This document shows, one piece after another, positions 1 to 64,000 of a stretch of DNA of 64,000 nucleotides. The stretch covers positions 1,054,001 to 1,118,000 of the forward strand of contig NW_027191453.1 in NCBI RefSeq assembly GCF_011745625.1, given 5' to 3'. Position 1 is the stretch's first letter. Each line of letters starts with the position of its first letter. A program made the translations under genes and the position numbers. The DNA is from Cladosporium halotolerans. Lineage: Eukaryota. Under the pieces are notes generated by a model. The model saw nothing but the letters and a program-made list of their open reading frames with translations, was not told where the DNA came from and ran no database searches.

Positions 1-1753
1 CTGAACATCATGAGTCTCATCTTGCCACGTGTCGAGGAAGTCCTCCAGCAAGACCTCAGAATTGTCGATGCGATCCGCATACTGCCCGATGACCCAAATC
101 ATGGCGGCCTTGGCTTCAGGTTCGTCCAGAGAGTCAAGGTTCTCGCATAGCGTTGAAATGATGCTCTCGTACTGGTTCGGGTATTTGCGGAAAATGTTTT
201 TGATCACAACCGTCGCCTCTTGCACAATGTAGCTGACTTTCGTCGCTACAAGCTCGAGCAGGGTCGTAATGCAGAGCTTCGCTGCCGGCTCAATCTTGAT
301 AGCCAGCTTACCGATCGCACGCACAGATTTCCGGACGAAGTGTACGTCAATTTCTGTGGCGTACTCTCGCAGTTCTGCCAGGACCTCTTTAATGTTGTTG
401 GCCGTCGCGAGCATGAAGATGAGTTCCAGCTTTGTCACTTTGACGTAAATTGGATCGTTGTACTTGCAAAAGAAGACTCGGATATCATTCTTCAGCACTT
501 CGGGTCTCCTCTGTAAGATGAGAAGAGCGTTGCGCAAAGCCAGGTACTGAATCTCTGGGCCCTTGGACAACAGAGTCACCAATGGCGGCGAAAGCTTTGC
601 GCAAAGGCCACTGATCGTCTTTTCGCTGTCGATGTAATTCATGAGGTATAGGACCACGCGTATGCAGGTGAGCACCACAGCGCTGTTTGTGTGCGATAAC
701 CGCGGCGTGATGCGCTCGGCGAGGAATGCTGCTTCGGACGTGTCGTGAGGTACGTAGGATGTCAATGCTTCCAGAATGTAGGTTTGGCCCCATCTGTACT
801 AAGTTAGAATGATCATGATACCATTCTCTCGCTAACGAGGCCAACTTACTCTGAACAATCCGGAAGAATCTGTACAATCTTGCTTGCGCTGGTGTAATCG
901 ATAGTGAGTTTGATGGTCTCGCTTCGTTCCCAGATATCCATTAACGCAGCAAGTGCGCTGCTGACGACGGTGGGGTTCTCGTCTCTCAACATCAAGTTCA
1001 GTCTATCGATAAGATCGCTCGCTTCGACCATCGTTCGGTCATGATCGTACAGCTTCGCGACAGTGAAGGCCGCAGTTTTCCTCACGTAGGGATCAGAGTC
1101 CTTGAGTAGCTTCTTGAGCGGAACAACTGTTGCCTCGACGAACTGACGGACGTGAATGTATGATATTGTTCGAAGCGCAAGTGCACGAGTCAGCGGGTTG
1201 GAGTCGAGAAGGTCCTGTTGCAGAGTTGGCAGCGCTTTGAGAGCGAGATCAGGCTTCATCCGCGCATAATTGACGAGATACAGGTAGCACCTGGAACGTT
1301 GGCTCGTTAGCGAACAAAATTTCCCAGCCAACATTCGAGCTACATGGATTTCTCAATCGAACCAAGAAAGAGCAATGTTCACTCACATCTTCTTGATCTC
1401 AACGCTCTCAATCTCCATGCACCCGATGATATCGGGAAACAGCGCAACCATATCATTGTTGCTCATGGTCATATTCGCAACTATCTTCTTCAGCGCAATC
1501 TTCTTCCCCAGAAACGTCTTGTCCTTCTTTGTAGCCGGTTGGATGAGCTCCGCGCGCAGCTCCGCGACTTTGCCCTGTTGTGCGCGAGTCCATAGTAAGC
1601 TTCTGTACGCGAGAGGGGCAGACGGTGCATAGGCGTGAACGGAGTATTCGTATGCTATGTGCGGTAGGAACATCCCGGCATGGATAGATTGGACGGGTGC
1701 ATGTGTGGACGTACTCTTGCGAAGAGCTTCGCATCCTGCCCGGAAGAGCTCAT
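1..1753 (-). CDS. APL1: AP-2 adaptor complex subunit beta (beta-adaptin), 3' end outside window
   Basis: Spliced model [23 protein letters not shown]...[21 protein letters not shown]...[16 protein letters not shown]...DPYVRKTAA...CS(E)|[10 protein letters not shown]. Introns ~1575-1714, 1291-1386 and 794-849 with GT..AG ends. Typical Adaptin_N beta sequence. Confidence 0.92.
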
Positions 1754-2211
1754 GGTGCCTGTGTATATTCTTTCGCCCTACGGTCCCACCACCAGCTCAT
1801 GCGGCTGCCGCCGCACTGATATGGCTTCACGCCCTTGGCTCCCCCTGTTGTCCAATGAGCGGCGGGGGTAGTGGGCGTAGATTGCGGGTGGGATCTCGTG
1901 ATGCGTCGGTGCGGGGATAGGAGGGGAGTGGCGGTCTTGGTGGGCTGGAGGGAATGTGAAATATATGTTCCGGCGAGGATCGCAAATGTGTACGGTTCGG
2001 GAGTCTGCAGGCTCACGCCCGGACGTGAGCCGAATGTTCGCTGCGTCTGGGGAAGGCGGGCGGAGTTGTTAGTGAGCTTTAAAATGGGCCGGTCTGACGA
2101 AGGGAGATCCCCGCCAAGCGCGACGTCCTTCACCAGGCTGAGCTGTCACCATCTACAAGGTAGCACTCTCGTAAGGGAGTTGTAGCCTCGACACATACAC
2201 ACGCACGCACG

Positions 2212-2825
2212 ATGGCCGCACCCCCTCCACCACCGCAATGGGTCCTTGACCTCAACTCTACCCCTCCCAGCAAATCGCGCTCCGGCGCCTTCGCCGATCC
2301 GCCAGGCTTCACATCCGCAACCGCCGTACAACAATCCAAAGGCGCCAAGGGAGCAAAAGCAACGACCGCCCGCGCAAAGCCCTCGCAAGAAGAGATGGAC
2401 ACCTTGAAGCTCAAGAAGGCTTGGGAAGTTGCGCTCGCGCCCGCCAAACAACTTCCCATGAACGCTATCGGCATGTACATGTCGGGCAACTCGCTGCAGA
2501 TGTTCAGCATCATGATGGTGTTCATGCTGTTCAAGGCACCCATTCAGGCGCTCATGAACATCAATCAGACTTTTGTGCGCTTCGAAACAGAAAGTAAGAA
2601 GCAGGAGTTGCTCATGGTGAAGATTGCGTTCGTTGGATGCAATCTGCTTGCGCTAGCGTTGGGAACGTGGAAGGTGAACCAGATGGGGCTTTTACCGTAA
2701 GTCAACGTTTCTCCCGCTTGAGAGTATTAGTACTGATAATCATGGTCAGGACTACGAGATCAGACTGGCTTGCATGGGAGGTTCCGAGGGAGCCTCTGGA
2801 AAGAGCTTATTTTGTTCCGTCTTGA
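2212..2825 (+). CDS. EMC4: ER membrane protein complex subunit 4
   Basis: LKLKKAWEVALAPAKQLPMNAIGMYMSGNSLQMFSI and KVNQMGLLP|TTRSDWLAWE motifs; intron 2697-2749. Confidence 0.93.
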
Positions 2826-3109
2826 GGGGCAAGCAACATGCCATAGAGTGCCAAATCCAGGCCTTGCTAATCAAAATAATCATTGTGAGCTACAAAGCGA
2901 TTATTGAGAGTAGATGGGTCAATCAGCCTTGAAAAAGATAACCCAATTCGTAGCACGCACGAGCTCGCAAGAAGCGATGAATGTGTCTCTTGATGTATGT
3001 CTCGTTTCATTTGAGAAAGGAAATGCACGTCAGCTGGTATCTATTACATATGTACAAAGCAGCTCCCGGCTGCAGTAGCACCCGTATGTCACCATCAAGC
3101 TGTGTACGT

Positions 3110-3905
3110 CTAGTTCGCCTGGGTCTTAGGCGTGTGGGTGTCGCGCTCAAAGTATGCCCACTGGCCCTCGGTGGGCTTCTCCTCAAGGTCCTCCCACCTA
3201 TTGAATGGGTCAGCTCATTGCTAAGTCACAAAAACGTTGATCACATGGTTGCACGTACACCTTACTCTTGGCCAGAGTCTCAACAAGCTCATTCTCGCCT
3301 TGCGCCACCTGGATGATCTCCTCGATCAGACCAGATGAAATCTGGTTCTCGATGTCTGTGATCTGCTCCAGCGAGAGGGCGGGCTCGGGCTCGATACGGG
3401 GGATCTTCGCATTCTCTGCCCGCAAATCTTTTGCCATGTGCTTGTCCATGTCCTTCTTCTGCTCCTCGTGTCCGGGGCCCTCCATAAAAGGCTTCTTGGG
3501 CACGTACTCGTCGTCCCACTCCGCAGTCGCCATGCCCTCAAGAGCCTGTGGCTTCCAGACAATGTTGAAAGCCTTCTCGCCGGAGGGGGTAGAGATAGGG
3601 ATCTTGCGGAAAGCCTCGGGGTGCTCATCGACAATCTTCTGAATGCGGCTTTGCCATTCCTCCAGACCGGCGGGCTTGACAGACTCAATGACGCTCAGGC
3701 GGTGCTTCGTGAGAGCCTCAGTGGACTGACGGTAGACGCTGTGCTCGGGGAAGAACTTGAGCTTCTCCAGGGTGTTGTTGTAGACATAGAGCAATGTCGA
3801 GCGCGGGCTGGCGTGGGTGAAGAGGCCTGTGAGACCGGTGGGCGCGCCGGGCTCCAGGAATTGCGCCTTGGGCACAGAGGCGAGAAGTCGAAGAGCGGGC
3901 CTCAT
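3110..3905 (-). CDS. NADH:ubiquinone oxidoreductase 29.9 kDa subunit (NDUFA5 family)
   Basis: Mitochondrial-type N-terminus, PTGLTGL..H..PR, SVYRQSTEALTKHRL and GLIEEIIQVA motifs. Intron 3198-3258 joins to VWEDLEEKPTEGQWAYFER...*. Confidence 0.92.
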
Positions 3906-4375
3906 GATTGTGGTGTGTGGGTAGAGACAATGGCTAGTTGTGGTCGCGCGCGCAGTCGGAGGCGTTACCTATGCTCGGAACGTTCAATCAATGTCGTAGT
4001 CAGCGCCAAGCACGAGGCTCTCTCTGGAGGCACCTCCCAGGAGCAACGGGCAGACAGCGGAGGCTTCCGCGCCCAGGCCCCATCTCGCCATCCCCCTACG
4101 CTTGCGAGTAGAAGTGCATATGCGCGGGCAAGGACGACGGCACAACTTCACACATCTCTTCCTCGCTCGCAGCATATTTACTTCACTTACAAGTCGACCG
4201 GTGTCGCTCGCTACCACCCCTCTTGCTCGCCGCCCGCAGGCAGCTTGAGCAGATCTGCGCTATCCACGCCCGTCCCCCACCCATCATCCTGAAGGCCACG
4301 CAAGCACGCGAACACGCGCCCATTGCGATATCTCTGTAACCAGCACCGGGCTTTTGCCCAATCGACCAAGCGACC

Positions 4376-6544
4376 ATGCGGTTACAATCTCTATTCTCGC
4401 TCGCCTTGCCACTACTATCGTCAGTCGCATCGGCGCAGCAAAATAATGGCCGAACAGAACATCCCGCCGACTCCCTTATCGCTCCTCAACGACAACGGCG
4501 AGATGCGCCTGCAGGAGGTGCTATGGATGGCCACGATGGCAAAACAAAGACAGACGGCGGGGCTGGCGCGGGGACCATCTTCAATGGCATGACTGTGCCC
4601 CCTTCGCCAGAAATTCCAGGAGACGCCTTGAAGGATACCATCAAATCTGGCTACTGGCTTGTGGAATTCTTTAGCCCATACTGCGGGCATTGTAAGAAGT
4701 TCGCACCCACATGGCAAACGCTTTACGAGTTTTATTACACAGATGACCCTGTACCGCAGACGCAGGGCAAGGAGAACGATCTGAACAGTTTCACGAAATA
4801 CTACGACTACCACTTCGCTAAGGTGGATTGCGTCGCAAATGGAGATGCGTGCGCGGAGATGGAGATCAACTCCTTCCCCACGATTGTGCTGTTCAAGAAC
4901 GGCGAGAAGGTCACCTCTCACACTGGCGCACAAAATCTGGCATTCATGAGCACATGGGTTGAGGAGACACTTGAGTCAATCAAGCCTGGAAGCAGAGTGA
5001 AGGGTGGTCCTAAACTTCCGAAGGTTGGAGACCACACTGTCGACAAGCCCATGAAGGAGCCCGCAGCTCTCGAGAAGGCAGCGGCTCCTGCGACTACCAC
5101 GTCCAGCAAGTCCCTAGTTAAGGCTACAAAGATCGCAAAGCCCATTCCTAACCCTGCTGGTAAAAGTCAGGACTTGACCGCAGAGAGCTTCCAGCGGTTG
5201 GTGACTATGACGCACGATCCGTGGTTCATCAAGTTCTATGCTCCCTGGTGTCCTCACTGCCAGGCTCTCGCGCCCAACTGGCAGGGCATGGCCCGAAAGA
5301 TGGAGGGACAGGTCAATATTGGAGAGGTCAATTGCGATATCGAGAGGAGGCTCTGTCGTGACGTTAAGGTCAAGGGATACCCCACCATTTTGTTCTTCAG
5401 AGGAGGCGAGCGCATTGAGTACGACGGTCTCCGCGGCCTGGGAGATCTCATCAAGTTTGCTCAGAGGACTATGGCGGTCGAGGAGGGTGTGCGCGATGTG
5501 ACGGCCGCTGAATTCGAGGAGCTTGAAGAGAAGGAAGAAGTCATCTTCCTGTACTGCTACGACGCGGCCACCACCTCCGAGGACTTCACCGCTCTCGAGC
5601 GCCTGGTCATGTCCCTCATCGGGCACGCTAAGCTGGTCAAGACCTCCGATCCCGCTCTATCGCAACGCTTCAAGATCAGCACCTGGCCCCGCCTGCTCGT
5701 TAGCCGCGACGGAAAGCCCTCGTATTACGAGGCTCTTTCTCCTCAAGCCATGCGGGACTACCGCCGCGTCTTGGGCTGGATGCAGTCAGTCTGGCTTCCG
5801 ATTGTCCCTGAGTTGACTGCCTCGAATGCCCGCGAGATTATGGACGGCAAGCTCGTCGTGCTGGGCATCCTTTCCCGCGACCGTCCTGAGGAGTTCATCA
5901 GCGCTAAGCGCGAAATCAAGAACGCTGCTCTCGAATGGATTGACAAGCAGACTCAATCTTTCCAGCTCGCAAGGCAAGAGCTCAGGGACGCTAAGCAGCT
6001 CCGCATTGAGGAGGCCGAAGACCGCAACAACGAGCGCGCATTGAGATCTGCTAAGGGTATTCGCATCGACATGAACGACATTGAGCGCAGGGAGGTTGGC
6101 TTTGCATGGGTTGACGGCGTTTTCTGGGAACGCTGGATCAGAACTACCTACGGCATTTCCATTCGCGACGGCGAGCGCGTCGTGATCAACGAAGAGGATC
6201 ACAAACGCTACTGGGACAACACGGTGACCGGCAACGCGATTGTGCCGTCAAGAACCTCCATCTTGGAGACCCTTTCACGCATCGTCTCGAACCCGACAAA
6301 CCTCCCTCCCAAATCTACGACAACGCCTCTCGGACACTTGTGGTGGGTCATTAGGGGTGGCTTCCTCTCGCATCCGATTATGAGCGCTGTCATCCTTCTT
6401 ATCGTCTTCGTCATCGGTGGCATGTACGCACGAAGATCCGTTAGTAAGGCCGGCGGATACATCAAGCTTGGAGAGAAGGGCGGTCCAATGGACGGTCTAC
6501 TTGGTGGAAACAGTGGGGTGCAAAGTCAGGGCAAGGTTGATTAG
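4376..6544 (+). CDS. Membrane-anchored ER protein disulfide isomerase / thioredoxin-domain protein (Eps1-like)
   Basis: 722-aa ORF with signal peptide, two thioredoxin domains (YCGHC, WCPHC), C-terminal TM helix and a GKVD tail. Confidence 0.88.
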   Translation: MRLQSLFSLALPLLSSVASAQQNNGRTEHPADSLIAPQRQRRDAPAGGAMDGHDGKTKTDGGAGAGTIFNGMTVPPSPEIPGDALKDTIKSGYWLVEFFSPYCGHCKKFAPTWQTLYEFYYTDDPVPQTQGKENDLNSFTKYYDYHFAKVDCVANGDACAEMEINSFPTIVLFKNGEKVTSHTGAQNLAFMSTWVEETLESIKPGSRVKGGPKLPKVGDHTVDKPMKEPAALEKAAAPATTTSSKSLVKATKIAKPIPNPAGKSQDLTAESFQRLVTMTHDPWFIKFYAPWCPHCQALAPNWQGMARKMEGQVNIGEVNCDIERRLCRDVKVKGYPTILFFRGGERIEYDGLRGLGDLIKFAQRTMAVEEGVRDVTAAEFEELEEKEEVIFLYCYDAATTSEDFTALERLVMSLIGHAKLVKTSDPALSQRFKISTWPRLLVSRDGKPSYYEALSPQAMRDYRRVLGWMQSVWLPIVPELTASNAREIMDGKLVVLGILSRDRPEEFISAKREIKNAALEWIDKQTQSFQLARQELRDAKQLRIEEAEDRNNERALRSAKGIRIDMNDIERREVGFAWVDGVFWERWIRTTYGISIRDGERVVINEEDHKRYWDNTVTGNAIVPSRTSILETLSRIVSNPTNLPPKSTTTPLGHLWWVIRGGFLSHPIMSAVILLIVFVIGGMYARRSVSKAGGYIKLGEKGGPMDGLLGGNSGVQSQGKVD

Positions 6545-6706
6545 GCTGCTCTACAACATCTAATACTGGGTTGACAATCGGCGTTCTGTGGCGGGGAAAC
6601 TTATCTTGTATGCATAGAAACTGGAGTGTTCATGCGTGTTGTCGTTGTCAAAGCGTATTCGAGCGAATATGAGTCTGTTCTACGTTCCGACCAGTCCCCA
6701 CCACTC

Positions 6707-7548
<842 letters not shown>

Positions 7549-8012
7549 CTAAAGTCTAGGTAATGGCTTGATCAGCGATTACAGCGTTGAATATGATACA
7601 ATAGTGTTTTATTAAGTATTGTCAACAAAAACAATCTCACAGATGAAGTAGGACTAGGACATTAGCCATGCTCTCGGCGATGGAGTGTATGTGGGCCCGG
7701 CCCATGAGGGGCTCGAAGCATGTCAGACGAAGTCCGTTGCCGTCAAACACCGGTTGGTCATTCACTCCACCACGATCCGCATTTGTGCATTTGTCCAAGA
7801 AAGCTCATTTCGATTTCGAACTAGAAAAGCCATGGGGAAGCAAACTCATATTCTTCATCTTGAAATTCTTCATTGGATAAGTCCAACTGTCTGTCAGCAC
7901 CGCATCGCCGTATCGCGCCTCATACCTTGAATACCTTATATATGCTAAGCATTGAACATGTACAAAAGCAGTGCATCCACTGTATCTTTGCACTTAGTAT
8001 TCAGGGCGACGC

Positions 8013-9943
8013 TCAATGCCGGTAAATGGCATCTGACATCTTAGCCACTTGCGCCATTTCCTTCACGTCGTGTACACGTACAATATCAGCGCCACCCTGG
8101 ATAGCAGCCGTGACCGTAGCGGCAGTACCCCAAACCCTCTCCTTAGGCTCAGTGACACCAGTGATCTTGCCGACGAAGCCTTTGCGACTGCTGCCGACCA
8201 AGTAAGGCATGGAACTCAAACCAACATTCTGAAGCCTCTGACTCCGCAAGATCTCAAGGTTCTGATCCTGCGTCTTTGCGAACCCGACGCCTGGGTCGAG
8301 GATCATCCTCCACCTCCTGATGCCGGCCTCTACTGCTGCCTCAATTCTTTCATTAAGCTCTTTTGCCATTGTTGGTAACACGCCGGCCGGATAGGAGCAG
8401 TTCTCAGGATCTTGCATGGTAGCAGGCGTGCCGCGCATGTGCATCAGGATATAAGTGCAGCCAAGCCTTGCAACAGTCGAAAGCATCTGAGGATCCAGCA
8501 TACCAGCAGAGATGTCGTTGACGATGTGTGCGCCGGCTTTCACAGCCGCTTCAGCGACGGCGGCGCGGTAGGTATCGACTGATATTACGATTCCTGCAGA
8601 CTCCGGAAGCGATTTGATCGCGGCGATTGCAGGAAGAACCCTCTGAATCTCTTCTTCGGCAGTGATGTCTGGTGCATTGGGTCGCGAGGATTGACCTCCG
8701 ACGTCGATCATTGTAGCACCAGCCGCGATGTGTGATGCTACCGTGGCCCTTAGGCTCTGAATATCGAGAGCATTGGAGCCACCGTCCGAGAAGGAGTCCG
8801 GAGTGGTGTTCAAGATCGACATGACATGCGTTTTCCGAGTGCTTGCCGTTGCATTCAAAGATTTACTTCCGGTTAGCGGCGTCATTGAGAACATGCTGCT
8901 TTTATCTACTGTCGGGAAAAGCTGCATGTTTTGCTGCAAGGAAGCTCCGCTGCGAGGGTTCGTCCATCCAGACATTGCTTTGAGACTGCAACTCGGTCAG
9001 CTCAAGGAAACGGAGTCTTCATACATCGATTGACGTACTCAATAATTGGTCGAAGCACAAACTCTCGTTCATGCATCAACGCATGTGGAATGGTGAGTCG
9101 CTCCGAGTTCACCACTTCATTCCGGAATATGGCGATGTCCAGATCGATATTTCTAGGGCCTTTATCGATAAGCTTGACACGGCCGTGGCCTTGCTCAATG
9201 GCCTGAAGACGATCAAGCAAATCCAGTGGGCTGAGTGAAGTTTCGATCTGAGCAGTCAGCAACAGCCACTGGTGGGTCGCAGAGATGCTTTACTCACCTC
9301 ACATGCCCCATTCACGAAGCGTTCCTGATCTTCGACATACATAGGCTCCGTCTCGTAGAGACAACTCGTATCGACGATGCGCATATCAGGGTCTGCATCA
9401 ATTGCTTGACAGGCTTTCTCTATTTCTTCGACTCTGTTTCCTACGTTGCTTCCCAGGGCAAGTACAACGCCACGTTGTAGAGAACCGCGCTTTTGTGAAT
9501 ATGCCCTGGCTCCAGCACATACGGAATGGATACGTGCCGAGCCAACCTCTCGGCTGACACGGCATTCACGTAATCCGGGTGATCTTGATTTTCTGCCATT
9601 GTTGCAAGATCTTTGCCACGTATGATTGCGCCTCGTCTGTGGCTTTGCTAGCTGCCAAAGCTCACTCAAGCTCCCAGCCGAATGACGTTGTAATGGGTAT
9701 TCCGAAGTGCTTAAAGCTGGTTAGCGATGTCAATGGGGATCTATCTCGAGACCATACACAGGTACCAGGGTTTACAAAATCGATAGTGTTACGAAACGAT
9801 CCCAGAGTATTGACTTACTTCCATCCTGTTTCCCCAAGAGTGGAGAACGGTCTTGCAATACATGTCAGACGCGATGCCGCTGCCCTCAATGATGTGACAT
9901 GCTGGGCGACATGCTGCAAAGTCGAAGATGACGGCCGATGCAT
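8013..9943 (-). CDS. FOL1: Folate synthesis protein, HPPK + dihydropteroate synthase, with probable mitochondrial presequence
   Basis: HPPK motifs LALGSNVG, LYETEPMY, GPRNIDLDI and REFVLRP; DHPS motifs ILNTTPDSFSDGG, DPGVGFAK, GSSRKGF and IVRVHDV. Introns ~9710-9818, 9249-9297 and 8986-9038; exon 1 reads MHRPSSSTLQHVAQHVTSLRAAASRLTCIARPFST. Confidence 0.88.
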
Positions 9944-10662
9944 GTCTGTGGCGGCCTTCGTCGGATGTGTGGTATGACACCTTGAGGAACGCCGCACAAT
10001 TGCCGACCCTTCAAATCTCCCAATGCCTCACCTTGGTCATCAGATTTCTGACAATAACGTGTTGTATCGGGTCACGTGCAGACACAGTTAGCAACGACAG
10101 CAATAGAAAGACATGACCGGCGTCGCCTCCGGCAAAAGATGGCGGTGCGGATCGGCGCGTGAGTCGCGTGACGAACGCCCCACCGCCACCGCTCGCCAGT
10201 CTTGCGATCGTGTCCAACTTCAACATAAAACTCTTTCGTTTCGCATGCGCTGTGATTGGGAGCAGTCGTCAATTTCCTGGCCTGCTAACACTACAGCTCG
10301 TGCAACAGACCAAGGATCCTGTCATTACATCATCTTCGGCGTCTCAACCAAGCAGTTTCATGCCCAGCGCAGGCCTTCGTATTCTCGCCAACGCGCGACT
10401 TGGCGCATTCACGATCGTCATTGGTCCTTGCCCGTAACGTTGTTAGGTGCCAGGATACGCCTCACAACTCGCTGAGCTGCGAAATCCTTCGAGGGGCGGT
10501 GCATATAGCGCTGCGAAGGCACGCACAATCCTTTGCAAAAGGCTCCTTCTCATAAATAGCTGTCCGCGGTAGCTTTGCAGGGTTTGTGCCAACTATCACT
10601 ACCATTCACTCTTTGTGTTGCAAATCTGCAGCCCGACGCACCTCCAATCGAATTCCACCAAG

Positions 10663-11325
10663 ATGGCTACTAGCATCCGCGACTGGGAATCTCGCAGGAC
10701 TCATCAGGCATGGGGCACCGGCTGGGGCAGCCCAGCCCTAATGGTCCTCGTCTGTCTCGTCGTCAACGTTGTCAGCCTTATTGTATCTATCGCGGTCAAT
10801 GCGACTGTAGCGAACCGCCGAGACAATGACTATGGCTACGGGTCAGTCTTGAGCGACATCACCCACAATTGGTACCTGTCAACTGACCAGACTATTCTCT
10901 TAGCACTGGCTGGATACTCATGACCATAGCACCTGCTACCTCGTTGCTGTGGACGCTCATTGATGTCGTCCTCTGCCACTACTCTGTGCTGCACCCGATC
11001 TACTATCTGGTCGAGGGGATCCTACTTTTGGGCATGAACCTGAGTCTTGCTATCATCAGTATCCTGTTTTTCGCGTTAGTATCGACTTCATTCACGAAAA
11101 TATTTGCATCCTTGTTACTAATAGTCTGGCAATAGCTGGGATAAAGCTTCTTGGGTACCGGGCATCTTCATGGCCATCTCGGCTATTGTGTACGTCTCTT
11201 TTCCAATGAAAGGTGCGAGAATTTGCAAGCTGACCACGATAAATAGCTACATTGGTGTCATGTATTTCTCTGCCAGACTCATCCACGAGAACAGGAAGCG
11301 CCCTCAGAGCAGAGGTTCGGCATGA
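10663..11325 (+). CDS. Small four-exon, ~4-TM hypothetical membrane protein
   Basis: Three GT..CTRAC/CTAAT..AG introns (~10842-10890, 11075-11134, 11189-11247) join the hydrophobic ORF fragments into one open frame ending ...HENRKRPQSRGSA*. Confidence 0.65.
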
Positions 11326-11984
11326 AGAGAGTCGAGCCAGATTCGGGATGAGAGCTAGATGGAGAAGTAATGTCTAATGGCTTGCACAAGCAGCAAGATG
11401 CTCACGCTCGTTCATGCAACAGCAAGGAGATGGAAGGAACCATGATTTCAAGAATAATGTATAATGTCTGCTCAGAGTAAACAGCTATTACATGGCATTG
11501 ACAATGATGAATGATCTCAAAGACGACTCATCCATATTCTTGTTCGGGCTTGGTGGCCATCCACAAGAATGCCAGCGACCAATGGCGGAAAGTTCTGAAC
11601 CTAAACCACTCGCACTGGCGACAACATTATCGAGCGGCAAAAGACGCCTCCGCGTCTGTGAAATAATGTGACTGCATGCGCGATATTTTGAAGAGCTGTC
11701 ACCGTCGCTAACGCACGGCAAAAGACTGCGAGACGCTGCGCGCGGCCACGTGCCAGGGTGTTTTGCCTCGGCTCGCCAGACTCCGAGGCATGCGACCTCT
11801 CAATTGCGGAGATGATGATCAGACTGCCTGCCCTACCAACCTAGGTTTGAATATCACACCAGTCCATACCTTAAACTTGTCTCTTTGTGCCACTGAACCT
11901 TCGTCCTGTCTATCTCATCCTACAGGTCGAAATACATTGCCTGAAACTCCCGTTCAGTACACATACAACACAGTTGTCGCGATC

Positions 11985-13192
11985 ATGACTTCCCCACGTA
12001 CGCCAGACCCTCCATGCTCTCACGCGTGAACCTAGATCCAAGGAGGGCAGCATGCTGACGCCGAATAGAGCAAATCCGCACGGTGACCACCGACCTCCTC
12101 AGGATCACACACCCGGTCATGCTCGCCGGCATGAACGTCGCCGCCGGCCCCAAGCTGGCAGCGGCTGTCACGAACGCCGGCGGCATCGGCGTGATCGGCG
12201 GCGTTGGTTACACTCCAGACATGCTCCGCGAACAGATCGCGGAGCTCAAGAGCTTCCTGAACGACAAGAACGCTCCGTTCGGCGTTGATCTCCTCATTCC
12301 CCAGGTCGGCGGCAGCGCCAGGAAGACCAAGTAAGCAGCTTCTCAGGTCGCCCAGACTATTATCCGAATCCGCTACTGACATTCGCCCACCAGCTACGAC
12401 TACACCAAAGGCAAGCTCGACGAGCTGGTAACCATCATCATCGACTCCGGCGCCCGCCTCTTTGTCTCCGCCGTCGGCGTCCCGCCCCAAGCCGTTGTCG
12501 ACCGCCTGCACAAAGCCGGCATCTACTACATGAACATGATCGGCCACCCGAAGCACGTCGCCAAGTGCCTCGCGCTCGGCGCCGATCTGATCTGCGCGCA
12601 GGGCGGCGAGGGCGGCGGCCACACGGGCGATGTGCCCACGACCGTCCTCATCCCCACCGTGGCGGCCATGTGCAAGGGCAAGAAGGGCGGCATGGGCGCG
12701 GAGGTGCAGGTCGTGGCGGCCGGTGGCCTGTTCAACGGGCAGAGCCTGGCGGCCGCGATGGCGTTGGGTGCCAGCGCCGTGTGGGTAGGCACGCGGTTCG
12801 TGCTGTCCGAGGAGGCCGGCGCGCCCAAGGCGCACCAGGAGGCGGTGCGCACGGCGGGCTTCGACGACAACATCCGCACCATCATCTTCACCGGTCGTCC
12901 GCTGCGCGTCCGCAAGAACCCCTACATTGACAACTGGGAGACGAACCGCGCGGCTGAGATCCAGGAGCTGACGGCCAAGGGCGTGATTCCGGTCGAGCAC
13001 GATCTTGAGCGCATGGGCGATGACATTGACGATGACACTATGGACAACGCCCGCCCGTTCTTGATGGGCAAGGCCAGTGCGGTTGTCAACGACCGCCTGT
13101 CGGCCAAGCAGATTGTCGACGAGATGGTGCAGGGTGCTGTGGACGAGATCAGGAAGAGCAACGCGGCCATCGTGTCGAAGAGCAAGCTCTAG
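11985..13192 (+). CDS. Nitronate monooxygenase / 2-nitropropane dioxygenase family FMN enzyme, PTS1-bearing
   Basis: HPVMLAGM, LAAAVTNAGGIGVIG, AQGGEGGGHTG and VWVGTRF motifs; introns ~11998-12068 and 12331-12393; ends in SKL. Confidence 0.92.
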
Positions 13193-13565
13193 ATGATGGC
13201 TCAAAAAGATATGATTGCGTGCTTTGTTTGTATGTAAGCGAGTCGCGTGGCCGTTGTGTCGCCTAGTCAATCAGTATTGAAAGCATAATCATGCGTCTTC
13301 TACAGCTCTGGATCAAGATCGTGACGCTACAGCCGGACTAATTGTCACTTCTGCCGCGTTCACTGATTGTCAGCAAGTCCGCCCACGCCCTGCAAGGTTG
13401 CCCCAGAGACTTCATAAAGACGTATGTTTGATTCGGATCTAAAGTCGTATCGTAAGGGGGAAATACTTTTTGAACATGCCAAATGCCTTCATACGCCTGC
13501 TTGAGCCTCGATAGTGTTCGTATCGCTCCGCAACCTCAAACGTTAAAACCCAACATGCGTTATCT

Positions 13566-14499
13566 CTATTTGCCGTCGGCCTTCTTCGCAAACTCCACCT
13601 TGAGAATCAAGTGACCGTAACCGTAACCGTCCACGCGCTCGCACGCCCTGGCGGCGTCTGCGCGGTCTGCGTAAGAAACGAAAGCGAAACCCTTGGCGCG
13701 GCCCGTCTCGCGGTCCTTTGCCAGGAAGACGCGGGTGACGCGGCCGTGGCGCTCGAAGATGTCGCGCAGGTCGTTCTCCTCGGCGAATTCGGAAACCTGT
13801 GGTATTACAGTCAGTCTCTGTACGTCGCGCATCTGAAAAACTGATAGAACATACGTTTGTAACACGGAGAGTAGCCAGGTCGTCGCGCTCGAATTTGCCT
13901 CCCATCCTCTCGCCCGTTGTGCCCGCACCACCCTTTCGCAGGTGAGGGGGCACGTATCCTCCAGCACCAGCTCCAAGACCACCCTGGGGCGTCTCGCCGT
14001 TCTCGACAGCAGCCATGTCCACGGGGGCCGCATCCTCGCCCGCGGGGGCCATGGTGTCCTTGAAGGGACACTTGGTGGTGAAATGGTCGCCCATACAGAT
14101 ACGGCACTTGATCTGCATCTTCTTGAGCGCGTCGGCCTTCTTGTCCTCCTCGGGCGCCTTCTCCTGCTCGCCGCCGGCCTTGAAGCCGACCATCGGCTTG
14201 AACATGATGTTCTCACCAAGCGTCGTAGTGTCTCCAGGGCCCGCGGGCTTGCCGGCCTCGAGCCCGATCTTCTGCCATGTGCGGCGCTCGGCGACGCGCG
14301 GGTTCTCCTTCTTCTTGACGACGGTGCGGCGGATGCGCTGCGTGCGCTTGACCTTCTTGCCGTCCTCGTTGATGAATATCGTCACGACGGTCTCGGTGCC
14401 GTCCTTGTTCTTCGAGACCTGCGGCGCGGGGATGGCGGCGGCGAGGTCGGGCTCGCCGTCTTCGGCCCAGTCGACGGTTTTTTGCGCGGGTGTCGCCAT
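13566..14499 (-). CDS. TIF35: Translation initiation factor eIF3 subunit g
   Basis: N-terminal [17 protein letters not shown] zinc knuckle and C-terminal RRM ([22 protein letters not shown]); intron ~13797-13855. Confidence 0.95.
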
Positions 14500-15102
14500 G
14501 GTTGTGTGGATGTGTGCTGTGAGTCTGTGTGCGAGCGCCGCTTGTGAGTTTGGGGTGGGATCAAAAAGCCCGCCCGCAAATTGCGCCACATCTATACGCC
14601 AAGCCAATCTCTTGCGCCACAGTTGATGGCAGTCAACTACAGCATCAGGCATGTGACGAGGACATACTTGTGTGTGTAATGCGTCGAATAACGGCTCATA
14701 TTCTACAGATATATGGAATTACTGGTGTGAGTCACTCGCTTGCACATGTACCGCGATCGCGACCACGCAGGGCACTCCTTTGCGGCATGGTCAAAAAGCC
14801 TGCGAGATCCTCACCCTTCATTCACTCATTCGAACGAGACGATGGGGCTCTAACAACGTCCAATACGTACAGGTAGCTGTGGGAATGGAGGCTAATCCTA
14901 GCCATGATCAACACGGCGACTAAGACCCTAATAAAGTGTCGAAGGGCATCACTTCAGCAACGAAGAATACTCGAGGAAGTATTGAATATCCATAACTCCC
15001 ATTACTTGCTATGCATATGCATCGTAACACCGTCACATCGTCTCGCTCGCTATGCACAAAAGGTCATCGGGGGTATCGAGTCAACAAGAATCACCAACTC
15101 CA

Positions 15103-16091
15103 TCAACTCGTCCTGTCAGGCGTCTGCGCCATGCTCGCTCCAACGCCTCTCAGCAACACGATCGTATTGCCCGTCTGCAAGCTGGCGCCGACCTTCTCGC
15201 CATAGTCGAGCAATCTCCCACCTTCGACATGGAAGACCCTCAACTTATCCTCCTCTCCCTCCACGCGGTTGTTGACATTGGAGACTTGCAGGCTCTTAGC
15301 CGCCAAATCCAACACCCTGCCGATGCTATACTCCGTCGAGTAAAAGAAGCTCCCTTTAGGAATCTTCGCCGAGATGGTGTCCGACGAAGCTTCCACAAAC
15401 AGGTACACACGCTTCTCCTGCGCGATCTTAGCGTCACCTTTCGCCGTGCGCTTCAGCGTCGCGAGCTCCTGCGCCTGCGCCGCAGCGGCCTGCTTGGTCT
15501 TCGAAACCGGCGCCTTGGGCATGCTCGCCTTCTTCGCCGCGCCCCATGCTCGCAGCTTGTCCAGCGCTGCCCGGCCCTTCTCCTTCTGCGTCTCCTGCTT
15601 TGGCCGTGCGCCTATGGGTGTGAGGTTTGCGCAGTTGTGGTCGTACGTGAAGCGGTGCTTGAGGCAGTATGATCGATTGCACTTGTCGCAGTGGACTCCC
15701 GTGACAAGCGGCGTGTTGATCAGCGTCTTACAGCTGGGGTCGGCGCATTGCTGCTCGTGGGTCAGGATGTTCGGCTTCGCCGAGAGAGGCGTGTTGCTCG
15801 TCGGTCCTCGGTTGGCTGCGGCGCGGTTGCGCGCCCATTCGCCTGCTTTGGGGCACTCGTGCGCGGTCTCTGTTCGGTGGTCTAAGCAGAACTTCCTGGA
15901 GGATGTGTTAGTGAGGTCGTCCTTGGGTGATATGGTCTTGAGAGACATGCCTACCCTTTGCAACTCTCGCATCTGAAAGGCAAGAGGTCCAGTTGCCGGC
16001 AGAAGGGCATCTGGCAGTTCGCTCCTATCGCTTCTACGTCGCCTGTATCCATCTTGCTGTATGATTCGTCCGGGGCGTTTGAAGAAGCCAT
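15103..16091 (-). CDS. AN1-type zinc finger protein (Cuz1/ZFAND1-like) with C-terminal ubiquitin-like region
   Basis: IGANCQMPFCRQLDLLPFRCESCK|KFCLDHRTETAHEC, a second AN1 finger (CDKCNRSYCLKHR) and SIGRVLDLAAKSL; intron ~15896-15954. Confidence 0.88.
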
Positions 16092-16954
16092 TCTAGTTGA
16101 CGTCGCGGAGGGTAATGTAGGCGCACTTCTAGGATGCTGATTAATGACCGGATCCCAGACGCTCTTACCGAGTGCCTTTGAACAGACGAAGGCGAAAGTA
16201 GTCAGCACTAGAAGCTTCTCGGGCTAGTAGAGCGCAATGCTGCGCTGACATGAGGCGATATGAGCCAGGGCAGGTGTACCGAGGCATGTGAAGGCGGGCG
16301 GCTAGAAGATCCGGAATCCGATAGCCCGACAGAGTGTGCCGAAAGTCACGAGAGCACATGATGTGCTGGAGGTTAGATGTCTTGGAGCCTTCGTTGGGTC
16401 ATTATTTGGAAGTGGGACATGTACGCAGACTGGAATGCGGATACACATTGCAGAGCGTCAGCCTACCTCATATAATTTCCAGTAAGCAATATAAGAGGTC
16501 AGAGTAGAGAGCAAGAAGCAGCATTTGCCATTCCTACTGTGCTGATAAGCCAACGGCGCTAAGATAAGGCAGGCGGCAGAGACAACCGTGGCTGCGGGGT
16601 AACGTAGCGACGCGGTGCTCGACCAGCCGCAGCATGTAAGGCAAGAGCGCTCGAGGCGCTCTTGCCTTGTGATAAGTAGAGCTGCGGCAAGCTCTCCAGC
16701 TTTCCGTCGACTCATCATTGACTGCTGCTGTTTGCTGCCTGAACCACACAACCGCTGCATGTTTACCATCGCTGCATGTCCATCACTGCATGACCATCAC
16801 TGCATAGGCTTGCTGGCATCCACTAGTTCGCTACATGTTCACCACCGGCCACCACAGGCCATCGCACGCTGCCACACGTGCTACCTGACCTGAGGCCCGG
16901 CAATCTCTATCGAGCGGCGTCGACCGACAGCAATATCAACACCCGTAGCCCGAC

Positions 16955-19900
16955 ATGCTCGCTCCGTCGGTGCGGGCCACCATCAGGCCTCGCTCACTCT
17001 CCGTTCCTGTAACCTCACACACCCAGACTCGTACAATCTTCGGCTGGCGCGCCTCTCGCCTCGCCTCTCATGACTCTATCAGTGACCCTCTCTATCCACG
17101 CTTGATCCGCCATCGCACTCTCAAGACTCGAGCCAAGCTACTCAAGACCCTCCGTCGCAGGCAGCAATTCGAGTGGGATCCCGAAGTCAAGCCGCTCGTT
17201 AGCGACAAGCACGTGAGATCGGCCAGCAATTGGGCCGGCGGTCCACGCAAGTGGGATAAGTACCGTTCAAACCAGGAAACTCAGGAAGAGCCCGAGGAAA
17301 ACAATGACGGCCGCGAACTGAGTGACCGGGAGAAAGCGTGGAAGAAGCGGATGGAGTCGATGCGCAAACGCATCGAGTCCGATCCCTATGAAGCCGTCTT
17401 CGGCAAGCGATTCGAGCCCTTCTGGTCCTCTCTTGCACCGGAGTGGATGAAGGAAGAGCTGGGTCTTTCCAAGAAAGAGCCGGAGAAGCCAAACGCACAG
17501 GCTGCCAACGTTCAAGGCAAACGTGACAAGACTAAGCCAACCGAGCAATCAAGGGAAAGGCAAGAGCCAGCCACATCTGCCAATCCCGAGAAGAAGCCTG
17601 GTAGACAGACAGGCCCTTATGCCTACTCGTCCAGCACATCATGGGACTCTCAGTCCAACAAAGCAAAGAGGTCAGAGTGGAATTCCGTCAGCGGCAAGAT
17701 CACAAGTTATGAATATGACCCTGTCTCTGGTCGGATGGTCCCGGTTGAGCCACAGGCTGGGGCCCCCACATCAATCGAGCAAGAGAAGAAGGATTCTCCA
17801 TTCGACGTCTTTTTCAAGCCAATCGTTAACGGTGAGACTACCACGCATGAGCCAAGCAGCGACAAATCGGAAGCGATAGACATCCCAGTGAAGACGGTGA
17901 AGAACGCCGAGCAGCCACTTCGTACCCAGCCGGTTGATGCCAACCCGACACTCTACGAGAGACATCAACCTATTGTTTCGATTGCCGATTCACACTCGCA
18001 GCAAGGGGAGCTTGAGGCGCTGACCGCAAACGACGTTCGTGCTTCGATGGGAAAGGTCAAGCACCACAGCATCAACGGGACACCTGTCTCTGAAGAATGG
18101 CCCTCAGAGCAGCAAGCCCTCAGGCAGCAGATTAGAGAATGGGACGATTCTGTGACAAGGTTGAGAAACAGGGTTACGGCCATCGTGGATGAGGCCGCGG
18201 CAAAGCACCTCGGGAGCTACCTACCAACGACTCTTGAGAGACGCGCTCAGTCGCCTAAATCCGCTGACAAAGTCAAGCCCCTTCAGCCTGCACTGCAGCG
18301 CATGCAGTCAAAAGCTGAGCTTGCAGCCGCCGATCCTGACGACTCCGCTGCCCATGAGTCCACCGGAACCATCTCTGCAGCGCAAGTCCCCAAAGGCTGG
18401 TCCGAGCAAGCAGACATTCTCCAGTCTGACCGCATCAAACGTACCGCTTCGCAACGTCCGTATCCGACCATGCGCTGGCTCGAAGACATGAACGCCAGAA
18501 AAGCCAAGTACGAGGAAGACAGGCTGGCTGCTGAAGCTGAACTGGCAGCCGCAAATTTCGAAAAGACAAAGGCGCTGGAGAAGGCCAACGCGATGCTCCA
18601 AGCTGAAGTCGATGCCCAGAAGGTTGCTATGACCGAACAGCAAAGCCGTTCTACCAAGAAGATTCAGTCTTTGAGGAAGGAGCTGGAGATCGCCTACAAG
18701 CAGAGCTCCGTGCACGCGGATGCTTTCAGAGACCGCATCACCAGTCTTGAGAAGGAGTTGTCCGCAGCGCAGAACACTGCCAACGAAGTCAGCGTGGCGG
18801 CGATTAACGAGCGCTACAGCGCCAAGGTCCGCAGTCTGCAGAAAGAGTTGGAAGTTGCCTACAAGCAGAGCTCCGTCCACGCCGACGAGTTCACTCAGCG
18901 CATCAAATCTCTTGAGTCAGAACTATGCAAGCTGACCAACGCAAAGGCCAACGAGCAGGGCAGCGCGAAGAAGGTCGTTCAGGGAGAAGGAGACGTCAGC
19001 CCCAACGTCGAAAAATTCACCGAGAGCGACATGTGGTACAAGCAGCGCAGTTTCCCGCCGCCGCCGACTGCTGAGCAGACGGCCTGGTCTACGGAGAAGG
19101 CTCGCGCGGAGAGACTGATCCGTGAAGTGAAGTCTATCTACGAAACGGCTTACGGCAAGATCAACCCTCAACACCAGCAGCCTCCGATGGCAGACATCAC
19201 CGCGCTCGACCGCGCGCTGGCCAGGCGTGATCGCCGTGTGAAGTACAAGTTCAAGGAAGATGGACTTGAGGCTGAGCTCTCGGGCAAGACTGCTCAAGAG
19301 GCAGATGCTAGCTCCAAGGTCAAGGATCCAGTCTCGTACCGCTTCAAAGACGATGGTCTTGAGGCTGAACTCAAAGGACAGCCAGAGGTTGACACCACCG
19401 CAAGTGATAAGTACAAGTATGGTTTCAAACGCGATAATCTGGAAGCAGAGCTCAAAGGAGAACTGGAGGGTGAAACCACTTCGAGTGATAAGCACAAGTA
19501 TGGCTTCAAGCCAGATGATCTGGAGGCGGAGCTCAAAGGAAAGCCAGGGGGTGAGGCCACCGTAAATGACAAGCATGACTATGGCTTCAAGCCAGACAAT
19601 CTGGAGGCGGAGCTCAAAGGAAAGCCAGAGGCTGAGGCCACCGCAAGCGACAAGCATGAGTATGGTTTCAAGCCCGATACTCTGGAGGCAGAGCTTCAAG
19701 CTCGAGACGAGACTGCCACAACCTCAAGAGACAGGTTCTCACCCGATGGGCTGGAGTCAGAGCTTGTGAAGCAGGGTCAAACCGCCGCCCACTCTCCGCA
19801 AGGTGCAAGGTTCAAGCCAGATGGGCTAGAGGCAGAGTTGCAAAGGCTCGCTAAGGAAAAGCCAGAGTACGCCAGCGATGCATACGAGGCCGAAGCGTCG

Positions 19901-20806
19901 AAGATTGCATCGAACCCCATCCCGGTCGGTAAGATGGAGAAAACCATGGCGTCGAGTCTCGGTGCAGAACTGCAGTCTCCGGCACAAACCTCGCCACCTC
20001 CAGGCACCACTGTGCAATGGCAACAACCTCCTCTGTACAAGATCGTTGCCTACGACTCAGGAAATGACCGCTTTTCCATCAAGTCGACCACTTCCTGGGA
20101 CTCCAGCGTTCAAGAGTTCCCTGTCACCATCCCGAAGGCCCTGGATCAGCTCTATCAGCCTGCCCGCTGGCTCGTGCATTTCACCGACTTGCAGTCAGAA
20201 GGCTTCCAAGCCGTTTACGCGCGCGAAGACGTCCTGGTCCTTAGAAAAGTCCTCGACGAAGGTAACGCCTTGACGACACCGGAGACCAAGACTTCCAAAA
20301 CAACACCTTTCGAGCCCAGCCCAGCCGTCAACCCCGTCGACGGCACCTCTCGTACCACGGACGAAGTCCGCACCGTCACCGGCGACTACGCCAGCCCAAC
20401 CGGCTTCGTGAACCTCGACCCCGTTCAAGAGCTCACCTCCAAACTTCCCTCCTCGCTCCAGCCTCGCGCTTCAGAATCCGCCGCCCCCGAGCCACCCGCA
20501 AACGAAGTCGAGGCCGGCGCCGAAGCCGAAGAGCCCCGCCGCTTGACGCGCAAGGAGCGCAAGGAGCAGCAGAAGCGGTCCAGGGAGTGGGGCAGGGAGC
20601 AGGTGATCAAGGAAGAAGCGAGAGTTTGGGGGTTCTTCCGCGGGTTCTTCGCTTGCGGTTTCTTGCTTGTTCTTGGATCATATGCCGCTGGCGCTATTGG
20701 GGAGCTCAAGGAGGCGAAGCAGCCTTCAGAGCGCGAGGGGAAGTCCGCGACGGAGGCGAACAGAAGGTGGAAGTTGGATGAGGGGGTTTGGAAGAAGACG
20801 GAGTAA
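16955..20806 (+). CDS. Large uncharacterised fungal protein (1283 aa): probable mitochondrial presequence, coiled coil, tandem repeats, C-terminal TM
   Basis: Single long ORF; Arg/Ser-rich acid-free N-terminus; DPYEAVFG and YEYDPVSGRM segments; hydrophobic stretch GFFACGFLLVLGSYAAGAIGE near the C-terminus. Confidence 0.85.
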   Translation: MLAPSVRATIRPRSLSVPVTSHTQTRTIFGWRASRLASHDSISDPLYPRLIRHRTLKTRAKLLKTLRRRQQFEWDPEVKPLVSDKHVRSASNWAGGPRKWDKYRSNQETQEEPEENNDGRELSDREKAWKKRMESMRKRIESDPYEAVFGKRFEPFWSSLAPEWMKEELGLSKKEPEKPNAQAANVQGKRDKTKPTEQSRERQEPATSANPEKKPGRQTGPYAYSSSTSWDSQSNKAKRSEWNSVSGKITSYEYDPVSGRMVPVEPQAGAPTSIEQEKKDSPFDVFFKPIVNGETTTHEPSSDKSEAIDIPVKTVKNAEQPLRTQPVDANPTLYERHQPIVSIADSHSQQGELEALTANDVRASMGKVKHHSINGTPVSEEWPSEQQALRQQIREWDDSVTRLRNRVTAIVDEAAAKHLGSYLPTTLERRAQSPKSADKVKPLQPALQRMQSKAELAAADPDDSAAHESTGTISAAQVPKGWSEQADILQSDRIKRTASQRPYPTMRWLEDMNARKAKYEEDRLAAEAELAAANFEKTKALEKANAMLQAEVDAQKVAMTEQQSRSTKKIQSLRKELEIAYKQSSVHADAFRDRITSLEKELSAAQNTANEVSVAAINERYSAKVRSLQKELEVAYKQSSVHADEFTQRIKSLESELCKLTNAKANEQGSAKKVVQGEGDVSPNVEKFTESDMWYKQRSFPPPPTAEQTAWSTEKARAERLIREVKSIYETAYGKINPQHQQPPMADITALDRALARRDRRVKYKFKEDGLEAELSGKTAQEADASSKVKDPVSYRFKDDGLEAELKGQPEVDTTASDKYKYGFKRDNLEAELKGELEGETTSSDKHKYGFKPDDLEAELKGKPGGEATVNDKHDYGFKPDNLEAELKGKPEAEATASDKHEYGFKPDTLEAELQARDETATTSRDRFSPDGLESELVKQGQTAAHSPQGARFKPDGLEAELQRLAKEKPEYASDAYEAEASKIASNPIPVGKMEKTMASSLGAELQSPAQTSPPPGTTVQWQQPPLYKIVAYDSGNDRFSIKSTTSWDSSVQEFPVTIPKALDQLYQPARWLVHFTDLQSEGFQAVYAREDVLVLRKVLDEGNALTTPETKTSKTTPFEPSPAVNPVDGTSRTTDEVRTVTGDYASPTGFVNLDPVQELTSKLPSSLQPRASESAAPEPPANEVEAGAEAEEPRRLTRKERKEQQKRSREWGREQVIKEEARVWGFFRGFFACGFLLVLGSYAAGAIGELKEAKQPSEREGKSATEANRRWKLDEGVWKKTE
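19244..19843 (+). repeat. Intragenic tandem repeat, ~81-bp (27-aa) unit, 8 copies of (Y/R)xFKxDxLEAEL
   Basis: Repeats such as YGFKRDNLEAELKG, YGFKPDDLEAELKG, YGFKPDNLEAELKG and YGFKPDTLEAELQ are visible at both DNA and protein level. Confidence 0.9.
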
Positions 20807-23800
20807 TGAGTGCTAGCGACCCTTTTTCTTGCTTTCTTTCTTTTTCGTGAGGACATGAAGCACTGGTTCATGTGATTGATGGGTGGGATGGGACACGGAT
20901 ACGAATGGTGTTTGGCTTTTGTCTGGCTTGGTTACACACACAGTCTCTGCTCAAGTATCCGAGACCAATTGAATGATTATGAAAATGTGCCCGTTCTACA
21001 TTTCATTCATACGGTGTTTTTGAGCCACAACGATCTCCATCCGCTCAAGATCAAACCGCGAGAGGGCAAGTGAGTTTGCGATCCGGAAGGTCTTTAGCGC
21101 ACACTTGTCGTCACTTCATGATCCTTACCACCGATCGCCAGCTTAGCATCACGGAACAGCTGTTCTGGAGAGGCGACGATCGCCTTGCTGGACCTCGAGG
21201 TGCCACATACTTCACGGACGCCCCTTGGGACAGATCTGGCAAGCTTGCCGCTCAACATTTCGAAGTACTCACGCCTCGCATTCGCAAAGCAAATCGGCGC
21301 AGCCTTGCTCAGGCTTCCGCACTACTGTATGCCTCCTCAATAGTCAACGCCTCATCGTCAAGACAAGTTGCGCAAGAGCGGCACAAAGGCGCAGCCCACC
21401 TTCCGTGCGGCTCCGGAGAGGCCGCGGCATGGAGCATCCCGCGTTGGTGGAGCCGATGTACCCCGGGCTGGCCGTTTTGATGTCACTGCTCGGTGGCGAG
21501 TGCTTCAGCTCGGGTACTGCGTTGCCTCGCTTCGAGTTGGTCGGCCGGGTCGGATATCGCTTTGTGCAACTCCACTGTGGACGACGTGTCGAGCTAGAGG
21601 GAGGTCAGTGGGTTTGCGCATGGCGTGGGCCAAGACGGAGTGGCTGCGTCTGGAGAATGCTTGACTCGTTGTGTGTTGCTTGGGTCGCTTGTTGCGGGCG
21701 GCGTGTCTGGATGGAGATGTAGTGCTTCATACCATCTGGGGGCGTACTGCTTCAGCCGCTTACGCCGCTACTGGTCGTCCGACGGACGGGTGCTTCAAGT
21801 CGCTTGCAAGCCGGTCTAGGGCGCCAGGAGGGCCGTGAGGGTGTAGGGTGTGGCTGGACTTCCTCGGAGGCGAAAACAGCACGGATGGTCTGGCCTCGAT
21901 GTGTAGGCCAGCCCCACCGCCCTGCCGCGAATACAATGGGGACTCCAAGACCGGTCAGGACCCCATGGGACTATTGTACTCGATAATAGGGCTCCAAAGC
22001 TAACCTCCACGGGGTGCCGCGAGCAAACCATGTGCAGCCCATGCAGAACAGACTTTGAGTCTCGAGCTGAAGTCTCATCAAGCGTTCAGTGCTAAGCGTT
22101 GCCTATGAAAGTGGTGGAGCTTGGCCAAAAGGTAGGCGTATCTCAGGAGGGCCACAAATCCAAAGAGTGACATTCCGTGGAGCAGAGTCTCTGGCAAGGT
22201 CTTTCGGTCATCGACCGTCTTGATATACAAAGCCAAGCACACGCCGGACTCTTTAGCATGTCTTGGAGAGAGGCCGGGGTCGAAACCATCGAAAACCAAA
22301 GCAAACGGACCCCATGGAGTCGAAGGTTCGCTCCCGTGGAGAGGCGACACGAGGGAATCGAAGCATCGTCCTCGTTGATCCTTGTTAGAGCGAAGTGAAG
22401 AGACTGGGGATTCCGACATTCTCCGGAGGGTTCGGAAGCAATGGGCGGCTGTCATTGGCTAGTCTGCCGTTTTCGTCAGCCAGAGTCCACCCGCAAATCC
22501 CCGAAGGGGCATCACAGTGATCGTTTTGCTTCCATCGCGCCCTCCACAGACGAGAACAGCAGGACGGGTTGTTACGGGGGCGGAGTGACCTAAAATCATT
22601 TGATCCATGGGGAATGTACGCCATGATACTCTCCGCAAAGATGGCTCTGTACCCCGAGATCTTGCCTCCGCACATGTGTCGTGTAACCCGGGGTCGCAGG
22701 ACGTCAGTTTATAGATTGTCAAATGAGGTTTGCGAAATACGCTGTGACTGTTACAAAGATGGCAAAAGAGGATCCAACAGGATGAAGCAATGGCAGAGAC
22801 CAAAAGTACGGCTCGCTTCCAGGCGGCGTCTACTGCATCGCGGGCATTTCTAGTCCACTGCGCGGAACTGAGCACGGCGTTTGAACCGGATGTCCAGGGC
22901 GCTCGCGTCGGATAGCCAGGTGATGCTGTAACCGGGCGAGGGAGCCGCGTGCTGAATCGCAGCAGTCTCTCAGCGGACCTCGCTACATGCTTCGCTGCAT
23001 GCCTCGCGGCATGTTGAGGGAGTGGGTCACCATCTTTTCTCATCACGTCTTTGCTCGTTGACCGCCCTACCTCGAAATGGTCGACGGTACCCACCGGTGA
23101 GATCCTCGGAGAAGTGACGCAGAGAAGCTTTGGGAAGCACACAATCATCAACGTGCACGCGAGGCTTGAGCGTAGGGCGGCAACCGCTTTGGAACCAACC
23201 ACGCGGTGGAAAATTCTTCTGGTGTGTGGCCGTACCTGACGATCGACAGCGACGCGTTGTAAATCATCGGAGTGCAAACCCAAATGGACTACCGAAACTC
23301 TCGCGCCGATGTCTGCCCATCGCATCAGCCTGAAAGCACGCCTCCGCCGCGGTGCGCAGAACAGCCAAGTTTCGTTAAGCTGGGCCGGCAACGGGCGCTA
23401 TCTGCGATGACTCCACCAGCCTGCCTGGCTCGAGTGGCATGCGCACTCGGACTTCGGAGATGAACTGAGAGCGCGCAGAGAGCATGTTTGTCATCGTGTC
23501 AACAGCAAGTAATAGATAGCGCGCTTCAGACAAAGCGCTTGATAGTGGCGTGGAAGTACGGACATGGGTAATAGGATTTTTTTACGGCAGATGAACCCGG
23601 GATGCATTGGACACTGATTCAAGATGAACCAGGGCAAGGCTGAGGATGAGCACGCTCGCAGCCCTTGAAAACGTGAGCGTCTCTGCTCTGATCGTAGCAA
23701 TAATCGCCAGGTCGACGCTGCAGGGAAGGCCAAGCGAGAGCAAGAGTCAGGCGTCGGATGCCGCACCACTGACACCGGCTTGTGGCCATCCGCTTTCTGC

Positions 23801-25164
23801 CCGTACAAAGGTCGGCGTGGCCGGATGACGCCTCTCCACCGGGCTATCGCTGAATTGGATCCCTCGAGCGCACTCGCGCGCTCAACGCCGCCAGTAGCTC
23901 ACGTTTGGGCCACGACCCCAGACACCCTGGAGTCGGTTAGCAAGACTTGGGTGTTTGGGTGGCGGCCAACGACAGGAGGATGAGGTGACATTCACGGCGC
24001 GGGCGGCCGGGGCGATCACCCGCGCACACAGCGAGACTGACTTCGGCTGCGGTTTCCAGCATGGCCGGACGCAAGTCCTCGTATTGACTGTTGTTCTATG
24101 TTGCAAAATGGAGATGTTTGTGGCTCGCGTGAAGCCCAGTCCGGATGCTGCGGTCGGATTCAGCAGCCCTACGACGAGCATCTGGCAGTTGGGCGCAATT
24201 TGGCTCCAAAATCTCGTGTCGGGGGAAGGCTTGGTAGAGCTTGGCTCTCGCGTGCGTGTTCATCACTTCCACTGCAGATCTGCCGGGCTTCAGCCAGGCC
24301 GCGATTTCTGGCAGACTGTTGGCTGTCTTTGGCCCGAACTCAGGCCCACCTCCAGATATCGCGCGTCAGGTTTCTCTCTCTCTGCGGCGCAGGCCTACCT
24401 CTCAACTCGGGTATCCGGCAATCCGTGGTCAACGCAAGCGAGCGAGACACCGAAACTGTAGGCGTGAGACCGTCTCACCGACATAGCACCTTGCAGGCTA
24501 TCATGCTCTTGAGTGCAGGCACATGACAACCCATTGGCATCAGACCGTTCCCGGCGCTGAAGGGCACCCGCCCGCCCTCTTCTGGAAGCGCACGGCAGAC
24601 CCCGAGTAGGGCCAACCCTCGATGTCAGTAGCGTAGCCTCCACGGGTCGGCGACCGTCCATAAATTTTCGGCCCTCAACGCACCTACCTCGCGACGGCGC
24701 CGCCTTGACCCAGGTTACCTCCACAAGCACGGGCCCATGAGCATTGTGGGGCGCATCACGGTGCGTCTCTGGTTCCCATGTCGTGGCGGGATGTGAAGAG
24801 GCGTGCTGTGATGCCGATCAAAGCATCCGGCAATGTCATACTGGTCAGGGCTCATTTCGAAACCCACGCCCCATGCCCTCACTCCGTAATTGTGGGGAGG
24901 TAGGTGGTCAGCCATTATATACTGCTCTGGCATGCCCTCGATTTCTGAGCAGACCCGTCGTTTCCTCCTCCATCGTCCCCTCTCCCTGTCACTCACCTTC
25001 CGCATCCCTTCTCATTGGACGTACAGAGCGGTCAGAGTCGCTTGACGACGACGCTCCGCAACAAGACTATCTGCTCCTTCATTGGAATAGGATAGCACCA
25101 CTACTGCAACAACAACGACAATCAGCAGCTGAGGATCCGTTCAACGGATCAGCCTTCCATCGCC

Positions 25165-26837
25165 ATGGTCCTCAATGGCAAGAAGCTGCAGGTGGCCCAG
25201 CTGTTGCTGGTCGTCATGCCTGCCTTCGTCCTGTTCGGTTACAACCAGTCTGGTGTCGGCGGTCTTCTCTCGCTGAGAAACTTCGCTGAGACGTTCCCGG
25301 AAATGGACACCGTCACCACCGAGGGTGCAGAGAAGAGCCACAAGAAGACCATCCAGGGTACCGTCGTCGCTATGTTCACCATTGGCGCGCTTCTCGGAGC
25401 CTTCTCCTGCTCCTGGTTCGGCGACAAGCTCGGCCGCCGCAAGATGATCTTCCTCGCTGGTATTCTGACCCTCATCGGCGAGATCCTCCAGTGCTCTTCG
25501 TTCCACATCGCCCAGTTCATCGTCGGACGATTCATCCTTGGATGGGGTGTTGGTCAGCTTTCCGCCACCGTCCCGGTCTGGCAGTCTGAGTGCTCCGGAA
25601 CAAAGAACCGCGGTGCCCACACCGTCTTGGACGGATGCTTCATCAGTTTGGGTTACCTGCTCGAGTCCTGGATCAACCTTGGTTTCTTCGAGATCAACTT
25701 TGGCCCGGTCCAATGGCGCATCCCCTTGGTCTTCCCCATCTTCGTCTCGATCATGCTCATGTCCTGCGTCTTCCTCATTCCTGAGTCGCCGCGTTGGCTC
25801 TGCCGCAAGGGACGTGGTGAGCAGGCTCGTGCCAACTTGGCCAGGTTCCGCGGTCTCGCCCAGGACGACCCGCTGGTTGCTACCGAAATTGGCGGCATTG
25901 AGCTCGCTCTCGAGGAGACTGGTCACTCCGCTGCCAGCATGAAGGACATCTTCACCATGGGCAAGGACAAGCTTTTCTACCGCTTCATGCTCTGCATCCT
26001 GCTCCAATTACTTCAGCAGATGTGCGGAAGGTACGTTCAACAGTCACCTCGTTTCTTTGGGGAAATCATACTGACTCGTCTCCAGCAACCTCATCAGTGT
26101 CTACGCCACCATTCTCTTCCAGGACAGCTTGGGCATGTCCCCTGAGCTCTCTCGTGTTCTGACCGGTGCCTGCCTGACATGGAAGTTCCTGTCCTGCTTC
26201 GTTGCCTTCTTCACCATCGACCGCTTCGGCCGCCGCATCTTGTTCATCATCTCCGGCTTCGGCATGGCCAGCTGCATGATGTCGCTCGCCATCTGCACCA
26301 GCTTCCCCGACACCAACACCGGCGCGATGGGCGCGGCCGCCTTCTTCATCTTCGCCTTCAACTTCTTCGTCCCCATCGGCTTCCTCGGCTGCAACTTCCT
26401 CTACTGCACCGAAGTCGCGCCCATGCGCCTGCGTGTGCCCATGGCTTCCATTTCCACCGCCAACCACTGGCTGTGGAACTTCGTCGTCGTCATGGTAAGC
26501 CCCTTCAGCCCATTCCATCCTGCCCACGCGAACCACCCACTAACTTCCCACCCACCAGATCACCCCCGTCGCCGTCAACACGATCGGCTACCGGTACTTC
26601 ATCGTCTACGCCGTCATCTCCGCCACGATCGTGCCGCTCGTCTACTTCTTCTACCCGGAGACGATGGGCCGCTCGCTCGAGGAGCTCGAGATGCTCTTCG
26701 CCGAGTCGCCGTCCATCATGTCCATCGTGCGCGAGTCCAAGCGCAAGCCGGCCGAGGGCGGCCTGGTCACGCAGCACCTGCGCGAGAAGATCGGCAAGGA
26801 CGACGACGACGACGACGAGGTCGAGTACAAGGTCTAA
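25165..26837 (+). CDS. MFS sugar porter, STL1-like
   Basis: LFGYNQS, GDKLGRRK, VPVWQSEC, PESPRWL, QQMCG|SNLISVY, IDRFGRR and YPETMGRSLEE motifs; introns 26031-26085 and 26495-26558. Confidence 0.92.
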
Positions 26838-28743
26838 AAAGGAAAAAGGATTATGGATACGAGATTTGCTTGTTTGGGATACATGGTGCGTTTGCGTCGG
26901 ACTGCATTGCATCGGAGTTTTTGCTGTGCTTTTTCTTTCGGCGATGCGATGAATTTCGCTGCTGCTCTCTTGCGAGGGCTTGATGATACGCCTTTTACGA
27001 TAGTTGGCAGATGAGCGGTCGAGAATGACTGCCACGCATACTGAGATGAAATGATCGGTTACCTTTTCACGTTTGCACGCTTTTTCCGTGTGGTGCTTTT
27101 TCAACTTCGGTGCTGTACCCGTTGATCAGACCCGGAGATGGTTCCGCCAGGAGGCTTCGCGCATCGCACACTCCTGGAGTGCTACAGGTGTTGAGCATTT
27201 GGCGGTGCTGCATCAGTCCTGTATTCGTTGCTTTATGGCTTTCAGCAGTGGACAACAGGAGGTCAAGTCGGTCATGGACGTAGTTCCGCGTAATTGTAGC
27301 ACTATGGTCTGAGGACTGGACACAGAACAGGGCCGGAAGAGCGCCTGGAGAGCATTCAAGGAAAGTACATCTTCGGTGGCCGGACTGATCGGCTCCTTGA
27401 TCGAAGTACTTCATAATGTTACTGGCACAGCGGACTCCGCCGGCTGCAGCAGCCGGCAGTGGTGAGAGTCGCATTGGCCCATGGCGCTCCAGCAAAAATA
27501 GAGGTGAAGGCGGCTTGGACGATCTTCTGAAACGCCTTTCAGTCGAACGAGTCGTCGACGTGACAGCGGCACGAGCAGATCACGAAGGCGGCGCGAACCA
27601 CGAGTCGCGAACGCGTGTTCTTGCCGCAAAATAGCGCGCGGCAGCCCCGGCAGCCGCCGCAAGGCCTCGAAGGTTCGGCCGGATCTCTTCAAGGGTACTG
27701 CGCTCCAGGGGTGTGCGCGGCGGTGGCTGCGGGTGCGTGGAGTCTGGTGCGTGTGGGCAGGATCGGGAGATGACGCGCCTTAACAGAGGCTATATCGCAG
27801 AGCCTGCGCGGAGGGTGCGCGCGGGTGCCGTGGTGCAGCCTCAGGGCGCCCGGATGCGAGGCCGAACTCCTGAGATGCACGGCAGAGACAGATGCGCTGC
27901 TTGCAAGACTCCAAGCGACTGGAACGGCGGCGCCAAGCTTCCCCAGAGAGAGCGCCGTTGAGCCGCGCGCGCCGGCGCCGTTTGCGACGAGCATCGCCGC
28001 CGTGATCGCCTGCCCGTGGGTTGGCAGTGCTTTGTGTGCACGCGCTGCGGCGCGCAGAGAGCAGCAATCGCACGGGCAGAGCGAAGGGCGACGCCGCTGG
28101 CCAGACTCTGCGAGACGCTGCGCATCCTTGACCTGTTGGGAGATTGCTCTCCGCCCGCGTTTCACATCCCCGTCGGCACGGCCCGCCTCTTGGAGGTGGG
28201 CTGAGAGATCTCCCTGAGCGCGCTTACGCTCTCTCTCCCTTCAGCGCTGCGGTCCAGACGAGACACGCAGAAACGGCGCTCCGCCCATATCGCCGTCGAC
28301 ATATAACACGCGTGCCCTCTCCTGCCAGCCACCGCCTCGCGACCCAGCGCCCACGCCCCCTACTGCTGCTCTTCGCGCGCCCGCCGACACCACTCTCTTT
28401 CCCTCCGCCCCGTAACCCTACCAACACATCCACCACAGCCCGGCGCTGCACTACCTTCTCGTGGACGCTCACACCGATCCGCCGACAGGACATTCTTTCA
28501 TTGCCTACGCTACGACACTCCTTGAACTTCTCTCTACCTTACACATTACATTTCTCAGGCTGGACACCTGATTCGGCCGACCCGCCTTCACCAACACCAC
28601 CACACTCGCTTGACGCGTACCTTCATTGACCACCGTTCCAACCACACTTTTGCGCCCGACCATCACACCTCCTAAGACAATCAAACAACCACGACACGAC
28701 GTACTAGCAGGACAAATCCAGCTTCCGCCCTCACGACCGCTTG

Positions 28744-29877
28744 ATGCCCAGCAACGCCAGCCTTGGCCCATACCTACAGGAGAAGATGGATCACTACGAC
28801 AACAGAGGATACGGCGGTGGGCGCAGTAAGAAGTTCAGCATGGGCAACATCTTCGGCGATCCCTTCCCGCTGGCCACGCTGGGAATTGGCATTGTAAGAC
28901 ACCCTGCGAAACATGCTGTTCCCACTTTGTCCAGACGCGCTTGCTAACATTTGACATCATAGTCCGGATGGCTTATCGCGTTCGTGAGCTCCATCATTGC
29001 TGACGTGCAAGGCGACTACCCCAACTACTCATGGTGGACGCTGGCTTTCATGTTGATGTGCATTGTTGCGGTCTTCGTCACCGTCGCAACGGACTCGGTC
29101 CACACATATCACGTGGCGCTTGTTGGGCTTTTATCCGCTGGCTTGGTCTTCACTACTTCGTCTGTGAACTCGCTGATCTACTATTCTGATGCTGCGAAAG
29201 AAGCGGCGGCGGCGGGTTTCATCCTGCTGTCCATGGTGTCTGTGAGTGGCGACGTCACTCCCTTCATGTTAGCACCAGCTAATAATTCTCTAGATCGTAT
29301 GGATCTTCTACTACGGTTCGCAGCCGACAGCATCGCACCGCCGCACACTCGACTCCTTCGCCTTGCACAAAGATGGCGCGCCCTCGCGAAGCAGCCGCTA
29401 CATGACCCAGCACTCTCACCGACCAGACACCATCCGCTCCAGCAGCCACCAGCCGCAAATGTACAACGCCAACCAGCTCGCGGGCTTCGAGACCTCGTCA
29501 CCCGTGACAGGCTTCGCAGGAGGCGCAGTAGGCCAGCAACAGAGAGCCTCGGCATCAGCATTCCCTCAACCAGCTTCCACACCCGGCGTCTCAGCGCCCG
29601 GCACAGGAGTCGCGGAAAGCCACCAGCAGACCGAGTTCGACTACCCGTACCGCGCGAAGGCGATCTACAGCTACGAAGCGAACCCCGAAGACAGCAACGA
29701 GGTGTCTTTCTCCAAGCATGAAATCCTCGAGGTGTCAGATGTCAGCGGCAGGTGGTGGCAAGCGAAGAAGGAGAACGGCGACAAGGGCATCATCCCCAGT
29801 AATTACGTACGTTGCGATCCCACATCGCCTTCTGCTCGACTTTCACTAACAGTCACTTCCAGGTTGTCCTCATATAG
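28744..29877 (+). CDS. SHO1: High-osmolarity signalling protein Sho1 (4 TM + SH3)
   Basis: [12 protein letters not shown], four TM segments, [14 protein letters not shown] and SH3 domain [34 protein letters not shown]. Introns ~28894-28962, 29242-29293 and 29807-29862; alternative start at 28786. Confidence 0.93.
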
Positions 29878-31164
29878 TCCAGCACAAAAGGGCGGCCGCG
29901 ATCGACGGAGGAAACGTGCTACAGAGAGAATGCGCGGCGCTCGACTGCCGTCTTCGGCCCAACTGTACGACCTGTTTTTGTTTGTTTTTTACCCTGCCCG
30001 GTGTCCACGGAACGCCCATGAGGCGTGTGCGAATTGGAACTTTCTTTTTCCTTCCCAAAACCTCTTTCTCCTGTTCTTGCCTTCTGCTGTTGATGTTCGA
30101 TTACCGGGTCTCTTCTGCCCGAGATTGGTGTCTTTTTGGCCGGCAGATAGATCCCGCTCGGGCAATGCTGTCTTCTTTCATGTTGGGCTTCTTTCTCTTT
30201 TGGAACGCGCGATTACGATACCAGGGGAAACAAAGTCTTCGATTCTGCTCAATTGGTCCTTCCTGTTCTCTACGTGTGATGTGATTTCCGGATCTTGGGC
30301 GCTCGGGAAATGTGCGTGTCCGGTGAGCATGGCAGTGTCCGTAGAGTTCACTCTTGATACCAAGCTGACGACAGCTGATGAGATTCGGGATCTGGAAGCT
30401 AGCTTACTCTGCCCGGAACTCGCTCCGTACGTCATGGAGACGCGATACGCCCAAGCTTCGGCACTGCCAGCAATATCCCTGAGTCTGACGGTTGCGCAGC
30501 GGAGGCTACAATGTTTCGCCCACCGGTAACTGGTGGCAGACAACGCTAAGGCAAGAGCGCCGCTCCGAAGAGAGAACACCACAGAATCTGCAAGCGTCGT
30601 TGCCGTCCTCTCCGCAGCACGACCGTGCTGTTCTTTGTCTGGCAACGCCAGTACGTGCACGCGAGCGAGGTGGAGCGGCGAGGCTGCGGTTGCGGTGGGA
30701 ATGAAGCGTGGTATGGGTCTCGCTGGTCTTTTCCCAAACGGGAAGGGGAATTCGAGGGCCCTTCCGTCTTGCGCAGCAGCACAGCGGGCGCAAGGAAGAG
30801 TGCGACGAGCGCGCCACTCCAGCTGCCGAGAGAGCCACAGCACCAGCTACACGTCAGGATCCGGCGACGTCTGAAACCCCTGCGCTCGCTGCTGGAAACG
30901 CCAATGCGCATGGCCGTCATGACTTCACCGCATCAGCGATTGGGCCTTCTCGACCGCTATCTTGCCGAGAGCCAATGAGAAGGCGCGGAAGCACGGATCA
31001 GTCAGCGGGCAGCGTCATAAGTGCCCTGCGAGCGTCTATGATGAAATAAGCTTCGTTTACATCGCGGTGGCGTCCACCTTTTACACTTATATTGCTGTTC
31101 CTTCAACCATTGTTGCGCGCGATTGTATACTCTTTCACAATCACATCCTTCTTAATCATCCAAC

Positions 31165-32871
31165 ATGGCACCCGGAGCAATTGAGCCTACCCACCACGCG
31201 CCTGATGGCCGTCACAATGGTGACATCCACCGCGACTACAACGATGACAGGAACGCCTCTTCGCAGGACACCCTGTACACCACAAGCAATGGCGTTCCCA
31301 TGCCGCATCCCTACGAGACTCAGCGTGTTGGCGAGAACGGCCCCCTTCTCCTTCAGGACTTCCACCTGATCGATCTGCTTTCTCACTTCGACCGCGAGCG
31401 TATTCCCGAGCGTGTCGTTCACGCAAAGGGTGGCGGAGCCCACGGCTACTACAAGACCACTGACCCAATGGACGACCTCTGCCTGGCAGACATCTCCCAG
31501 AAGGACAAGCAGTGCCCGATCACCATCCGTTTCTCTACTGTCGGCGGTGAGAGCGGTACGCCTGACCTTGCCCGTGACCCTCGTGGCTTCTCCGTCAAGT
31601 TCCGCACTGACGAGGGCAACTGGGACATGGTCGCCAACAACACACCGGTCTTTTTCCTTCGCGACCCTGCGAAGTTCCCTCACTTCATCCACACTCAGAA
31701 GCGTCACCCCGCTACCCACCTGACCCACGGTGACGACTCGACCATGTTCTGGGACTACCTGTCTCAGAACCCCGAGTCTGTCCACCAGGTCATGATCCTC
31801 ATGGGTGACCGTGGTATTCCCGACAGCTGGCGCAAGATGCACGGTTACGCCGGCCACACCCTCAAGCTCGTCAACAAGCAGGGCGAGTGGGTCTACGCCC
31901 AGATGCACATGAAGAGCAAGCAGGGCACCTCCTTCGTGACCCAGGAGGATTCCGCCAACTACAGCCCCGACTACTCGCAGAAGGACCTTTACGACGCCAT
32001 CGAGGCTGGCGACTACCCCGGGTGGGACGTCTGCTTCCAGACCATGACTCCCAAGGAGGCCGAGGAGCTCTGGGAGAAGCAGCGCATCAACGTCTTCGAC
32101 CTGACCCACGTCTGGCCGCAGAAGCAGTTCCCGCTCCGCAAGGTCGGCGAGTTCTACCTCAACGAGAACGTTCAGAACTACTTCGCCGAAATTGAGCAGA
32201 TCGCCTTCAACCCCTCGCACATGCCGCCTGGCATCGAGCCCTCTGCCGATCCCGTCCTGCAGTCCCGCCTCTTCTCCTACCCCGACACCCACCGCCACCG
32301 CATCGGCGTCAACTACCAGCAGCTCCCGACCAACGCCACGCGCACGCCCTACCGTGTCGCCAACTTCCAGCGCGACGGCAACATGGCCTTCCACAACCAG
32401 GGCTCGCGCCCGGCCTACCTCTCCTCCATCGAGCCCATCAGCTTCCGCAACCGCAGCGTCGACCTGAGCAAGGTTCACGGCAACTTCATCGGCAACGCCG
32501 TCTCCTTCCTGAGCGAGATCCGCCCGGAGGACTTCAACGCCCCGCGCGCCCTGTGGGAGCGCGTCTGGGACGAGGGCGCCCGCGAGCGCTTCATCTCCAA
32601 CATCTCCGGCCACATGAGCAACTGCCGCAGCGAGGAGATCCTCAAGCGCGAGATCGGCATCTTCCGCGAGGTGTCGGAGGACCTGGCTTCGCGCCTTGAG
32701 AAGGCCACCGGTGTCAAGGGTTACCCTGGCATCGCGGGCCTGCGCTTCAACGGCACGCACAACGGCATGGCGGACGATGGCAAGAACAAGAGCGCCAACG
32801 GCATGGACCCTGAGGTTGCTAGCGGCGAGTCGATGAACAACGGCGCTCCTCGCGCTGGTACGCACCAGTAG
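31165..32871 (+). CDS. Monofunctional heme catalase (small subunit), intronless
   Basis: FDRERIPERVVHAKG active-site signature and RLFSYPDTH proximal heme ligand motif; strong codon bias. Confidence 0.96.
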   Translation: MAPGAIEPTHHAPDGRHNGDIHRDYNDDRNASSQDTLYTTSNGVPMPHPYETQRVGENGPLLLQDFHLIDLLSHFDRERIPERVVHAKGGGAHGYYKTTDPMDDLCLADISQKDKQCPITIRFSTVGGESGTPDLARDPRGFSVKFRTDEGNWDMVANNTPVFFLRDPAKFPHFIHTQKRHPATHLTHGDDSTMFWDYLSQNPESVHQVMILMGDRGIPDSWRKMHGYAGHTLKLVNKQGEWVYAQMHMKSKQGTSFVTQEDSANYSPDYSQKDLYDAIEAGDYPGWDVCFQTMTPKEAEELWEKQRINVFDLTHVWPQKQFPLRKVGEFYLNENVQNYFAEIEQIAFNPSHMPPGIEPSADPVLQSRLFSYPDTHRHRIGVNYQQLPTNATRTPYRVANFQRDGNMAFHNQGSRPAYLSSIEPISFRNRSVDLSKVHGNFIGNAVSFLSEIRPEDFNAPRALWERVWDEGARERFISNISGHMSNCRSEEILKREIGIFREVSEDLASRLEKATGVKGYPGIAGLRFNGTHNGMADDGKNKSANGMDPEVASGESMNNGAPRAGTHQ

Positions 32872-33550
32872 ACTATGCTTGACTTCGGGGGTGTTTTGAT
32901 ATAGTAGTATATGTAATGCATCATGAATGAACGTTTTGTCCTTCATCAGATATCATCGCTTTCGTTTGCTTCCTCTCATACTATTGATCGGATTTGTCCT
33001 TCGCGCCGTACTCTCGTCTGTCCAACTCCTTTGCAAGCTCAGCTCAACTTCATTGTCCAGCCATGCTATCCAAGTACTCCAAATAACAATCAACCACAGT
33101 CTTCCATCCATACACTCACCATCGCAGCCGCACAAACCGCCAAGCACCAACTCAAACTGACTTCCGAGCGATCAGGCCAAGACAACAAACCCAAACCTCG
33201 CCGCCAAGTCGTGAAGTTCAGCTCCTACTTTGACCAGCCTATCACCGTCCGCCTGCTCCAGCTCCGTCAACACTATAGCTGCATTGGCGCGGCGCACGAG
33301 GCGCTCTCTGGACGTTGCGCGGGCATCAACCAGGCGATCAGCGACGACAGCCTATACCGTGTTGCTGTGACCCCTCTGTTCGAAGAGGCGGATGACGGCG
33401 TCCAAGAAAGGTTGATGCGGTTGCGAGTGATGGGATAAGGGATTGGGGGGGACCTTGTTCGGGTGATGGGGAGTGGTGGATACTCTGTCTTTCAGTTGAG
33501 TCGAACGCTCTGAACGCCCTCCATTCGCACATTGGTACTTAAATCTCATC

Positions 33551-34104
33551 ATGCTTCGCCCTCAATCTCTTACGACATTCGCAGCTCTGGCCGCAGTCCT
33601 CGTCCAGGCCCAGCAAAGCCCAAATAACACCAACCGCGCAGTCGACATCCTCCCCTGCAACGCCATCCCCAACATCGACCTAAGCAGCGGCACCGTGTGC
33701 GAACGCGCTGGCCTCGCCTCCACCGGCGTCGGCATCGCGCCCGACGTCTTCGCCACAAACAACGCGTCGACAACGCCTACGAAGGCGGCGCCGCCGCCGG
33801 CTACCAGTACTCCATCCAGCACCTCTACGCCGGCGTCCCGCCCGCCCTGGCCGTCGCAGACCAGCCGCCCGCCTGCGCCCTGACGCTGCAGTACCAAGCC
33901 CAAACCCTACCCAACATCACCGGCCCGCGCGACTACTCAACCTCCTGCTCCGACACCTTCTCCGACACCTGCCTGGCCTCCCTGACAGCCTGCACACAAG
34001 AATCTCAGCCTTGCCAAACATTCAGGCCCACCGTAGGCCGGAAAAGAAGCGCGAAAGAAGTGAAAGTTGGTCTCACATACTCAGATACAATCTGTGGTCA
34101 TTAA
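33551..34104 (+). pseudogene. Frameshifted or truncated secreted Cys-containing protein gene
   Basis: Signal peptide MLRPQSLTTFAALAAVLVQAQQ. Coding-like sequence continues in another frame after ~33768 (VDNAYEGG..LYAGVPP..DQPPACALTLQYQAQT..TSCSDTFSDTC), with no intron signals at the junction. Confidence 0.55.
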
Positions 34105-34124
34105 TTGGTCGGCTTGTTTTATTG

Positions 34125-35609
34125 TTACTCCGCCCCAGGCTCGACGTCATATAGTACGTCTGTCCTGATCACGTACTTCGCACTTGGTGTGCCTTCCCGC
34201 TTGACACCAGTTCCCTCGTGCAGCAAGCTGCCTTCGGTCTCGCCATGAGGGAACATCGCCACGCTTCCCTGCACTGGTTTCACAGAGTACGCGTTCATGC
34301 TACCTTCTCTGAAACTCGGAAGGAAAAACGAAGTTTCACCGGCCTCGAACTCGTCGTTCAAGTAAACAAGGAAAGTGAAGAGAGACGACTGCTTGCCTGT
34401 AGATGGCGAGGCGTCGTAGATATACTTGTCTTCCGCAGAAATTCCAGATGGCGGCCATGCGCCGTCAATATGAGCACGGTACTCAGCGCCAGGGACGTAG
34501 CGGTAGACTCTGAATCTTCTGTTGAGGCCTCGTACCTTCTTGCCTGCAACTTCTGTTGGCACGAACGGAGCCACGCGAGACCAGAGCTTTGCATTGAAAG
34601 CCTCGTCGACTATCCAATAGAAATTGTGGGCAAGGATGCTCGATTCTTCGCCTTCTTCCGTGATGGGAGCGTCAGGCTTGAAGCCCACTGTTTCGCCGGC
34701 AGCAATTATGCCCTCGCATTCGGCCGGGGTGAGTACATCTTTTAGAAGATGGAGATTTGGTACTGTTGGGTGCTGATGATGTGTCGTCTTTGGTGGCTGT
34801 GATGTGGATAGAGGAATCGCGTCATCCTGTGAGGTGTACAACACCGCAGGGTGAAGATTTGGGGGCTTTCGTTGCGCTCCAGGTGTCGTCTCAAGGACGC
34901 GGAATGTGTTTGCCATGTTTTGTGGAGTAGATGAGAAGATCGTCCGATCCAGCACACTGTTGTAGACTTTCCTTCGAGGGGCCTCGTCTCTAAGATTCCA
35001 CGCCTGGCGGGGAATGATGGGGAGTGCCTTTGACATTGAAGCTGGCTTCGCCGTCTCGACCACCGCGTGATCCGTTGGCCCTGTCAGACGAAGTACAGCA
35101 TCCAGTACTAACAGAGCATCTTCTTCTCTCTCAGTTCTCGCTCTTCCATCTTCATCCAGTTGTTCGGCCAAGCCACTGACAACATCTAGGTCGCGAACCC
35201 AACGACAAAGCGCACCTAGTTTTGGCTTCTGCCTCCTTATGCTCATCTCAGCCAGCAGGATCCTTGCTTCCGTATATTTCCCATCCGCCAGAGCCCCGCT
35301 AATCTTTGCTGTGAGGTTGGTGTCGTCCGATGTCGCATTGAGACCGGTTGTGCATGCTTTCGAAAACTCATAGACGGTAGTGCGCAGATCCTTGCAGGCC
35401 TTCGTCTTGATCACTGCTGGGTTTGCGGCGAGGGTGTTCAGGGTGTCGATTGCGAGCTCGATGTCTTCATCGCAGAGGCCAACACTGGCAATAGTTTTGG
35501 CCTGGTTGTCCGGTGGGGGAGTGATGGGTTCCTGCCCAGCCTTCTGGCGCTTGGGTGCGGCTGAGATTGACGCGTCAGGCTGTTTGCGCTTGTTCTTTGA
35601 TTTTGCCAT
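34125..35609 (-). CDS. 2OG-Fe(II) oxygenase, prolyl-4-hydroxylase-like domain, with N-terminal extension
   Basis: VLTPAECEGII, GLNRRFRVYRY, HID, FLVYLNDEFEAGET, LLHEG and KYVIRTD (HxD...H facial triad). Confidence 0.88.
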   Translation of the reverse strand: MAKSKNKRKQPDASISAAPKRQKAGQEPITPPPDNQAKTIASVGLCDEDIELAIDTLNTLAANPAVIKTKACKDLRTTVYEFSKACTTGLNATSDDTNLTAKISGALADGKYTEARILLAEMSIRRQKPKLGALCRWVRDLDVVSGLAEQLDEDGRARTEREEDALLVLDAVLRLTGPTDHAVVETAKPASMSKALPIIPRQAWNLRDEAPRRKVYNSVLDRTIFSSTPQNMANTFRVLETTPGAQRKPPNLHPAVLYTSQDDAIPLSTSQPPKTTHHQHPTVPNLHLLKDVLTPAECEGIIAAGETVGFKPDAPITEEGEESSILAHNFYWIVDEAFNAKLWSRVAPFVPTEVAGKKVRGLNRRFRVYRYVPGAEYRAHIDGAWPPSGISAEDKYIYDASPSTGKQSSLFTFLVYLNDEFEAGETSFFLPSFREGSMNAYSVKPVQGSVAMFPHGETEGSLLHEGTGVKREGTPSAKYVIRTDVLYDVEPGAE

Positions 35610-36018
35610 CTTCAATGAGATGATCTCTGGGAAGTATGATCTGGCGTGAGCAGGAAGCCCTCGGTCGCACCTCAGTCTTCAAGACTTTCGACGTGGGCTT
35701 CAAATCCAGGGTCCAAGGCCTCGGTTTCTGGCGTCACTCAGGCTTCACCGTTAGATTCTCACGCCTCCTATCGTCACGACGTTATTTGTGTTGTTCAGTT
35801 GTCGACGGTGAGGCTCACAGCATCGGTGAGGTTTCACCTTCGCCAATCTGAGCAATATCTCCTTGCGACTCTTATAGACTTGCCTCCCATTTTACCTCGA
35901 CCATCGCGAGCATCCTCACAAGCGGTCAAATTCCATCAATAACATTTTAGCAAGCAATCTAATGACAAGACTAACATACGCCAATACCCACGTAAGACAT
36001 ATTATGATCCGCAATGGA

Positions 36019-36082
36019 ATGATGACATGATGTTTTCAGGCGCACTGAACATCTTCGAGTGGCATGATGAAATGTAGCGTGA
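36019..36082 (+). ncRNA. Candidate box C/D snoRNA-like RNA inside a putative intron (35992-36150) of an unannotated host transcript
   Basis: C box ATGATGA 36019, D' CTGA 36045, C' ATGATGA 36064, non-canonical D GTGA 36079; flanking complementarity TTATG-ATCCG / CGGAT..CATAA; GTAAGA donor, CTAAC branch point and CAG acceptor. Confidence 0.4.
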
Positions 36083-36101
36083 GCATAAGACGGATTCGAC
36101 A

Positions 36102-36121
36102 TAACCCTAACCCTAACCCTA
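36102..36121 (+). repeat. (TAACCC)3 telomere-like repeat
   Basis: taaccctaaccctaacccta seen directly. Confidence 0.85.
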
Positions 36122-36395
36122 CCAACATCGAACACAATGCTCCGCAACAGCACCCGTTTCGCCCTCAGCGTACCCTACACAACATAGGCTGTGAAGCCGA
36201 TCGACCTGAGCAAAGGCACACTTGTGAAGAAGGTAGGATGTGTATGTGATACGTTACTTATAATATTTACGCAGAATATCCTGCCTGCTGGGTATCTTGC
36301 TGTCCCTCTATCGTCTTCGCGAACGCTAACACATATACTCACTTAAGCGAAACCCCTTTCCCTTCTCCGACGCACATCAGCCCACATCCTCAACA

Positions 36396-37429
36396 CTATC
36401 TCCTCGGGTTGAGCTCGTTGCCACCCGCGACGTCAACCTCGATACCGGAGCTCTTCGCCGCGCCATTGACCCTCTCACCCTCCTTCAGCGCCACACCCTG
36501 ATCTCTTGCCTTGACAGTGATGTTCTTCAGCTCAGCCAACATGACGTTCCTCGTCTGCTCGACCAGCGAATCAACGTCCTCCTTAGTCTTGCCCTTTGTC
36601 ACAATCGGCTGCAAGACCTTCACGGGGATCGTGCCGGGACGGAAGAGTTTCCTCCTGACGTCAAGCACGTTGCTGTAGTTTGCGACAGCGATGGGGATGA
36701 TGGGCACCTGTGCTTGGACAGCAAGGTGAAAGGCACCCTTCTTGAAGGGAAGAAGGTCCGGGTAGTCGTAGTAGCTGCGAGTGCCTTCAGGGAAGATGTA
36801 GACAGACTGCCTGTTCTTGTGCATCTGCTCTGCGGCGTTGTCGAAGGCGGCCACAGCTTGCGAGCGGGACTTGCGTTCGATGAATACAGTTTTGCTCAGG
36901 GCCACTGTTGAGCGAAGTTTGTTAGCATCTGTTTGCACATATATTGGCGTGTAGTTTTCGGATATTACTTACTGAACCAGCCCAGGAAAGGCAGATACAT
37001 CAAGCTCTTCTTCGCAGTGACACTGCAGTACTTGGGAAAAAGGTGACCCAGTAATAGCACATCTAGCTCAGTCTGGTGGTTGCCGACCAGGACAGCAGGC
37101 CTCAATTTGTCCCAAGTCTCACCCTGCAGGAGGCCATCCGGGTCCTCAATTTCAAACCACACACCGGTGTATACCAGCATTGTCCACTTGAAGCTTCTTG
37201 CCGTAGTCCATTGCCCCAGACCTCCGTAGCCGACGACGTTCAAGCATGCCGAGGCGATCGTACCGTATGTTGCGCAGACGAGAAGGGCGGTGAAGGAGGC
37301 GACGCAGCGGGCGTAGTAGTCGATCTTCTGGCTGTTGGTGACATTCGCGACGACGTAGAGCACCTGGGTAGTGACGAGGACGGCGATGGGGCTGCCGACA
37401 ACCCAGGCCAGGACGGTGGTGAAGGCCAT
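36396..37429 (-). CDS. SLC1: 1-acyl-sn-glycerol-3-phosphate acyltransferase
   Basis: NHQTELD (NHxxxxD), FIERK, IFPEGTRS and LLPFKKGAFHLA motifs; intron ~36906-36972. Confidence 0.93.
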
Positions 37430-37916
37430 GCTTGTGATTGGAACTCGGTGTGCGTTCAGGCGCGGTAAGCGGGCATAGCAGGGCTTGCGCTCGCGAGGTA
37501 AGGACAGCGGTCGACTCCCGTCGGATAGGCAGGTTCTCGAGCAGGACTCGGGCTTGTGATCAGACGGCCGGTAGTCAGATGAGACAGTCAAGTGCGCTGT
37601 CGGCGGCGCTCAATTGCATATGTTTTGTGTGGGGTGCAGCGGGGCTGCAGAAAGCCAAATTGTTGGGCCCCGAGCTGTATGAGCTTTTGAGAGCAAGCAC
37701 TTTCACCAGCCGCTAGTAAAATCGAGGGCACAAGGCGCAGATAGCTTCAAGTAGGGACTGACAGACTTATACTGAGGTCAAAGCTGTTCATGCGGTATGC
37801 GTAATCGTACAATTTTGTACTAGTACAGTAATGCTAGGTATTCATACATCGCAACAGTGGTATCATTCGCAGCCCATGCGCCGCAATTGCAACCGAGCCC
37901 ATTAATAGAAGAACGT

Positions 37917-39338
37917 TCACTCCACGCTGGTGGGTATCTTGACTTCGCCTCTCTTCCGCTCTGTGTGCGGCATGCCGTAACGGTGGCCAACTCCCTTGCT
38001 GCTCCTGCCGTCCTTGCCGACGTTCTCAGCACTGATGTCCTGGAACTTAAAGTCCCAGCGTCTCCCTTGTACTGTCCTCTGCGTACGTGCCTTCCACTCT
38101 TTTTGTTTCCTCTCCTTCTCCACAGCCGCAGCGTGCTCCTTCTCTTCTATCTCGGCAAAGCGGTTGAGACGCTCGGTGCGGGAGACATCCTCTGCGTTCC
38201 AGCGCTCCAGCTGCACGAGTTGAGGGTGAGGAATACGCTTGTCGGCAGGCAGAAGACTGGGCGAGAAAGCCTTTGCGGCATCTTCACGAGTGAAGTTCCG
38301 AGACTCGGATGTGGGGTAGAACAGCTGTTGACGAGTGGCGGGATGCACTGGAAGGTCATTGATGCTCTCGTGGGCTACCATGTTTGAGCCATCTTGCCTC
38401 AAAGGTGTTGTGGGAAGCATGGCCAAGACAGCCTCGTTGTAAGGTGCAGCCAATTGTTTGCCCTAGACGATATGTTAGCAAATTGGTCTGGAAGAAGACT
38501 GCTAAATAGTAGAGTTGAGGTTGCGCTGTAGGATCAGAGAGGCTCGCATGCATTTGTTTTGTAACCATGTAGGTGTCTTAAAGACTAATCGATTTTTAAA
38601 TTTAAATCATCACAATGACAGCTGGGGAAGTGTTAGAGAAAATGAAAGGGTTGAACTCACTTCTTCGATCCACTGCTTCTCGATAGTCTTCAACCGGATG
38701 ACGGCAGCCACTCGGCGCATGTCTACACCATACGCCGCACTGACACCCTGTAGATCCATCTTCCTCACGACGACCTGCCGGTAAAGCTCTTCTCTCAGTT
38801 CTTCCGAGAGCACTGCTTCACTCTTGAACGCTTGATTCAGCGGGAATGGGTAGAGGTCAGACAATCTCTCTTTAGGCGGTATTCTGGCCTCTGCGATTCG
38901 CTTGGCGCGAGCTTCAGCACGAACTGCCGCCCTGGAAGCCCTCTCTGCTTCGTCGACACCCTCTGCTTCTTCTTGTTTAACAACTTCTGCCTCCCGAGCA
39001 TCTTCAGTCTCTCGAGCTCGCTGGGTTGCCTCTTCACGTTCAGGCCAGCGTCTCATGTTTCCCTCCTTATCATACGCGGACAAGTAGTTCGTAGAGCCAG
39101 GGGAGGAACGTCGGAATCGGAAACCGGGACCAGCCAGCCATGCATCCATATCGCGTCGTAGAAGGGTTTTACGCCGTACGGGGGCTTTACCTGCCTCCTT
39201 GTTGCGCTCAAGAGCAGCAGGGGATTTGTGGAAAGAGCGCGAAAAGACATGAGGCTCGGCGACAGCCTGTGGTCTTGAGCGGAGACATTGGCATGCCGAC
39301 GGCTGCGGCAGCCTCTGAGGCTGTAAACGCGGAGGCAT
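37917..39338 (-). CDS. MRPS35: Mitochondrial small-subunit ribosomal protein mS45 (Bot1/MRPS35 family)
   Basis: STNYLSAYD, PFPLNQAFKSEAVLSEELREE, YGVDMRRVAAVIRLK, HESINDLPVH, FYPTSESRNFTREDAAKAF and VGHRYGMPH motifs; intron 38464-38660. Confidence 0.88.
38530..38618 (-). ncRNA. Intronic box C/D snoRNA with two LSU-rRNA antisense guides
   Basis: On the minus strand: C box GTGATGA (38607-38613), guide TCGATTAGTCTTT + D'-like AAGA, guide TGCGAGCCTCT + D box CTGA (38534-38537), terminal stem GCTGT/ACAGC. The guides complement the conserved LSU segments AAAGACTAATCGA and GAGGCTCGCA. Confidence 0.82.
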
Positions 39339-40012
39339 TGTGTTTGTGATGACAAAAAGAAAAGGGTGTGGATGATGAGGGAGATGGGAGCAGGAGGACA
39401 GCAAGGTCAAAATTAGGAAGGCTCCACCCGGCGGAAGCTGCGGCGGCATTCCCGCGGCGACTTCACCTCCGAACCTCACGTCTTGGGCGATCCCTCTTAC
39501 AACCTTGCTTCCCAGGACCACAGCGTGATAGAGCGCGAGGTGCATTGCAGTCTTTAACACATTAGAGGTCGGAGAATCTGCACGTGCTGGTCTCATCTAC
39601 GTGTGTGAGAATGTCGCAATCTTTCTCGAGCAAATCGTTGACAGAACGTTGACGCATCCTTAAATAGCGCACCGTTGCAGGATTTCTACTTAGTTGCGAC
39701 ATCAGGCAAACCTGGCTCATGGCCACGCATATTCTAAACGTGAAGAAAAGCATCATTTCATAGAGGTAGCCTCCGCATTGGCTTTCTGTTCGAGGTGTAC
39801 TGATCGCACCTAATATCATGACTGGCATCCACGAAATCGAAATTCCGAAACTTGCAGGAGTCATTTTCTTGCCATTGATGTTGTTAACGACAAGAAATGA
39901 AGTGTGGTGGAAGACTAACTGCCCGGCCTGGTCCAAAATCCACCAGAAGCGTACCCATGCACTCACTTGCATCTTCGTATCCTCGCCATCAAAGTCCCAC
40001 CTCATACGATAT

Positions 40013-40315
40013 TCAGTGCGCGAGGCCTCTTCCCGTCAAATGGCGCTCTGGAACCCAGCCCTCAAGAACCGCTAGAGTATATCCTCTGTCCACCTCGACC
40101 CGCCTCGCTTCAGCCTCAAACAGATCCGCCTCCAGCTGCGCATTTGCCCTTGCCACAGCCGCTGCAGCTTCCCTCTCGCTTCTCTGCGCCACGTACCTTT
40201 TGTAGTAAAGAATGCCCATCGCGAGACAGACTGAGAGAAGGGTGGCGCACATGAAGACAATCAATAAAATGCTGGCTTTGGAGAGCGAGGCCATGTTGTC
40301 GGAATCGGCGGGCAT
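40013..40315 (-). CDS. Hypothetical small single-TM protein
   Basis: ORF with hydrophobic helix ILLIVFMCATLLSVCLAMGILYY followed by a basic KR and a helical tail; no recognised family. Confidence 0.35.
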   Translation of the reverse strand: MPADSDNMASLSKASILLIVFMCATLLSVCLAMGILYYKRYVAQRSEREAAAAVARANAQLEADLFEAEARRVEVDRGYTLAVLEGWVPERHLTGRGLAH

Positions 40316-40742
40316 GATCGGTGTGTCGCTTGTGTTGGTGGCTTTCCGATCCACGGCTCCCGGATATCAGAGCTTCTCGACAGGTGTGTGGTCGAAAGAC
40401 TAGCGTTTCGAATTATCTTGGTGGGTGATCATGAGCAGATCGTGGATTGAGAGGATGCGGTGACCGATCTTTCAAAGCGTCGAAGATATGGGCGACAGGC
40501 TGTTGAGGAGATCCAGGAAACCATGCAGTGGGCGAGCAAAAATCGATTCCTCCGAGAGATGTCACATGCCTGCAAGATAACGATCACATGACAGCAATTG
40601 TCTGTTGATTACAATCGAAGTCTCTCGGCAGCGGATAAAAGCACGTGATACTGGCAGAAGAGGCAATGATGTCGTAAGAAATCGGTAAAGAGATCGTTTT
40701 GGATTAGAACAACTCAAAAGCTCTGGCGCGCATTGAAACAAT

Positions 40743-41417
40743 TTAACTTTGACGGCCGACGAACACGTACTTCGACCCTGCTCCGAGATCCGCCCAAGCC
40801 TTACTTGGAGGGGTCCATGAGTTCCTGGCCTTAGCATCTCCAAGGCAAGATGCAATCTCACCGACCATTGGAATGGAACAGTTGACCTCCAGCCTTGACT
40901 GCTTGTCCGTCGGTGCCGCAGCGAGTCTTCCGGTCCTGCGAATATTATTCAGTGTCTGAGCAACCTCCGATCGTGGAGCAGGTTGCGCATAGCCTTCAGT
41001 TGCCATCTCGATAAGCACGCGGTCGATAACATCAGAGAGCACCGCAATCTGAGCAGCATTTGAGTCTTCGCCCTCGTCGTGCCTGCTGACTGCAATTGCG
41101 GAGAAGATAAGACCAATGCCGGGACTGTACTCGACCTTTCCATCCGTTCGGAAACCGTCACTAACTGAACGGTTGACCATTGCAAAAATGGATCGTAGAA
41201 GAGCGTGCGAAATAACGTTAACTTCTGCGTTAGCAAGACAAGAGCAATGCTCAGGAGTACGAGGAAATTCTGCTGTGAAAGACAAAGCGCAGTATTGAAG
41301 TTGACTTTGCCAGAAAGCGACCTTGAAGAGGACAAGGGGAGTATTATTGAATGTCTGGCAACGAAATGTATCTGGACATGATGGAGGAAAAACATGTTCA
41401 AAGCAATGCTTCCCAAA
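40743..41417 (-). CDS. Hypothetical protein (open frame of ~225 codons, start or first exon unresolved)
   Basis: Stop-free frame 41417 to 40743 with protein-like composition; no clear ATG or family. Confidence 0.3.
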   Translation of the reverse strand, partial: FGKHCFEHVFPPSCPDTFRCQTFNNTPLVLFKVAFWQSQLQYCALSFTAEFPRTPEHCSCLANAEVNVISHALLRSIFAMVNRSVSDGFRTDGKVEYSPGIGLIFSAIAVSRHDEGEDSNAAQIAVLSDVIDRVLIEMATEGYAQPAPRSEVAQTLNNIRRTGRLAAAPTDKQSRLEVNCSIPMVGEIASCLGDAKARNSWTPPSKAWADLGAGSKYVFVGRQS

Positions 41418-42382
41418 TCACAATGGCTATTGTCCCTGCAACTCGACTCCCGGCCCAGAGGCCGAACAAAGAAACTGGCGAAGCTTGAATGAAAGGTACA
41501 AAAATTGATGACGTCCGCGACGATATAGACAAAGAAAGGAGACCGCCCGTGACTTTTCCGTCTCTGTTACAGGTCACTTCATTGTCCATGCACTCTCTAT
41601 GCATCGTATCTATCACCTGTCCTGTCAACCTGCTGCCAGTATGAGCGGTTCGTAGTCGTGAGTTCTACGTTTCGTACCACTAGATACTGTTTTCCAATCG
41701 AGAGCACAAGTGCAGTGAAATTACTGTTCCAGCACTCTGTCCGAAGTGAACGGCGCAGGCTACTAATATTCACATCTCAAAATATTCAAGCATCAGCACA
41801 TCGAGTCACTATTCGGGATGCGAGAATACTACTTTATTGAAATCGACGACGTGGAGGAGTCCGTGTTGGACAACGTGACCGCTTCATCACGAAGAGCCAG
41901 AAGATTTTGCTGCTGCGATCAACCACGGTAACAACGAGTTGTTTGACGCTCACCAAGAACTGACTTCAGGCCTGCGCGGAATCGGTACGATGCCGGCTGT
42001 GCACTTTATTTGACTTCGAAGGGTCTGCTGCCATGGGAATATAAGCGAGGTACTGCGAGGCACATTGGCATTGGCATTGGCAAGGCCGGGGGACCATCCC
42101 CGATGACGGGCTTGGCGAACCAGGATCTTCCATGGTTGGGGCTCTTGCTCGGATGATTAAGCGAAACAGAAATGGCCAGAACGAGATCTTCCGATGCGGG
42201 GGCATGTGGGGTGAATGCATGAGATAAATTGATTATTGACGGGAAGGACTGAGCGCTTTTCGTTCAACAGCGATCGATTCGTGGGAGTTCCCACCACCAT
42301 CGGAACATCTATGCATAAGACATCGCTTGTTCGCCATGAATGCAATACTTTTCTCGTTAATGCAAGACTCTGAGCCACCAAA

Positions 42383-43262
42383 TCAGCCATTGACATTGTG
42401 CATCCAGATCTGCTGCGTTGTCCTGGCACCGAAACGACTGGCCCGAAGAACTGCCCTCATCTGTTCTAAACCAGTGAACAAGTTCCTGCGCGCCATGAAC
42501 CATCTGATACCCTCGGAACAAGGGGGTGTCGTAAGACTACCATCGTACGTCCAATACTCGTCGAGGTTCTCTACATCTTCAAGTGCAAGTCCGAGATTCA
42601 TGTTCAAATGCTCTTCAGAGTCGGTCTCATTCCAATGGATCATAGGAGTTGGGAGCTGTTCCAAGAAGGTCGAGTTGCTGGTGCCGGGCTCCATGCGGAT
42701 GCCCAGAACAGCTGCAGGATTACCCTCTGCATCAACGTGGACAAGGTGCAGCTCGGCTTTGGCGCGATGAGCAGCTACGGTGTGTTCGGCGGGAGTGTGG
42801 ATGTGCCAACCGGTCAGGTAGACGGTGGTGTTGTCATATGTGAGGCTGGGGTTGCCAGTGTAGTTGCCTTCTTCGTGAGAGATAGTGAAAGCTGGACCGA
42901 ATCCCCAGTTGTAGAAATTGCCATCGTGTGAACCAGCGTAGTTGAATGACGGCTTATGCGATGTTGCAGGCCCATTTTCGGGAGTCAGGGCGATAGGTAC
43001 CTGGTGAGCGCCGGTATGGCACAGCTCATAGTCTTACCCATCGTCAGTAATTCGTTCTAATATAAAAGATTAAAAGATGTTAAGATATCTCACCCAAGTT
43101 GAGACTCCCCCAGTCGTACGAAGTTGCATACTCCCAATCTCGAGACTCTCCTGCCTCGGCTCGCTTTTTGTGAGGAGTCTCAGGATAATGGTGATTGTCA
43201 TGCTTTGCACATGCCAGCACCGAAGATGTAAGAGCAGACAAAATGAGAGCTGAACGAATCAT
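42383..43262 (-). CDS. Secreted alpha-class carbonic anhydrase
   Basis: Signal peptide; intron 43033-43093; C-H-T-G-A-H-Q-V-P-I, WHIHTPAEH and ELHLVH zinc-ligand motifs; YWTYDGSLTTPPCSEGIRW. Confidence 0.92.
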
Positions 43263-44442
43263 GATGTAGTAAGTATAAGCTTGAACACGACGAGAAGAAC
43301 TGGTCCGATAGAGTTCCTCGAAGAGAGGAAGTTCGAGACATCTTATACACCTGTTAGCCGCCGCCTTCGCCGGTCACTGCCACAGCCAGGCCTCCAAGAT
43401 GCAGAAAGAAGGCTGGGCGAGGCCTCTTGGTGTTTCGTCAACGGCCAAGGAATGTCGGGGTCGGATAGGGTGTTGTGGGGGACGGCCACGGGAATCGAAC
43501 TAGGATATAGATTGAGAATGTACCTGCCGAGAACTCGTTTGACAGACAATGTGAGTTTGCAGCGGCCGTAAACTGCTACAGAGCTGGCCTCAACACTTCG
43601 TCTTGGACCGTTTGCTTACGGAATTTCTGAACCGATGTTGTAAGTATATCAGCATGACACCAACGCCGGTGAACAACAAAAGAACACTGCAAGTAAGCTT
43701 AGTGCTCTTGCGGATGTGCCAAGCTCGCATGGCAATGTTGGAGCGGACTAGGCCTGATGAGCAGACTCAGCCGCGGAGAATACAGACCCTTGCACGCCAC
43801 GTTTGAAGCGTGAAGAAATCGCGCCCTAAAGTAGTTTTCGTGAATTGCAGGGAGACAGGTTTCTTGTTACTACATAGCCGAGCTCTCCGAGCATTCGAAC
43901 AAGGAGTATCCCGACGCATTCCGCGGTGGCCATCATTCAAAGGATGTGTGTTTTCGGAGGTGACGTTGCAGGCGAGACAAACTTGTACCGTAAGCCGCAT
44001 CGCTGATACATTTGACGAGTCAAGCCTTCCAGTCCAAATGACGAATAGTGTAGTCTCCTCGAAGCGTTCTGAAAATGAGACCGCCATCCCAGCAAGAGTC
44101 CCATAGTGCTGTACATCGGAATACTTCGTGGAAAGAGTAGAGAGCCGGAAAGTTCCGATGGAGCCGTGGTAATGACTTGAGAGTCGAGAACGTAGCCCGA
44201 GCACCCCTGCAACGTTACAATTGCGGAGTCATCTATGCATTGGCGAGACCCATGAAATCGCACGTGAGTCGGCAACCTGAAGCGTTGTTGGAAGTACCCA
44301 AGCATCCCGTTGGACCGTTGACAGCTTGGCGCCTTCCGCTTGGAGCGAGACCCCACCAAAACACTTGGGCTCAGGCGCGTCGACCCGACCTCACGCGTCG
44401 GGGGACACCGCCCGCACCGCCAACAAGCATGCCGCCCTTGCA

Positions 44443-47157
44443 ATGAGCAACACACGGAATACGCGCGTGGAGAGCGCACTCCAATCCCTTCTGGAGCGAC
44501 TTGTCCCGCAACAATATCACAATGAAAGTGAAGCGGACGCCGAGCGCAGATGGGAAGATGCGAACGTCCTTGCGCGCAACCTCGTCAATGCGGAACCAGA
44601 GAGTGGCACGGTTGAGGATGTCAACCTCGCAGCGGACTTGATCAAAGAGAAGCTTTTACGAGGAGGAACAGAACGAAGGGACTTGGAGCGGGCGACGAGC
44701 TTTGGAAACCTATATTCAAGATTACTGTCGCAACCGGTGTTAGGGCAGAAGTGGGGCATTCTCTACTTCCTGCACCGTATTGGAGAGGACGACGGGATTG
44801 AGAATGGAGATGCTCAAAGGGCATCTCAACAGGAGGCGTTTGACGAAATGGAGGTAGACGAGCCAGTCGAGCTGGGCAGAAAGTCAACGGCGAAGAAGAC
44901 CTCCTACGATGATGCCTTTGCAAGGGACGGGTTGCCGCGTATGCCGAGAGCTGAAGGACCCAAAAGCCCCAGGCCGCCGCCTGTGCGAGACAGACCCGTG
45001 CCGACGCGACAGAAGTCCGTGCCAGAAGCAAAACCACCGCAACAAGCACAAAGTGCAGCTCCAAACCAAGCAAAACCGGGTGAATCTGCGTTACTACGAG
45101 ACCTGCCGTTTACGCTCCAGGGACTCTCTTCGAACAACCTCCCATTCGGAGATGATCTTGCATTGAAGCTACCAGCAAATCTACCGACACCTTTGGTCTC
45201 ATTGCTACACACCCTCGCCGAGCCGGCGTTGTTGTACAAGTCGCTCTCGCAATTTGTCGAAAGTGAGGACGTTGGCGGGCTCGTTAGTCAGAGCTTGCGA
45301 TCTGCTATCGGGACGGAGTTGCGGTCTTATTTGTCCTTGGTAGCGCAACTGGAAGGCCAGATCCGCCGTGCGCTGCAGCAGCTGGATGACAATCTTCCAA
45401 ATGGCGGTCTAGGCAAGGCTGGCGTGACACTGAAGCGTCTTGTAGTATGGACCCGAGATGCGACAACAGGTCTGCGCCTGATGAGTCTGATCGTTGAGAG
45501 CGCGAAGGGGAAGAAAGGCGGAGAGCTCATCAGTCTGATCCACAGCTTTGCTATTTCGCACGGCGACCCTTTTGTGCACAGCTTCGCAGAACGATTGCTG
45601 AGCAATATCACGAAACCCTTCTACAACATGCTGCGGGCGTGGATTTACGATGGTGAGCTCGAGGACCCCTATCAAGAATTCTTCGTCTTCGAAAACCGTG
45701 ACGATAGAGACGGCATGGGCGTAGGAGCGATGAGTGTATGGGAGCACAAATACGCCCTTCAATCGGCGATGATACCCAGTATCATGAACGCAGACCTTGC
45801 CAACCGAGTCTTCTTGATCGGAAAGAGTTTGAACTTCATCCGCTATTCCTGCGGCGACTCTGCCTGGGTCGAGAAGCATTCGAGGGATGCATCACGCGAG
45901 CTAAGCTACAGTGATCCCGCAAGTCTTTACTCCAGCATCGACTCGGCGTATTCAACTGTTATGGCTAGGCTACTCAGCCTCATGGAGGACAAATTTGCCC
46001 TGTTCACGCATCTCACCGCATTGAAGAAATACCTCTTGCTTGGCTCAGGCGACTTCATTGGGCTCCTCATGGAGTCGTTGGCCGACAATCTGGACCAGCC
46101 CGCAAATTCACAATACCGCCACACTTTGACTGCGCAACTCGAGCACGCTATCCGCAACTCCAATGCACAGTACGACGATGTTGACGTTCTCCGGCGCCTA
46201 GACGCGCGCATGCTGGAGCTCAGCCACGGCGAGATTGGCTGGGACGTCTTCACCTTGGAGTACCGGATCGACTCACCGTTGGATGTCATAGTGACACCCT
46301 GGGCCAGCAAGCAATACCTCAAGGTGTTCAACTTCCTTTGGCGTGTCAAGCGTGTCCAATTTGCCCTCGGAACCACGTGGCGACGATGCATGACTGGCGC
46401 TCGAGGCGTTCTTGGGGCTGTGAGCGACAAACTTGGTGAAGATTGGAAGGTGGCTAGAGGCGCAATGGCAGAGATGATCCATTTCATCGACCAGCTGCAA
46501 TGGTACATTCTGTTCGAGGTTATCGAGGCCGGCTGGGAAGGCTTGCAGAAGGCCATTCGGAAGCCAGACGCCACATTAGACACGCTGATCACCGCTCACA
46601 CCTCTTATTTGCGGGCAATCACGCGCAAGGGTCTGCTTGGTGGAGGTCACATTGACTTCCCTAGCCAGCTCCACGAGCTCTTGAAGCTGATCCTTGCCTA
46701 CAAGGACGCGATTGATTCACTGTGGTCTCACAGCGTCGATGAGTTCGGTCGCAGACAGGAGCGCGCGGCTAAGATCGAAACTCGCACCAAGGCTGGCAGG
46801 TGGGGACTCACGGAGGCCGACGATGACATGAACTCCTCATTTGCCAGTACCTCGATCAACCGTCGTAGCACAAGGGAAGGCGAGATCGACTCCCCGATCC
46901 CGCCGCTGATTCCATTACCAGGCGGCCCAGCTGCGGTCGCCGGCAACGAAGCAGCCATCCTGGACCACCTGCGGCTCAGGCTGAAGACGCTCAGAGGCGA
47001 TTTCAAGACGAAGATCACCGCTCTGCTTGGGGATCTACGAAGTCAACCGGATACCGATATGCGGTTCTTGGGCGTTGTCATGAATTTCAACGACGTGTAC
47101 CAACCAGCGACAAGGCGGAGGGCGAGGACCGGTGAGCCGGCCAGGGCAAAGGCATGA
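44443..47157 (+). CDS. SPC98: Gamma-tubulin complex component 3 (Spc98/Alp6)
   Basis: LLRDLPFTLQG, HGDPFV, WIYDGELEDPYQEFF, IGKSLNFIR, LKKYLLLGSGDF and YLKVFNFLWRVKR motifs. Confidence 0.92.
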   Translation: MSNTRNTRVESALQSLLERLVPQQYHNESEADAERRWEDANVLARNLVNAEPESGTVEDVNLAADLIKEKLLRGGTERRDLERATSFGNLYSRLLSQPVLGQKWGILYFLHRIGEDDGIENGDAQRASQQEAFDEMEVDEPVELGRKSTAKKTSYDDAFARDGLPRMPRAEGPKSPRPPPVRDRPVPTRQKSVPEAKPPQQAQSAAPNQAKPGESALLRDLPFTLQGLSSNNLPFGDDLALKLPANLPTPLVSLLHTLAEPALLYKSLSQFVESEDVGGLVSQSLRSAIGTELRSYLSLVAQLEGQIRRALQQLDDNLPNGGLGKAGVTLKRLVVWTRDATTGLRLMSLIVESAKGKKGGELISLIHSFAISHGDPFVHSFAERLLSNITKPFYNMLRAWIYDGELEDPYQEFFVFENRDDRDGMGVGAMSVWEHKYALQSAMIPSIMNADLANRVFLIGKSLNFIRYSCGDSAWVEKHSRDASRELSYSDPASLYSSIDSAYSTVMARLLSLMEDKFALFTHLTALKKYLLLGSGDFIGLLMESLADNLDQPANSQYRHTLTAQLEHAIRNSNAQYDDVDVLRRLDARMLELSHGEIGWDVFTLEYRIDSPLDVIVTPWASKQYLKVFNFLWRVKRVQFALGTTWRRCMTGARGVLGAVSDKLGEDWKVARGAMAEMIHFIDQLQWYILFEVIEAGWEGLQKAIRKPDATLDTLITAHTSYLRAITRKGLLGGGHIDFPSQLHELLKLILAYKDAIDSLWSHSVDEFGRRQERAAKIETRTKAGRWGLTEADDDMNSSFASTSINRRSTREGEIDSPIPPLIPLPGGPAAVAGNEAAILDHLRLRLKTLRGDFKTKITALLGDLRSQPDTDMRFLGVVMNFNDVYQPATRRRARTGEPARAKA

Positions 47158-47741
47158 TGATAGCACGCCTGTGTATAGAAATTCAAGAGTCATGATTTCA
47201 CGAATACTGATACTTCAACGATATTCGTTCCACGTGCTCAGCTGCCTCAAACGGACAGAGCCCACGTGATTCAAAGCATCACGAACGTTCGATCACTAGT
47301 CTGAAAGCCATCAAAAGCACTTACCAGAGATATTTCCGTCTTCGAATACATATAACATATCTTCGAATGCATCGTATGCTGAGTCGGTGAAGTGCGACGG
47401 TGTGAGCCGCTCGCTTATATGTATGAAGAGCCTAGATGCACGATGACATTGACGCGGCTGCGGCTGATTGGCTGGCTCCGCTGACCTCCGCCATCATGAT
47501 CTCCTCCAACACCATCTCCTCATAAATCCGCAGATCCCCTCCCTCGCCACCGCATCCACTGCACGCCTCTGGGTGGTGTATCTACACGCAACAAATTTAA
47601 TCCATCTTCTCCATCCCTATCATTCCGCCAGGTGATGGGCCTCGCCGCCGATTGCCGCGCACGCCCGTACCAGAACCTGTAGCATCGCCTCCAGCACACC
47701 CTGCCTACCCGAAACCCTAGCCCCAAACACCCACCGCAGCC

Positions 47742-48473
47742 ATGGTGAAGTTCTACTCCAACGACACCGTCTACGACTACGGCTTCTCGACCGTCTCGCT
47801 CGCCTACTTCCTGCGCTACCCGAACCCCTACGCGCGCCACGTCGCCTCCACCGACACCATCGAGCGGTCCTACGACCCGGAGACGCAGCGCCTGACGACC
47901 GTGCGCCTGCACCTCAAGCGCTCGCGCCTGCCGCCCGCGGTCGTCAAGCTGCTGCCGCGCAGCTACCTGGGCAACGCGGGCGAGGACGGCCGCACGCAGA
48001 GCTTCATCCTCGAGCGCAGCGTGGTCGACGTCAAGAACGGGGTGATGCAGAGCGAGAGCCGGAACCTGGACTGGAACAACGTGCTGTCTGTGATCGAGAA
48101 GCACCGGTACGAGCGGCCGAAGGCGCTGGCGGAGGGCGCGGGCTGGAACGAGGAGACGACGAATGTGAACATCTCCGTGACGCTCAAGTCGCGGATTGGC
48201 GAGCAGATCCGGAAGCAGCGCGCGCGGTGGGGAGAGCAGGCGACTGCGACGTCTGTGAGTGGAGGTGAGGAGGAGGCGCCGAGGAGAGGGCTGTTTAGCT
48301 CGTGGGGTCAGGGTGCGATCAGGACTGCGATCGAGACGATCAGTCTGCAGAGGACTGAGAAGAGCCAGCCTAAGGCACAGAAGGGAATGAAAGTTGTGCT
48401 CGAGCGTTTGAGGCACGGTGGGCTCGTCGAGGTGTTGGAAGGCATGCGTGCTGATCGCGAGGTGGAAATCTGA
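47742..48473 (+). CDS. UPS1: PRELI/MSF1-domain mitochondrial lipid-transfer protein (Ups1-like)
   Basis: VSLAYFLRYPNPYARHVASTDTI, SFILERSVVD, SRNL and GMKVVLERL motifs. Confidence 0.88.
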   Translation: MVKFYSNDTVYDYGFSTVSLAYFLRYPNPYARHVASTDTIERSYDPETQRLTTVRLHLKRSRLPPAVVKLLPRSYLGNAGEDGRTQSFILERSVVDVKNGVMQSESRNLDWNNVLSVIEKHRYERPKALAEGAGWNEETTNVNISVTLKSRIGEQIRKQRARWGEQATATSVSGGEEEAPRRGLFSSWGQGAIRTAIETISLQRTEKSQPKAQKGMKVVLERLRHGGLVEVLEGMRADREVEI

Positions 48474-48928
48474 AGCGAACTTTCGCAGAAGGGAGGCATT
48501 GTACGATTTGAGTGGTCGGGTTTGGGGATGCAACAACATACTGCTTTTCAGCGTTGGTGTTTGGGATGGCACGGCTTTGTGTCTGTTTGGGATCATGAGC
48601 AAGTTCATTCGCTCGCAAAAGGATTTTGTACACATATGGGTTTTATGGACGATGTACGATGCGAGGGATGTTATTCTACCGTTTGGGACATCGAGTTCCA
48701 GTGTCTACTGGCTTCACATCTCTACTCAAGAGCTTTACAGTTAAGTCTTGCAACGCACTTTCTCTTGCCTTCAACTGTTCAGAGATTCTGTGAACGTGCA
48801 TTATACGGTACACCTATTAATTACCGCTCCGTCCGAAACGTTAGGGTCACTGGGACCGTGAGCTGCAGATCCAGCTGCTGCTCTGAAGGCTCTTCCACTC
48901 TCAGAGTATCCGCGAGCCATAAGTGAGC

Positions 48929-49641
48929 CTAGCGTGAGGCGCTCATGCTTTGTATGACGGCCAGCGTCGGGTCTTCCTGTACCCATTTACCAACGGAGGT
49001 ATCGGCGGATCGAAACGAGATGTCGATACGTTGGTCGGTTATTCTTGATAATTCCTGGCGACTCTCAGAGAAGTTCTTGGATAGTAGACCAACAAGTGTG
49101 AACACATACCACTTGCAAGACATTTCGTATCTGCTGTAGTGCTGGCTCATGGATCGCCTGCGTCCTATGGCCCTGCAGAATTGCCGCTCTCGAATTAATC
49201 CATCGAAGGGCTGCGGTAGCTCGCAGGAATGCTTTTTGTGCGTTGTGCCTTCGCATAGCAGCGTCGATGATGATGCTGTCAGGCGAAGGGTTAGTCTCTC
49301 CTCTGGTAGCTTGGTTCGATCGGAAATGTGAGTGCAAACCTACCGTTGGAGCTGAGCCTTGTGCTGTTCCTCCGTTCCTCTCGCTCGACCGGTTTGTTCG
49401 AATGGTTGGTTCAGAAGCGCTTTTGCTTGGGCTTGACTTTGCCTCACCAATACGAAGCCGACTTCGTTGAACTCTTCTCTGGTGGGCATGACCCGGATCG
49501 CAGCAATACGATGCTGGATATTGCGAAAGTCTGCCATAATTTCCCCAACGCGCATAGCTCGGGCTTGGTTTACTGACGAGCGTTAGTGAATGTCGTGCTC
49601 TAATACTTGAGCTTGATCTGTGACTTACAGCCATCTGCCAT
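48929..49641 (-). CDS. Four-exon hypothetical protein (~170 aa, helical)
   Basis: Splicing gives MADG|LNQARAMRVGEIMADFRNIQH...KAQLQR|IIIDAAMRRHNAQKAFLRATAALRWINSR...|ELSRITDQRID..GKWVQEDPTL*, with GT..AG introns; resembles a conserved ascomycete hypothetical family as recalled. Confidence 0.78.
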
Positions 49642-51014
49642 TATCAAGACTACTCTCGAAAACAACAGGTACAACGAAGAGCAATGCGATCGACGCGAAA
49701 CACGGATTGCGTGAGGCAGAGATGCTATGTACAATTGCAACGTGTAAACTGGACAGGCAAAGGAACGGACCGATGGAAGGAATGATCGACAATGATCAGC
49801 TCTAAAGCACAGTGTAGCGATCGGAGAATACTTATAGATGCCAGGCATACCCTTGCATGCTCAGAGTATGTGCCGTGCTTACTAGATGTGCCGAACAGCT
49901 ACTGGTTGAACGGCTCTCAGCAGCGTACTGTAGTTCAGGAGCGACGGTGGTATGCGCAGCCAACGAGACGGCGAAAGAGATGAAGAGCAAAGGAAGGCTG
50001 CGTGTGACAGGAGTCAATTGACCTCTGTGGGTCCAGAGATAAAACGTGGGAACCACGAGCCATGAGTTCCGTGGCGGCGATAGCGTGGGAGGTGGAGTGG
50101 GAGGGAACTACTGTGATCTACCAGTAGAAACGCAGGTACGCCTCATCCTGGTGTCGAGGGTTGTGCGCCCTGCAGTAATCACGACGTCACAAAACATTGT
50201 CTGCACGAAGTCAGCAGCGTGGAAATGGAAAGGCAGAACAGTGTAGGACAGCTGTGATTCGGTCTCACGCAGCTGGTCTCACGCCATCAAGAGCACTGCT
50301 GGACCATTGATGACACGGCAAAGGTATGGGGCACTGTGACGGGAGCTTAGTCGGACGGCTCGCAAGCACAATTCCACAGAGCCGAAGAGTAGCGTGGGCA
50401 GAGCGGTCGTTTCACTCTTCACTTTTCGAGTGCAGTCCGGCGCCACTGGTGCGAATGCAGTAGGGCGAGCAGTTCATGCGAACGAATCGTGCCACGTTCT
50501 TGGATTCTGACTTCCTCAATCAGTGATACTTGTGGCGCGCAGCTGAGCGAGAGTGTGCTAGCCGACTGAGCTGGTTCGAAGTCAAACTCAAGTGAGGTCA
50601 GTCGGGACGAGAGCCGTGTGCCGAAGATGGCAATCAGCCTAGCGTGCAGCAGCTGAGCAGCGGCACCTCTCGTTGACAGTAGATGCGGCTGAAAGCCACA
50701 GCCAATGGCCACGCCGTTCTGCAAAGCAGCCGACTTTGTGGCTTGCATCCACGCTCTGAACGAACTGCACGAGATGAGGCTGTGCAAAGGGCTAAGGATC
50801 TTGGAAGAAGACGGAAACCACCTTCGGCACTGCGTTCTGAATTATTCTTACATTCATGCTGCCTTCTGTGTCGTAGGTATACTCTGACTGTACTGCAAAG
50901 ATGACTCGTTCACGTGCGCCTACACGCCGTGCCTGCGCATCGGCGGTCAGCGACAAGGATACGGTGGATGCGTCGCTAGAAGGTGTTCGGCAACGCGACA
51001 GACCGCTTCTTCCC

Positions 51015-52048
51015 TTAGTCCTTCTCAGCGATCGCGTTCAACCGCTCATCGATCTCCTCCTCCGTCAGCGCACGGAATGAAGAGTCGGTACCCTCCTTGC
51101 CGTCTGTCCGGGGCCCTCCGACGACACCGATCTCCAGCTCGCCCTTCTTGAAGTCCACGCTCAACACTGAGCTCAAAGCAGTAATACCAAGCTCAACGAC
51201 CTCCTCCCAGTCGCCCTCCGCGTAGTCCTTGTTCTTCAGCTTCTTCTCCATGAAGTTGAGTGCTTCCTGCGCCTTAGGTCCCGAGGCAGTGGCCTTGTAG
51301 CCGACGTAGTATCCTGCGGGATCGCACTTGTAGAGCTGCGGACCGAACTCTGAGTCGAGGGAAATGAGGGTCATGGCCACGCCGAGCGGTCTCATGTAGG
51401 CCTGTTGCGCTGGTCAGCGATTTTCAAGTCCTACAGCCTCCATCCGTCTCCCGTGAAAACGTACCCTCTGCGTGTAAACCTGGCTGATGTTGGCGACACG
51501 CTTCGCGAGCACATCGCAAGGCATCTCGTAGCCGAACTTGTACCTGAACTCCGCCGCCTCACCCCTCGCTCTCATCACCGAAGCGCGCGCATCTGCTATC
51601 GAACCGGTCATGACGCAGCCGACGGAAGGCGAGAGCTTGTAGACGTAAGACACCGACTCCGGGTCGATGAGCTTATCCTGAATGCGGAATAATCTCAGCT
51701 TCTCTCCACTTTGCAAAGCTCCAAATGCTGTTGTCCAAACCTACCGGCACCTTCTTTTGCGACAGGACTACTGCGCAGTCCTTGCCTCGTACGCCGACGG
51801 ATGTGATGTTTGCTGCGGTGATCGCCTTGAATGCATATTCTGTGAGGATGATTGTATGAGCGACTGTCTTCTTCCTGTGATCGAAACTCCCCGATGAGGT
51901 CTTGGATGGCGTTCGAGCGATTACGTACCGACCTGGTAGAGGCGACCTTGGTCCGAGAAGATGGTGATGTGTCTGTCGTAGCCGCCTGTTTGAGAGCCGT
52001 TAGTGCCATGATCAGCATCGGAAGGCTGCTGTATCACTTACTCGCCAT
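51015..52048 (-). CDS. SCL1: 20S proteasome subunit alpha1 (PSMA6)
   Basis: Multi-exon; [59 protein letters not shown] and YKCDPAGYY motifs. Confidence 0.95.
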
Positions 52049-52342
52049 ATTGACGGTATCGGCTGTGTATGTTTAAAGGTGGGGAAAAGGGTGTTGGCAG
52101 CAGTTGGCGTGATAGAGGGAGTTGTAATGAGTTGCGGGCAGCTCAAGCAGACGTCGTGTCGATGGCCGTCGCTGGAGCTGTCGTGACGCGCTGCCAGCTG
52201 CCTGGGGTCGCGCCCGAGCCACAGCCGAGCTTTCCTAGACGTCTCTCGTAGACTTCGCCAAAAATTATCATTTTTTGAGCAGCTCATAAATATTGTCTAA
52301 CTACTGCACATATAGCCGCTTGGCAGCAAAACCGTTGTCGCC

Positions 52343-53689
52343 ATGTCGCAACATGTGCCCGCCTGGAAGAAAATCGGGCTTAAACTAAAATACGCCAAAG
52401 ACACCGCGGACGACACTCCCGTCTCAGCACCTGAACCCACAGCTACAGCAACAACCAATGGAACTTCCCACGCCGGCGCCAAAAGATCCCGGGATGACGA
52501 ACCCGAGATCTCAAACGGCTCCTCCAAGAAGAAAAACAAGCGCTCCAAACCCCAAGACGAGATCTCCACAGACGCCCCCGTAGTCAAAGGAATCCTCAGC
52601 GGCTCGCAATCACCCACCAAAACGCCCGCGAAGAAATCCGTCCAGTTCTCCGCAGAGACCAAGGCGGAGGACGGCGAGACCGGGCAGAACTACTTCAAAG
52701 CCTGGGCCGCGGGCGGCCAGCCGCACACGCCACCCAAGCCTTCGACGGAAACCGCTGTGCCAGAAACGCCCGAGTCGGCCGAGAAACCCCAGGAGTCACC
52801 AGCAGAATCGAAGGCCAAATCCAAAGCTGCAACGAGAGACCCCAAGCCCGACCAGGCAGCAGCGTCCAGCAACGACGACCCCGAAAACGGCCCCAGCCTC
52901 AGCGAACGCCGCGCCGCGAAAGCCGCCAAAAAAGCCGCGAAGCAGTCCCTCAAAGCCCAAACCCAACCTCAACAAGCCGCCACCGCCCACCAACCCCCGC
53001 AAACCGCCTACGTGCAATACCTGCACCAGTTCGCGCACGACAAGCCCGCGTGGAAATTCAACAAGTCCAAAGAAAACCACCTCCTCAAGTCCCTCTGGAG
53101 CACTTACCGCGTGCCCGCGGCCTACACGCCCGCGATTGTGTCCTACGTCGCCGGCCTGCAAGGCGCGGGAGCGCGCAGCAGGCTCGTGGAGGGCGCGGAC
53201 GAGGTGCTGAGGGACGTGGCGGAGAAGGGCGGGAAGAAGTTTGAGTTCAGCGGGTACGAGGAGGCGGAGACGAGGCGGGAGGCGTACGGGGGTGCTGTGA
53301 GGGGGTTGAGGGAGGGGGGCAGGTTGAGTGGGGAGGATGCGGAGAGGGTGGAGCGCGCGGAGGCGGTGCTGGCGCAGTTGCTGAATCATGCGCCGGTGCC
53401 GGTTGCGAAGCCCACGACTGTTACGGGGGCGGGGGGCGCGAAGAGGATTCAGTTTGCGGATGAGGAGGAGGAGAAGGTGGCTGAGCCGAAAGCGGCTGCA
53501 GCGAAGCTGCCTGCGAGGAGGAAGAGGAAGGCCAGGACGGATGTGTCGAGCGATGAGAGTAGTTCTGACAGCAGCTCTTCGGAGAGCGAGAGCAGCGACG
53601 ACGGCAGCGATAGTGAGAGTGACAGCGAAAATTCGTCAAGCCAGAGCTCTAGCGAGGATGACAGCGACAGCGACAGCGACAGCGACTAG
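52343..53689 (+). CDS. WKF-domain protein (C7orf50/Ycr016w-like, probably nucleolar) with acidic Ser/Asp tail
   Basis: MSQHVPAWKKIGLKLKYA N-terminus, YL..F..DKPAWKFNKSKENHLLK and YVAGLQGAGARSRL; (GACAGC)n repeat at the 3' end. Confidence 0.85.
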   Translation: MSQHVPAWKKIGLKLKYAKDTADDTPVSAPEPTATATTNGTSHAGAKRSRDDEPEISNGSSKKKNKRSKPQDEISTDAPVVKGILSGSQSPTKTPAKKSVQFSAETKAEDGETGQNYFKAWAAGGQPHTPPKPSTETAVPETPESAEKPQESPAESKAKSKAATRDPKPDQAAASSNDDPENGPSLSERRAAKAAKKAAKQSLKAQTQPQQAATAHQPPQTAYVQYLHQFAHDKPAWKFNKSKENHLLKSLWSTYRVPAAYTPAIVSYVAGLQGAGARSRLVEGADEVLRDVAEKGGKKFEFSGYEEAETRREAYGGAVRGLREGGRLSGEDAERVERAEAVLAQLLNHAPVPVAKPTTVTGAGGAKRIQFADEEEEKVAEPKAAAAKLPARRKRKARTDVSSDESSSDSSSSESESSDDGSDSESDSENSSSQSSSEDDSDSDSDSD

Positions 53690-54496
53690 ACAACTTGTAC
53701 GATATGTATAGATGCGAGGGCCCAAGATTTATCATTACAGAGCAGAAAAAGAATGTACAAAGTATTGCAGGATACCGTATCACAGGAATGAAAGACCTAC
53801 TAATCATTTCAAAAACCTAACCAAAAAAATCCCCGTGGAATCCATGTATCTCGGCATCAAAAGCAAGAAGGGATCAGCAAGGCAAACGAAACGTGGCGAC
53901 ACGGAGACGTTGATGTCACTTGACGAAGTACACACACATCACGAAACAGAAAGTCCAAAGTAAAACAAATTCTTTCTCATTGCCATTAAAAACAACTCCA
54001 GGCTTTTGAGCATCATCACAGTGACTCGCGTAGAGGCGGCCTCCACGGATGATCAAAAAAACCCTGACCGGCCTTTTCGTATTCTCCACGGCCTTGCATG
54101 AAAAGCATAAGAATGACCAAAAACAAAAACAACTCGCCGGCCCGAACTATAGCCCGCATCAAAAACATCGAAAACAATCTCAAACGCCAACCCGAAAGTG
54201 TGTGTATACATTGCCGCTTTTGTCCCTCTCCAAATCATCGTTGTGTGGGCGTCGTGGAAGTCGCATACGCCTCGTTGAAGAGAAATTGGCGGGCAGAAGT
54301 GGTGTGGAGGTCATGTACAGTACAGAAAGATGATTACTTATTTCGAAAGGGTCGGCGAGGAGGTCCATGGGGTGTGAGAGGCCTCGTCATGCCTGAGAAT
54401 AGAATTCGTCGTCGCGGCAGATCTTGATGATCTGGGAGTCGATTGCTGCTCCGGAGGAACAGGGTAGGTCATGGGGCCAGTTGGCAGAGGGAGATC

Positions 54497-56369
54497 CTAA
54501 CTGTCGCGGACGTTGGCAGTTGATCAGGAGGAGTGGCAGATACACTTGCTTACCTCCTCTGCATCTGGCCCTGCATCTGACCTTGCATGCCATGTCCCAT
54601 CATGCCGTAAGGGTTAGCAAATTGGTGGCCGCCGTCGTTACCAGCGATCTGCTGAATGGCCTGAGAGCTGATTCCCTGAGCCGCTGACACCGGGCAGTCC
54701 TTGTGCGCGAGGAGAAGGGTCTTGAGACCGACGATCTCCTCCCTAAGCTGTGTGACAGTGGCAGCAAGTGCATCGTTCTCCGTGGAGAAAATCTCGACCT
54801 TCTGCTGGAGGTTGGCCAACCACTGCTTTTTGCGCTGACGACACTTGAGGGCAGCGACACGGTTGCGCTCGAGGAAGTTCTTCCTCTTCTCCTCGTCGGT
54901 CATCTTTTTGCCGTCGGGATGTGAGTCTTCCATCTTGGAGTCGTCCTCATCATCATCCTCATCCGGATCCATATCCATATCGCCAGTGCTTGTGCGCTGG
55001 CGCTTGTTGTTGCCTTTACTGGGAGCTTCCTCGGTCTTTCTCTTGCCATTGGCTGCACCCTTACCAGCGGGAGCCTTCTTGTTGCGCGTGTTGCGAGCTT
55101 GAGGCTTTGTGTCGTTGTCATTGTCAGAGTAGTCGCCTTGACCTTGCTCTGTGTCCCCTGACAGATTGCTTCCGATGCTGTTCTTGCCTGCCCTGGTGTT
55201 CATGCCCTGGTCTTGAGGCATGCCCTGGAAGTTCTGCTGCTGCTGGGGCATGCCGAAGTTTTGGCCGTTACGCTGCTGCTGCTGTTGTTGCTGCTGTTGC
55301 TGACCACCGGCTTGAGCAAGCATGAATAGACCATTAGCAGCATCGTTCGTCTGATGCGAGCTGAACGGGTCTTGCGCATCCTGCTGCTGGGGCTGAGCGT
55401 TAGGGTTGTAAGGCTTGCTGTCAAGATCCGGCTGAATGTTCGGGTTCTGTTGTGGCTGAGACGTTGAAGCAGGCATGTTGAAGTTGTTTCCCTGGGTGTG
55501 GGCACGCGCAGTCATGGCTGTGCGGTGGAAGTCAAGAGTGCCTGGCGTAGCGCCTCCACTCTGAAGCGAGTTGTACAAAGCTTGTGAGTTGGGCGAAGGC
55601 TGCGGGAACATAGACCCACCACCACCAGGGGTCAATCCTGTGCGCAAAGAAGATTCGTTAGGCGTTGGGAAACTACCAGAGAAGTGATGATCACCGCTGA
55701 AGTAGTCGTTGCTGTTGGTCGGACCTGTAAGCATAGCTGGGCTCAGAGGACCAGAGCGCAATGAACCTGGCCAGCCAGGTGTAGCGGAAGGGAGAAGCGA
55801 CGCGGGAGAGGTGAGGCTTGTCACACCTGGCAGCTGTGTCTTGCCTGGGGTGTCGGCCGGGTTGCTGCTGAAGGCGTTCTCGAAGGGATTGGGCTCTTTG
55901 GAGAAGTGCGTCGGGTTGTTGCCGGAAAAGTAGTCGCCGTCGCCGCCGTTCTGCGATGGTTTCGGCGGGGCGAGAGGAGCATTGGTGCTCGATGCAGTCT
56001 CCTTGTTGTCGGCGCTGTCAGGTTGCTTTACAGATGGCGCGGGTTTCTCTGTCATTGATTGTGGTCAGCGCGATCCTCTTTCACCTGATGGCGAAGACGA
56101 TACGTACCTTCTTTGACCTCGTTGGCCTCACCGGAGTCCTTCGGGTTCTCTGCAGGTGAATGTTAGTGAATGCGACAATGATGAAATGCGCAGTGAAAGG
56201 TGGCGGGTGGCAACTCGCTGCGCGCACACCGACGACAGCAAAAGTGAAGTCAATGAGGCGCGACCGAGACGACGACAGCGTTCATCAAGAACAATTACGT
56301 ACCTGCTGGTTTGTTGTTGTCGTTTGAGGCCTTGTCCATGTTAGGCGAGGCGCTTTGGCTGCGTGCCAT
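54497..56369 (-). CDS. atfA: Stress-response bZIP transcription factor Atf1/AtfA
   Basis: EPNPFE..F (OSA region), SLRSGPLSPAMLTGP and RTGLTPGGGGSMFP (HRA/HRR regions), bZIP EEKRKNFLERNRVAALKCRQRKKQW. Two upstream exons (56303-56369, 56107-56149) splice in frame. Stop at 54550 if unspliced, or at 54497 via a terminal intron. Confidence 0.92.
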
Positions 56370-57897
56370 GATTGATGACGTTGTTGGCGTTCCGAGCGAT
56401 GACTTCACTCGTCCAATTCCAAGAGACGTCTCGGATTTGCGTTTGAGTTGTTTCTCCTCTTCAACCTACACCAGCGACTAGTTCGCACAACTCGATGTCG
56501 CGCGCAAAGAAGTGGTTTAGACTGTTTGCAGTTGGTCAGCTACACAATCGCGGGCGACGCTGAAGAATTCGAGGCAGCTCCAACCTCCAGGTCCCGCGAG
56601 CCCCAGCCGCTGGGTGGCAAATCACGCTCTGCGAGCGCGCGCACACCTACACGGCGAGCGCATCGCGGCGGCCACCTGGAAAATACTTTCCATGGCTCCT
56701 GGGTGTTGTCTGATGGCGGTGGAGGGAGTACTTACGGGTTGAGGGCGCGTCGTGATGGATGGCGAAACACGCGTGCCGGCGGCGATGGCCTCGTCGCAAT
56801 CGGTCAGACTTTTGCGCCCGACGACGGACAATGAAGGCTGGGGTCTCTGCGGGTAGGGGAGATTGCAGGCTTGCGCGACTGCTGTGCAGCTGGATGTCGT
56901 GATGATTTCCGTCCTGAGCGACTCTCGTTCACGCGTTGTTCGAATGCGGGAATCTGCACTGGCGACGTCAGAGCATCAGTGACGACATTGATGAGGAGGA
57001 AGGAGTTTGGAGAAAAGAGAAGCGGCGGCCGCGCGGGCTGCCAAGGATTTCGGCGGGAACGGCCGCGCTGGCTGGCTGGCTAGCCTGGCTTGCTGGCGTG
57101 GCCGGCAGCCGATCGCGATGGGCCATGGATCTGTTCAGACAGCGATGGGATCTGTCGGGAAGGCATCTCCTGACAACTGAGATACACCGACATGTACATC
57201 TACATATCGCGACAATCGTCTGACACACGAGCGATTGTTTGCAGACACCATTGTCGCTCTTTCATCGAGACAATGCCAGCCAAACTGGCCCTCTCGTCAG
57301 CCATCTTCACACATTCTGCCCCGACGAGTCCGACGGCCCGCTTAGAAATGCGAATCTCCCTTTCCCATGCGTCCAATCACGTCAACGTCTTTGACCGCCC
57401 CTCGGACCATGCGCCGACGACTACTGCTGCTAGCCTGCGGGTATAGCACCGGTTCGAGGCATCACCTATTTGCCGTGAAGCGTTGTGCATCCTGAATAAT
57501 AATGCCGTACCGTAAATGGGATTGTCCTTGCCGCCGAGGCCACCACATCGCAGATGTACTAGCAAGGAGGAATGGGCAAGACACATCCCGTACGACAGCC
57601 GCCATAGTCGCGCAATGTTCACTGTACATGATTCTCCCGGCAGTATACGCAGGTGGCTCTACACGGTTGAGAAGCAGATCCACGATCACAGCTCCGAGGC
57701 TACTTTTTCACTAGCGCTAGTCTGCTGGTAGAGAAGATGGGTATAGGATCTGAAGGGGGTATCTGTAATTACATGCGCCGTGGTACAAGGCAGGTAGATG
57801 AGCGCCCCGTTTTTGATGTGCCATTTCATGTAATGTACAGCTTGCAAAAGAATTTTACGTATATTACCTATGCAAAAATTCCAGTGTCATGCAAACA

Positions 57898-57983
57898 GCG
57901 CTCTTGGTCTAGTGGCTATGATTGCCGCCTTCCAAACCCGTGTTTGATAGCGGCAGAGCGGGGTTCAATTCCCCGAGGGCGCA
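57898..57983 (+). tRNA. tRNA-Gly(TCC) with 14-nt intron (57935-57948)
   Basis: Acceptor stem GCGCTCT/AGGGCGC+A, A-box TGGTCTAGTGG, anticodon arm GCCGC-CTTCCAA-GCGGC after intron removal, B-box GGTTCAATTCC, followed by a T-rich terminator. Confidence 0.93.
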
Positions 57984-58533
57984 TTTATTTTGTCTTTTGG
58001 CTCACATTGTCTTCTACCTTACCTGACTTACTATCCCAACAATAAAATGAAATTGCGAATTCTTTCCCTCCAACGCGCCGAAAGATTTTCAATTTTGGTT
58101 TTGCTAGTCAACCCAGGATGTTGTGGACGCTCGACCGACGGTGGGAAGATGACCACACACACCAGCACGTGAGAAGAAGGTCTATGCTCTCCTCGACGCC
58201 AATATCCCGCCGCATTTTTTTTTCTTCCACTCATCAGGCTGGAACATGAAAGAGAGGGGTGTTGATGCTGGGGATTGTTCGTCCCGAAGAACTCGAATCT
58301 CCCCATGAGATACCCTAGCGTTCTAGCTCGGCTCATCAGATTCATGGAAAACATTGCATGGCTCCTCACACTCTCCCATCCTGCCGAATGCTTCATCCAC
58401 AAAGACTCCAACCAAGAAAATCGGAAGCAAACCAATGCTGCTCTTCCAGTGCCCATCAACCGTCTGTATCAATAATCTTGTCCAAGTACCAACATCCCAT
58501 CCCATCCCAACCCAACCTCAAGCCCCCAACCCA

Positions 58534-60153
58534 TCACACCCCACCAACCCCAAATCTCTCCCTCCACTCCCGCAACCAAACCGGACTGTCCGCGATCGTC
58601 TGATTCCACGGATCATCACTGCTGTACAGCACCAGCCTCGCCTCCCTCTGCAACGCCTCATCACTCACCCCTCCAGCCCCTCCACCCCCAACCCCAACAC
58701 TCTCCCTCGCAAACCGCGCCAAATGCGCCGCCAGCACGTCCGCGAACGCCGACGCCGTCAGCGCCCTGCTGTCCCTCAGCGCCGCCGTCTCGCCCTCCGC
58801 ACCCTGCGCCTGCGGCGCACCCTCCAGCGAAGGAAGCCGCTCCGTCCTTGCCCGAATCTGCTTGAAATGATCCCGCGCGCCCGCGCTCGTCGCCGTAAAC
58901 GGGACCAGACTCGCCGCTTCCGTGGCAATATAGTACGGCGGCAGAGCGTTCGTGACGCGCGCTTCGACGTCCTCCGCAAACCCGTGCCCGCCGCTCCAGT
59001 CGCGCATGGAACACCCTTGCCTGAAATGCGCGGCGAGGTGGTCTGCGCGCGCCTCCCAGGACGCGAGGCGCGCGTCGCAGAAGCCGCAGCGGGAGGTGAT
59101 GGGCGGGGAGGGGGAGTGGAAGGGGGTCAGGGAGGGCGGGAGGGAGAGGAGTTTGTGGAAGACGCGGAGGTGCTGGGCGAGGTGGTCGCGGCGGCGGAAG
59201 GAGCGGGAGGGCGGGGGGCGGGTGGCGCAGGGGGCGTGGTTGTGGGTTTCGAGGTGGGGCTGCGAGGGGGACGGGGCGGAGCAGTAGGCGCAGAGGGGCC
59301 CGGTGGGGGACGGCAGGGTGCCCGAGGCCGGGGCGCAGTTCCAGGCTTCGAGGTCGAGGTGCAGCGATTTCTCGTGTCGGCGCCAGTCGTATTTGGATTT
59401 GAAGGCGTCGCAGCAGAAGGTGCATTTGAAGGGGCGGGGGTCCGGGTTGGGTTTTTTGGAGGAGGAGGAGGAGGTGCTGGTGGTGGTGGGGTGTTTGCGG
59501 GAGCGGCGGTGCGAGGAGTTGCTGTGGGCGCCGGCGGAGGTGGCGGAGCTTGCGGAGGCGGTGGAGTAGGCGGAGGAGTTGCTGCATTCGCTGTTGACGC
59601 TTGTGGAGGAGTTGGAGCGGCGGAGGGGGCCTGGGTTGAAGGGGGTGGTGAGGTCCAGTGGGCGATTGCTGCTGTCGATCGCTCGGTGGCTGTCCGGTGT
59701 CCAGAGCGGTTCGTTTATGTTTGTCAAGAATGAAGGTTGCCTGAGGACTGGTCTTTGACGAGAGTAGAGACTCCTTCGACGAGGTAATCGAGACCGGTAT
59801 GGGTTCCCATTGGACTGGACGTTGCTGATGCCTGGTGATGACGAGTGGAGACCAGAATCACTGCCGGGTGTGTTGCTACGTGTGGCTAGATTTGACGAGA
59901 CGCTGCCATCCGAGTATACACCCGTTGTGGGTGTTCCATAGACGTTGAAAGACGGATCTACTGTGAATTGGTCGCCGAATCCGATCAATGGGCTTTCGTA
60001 CTCGCCGGAGACGTCGTGGCTGTGGAGCCCGTCGATCGCGGATTCTAACGCGAGGAGGTCAAGGCCGTCATTGAAATCAAACACGTGGCCCGTGGGATCA
60101 TTTTGAGGGAAGTCATCAGCCATGGTATGAGATTCGTGAAAAATTGTGTTCAT
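58534..60153 (-). CDS. C2H2 zinc-finger transcription factor
   Basis: RPFKCTFCCDAFKSKYDWRRHEKSLH, CAYC..HLETH, FRRRDHLAQHLRVFH and SRCGFC..RADHLAAHF motifs; start may be 60123. Confidence 0.88.
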   Translation of the reverse strand: MNTIFHESHTMADDFPQNDPTGHVFDFNDGLDLLALESAIDGLHSHDVSGEYESPLIGFGDQFTVDPSFNVYGTPTTGVYSDGSVSSNLATRSNTPGSDSGLHSSSPGISNVQSNGNPYRSRLPRRRSLYSRQRPVLRQPSFLTNINEPLWTPDSHRAIDSSNRPLDLTTPFNPGPLRRSNSSTSVNSECSNSSAYSTASASSATSAGAHSNSSHRRSRKHPTTTSTSSSSSKKPNPDPRPFKCTFCCDAFKSKYDWRRHEKSLHLDLEAWNCAPASGTLPSPTGPLCAYCSAPSPSQPHLETHNHAPCATRPPPSRSFRRRDHLAQHLRVFHKLLSLPPSLTPFHSPSPPITSRCGFCDARLASWEARADHLAAHFRQGCSMRDWSGGHGFAEDVEARVTNALPPYYIATEAASLVPFTATSAGARDHFKQIRARTERLPSLEGAPQAQGAEGETAALRDSRALTASAFADVLAAHLARFARESVGVGGGGAGGVSDEALQREARLVLYSSDDPWNQTIADSPVWLREWRERFGVGGV

Positions 60154-60600
60154 GAACAGGTTTGGTTGCAGGCGATCGTCGTTTGCTTTTCTTCTGGAAC
60201 TTTGATGCGAACCCTACGGCTTGGCAAAGCCTGGCCCACGCCATCGCCACGACATTGGACTGCAGCCTTTTGGGTGCTATGCAGGTACGCTGTATTTAGG
60301 GCACTCGTGCATGTACTACTATACTCGAATTACTGGCTCAAGAAAGAATGTCCATTAGACTTACTACTGCCATCCTCGACCACGACCAAGCTTTTTCAAA
60401 GATCGCGAAAGGAAGGACACGCCTTGAAAAATGCTAATAGCCCGCCCGCAAGATGAAAAGACTGAAAAGCTTGACAACTGCGAAAAGCACAGAAAGAAAC
60501 ACGCACTCAAGCGCGGGGTATATACATCACCGATCGAGACTCCTACATGACTAAACTCTACACCCAAAAACACCCCGCTTAGAAAAACTCCATCACTACA

Positions 60601-62400
60601 CTACCTCGTGCCGAAAGAAGCCCTCCTGATGTCGGCGGAAGCTCTACGCTCGGGGTCGACGGGCGCGGGCGGGCCGTGGTAGGTCTTGCGGCCGCGAATG
60701 GCGTACCAGACGCCGGCGAAGACGACGCCGGCGACGAAGACGACGGAGGCGTAGTTCATGTTCTCGAGCGTGACGGGGATGGCGGCCGGCATAGAGAAGA
60801 GGGGGATGGCGAGCATGATCCAGGCTGGGAGGAGGGGTTAGTTTGGGGAGCGTTTGGTTGAGTGAGATCCGACAATGACTTACCACATGAGATGACGTTG
60901 GCGATGATACCGCCGACGTGGCCGAGATTGAAGGGGGAGCCAACGAGATCCTTGCGGCCGCGGAAGAGCGAGATGCCGATGGGCATGACGTAGCTGAGGT
61001 TGAGGAAGATGACACCGACACCGTTGAAGGCGTTGTAGGCTGCGTGGGAACCGAACCAAATCAGACCGAGGAGAACCTGAACGACAAAGCTGCAGATCAT
61101 GCCGTTGAGAGGGATGCCGAGAGGGCGGTTGACCTTCTTGAGCCACTTGGAGCCGGGCATGGCCTCATCACGAGCGAAAGCCCAGACGCAGCGGGAGGTA
61201 GCAGTGGTGCAAGCGGTACCACAGCAGATACCGAGCAGGACGATGGGCATGGAGAGGACGAATGCACCAGGAGCGTTGCCGACAGCAGTGCGAAGGATGA
61301 CGGGCACAGGCTGGGCGTAGGGGTCGTTCAGGAAAGCGTTGATGTCCGGGAGGACGAAGCACAAGGGGACCAGGAAGACGAAGCCGATGATGAAGTTCAT
61401 GATGGTGGCGCCAACCATGGCCTTGGGGACCTGAGTAGCCGGGCTCTTAACCTCTTCGGACATACTTTGGAGGTGTTAGCCAGGAGTCCGTTAAAATTTG
61501 AGGTTACGACTTCAACTTACGAGATGACCATACCGGTGGCAGACGTGGCGTAGGCAGCGTGCAGCAGACCGACGACGAAAGACCAGCCGGGAATCCAACC
61601 AGAGTTCGGCTCGAAAGCAGTGAAGACGTATTTGGCACTGCGGCGGCCCTCAGCGGCAACGGCCAGGACCGTGCAAATGATGGCGACGACACCAACAAAG
61701 GTGAGGTACATGGTGGCAGTCTGCGAATGTTAATAAGATTGTGTCACGCTTAGCGCGGATAGGCAATACATACGTCCAGCAGTGGGAGCCACCTGTTGCC
61801 CAGAGCAGAGATCAGGTTGGTCAGGATGGTGATGGCAAAGAAGATAAGGTAGGTCTGGTAGTCGACAGCGTTGAAGATGCCAGTCTCACCACCCTCTCCA
61901 TCAGAGACACGGAAGATGTTAATGCAGCCAATGAAGAAGAGAGTGGTACCGAAGTTGACGGCCAGGGTGATGGTGATGTTGCCGAGGAGGTAAGACCAGC
62001 CGCAGATCCAGGCGAGCACGCGGCGGTACTTGGGGGGAGATACCATGAAGGTCTGGTAGTAGACACCACCTGCGGTAGGGTAGACCGAAGTGATCTCACC
62101 AAGAGAAGCTGCGACAGCAATCATGATGGCACACACGGCGACCCAACCCCAGATGATGTTGGTGGGACCACCGCCATACAGAGGGTATACCAGGGTGGTA
62201 GCCAGACCGTAGGGGACCGAGGCGAGCACGCAGGACATGAAGGCAACCTGCCATGTCGAACGGGAACGCGCGAGCTCCGACTCGTAACCGAGATCGGCAA
62301 GGTGGTCCTCGGCGGAGTTGGGCCTGGGCGAGGACGAGGCGGTCAGGTCCTCGCCGAAGCCGACCTCCTTCTTGGACATACGTCTATGGTCGACAGACAT
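60601..62400 (-). CDS. APC-family amino acid permease (GABA/choline, Uga4/Hnm1-like)
   Basis: LGYESELARSRST, YGGGPTNIIWGW, SLGEITSVYPTAGGVY, MSEEVKSP..QVPKAM, SRCVWAFARD and MNYASVV motifs; three introns (~61720-61774, 61465-61520, 60824-60883). Confidence 0.93.
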
Positions 62401-62705
62401 GATGCAGTGTGGTGCGGTCGCGAGCGTCGTCCGTGGTTCCGGGGAGGTGCAAGGGGAGTTGCGGTCCGGGAGGATGTCCGGGGCAGGCGCGAGGGCGGAT
62501 CCGGGCAAGCTGCAAATGGAAGGCTGTCTACAACAATATTAATGCTGCAATGGCGAGTCCGGGCAAGTCGCTAGGGTGAGTCCGGTAGGGCGCGTTGGTG
62601 GGGCGGCAGCTAAGGTCGGCGACGGCAGATAGGCGCTTGGGGAGGGGGGAGGTCGCGCGGGGAGGCAGTGGTGCTTTGGGAAGGTGCCCTCGTGTCGTGG
62701 GGGTT

Positions 62706-62732
62706 GCGAGGCGCGAGGCGCGAGGCGCGAGG
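62706..62732 (+). repeat. (GCGAGGC)~4 tandem repeat upstream of the permease
   Basis: gcgaggcgcgaggcgcgaggcgcgagg seen directly. Confidence 0.7.
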
Positions 62733-63666
62733 GAGGAGGGGTTGCTCTGGACGGGACAGCTGCTTCTGGGCCGCGAGAGCAGGCGTGATCTGCGGGCTGC
62801 GCGGCGGAAGACAGTGAGGGTCACTAGCCACGAGGAGTGGAAGCGGGCGCAGAGGTTGGGGGAAAGAGAGCTTGTTTTGGCGATGCGAGTGAGGTGAGGA
62901 GGAAACGAAGGATCTGCGAGCGCGAGGTAGGTCGAACTTATTATGGCGCGCAGCGGGCGAGGGTGGTGTGGGCGGCGGTGGCTCCAGGACTCGGGTGGGT
63001 TGAGCGCAGGCATTCAGCATTCAGAGCCCTCACGGCGGCAGACGCTAAGAAGCACGCTAGAAGCAGACGACGGGCGTCAGCGGGGCGAGGCACGGCCAGG
63101 CGCGTGAAGGCCACGGACGGCCAAAACTCTGCTCAGCGAATAACGGCGGCGACGGCGGGCGCGCGGTGGGTGCGAGGGTAAAGTCATCCCGAGCCCACGC
63201 TGAGCCGACGCTGGGCCAACGTCCTCGGGGCACGGCGTTTTTGTGGTCAGCAGCGCCAGCCAGCAGCGCCTAGCGTCGCGCATTACATCGCGTGCTCCGC
63301 CTAGAGATTATTGGAGGGCCACAGTCGACGCCGGGCTTGGGCTGATGGTGTCGCCACCGCCCTCACCCGGCCATGCGCACCGCGGCTGGCGCTGCTGGCG
63401 AGAGTTTGCGGCGCTGTGGTCCCACGAGGGACGGGAGCGCCCGCGCCAAGCATCCTTGGATATCTCGCAGGAGCAAGCGCAAGCGGCAGGGCGTGGCGTG
63501 GGCGAGGCGTCGCGGCGGAGATTAGGCGAAACCGGCGTCGTCCGCCAACTTCACACGGTGCGGCCACCGTCGACACTTATCGCGATCCTGTATCATGTGA
63601 CCCAGACAGGAAGGCCTTTCCCTCCCCTACACATAGCCTTGCTCGACTCCCGCCGGACACAGCAGC

Positions 63667-64000
63667 ATGTCCGACACCGAGGATTCGCGCGCTGCCTCCC
63701 TGGGGCGCAAGCGACGCCAGAACGCCGATGTCCTGCAGTCTGCACGTGACGCCGAGAAGCGGCGCAAGCTGGACCACGGCGCAAACTTCGTCGCCCTCGA
63801 CAGCGACGACAACAGCGAGACCGTCAGCGAGGACCGCGAGAGCGGCGAGGTGAGCAGCGCTGCACACAGCCCTCGCGCTGCAGCGGCCGGCGAAAAGCCT
63901 GCAGTGCCCGCCGCCCAGCGAAACACTTCACCCCCTGCCCTCGGACATGCTGAGCATCCTTCGCGCGACGCTGGCCCGAGCACAAGCCGCCTGGAGATCG
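63667..64000 (+). CDS. 5' part of a probable nuclear protein, runs off the window (possibly Air1/2-like zinc-knuckle protein; unverified)
   Basis: Open frame MSDTEDSRAASLGRKRRQNADVLQSARDAEKRRKLDHGANFVALDSDD..ESGEV with basic NLS-like clusters and no stop before the window end. Confidence 0.6.
   Translation, partial: MSDTEDSRAASLGRKRRQNADVLQSARDAEKRRKLDHGANFVALDSDDNSETVSEDRESGEVSSAAHSPRAAAAGEKPAVPAAQRNTSPPALGHAEHPSRDAGPSTSRLEI

Follow-up and report, generated by a model that had tools for sequence, protein, structure and literature searches.

The window, a 64,000-nucleotide stretch of Cladosporium halotolerans DNA, carries on its minus strand a Bot1p/mS45 mitoribosomal protein gene with a single intron. 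Exon 1 of mS45 (Bot1p/MRPS35; 38661..39338) runs from the ATG at 39338-39336 to a last codon GAA, and exon 2 (37917..38462) includes the stop codon TGA at 37919-37917. The 198-nt intron (38463..38660) has the 5′ splice site GTGAGT at 38660-38655, the branch site TGCTAAC at 38480-38474, and a terminal AG at 38464-38463. An earlier, sequence-only reading of this DNA had drawn the intron as 197 nt, 38464..38660. The intron itself was recovered, but the position of the AG places the earlier 3′ end one base short. Its description as AT-rich agrees with a GC fraction of 0.389, compared to 0.56 in each mS45 exon. The Pfam Bot1p family (PF12298) is split over both exons with scores of 82.4 and 70.2 bits (cut-off 23); profile positions 2–64 fall in exon 1, and the match resumes at position 67 past the junction. 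As a check on the intron, homologous proteins were aligned with the two exons, and in 114 of 120 the end of exon 1 and the start of exon 2 abut with zero residues between them. Source names of the homologues are '37S ribosomal protein S35, mitochondrial', with 'mitochondrial 37S ribosomal protein mS45' for one of them. The domain spanning both exons and these names bear out the earlier assignment of the host gene to mitoribosomal mS45.

The intron holds a putative box C/D snoRNA on the gene strand that measures 98 nt from stem to stem (38525..38622) and is conserved in 71 metagenome loci. It opens with the 5′ arm of a terminal stem, GCTGT (38618..38622), and the C box GTGATGA (38607..38613). 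The 13-nt D′ guide TCGATTAGTCTTT (38580..38592) precedes a degenerate D′ box, AAGA (38576..38579), and a C′ box-like ATGGTTA (38562..38568) lies within the nearly invariant block CATGGTTAC. The D guide TGCGAGCCTC (38548-38539) plus T 38538 occupies 38538..38548 and is followed by the D box CTGA (38534..38537), whose end lies 71 nt upstream of the 3′ splice site. The 3′ arm of the stem, ACAGC (38525..38529), pairs with GCTGT (38622-38618) in the minimum-free-energy fold, and this 5-bp stem is parted from the boxes by a 4 × 4 internal loop. Every element that the sequence-only reading had listed is present. The C box conforms to RUGAUGA and is 5′-proximal, and the D box is CUGA and 3′-proximal, as in a box C/D RNA. 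The guides of 13 and 10 nt stand before AAGA and CTGA with one spacer base each, and all elements are canonically spaced. The stretch bounded by the C and D boxes measures 80 nt, making an RNA of about 85 nt plausible, and the mature RNA is probably about 85–98 nt long. The AAGA and AUGGUUA elements deviate from CUGA and UGAUGA, and both are invariant or nearly so across the family, AAGAC being invariant in the CD39 family. Taking AAGA as the D′ box is our own reading; the published D′ pairing of Neurospora crassa Nc CD39 likewise ends in AAGA. The folding energy of the snoRNA is not above shuffled sequences in stability (z = 0.62). Unremarkable fold stability is usual among C/D snoRNAs.

An Rfam search detected no rRNA in the window. 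The LSU rRNA used for guide comparisons was a surrogate, consisting of fungal rDNA from contigs that contaminate 22 bacterial or archaeal assemblies, in place of C. halotolerans' own rRNA. The last ~800 nt of LSU rRNA are absent from the surrogate, and guides aimed there would be missed. Guide pairing and D+5 positions were tested on two of these contigs, L013 and L021. All 22 fungal rDNA contigs contain GAGGCTCGCAGCGG, a 38-nt gap, and GGCGAAAGACTAATCGAACC within Rfam-confirmed eukaryotic LSU rRNA. The D′ guide is a perfect complement of LSU AAAGACTAATCGA, its single perfect match in the surrogate, and the D+5 base is A896 in L013, giving a predicted Am at AAAG[A]CU (the A site). The D guide is the complement of LSU GAGGCTCGCA, also a single match, with 10 Watson–Crick pairs and T opposite G, and the D+5 base is G839 in L013, giving a predicted Gm at GAG[G]CU (the G site). 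By offset, the predicted G is about S. cerevisiae G860. The sequence-only reading had named both complements and both D+5 bases; on the surrogate the complements are unique and perfect and the bases are correct. It had also placed the two LSU segments about 50 nt apart. Both segments exist, but the predicted modified bases are separated by 57 nt. An IMG/VR contig (L001) with the A-site segment only was left out of further comparisons. A pairing of AUGGUU in the C′ block with rRNA AACCAU just 3′ of the D′ target was rejected as a functional contact: it is 6 nt only, shares 1–2 nt with the guide duplex, and is on the wrong side to extend it coaxially, and complements of 7 nt occur at chance level. 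A C′ box particular to the family is the better reading of the C′ block, since Schizosaccharomyces pombe keeps the block too.

Control searches address the idea that boxes and complementarities came together by chance in an AT-rich intron that makes no RNA. The window contains 13 C..D skeletons, and just one, this snoRNA, has a perfect rRNA complement of at least 10 nt ending 0–2 nt before CTGA. Shuffled windows gave a mean of 0.02 such D-box-adjacent complements per window (100 shuffles). The other skeletons have no complement to the surrogate LSU longer than 10 nt and none beside the D box. When the 98-nt sequence was shuffled 2000 times, 8 shuffles contained a complement of at least 13 nt at any position. 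Rfam speaks on the other side. The sequence-only reading had proposed Rfam as a check on the snoRNA, and the search came back empty; no Rfam 15 family reached its gathering threshold in the window or in 20 of the 71 related loci, and at E values up to 10 the region 38300-38800 gave one chance lncRNA match (E = 8.6). Set against the shuffle controls, the 71 conserved loci with diverged flanks, and the sequence homology to two cloned snoRNAs described below, a chance origin has a negligible probability.

Conservation was assessed by one metagenome scan with a pattern made of the C box and both guides. The scan yielded 71 loci, giving 72 copies with the window and 49 distinct core sequences. Part of the D-guide conservation in these loci follows from the pattern itself, which required GCGAGCCTC, 9 of the guide's 10 bases. 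Several features are fixed although the pattern did not require them, namely TGCGAGCCTC followed by TCTGA (72/72 copies), the T before each guide, AAGAC, and CATGGTTAC. The first base of the C box is A in 65 copies, G in 4, and C in 3, and is thus a purine in 69 of 72. The flanks are merely 30–50% identical among 59 unique sequences. Of 58 unique flank pairs, 23 have stems of at least 5 bp, compared to 6.8 and 10.1 in the controls, and none of 500 control runs matched the observed number. The stem sequences differ between lineages (GCTGT/ACAGC, GACTTT/AAAGTC, ACACT/AGTGT, CGCTTC/GAAGCG, and others), and roughly a quarter of the lineages have a weak terminal stem or none (16/59 with 3 bp or fewer). 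Conservation of boxes and guides in related introns was one of the checks that the sequence-only reading had named.

The host gene is conserved along with the snoRNA. Exon 1 of mS45 is conserved in the metagenome loci by tblastn, and 70 of the 71 loci have same-strand mS45 exon-1-like sequence upstream of the snoRNA, exon-2-like sequence downstream, or both. The sole locus of the 71 without a significant mS45 match is L033, where the best hit (E = 0.22) is downstream of the snoRNA. Across 48 unique introns, counting that of the window, the distance from the D box end to the 3′ splice site has a median of 70 nt and a range of 62–101 nt. The closest relatives of the host proteins are from Dothideomycetes, Helotiales, Lecanoromycetes, and Sordariomycetes. 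A location in the same mS45 intron in 70 of 71 loci, at a constant spacing from the 3′ splice site, would also suit a cis-acting element of mS45 that controls splicing or regulates the host gene, its likeness to a snoRNA being secondary. An unspliced intron would also stop the mS45 frame at the TGA within the C box. However, the conserved blocks coincide with the C, D′, C′, and D boxes and the two rRNA complements, not with splice signals. In N. crassa and S. pombe the homologues are present as stable small RNAs (PMC2780460, PMC4138321), and a fixed 3′-splice-site distance is already known for intronic snoRNAs, the same kind of constraint having been described in N. crassa (PMC2780460). We consider a cis-acting element very improbable.

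The snoRNA is, judged by its sequence, the counterpart of Nc CD39 in N. crassa and of snR83 in S. pombe (snoStrip name Nc_CD_39). The published family sequences were compared with the window by eye. Nc CD39 (GenBank EU780962) was cloned from a cDNA library and is intron-encoded (Liu et al. 2009, PMC2780460). It reads UGAUGA..UUCGAUUAGUCUU-G-AAGAC..CAUGGUUAC..CUGA, and its D′ target is 26S-Am897 with a 13/0 pairing (PMC2780460). The elements follow one another alike in Nc CD39 and the window: a C box, then an A-rich spacer, (U)UCGAUUAGUCUU, a single variable base, AAGAC, a short loop, CAUGGUUAC, the D guide, and CUGA. They also have the D′ target in common, the A in AAG[A]CU, so the A predicted by the D+5 rule in the sequence-only reading is the published target of the Nc CD39 D′ guide (PMC2780460). 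The listed length of Nc CD39 is 73 nt, compared to 80 nt from C box to D box in the window. snR83 (AJ617351) came from an S. pombe nuclear small-RNA cDNA library and was assigned to 25S-Am949, which is named among 'the methylation sites identified' (PMC4138321). Like the window's snoRNA it is intronic, with the D′ core AUCGAUUAGUCUU-G-AAGAC and a GUGGUUA C′-like box; unlike it, snR83 has the C box AUGAUGC and an unrelated D-side sequence without an assigned target. The target Am949 is 9 nt after Gm940, and N. crassa A897 is likewise 9 nt after Gm888.

Two elements identify the family. The 12-nt D′ core UCGAUUAGUCUU followed by N-AAGA(C) is identical in the window, Nc CD39, and snR83. The C′ block, compared by eye, reads CAUGGUUAC in the window and in Nc CD39, CAUGGUUAU in S. 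octosporus, and UGUGGUUAA in S. pombe; the C′-like box within it is GTGGTTA or ATGGTTA in Schizosaccharomyces snR83, and Nc CD39 also keeps an ATGGTTA-type block. The host gene may differ in S. pombe, where bot1 is presumably on chromosome II. snR83 is listed on chromosome III (PMC4138321), which would mean a different host gene in that species. The A site (S. pombe 25S-Am949, N. crassa 26S-Am897) has been described as lacking in budding yeast, plants, and humans (PMC2780460, PMC4138321), in keeping with the remark in the sequence-only reading that the predicted bases are not the standard S. cerevisiae snR50/snR60/snR72 sites. Two Pezizomycotina double guides named in the main text of 'The fungal snoRNAome', Nc_CD_17 and AM921920, were rejected as relatives on account of their different targets.

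The D guide sets the window apart from the published members of the family. Nc CD39 has the D guide CCUUUUUUCAA directed to 26S-Am375, whereas the window has UGCGAGCCUC, directed to the predicted G840 equivalent, and no D guide is common to the window and either Nc CD39 or snR83. Lineage-variable D-side guides are common in fungal C/D families according to the main text of 'The fungal snoRNAome', and the D-guide mismatch is therefore not taken to exclude CD39 membership. It does raise the idea of a real snoRNA with a single guide, in which only the ancient D′ guide methylates, at the A site, and the D side is non-methylating or makes a folding or chaperone contact with pre-rRNA. A D-side pairing of 10 bp is marginal, and the D′ guide is common to Nc CD39 and snR83 while the D-side sequences of both differ. 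Complements of 9–10 nt are common by chance when position is ignored; at least 9 nt arose in 1380 of 2000 shuffles of the 98-nt RNA against 4.5 kb of rRNA. A Gm at the predicted G is also absent from the N. crassa, S. pombe, Aspergillus fumigatus, and T. rubrum site tables as far as these are covered by PMC2780460 (Table 1 and Additional files 1 and 4), PMC4138321 (section 6 and Table S2), PMC2377427 (Table 1), and passages of PMC3890542 (Table 2). The same negative covers passages of the main text of 'The fungal snoRNAome', whose supplements may list a lineage-specific CD_39 D target. The position of the D match points the other way. It ends one base before the D box in 72/72 copies, and the T of the tenth pair, which the scan did not require, is invariant as well. 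The D guide is unchanged in hosts resembling four fungal classes, where mS45 exon 2 is 41–83% identical to the window's and the adjoining spacer varies. Several accepted guides in the N. crassa table are 10/0 pairings (PMC2780460). A snoRNA with a single methylating guide is thus improbable, although more credible than a cis-acting element.

We conclude with high confidence that the locus encodes a genuine intron-encoded box C/D snoRNA, the Dothideomycete counterpart of Nc CD39/snR83, which is predicted to methylate both sites. The boxes, spacing, stem, guides, and comparative conservation support the double-guide box C/D snoRNA proposed by the sequence-only reading. Its anatomy, its place in the family, its conservation, and its linkage to the host gene are shown by the analysis; we infer that it is expressed in C. 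halotolerans and that methylation occurs at the A and G sites. By general box C/D biology, the snoRNA would be transcribed within the mS45 pre-mRNA, and Snu13, Nop56, Nop58, and fibrillarin/Nop1 would assemble on the C/D and C′/D′ motifs. The RNA would then be freed by splicing and debranching, with exonucleases trimming it back to the terminal stem. The D′ guide would pair with LSU AAAGACUAAUCGA and direct 2′-O-methylation of the A in AAAG[A]CU (N. crassa 26S-A897, S. pombe 25S-A949). The D guide would pair with GAGGCUCGCA, 57 nt upstream, and direct methylation of the second G in GAG[G]CU (N. crassa G840).

The snoRNA belongs to an already described family, and novelty is possible only in what the D guide targets and in the constancy of the host gene. 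A narrow literature search found no report of the mS45/snoRNA pairing. The D guide is unlike both published relatives and is fixed in hosts resembling at least four fungal classes, which predicts a lineage-specific Gm. A more tentative proposal, less likely than not, is that the D guide directs an unreported Gm (the N. crassa G840 equivalent). On this view, the data suggest that the guide was installed on an ancient snR83/CD39 scaffold before the split of the Dothideomycete, Leotiomycete, Lecanoromycete, and Sordariomycete lineages and was later replaced toward Neurospora, and the snoRNA would have been kept in the mS45 intron over the same period. The predicted Gm falls in an LSU stretch of clustered fungal-specific methylations (N. 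crassa A846, A856, G888, and A897). If the proposal is true, the output of a cytosolic-ribosome guide would be hard-wired to the expression of a mitochondrial-ribosome protein via the mS45 intron. The pairing of mS45 with the snoRNA is unusually stable (70/71 loci) and can be used to ask whether the linkage is regulatory or merely historical. The analysis annotates a previously unlisted snoRNA in a Dothideomycete. The Nc CD39/snR83 family is missing from Rfam 15, and the 49 distinct cores could seed a model. Specialists in snoRNAs will find little surprise here, as intronic snoRNAs and lineage-variable D/D′ guides are well documented in fungi.

Other snoRNAs act on the same region of LSU rRNA. 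The snR60/Nc CD48/U80 family guides Gm908 in S. cerevisiae and Gm888 in N. crassa, 9 nt upstream of the A site, and the duplex formed by its D guide (AUGGGGGCGAAAGACUA) shares 7 nt, AAAGACU, with the CD39 D′ target duplex. It is a separate snoRNA family that modifies other nucleotides than the window's snoRNA. Nc CD25 (26S-Am846) pairs with UCGCAGCGGUUCU, a stretch of rRNA also used by the window's D guide, and it targets A846, 6 nt downstream from the predicted G; both the snoRNA and the nucleotide are different. S. cerevisiae snR50, which we take to guide Gm867, acts on this stretch too, again as a different snoRNA with a different nucleotide. Intronic box C/D snoRNAs of vertebrates, Drosophila, and N. 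crassa generally occur singly in an intron, with a constrained spacing upstream of the 3′ splice site, and the C. halotolerans snoRNA follows the same arrangement. Unlike intronic box C/D snoRNAs in general, its host is a mitochondrial ribosomal protein gene.

The single intron of the mS45 (Bot1p/MRPS35) gene carries a predicted double-guide box C/D snoRNA that reads from stem to stem at 38622–38525 on the minus strand. The RNA starts with GCTGT, CATT, the C box GTGATGA, and a 14-nt A/T spacer. It continues through guide 1 (TCGATTAGTCTTT), AAGA, CACCTAC, ATGGTTA, and a 13-nt spacer, and it ends with guide 2 (TGCGAGCCTC), a T, the D box CTGA, TCCT, and ACAGC. All boxes, guides, and stem elements listed in the sequence-only reading are present in this interval. 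The 5-bp terminal stem is included in the minimum-energy fold. The folding energy of the RNA is no better than that of its shuffles (z = 0.62), and box C/D snoRNAs are expected to fold no more stably than shuffled sequences.

The intron occupies 38463–38660 on the minus strand, with GTGAGT at 38660, a TGCTAAC branch site at 38480–38474, and the terminal AG at 38464–38463. The sequence-only reading located it correctly, but the length is 198 nt, one base more than the 197 nt proposed. Its AT-rich character was also borne out, with a GC content of 0.389 compared to 0.56 in both exons. The assignment of the host to a mitoribosomal mS45 gene agrees with the Bot1p profile (PF12298), which covers positions 2–64 on exon 1 (39338–38661, minus) and positions 67–160 on exon 2 (38462–37917, minus), and with database labels for the homologs ("37S ribosomal protein S35, mitochondrial" and, in one case, "mitochondrial 37S ribosomal protein mS45"). 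Of 120 homologous proteins, 114 pass directly from the exon-1 part to the exon-2 part without an intervening residue, which supports the splice as modeled. Among named relatives compared over exon 2, Cladosporium fusiforme is the best (78%) and Rachicladosporium is next (71%), which identifies a Cladosporium-like Dothideomycete as the source of the window. The C. fusiforme homolog, the closest named one, is annotated as 1470 aa with PF13289 plus PF12298, and the other homologs are 320–420 aa; the long annotation probably arose by gene-model fusion in that genome. The intron length is a multiple of three, and an in-frame TGA lies 16 codons past exon 1 at 38610–38612 (minus), where it overlaps the beginning of the C box. 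A transcript that kept the intron would thus encode an mS45 cut off ahead of the second half of its Bot1p domain.

There is no rRNA gene in the 64-kb window, and surrogate targets were obtained by scanning a collection of prokaryote genomes for the pair of rRNA segments given in the sequence-only reading. Both segments were found on 22 contigs, separated by a 38-nt gap in every one. The contigs are filed under bacterial or archaeal assemblies (Streptomyces, Haloferax, and Erythrobacter MAGs, among others). They are fungal rDNA contaminating these assemblies. An Rfam scan of five of the 22 identified eukaryotic SSU, 5.8S, and LSU rRNA, with the segments inside the LSU rRNA in all five. In the longest surrogate LSU pieces, the perfect complement of each guide is unique. 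On one of these contigs, L013, guide 2 matches 836–845 and guide 1 matches 892–904. The D+5 rule applied to L013 predicts modification of G839 and A896, which reproduces the proposed GAG[G]CU and AAAG[A]CU sites on fungal LSU rRNA. Both segments are thus present in the surrogate LSU, but the predicted sites are 57 nt apart rather than about 50 nt.

The significance of these complements was evaluated against chance. A 10-nt rRNA complement anywhere in the 98-nt RNA is not remarkable: complements of at least 9 nt occurred in 1380 of 2000 shuffles and of at least 10 nt in 490, and complements of at least 13 nt occurred in eight. What counts is the position of the complement relative to the D box. 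The two strands of the window contain 13 RTGATGA...CTGA skeletons, compared to a shuffle mean of 4.3. A perfect complement of at least 10 nt ending 0–2 nt before the D box was found in one of the 13, the reported snoRNA, and 100 shuffled windows gave a mean of 0.02. The other 12 skeletons, for example 11812–11896 (+) and 24160–24266 (−), had no rRNA complement beside the D box in a comparison limited to rRNA, on a surrogate that stops ~800 nt before the end of the LSU; there may be another snoRNA among them.

Metagenome contigs were scanned with the pattern TGATGA, gap, CGATTAGTCTT, gap, GCGAGCCTC. The C box and both guides were matched at 71 loci, giving 72 copies with the window. These comprise 49 distinct cores; with 30 nt of flank on each side, 59 sequences are distinct. 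Several conserved features fall outside the scan pattern. All 72 copies have TCTGA directly after guide 2, which places the D box one base past the guide every time. The T before each guide core is fixed, as is the AAGAC downstream of guide 1, from which a single variable base separates it, and CATGGTTAC is nearly invariant. The 30-nt flanks on either side are only 30–50% identical. Guide snoRNAs typically have frozen boxes and guides with the remainder free, and on sequence grounds that is the pattern in these copies. Of 58 distinct flank pairs, 23 form terminal stems of at least 5 bp, compared to 6.8 with the 3′ flank shuffled and 10.1 with the 3′ flank of another locus; none of 500 control runs reached 23. 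The stem sequences vary between lineages, which amounts to covariation. The stem is weak (2–3 bp) in 16 of the 59 sequences. A single base (38580 in the window; the column for T53 in the snoRNA alignment A1) separates the guide core from AAGA. It is T, and paired with the rRNA, in ~60% of copies; the remaining copies have G or C there. Many G/C copies have an extra T at the guide 5′ end (TTCGATT...) that would restore 13 pairs and may be a compensation.

The host intron is also fixed. On the same strand, tblastn detected sequence resembling mS45 exon 1 upstream, exon 2 downstream, or both in 70 of the 71 loci. The sole exception is a complete snoRNA on metagenome contig L033 (1534–1610, +). 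Its single mS45 match, "SDLYPFFPIQQ", is downstream and weak (E = 0.22), and its upstream ORF resembles a PHD-finger protein. The snoRNA may sit in another intron or another host gene here, or the mS45 gene may have decayed. AG terminates all 48 distinct introns that have both exons present, the window included. Intron length is 175–244 nt with a median of 195 nt in the 47 whose 5′ splice site was matched by pattern. Measured from the 5′ splice site, the C box begins after a median of 47 nt (47 in the window). From the end of the D box to the 3′ splice site downstream, the median is 70 nt (range 62–101; 71 in the window). The N. crassa paper reports a comparable distance constraint for intronic snoRNAs (PMC2780460). 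Exon-2 identity of the loci to the window is 41–83%, and their host proteins are closest to Dothideomycetes, Helotiales, Lecanoromycetes, and Sordariomycetes. Examples are the host proteins of loci L034 (76% to Bisporella, Helotiales), L065 (68% to Toensbergia, Lecanoromycetes), and L048, where all named matches but the last among the matches listed are Sordariomycetes at about 46–55%.

Sequence comparison shows the anatomy of the RNA, its pairing with surrogate rRNA, its conservation, the family it belongs to, and its linkage to the host gene. From established box C/D biology, the RNA would be co-transcribed with mS45. Core proteins would assemble on the C/D and C′/D′ motifs, and debranching and exonuclease trimming of the spliced intron would release the snoRNA. 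Fibrillarin would then 2′-O-methylate the two rRNA nucleotides that pair five bases upstream of the D′ and D boxes.

Rfam 15 has no matching family for the window snoRNA or for 20 related loci scanned. A published relative is N. crassa Nc CD39, a 73-nt, intron-encoded cDNA library clone with targets 26S-Am897 (D′, 13/0) and 26S-Am375 (D) (PMC2780460, Table 1). Its D′ pairing is drawn as UUCGAUUAGUCUUGAAGA with AAGACUAAUCGAA (Additional file 4). Nc CD39 and the window RNA share the C box, A-rich spacer, guide, AAGAC, and CAUGGUUAC, whereas the Nc CD39 D guide, CCUUUUUUCAA, differs from that of the window (Additional file 1). Table 1 lists S. pombe snR83, which was recovered from a cDNA library of nuclear small RNAs (PMC4138321), as the homolog of Nc CD39. 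The target assigned to snR83 is 25S-Am949, a methylation reported as missing in budding yeast, plants, and humans. The snR83 RNAs of S. pombe and two other Schizosaccharomyces contain the window's guide, AAGAC, and a GUGGUUA/AUGGUUA block (PMC4138321). The A site lies 9 nt past a G in N. crassa (A897/Gm888), in S. pombe (A949/Gm940), and in the window's prediction (A/snR60-type target G). Nc_CD_39 is also a family in "The fungal snoRNAome", which joins a Candida albicans snoRNA to it by target-binding region. By sequence, we assign the window RNA as an orthologue of this described, experimentally cloned family. The sequence-only reading had spotted and interpreted it correctly.

The D guide is the difference from Nc CD39. 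The Nc CD25 pairing identifies the bracketed base in UCGC[A]GCGG as A846 (PMC2780460, Additional file 4), which makes the window's predicted G equivalent to N. crassa G840. This site is absent from the available portions of the published methylation tables of N. crassa, S. pombe, A. fumigatus, and T. rubrum. Conservation of guide 2 in the 71 loci is partly by construction because the scan demanded nine of its ten bases. Guide 2 nevertheless looks selected rather than accidental in the alignment because the tenth base and the one-base spacing to the D box are constant, and because it is kept from Sordariomycete-like to Dothideomycete-like hosts while the adjacent spacer drifts. If so, the different D guide of Neurospora would be a guide replacement, an event described as common in fungi (PMC2780460; "The fungal snoRNAome"). 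In the published pairings (PMC2780460), the CD39 D′ target duplex AAAGACUAAUCGA and the snR60/Nc CD48 D-guide duplex AUGGGGGCGAAAGACUA have 7 nt, AAAGACU, in common, so CD39 and snR60-type snoRNPs cannot sit on the pre-rRNA simultaneously. There is also an overlap between the D-guide duplex of the window and the Nc CD25 duplex UCGCAGCGGUUCU from the same source. It follows that several guides compete for one stretch of ~70 nt in the pre-rRNA and have to act in succession. As an orthologue of a described and cloned family, the window snoRNA is an ordinary member and not a new kind; its only modestly new aspects are the G site that it predicts and its fixed location in an mS45 intron.
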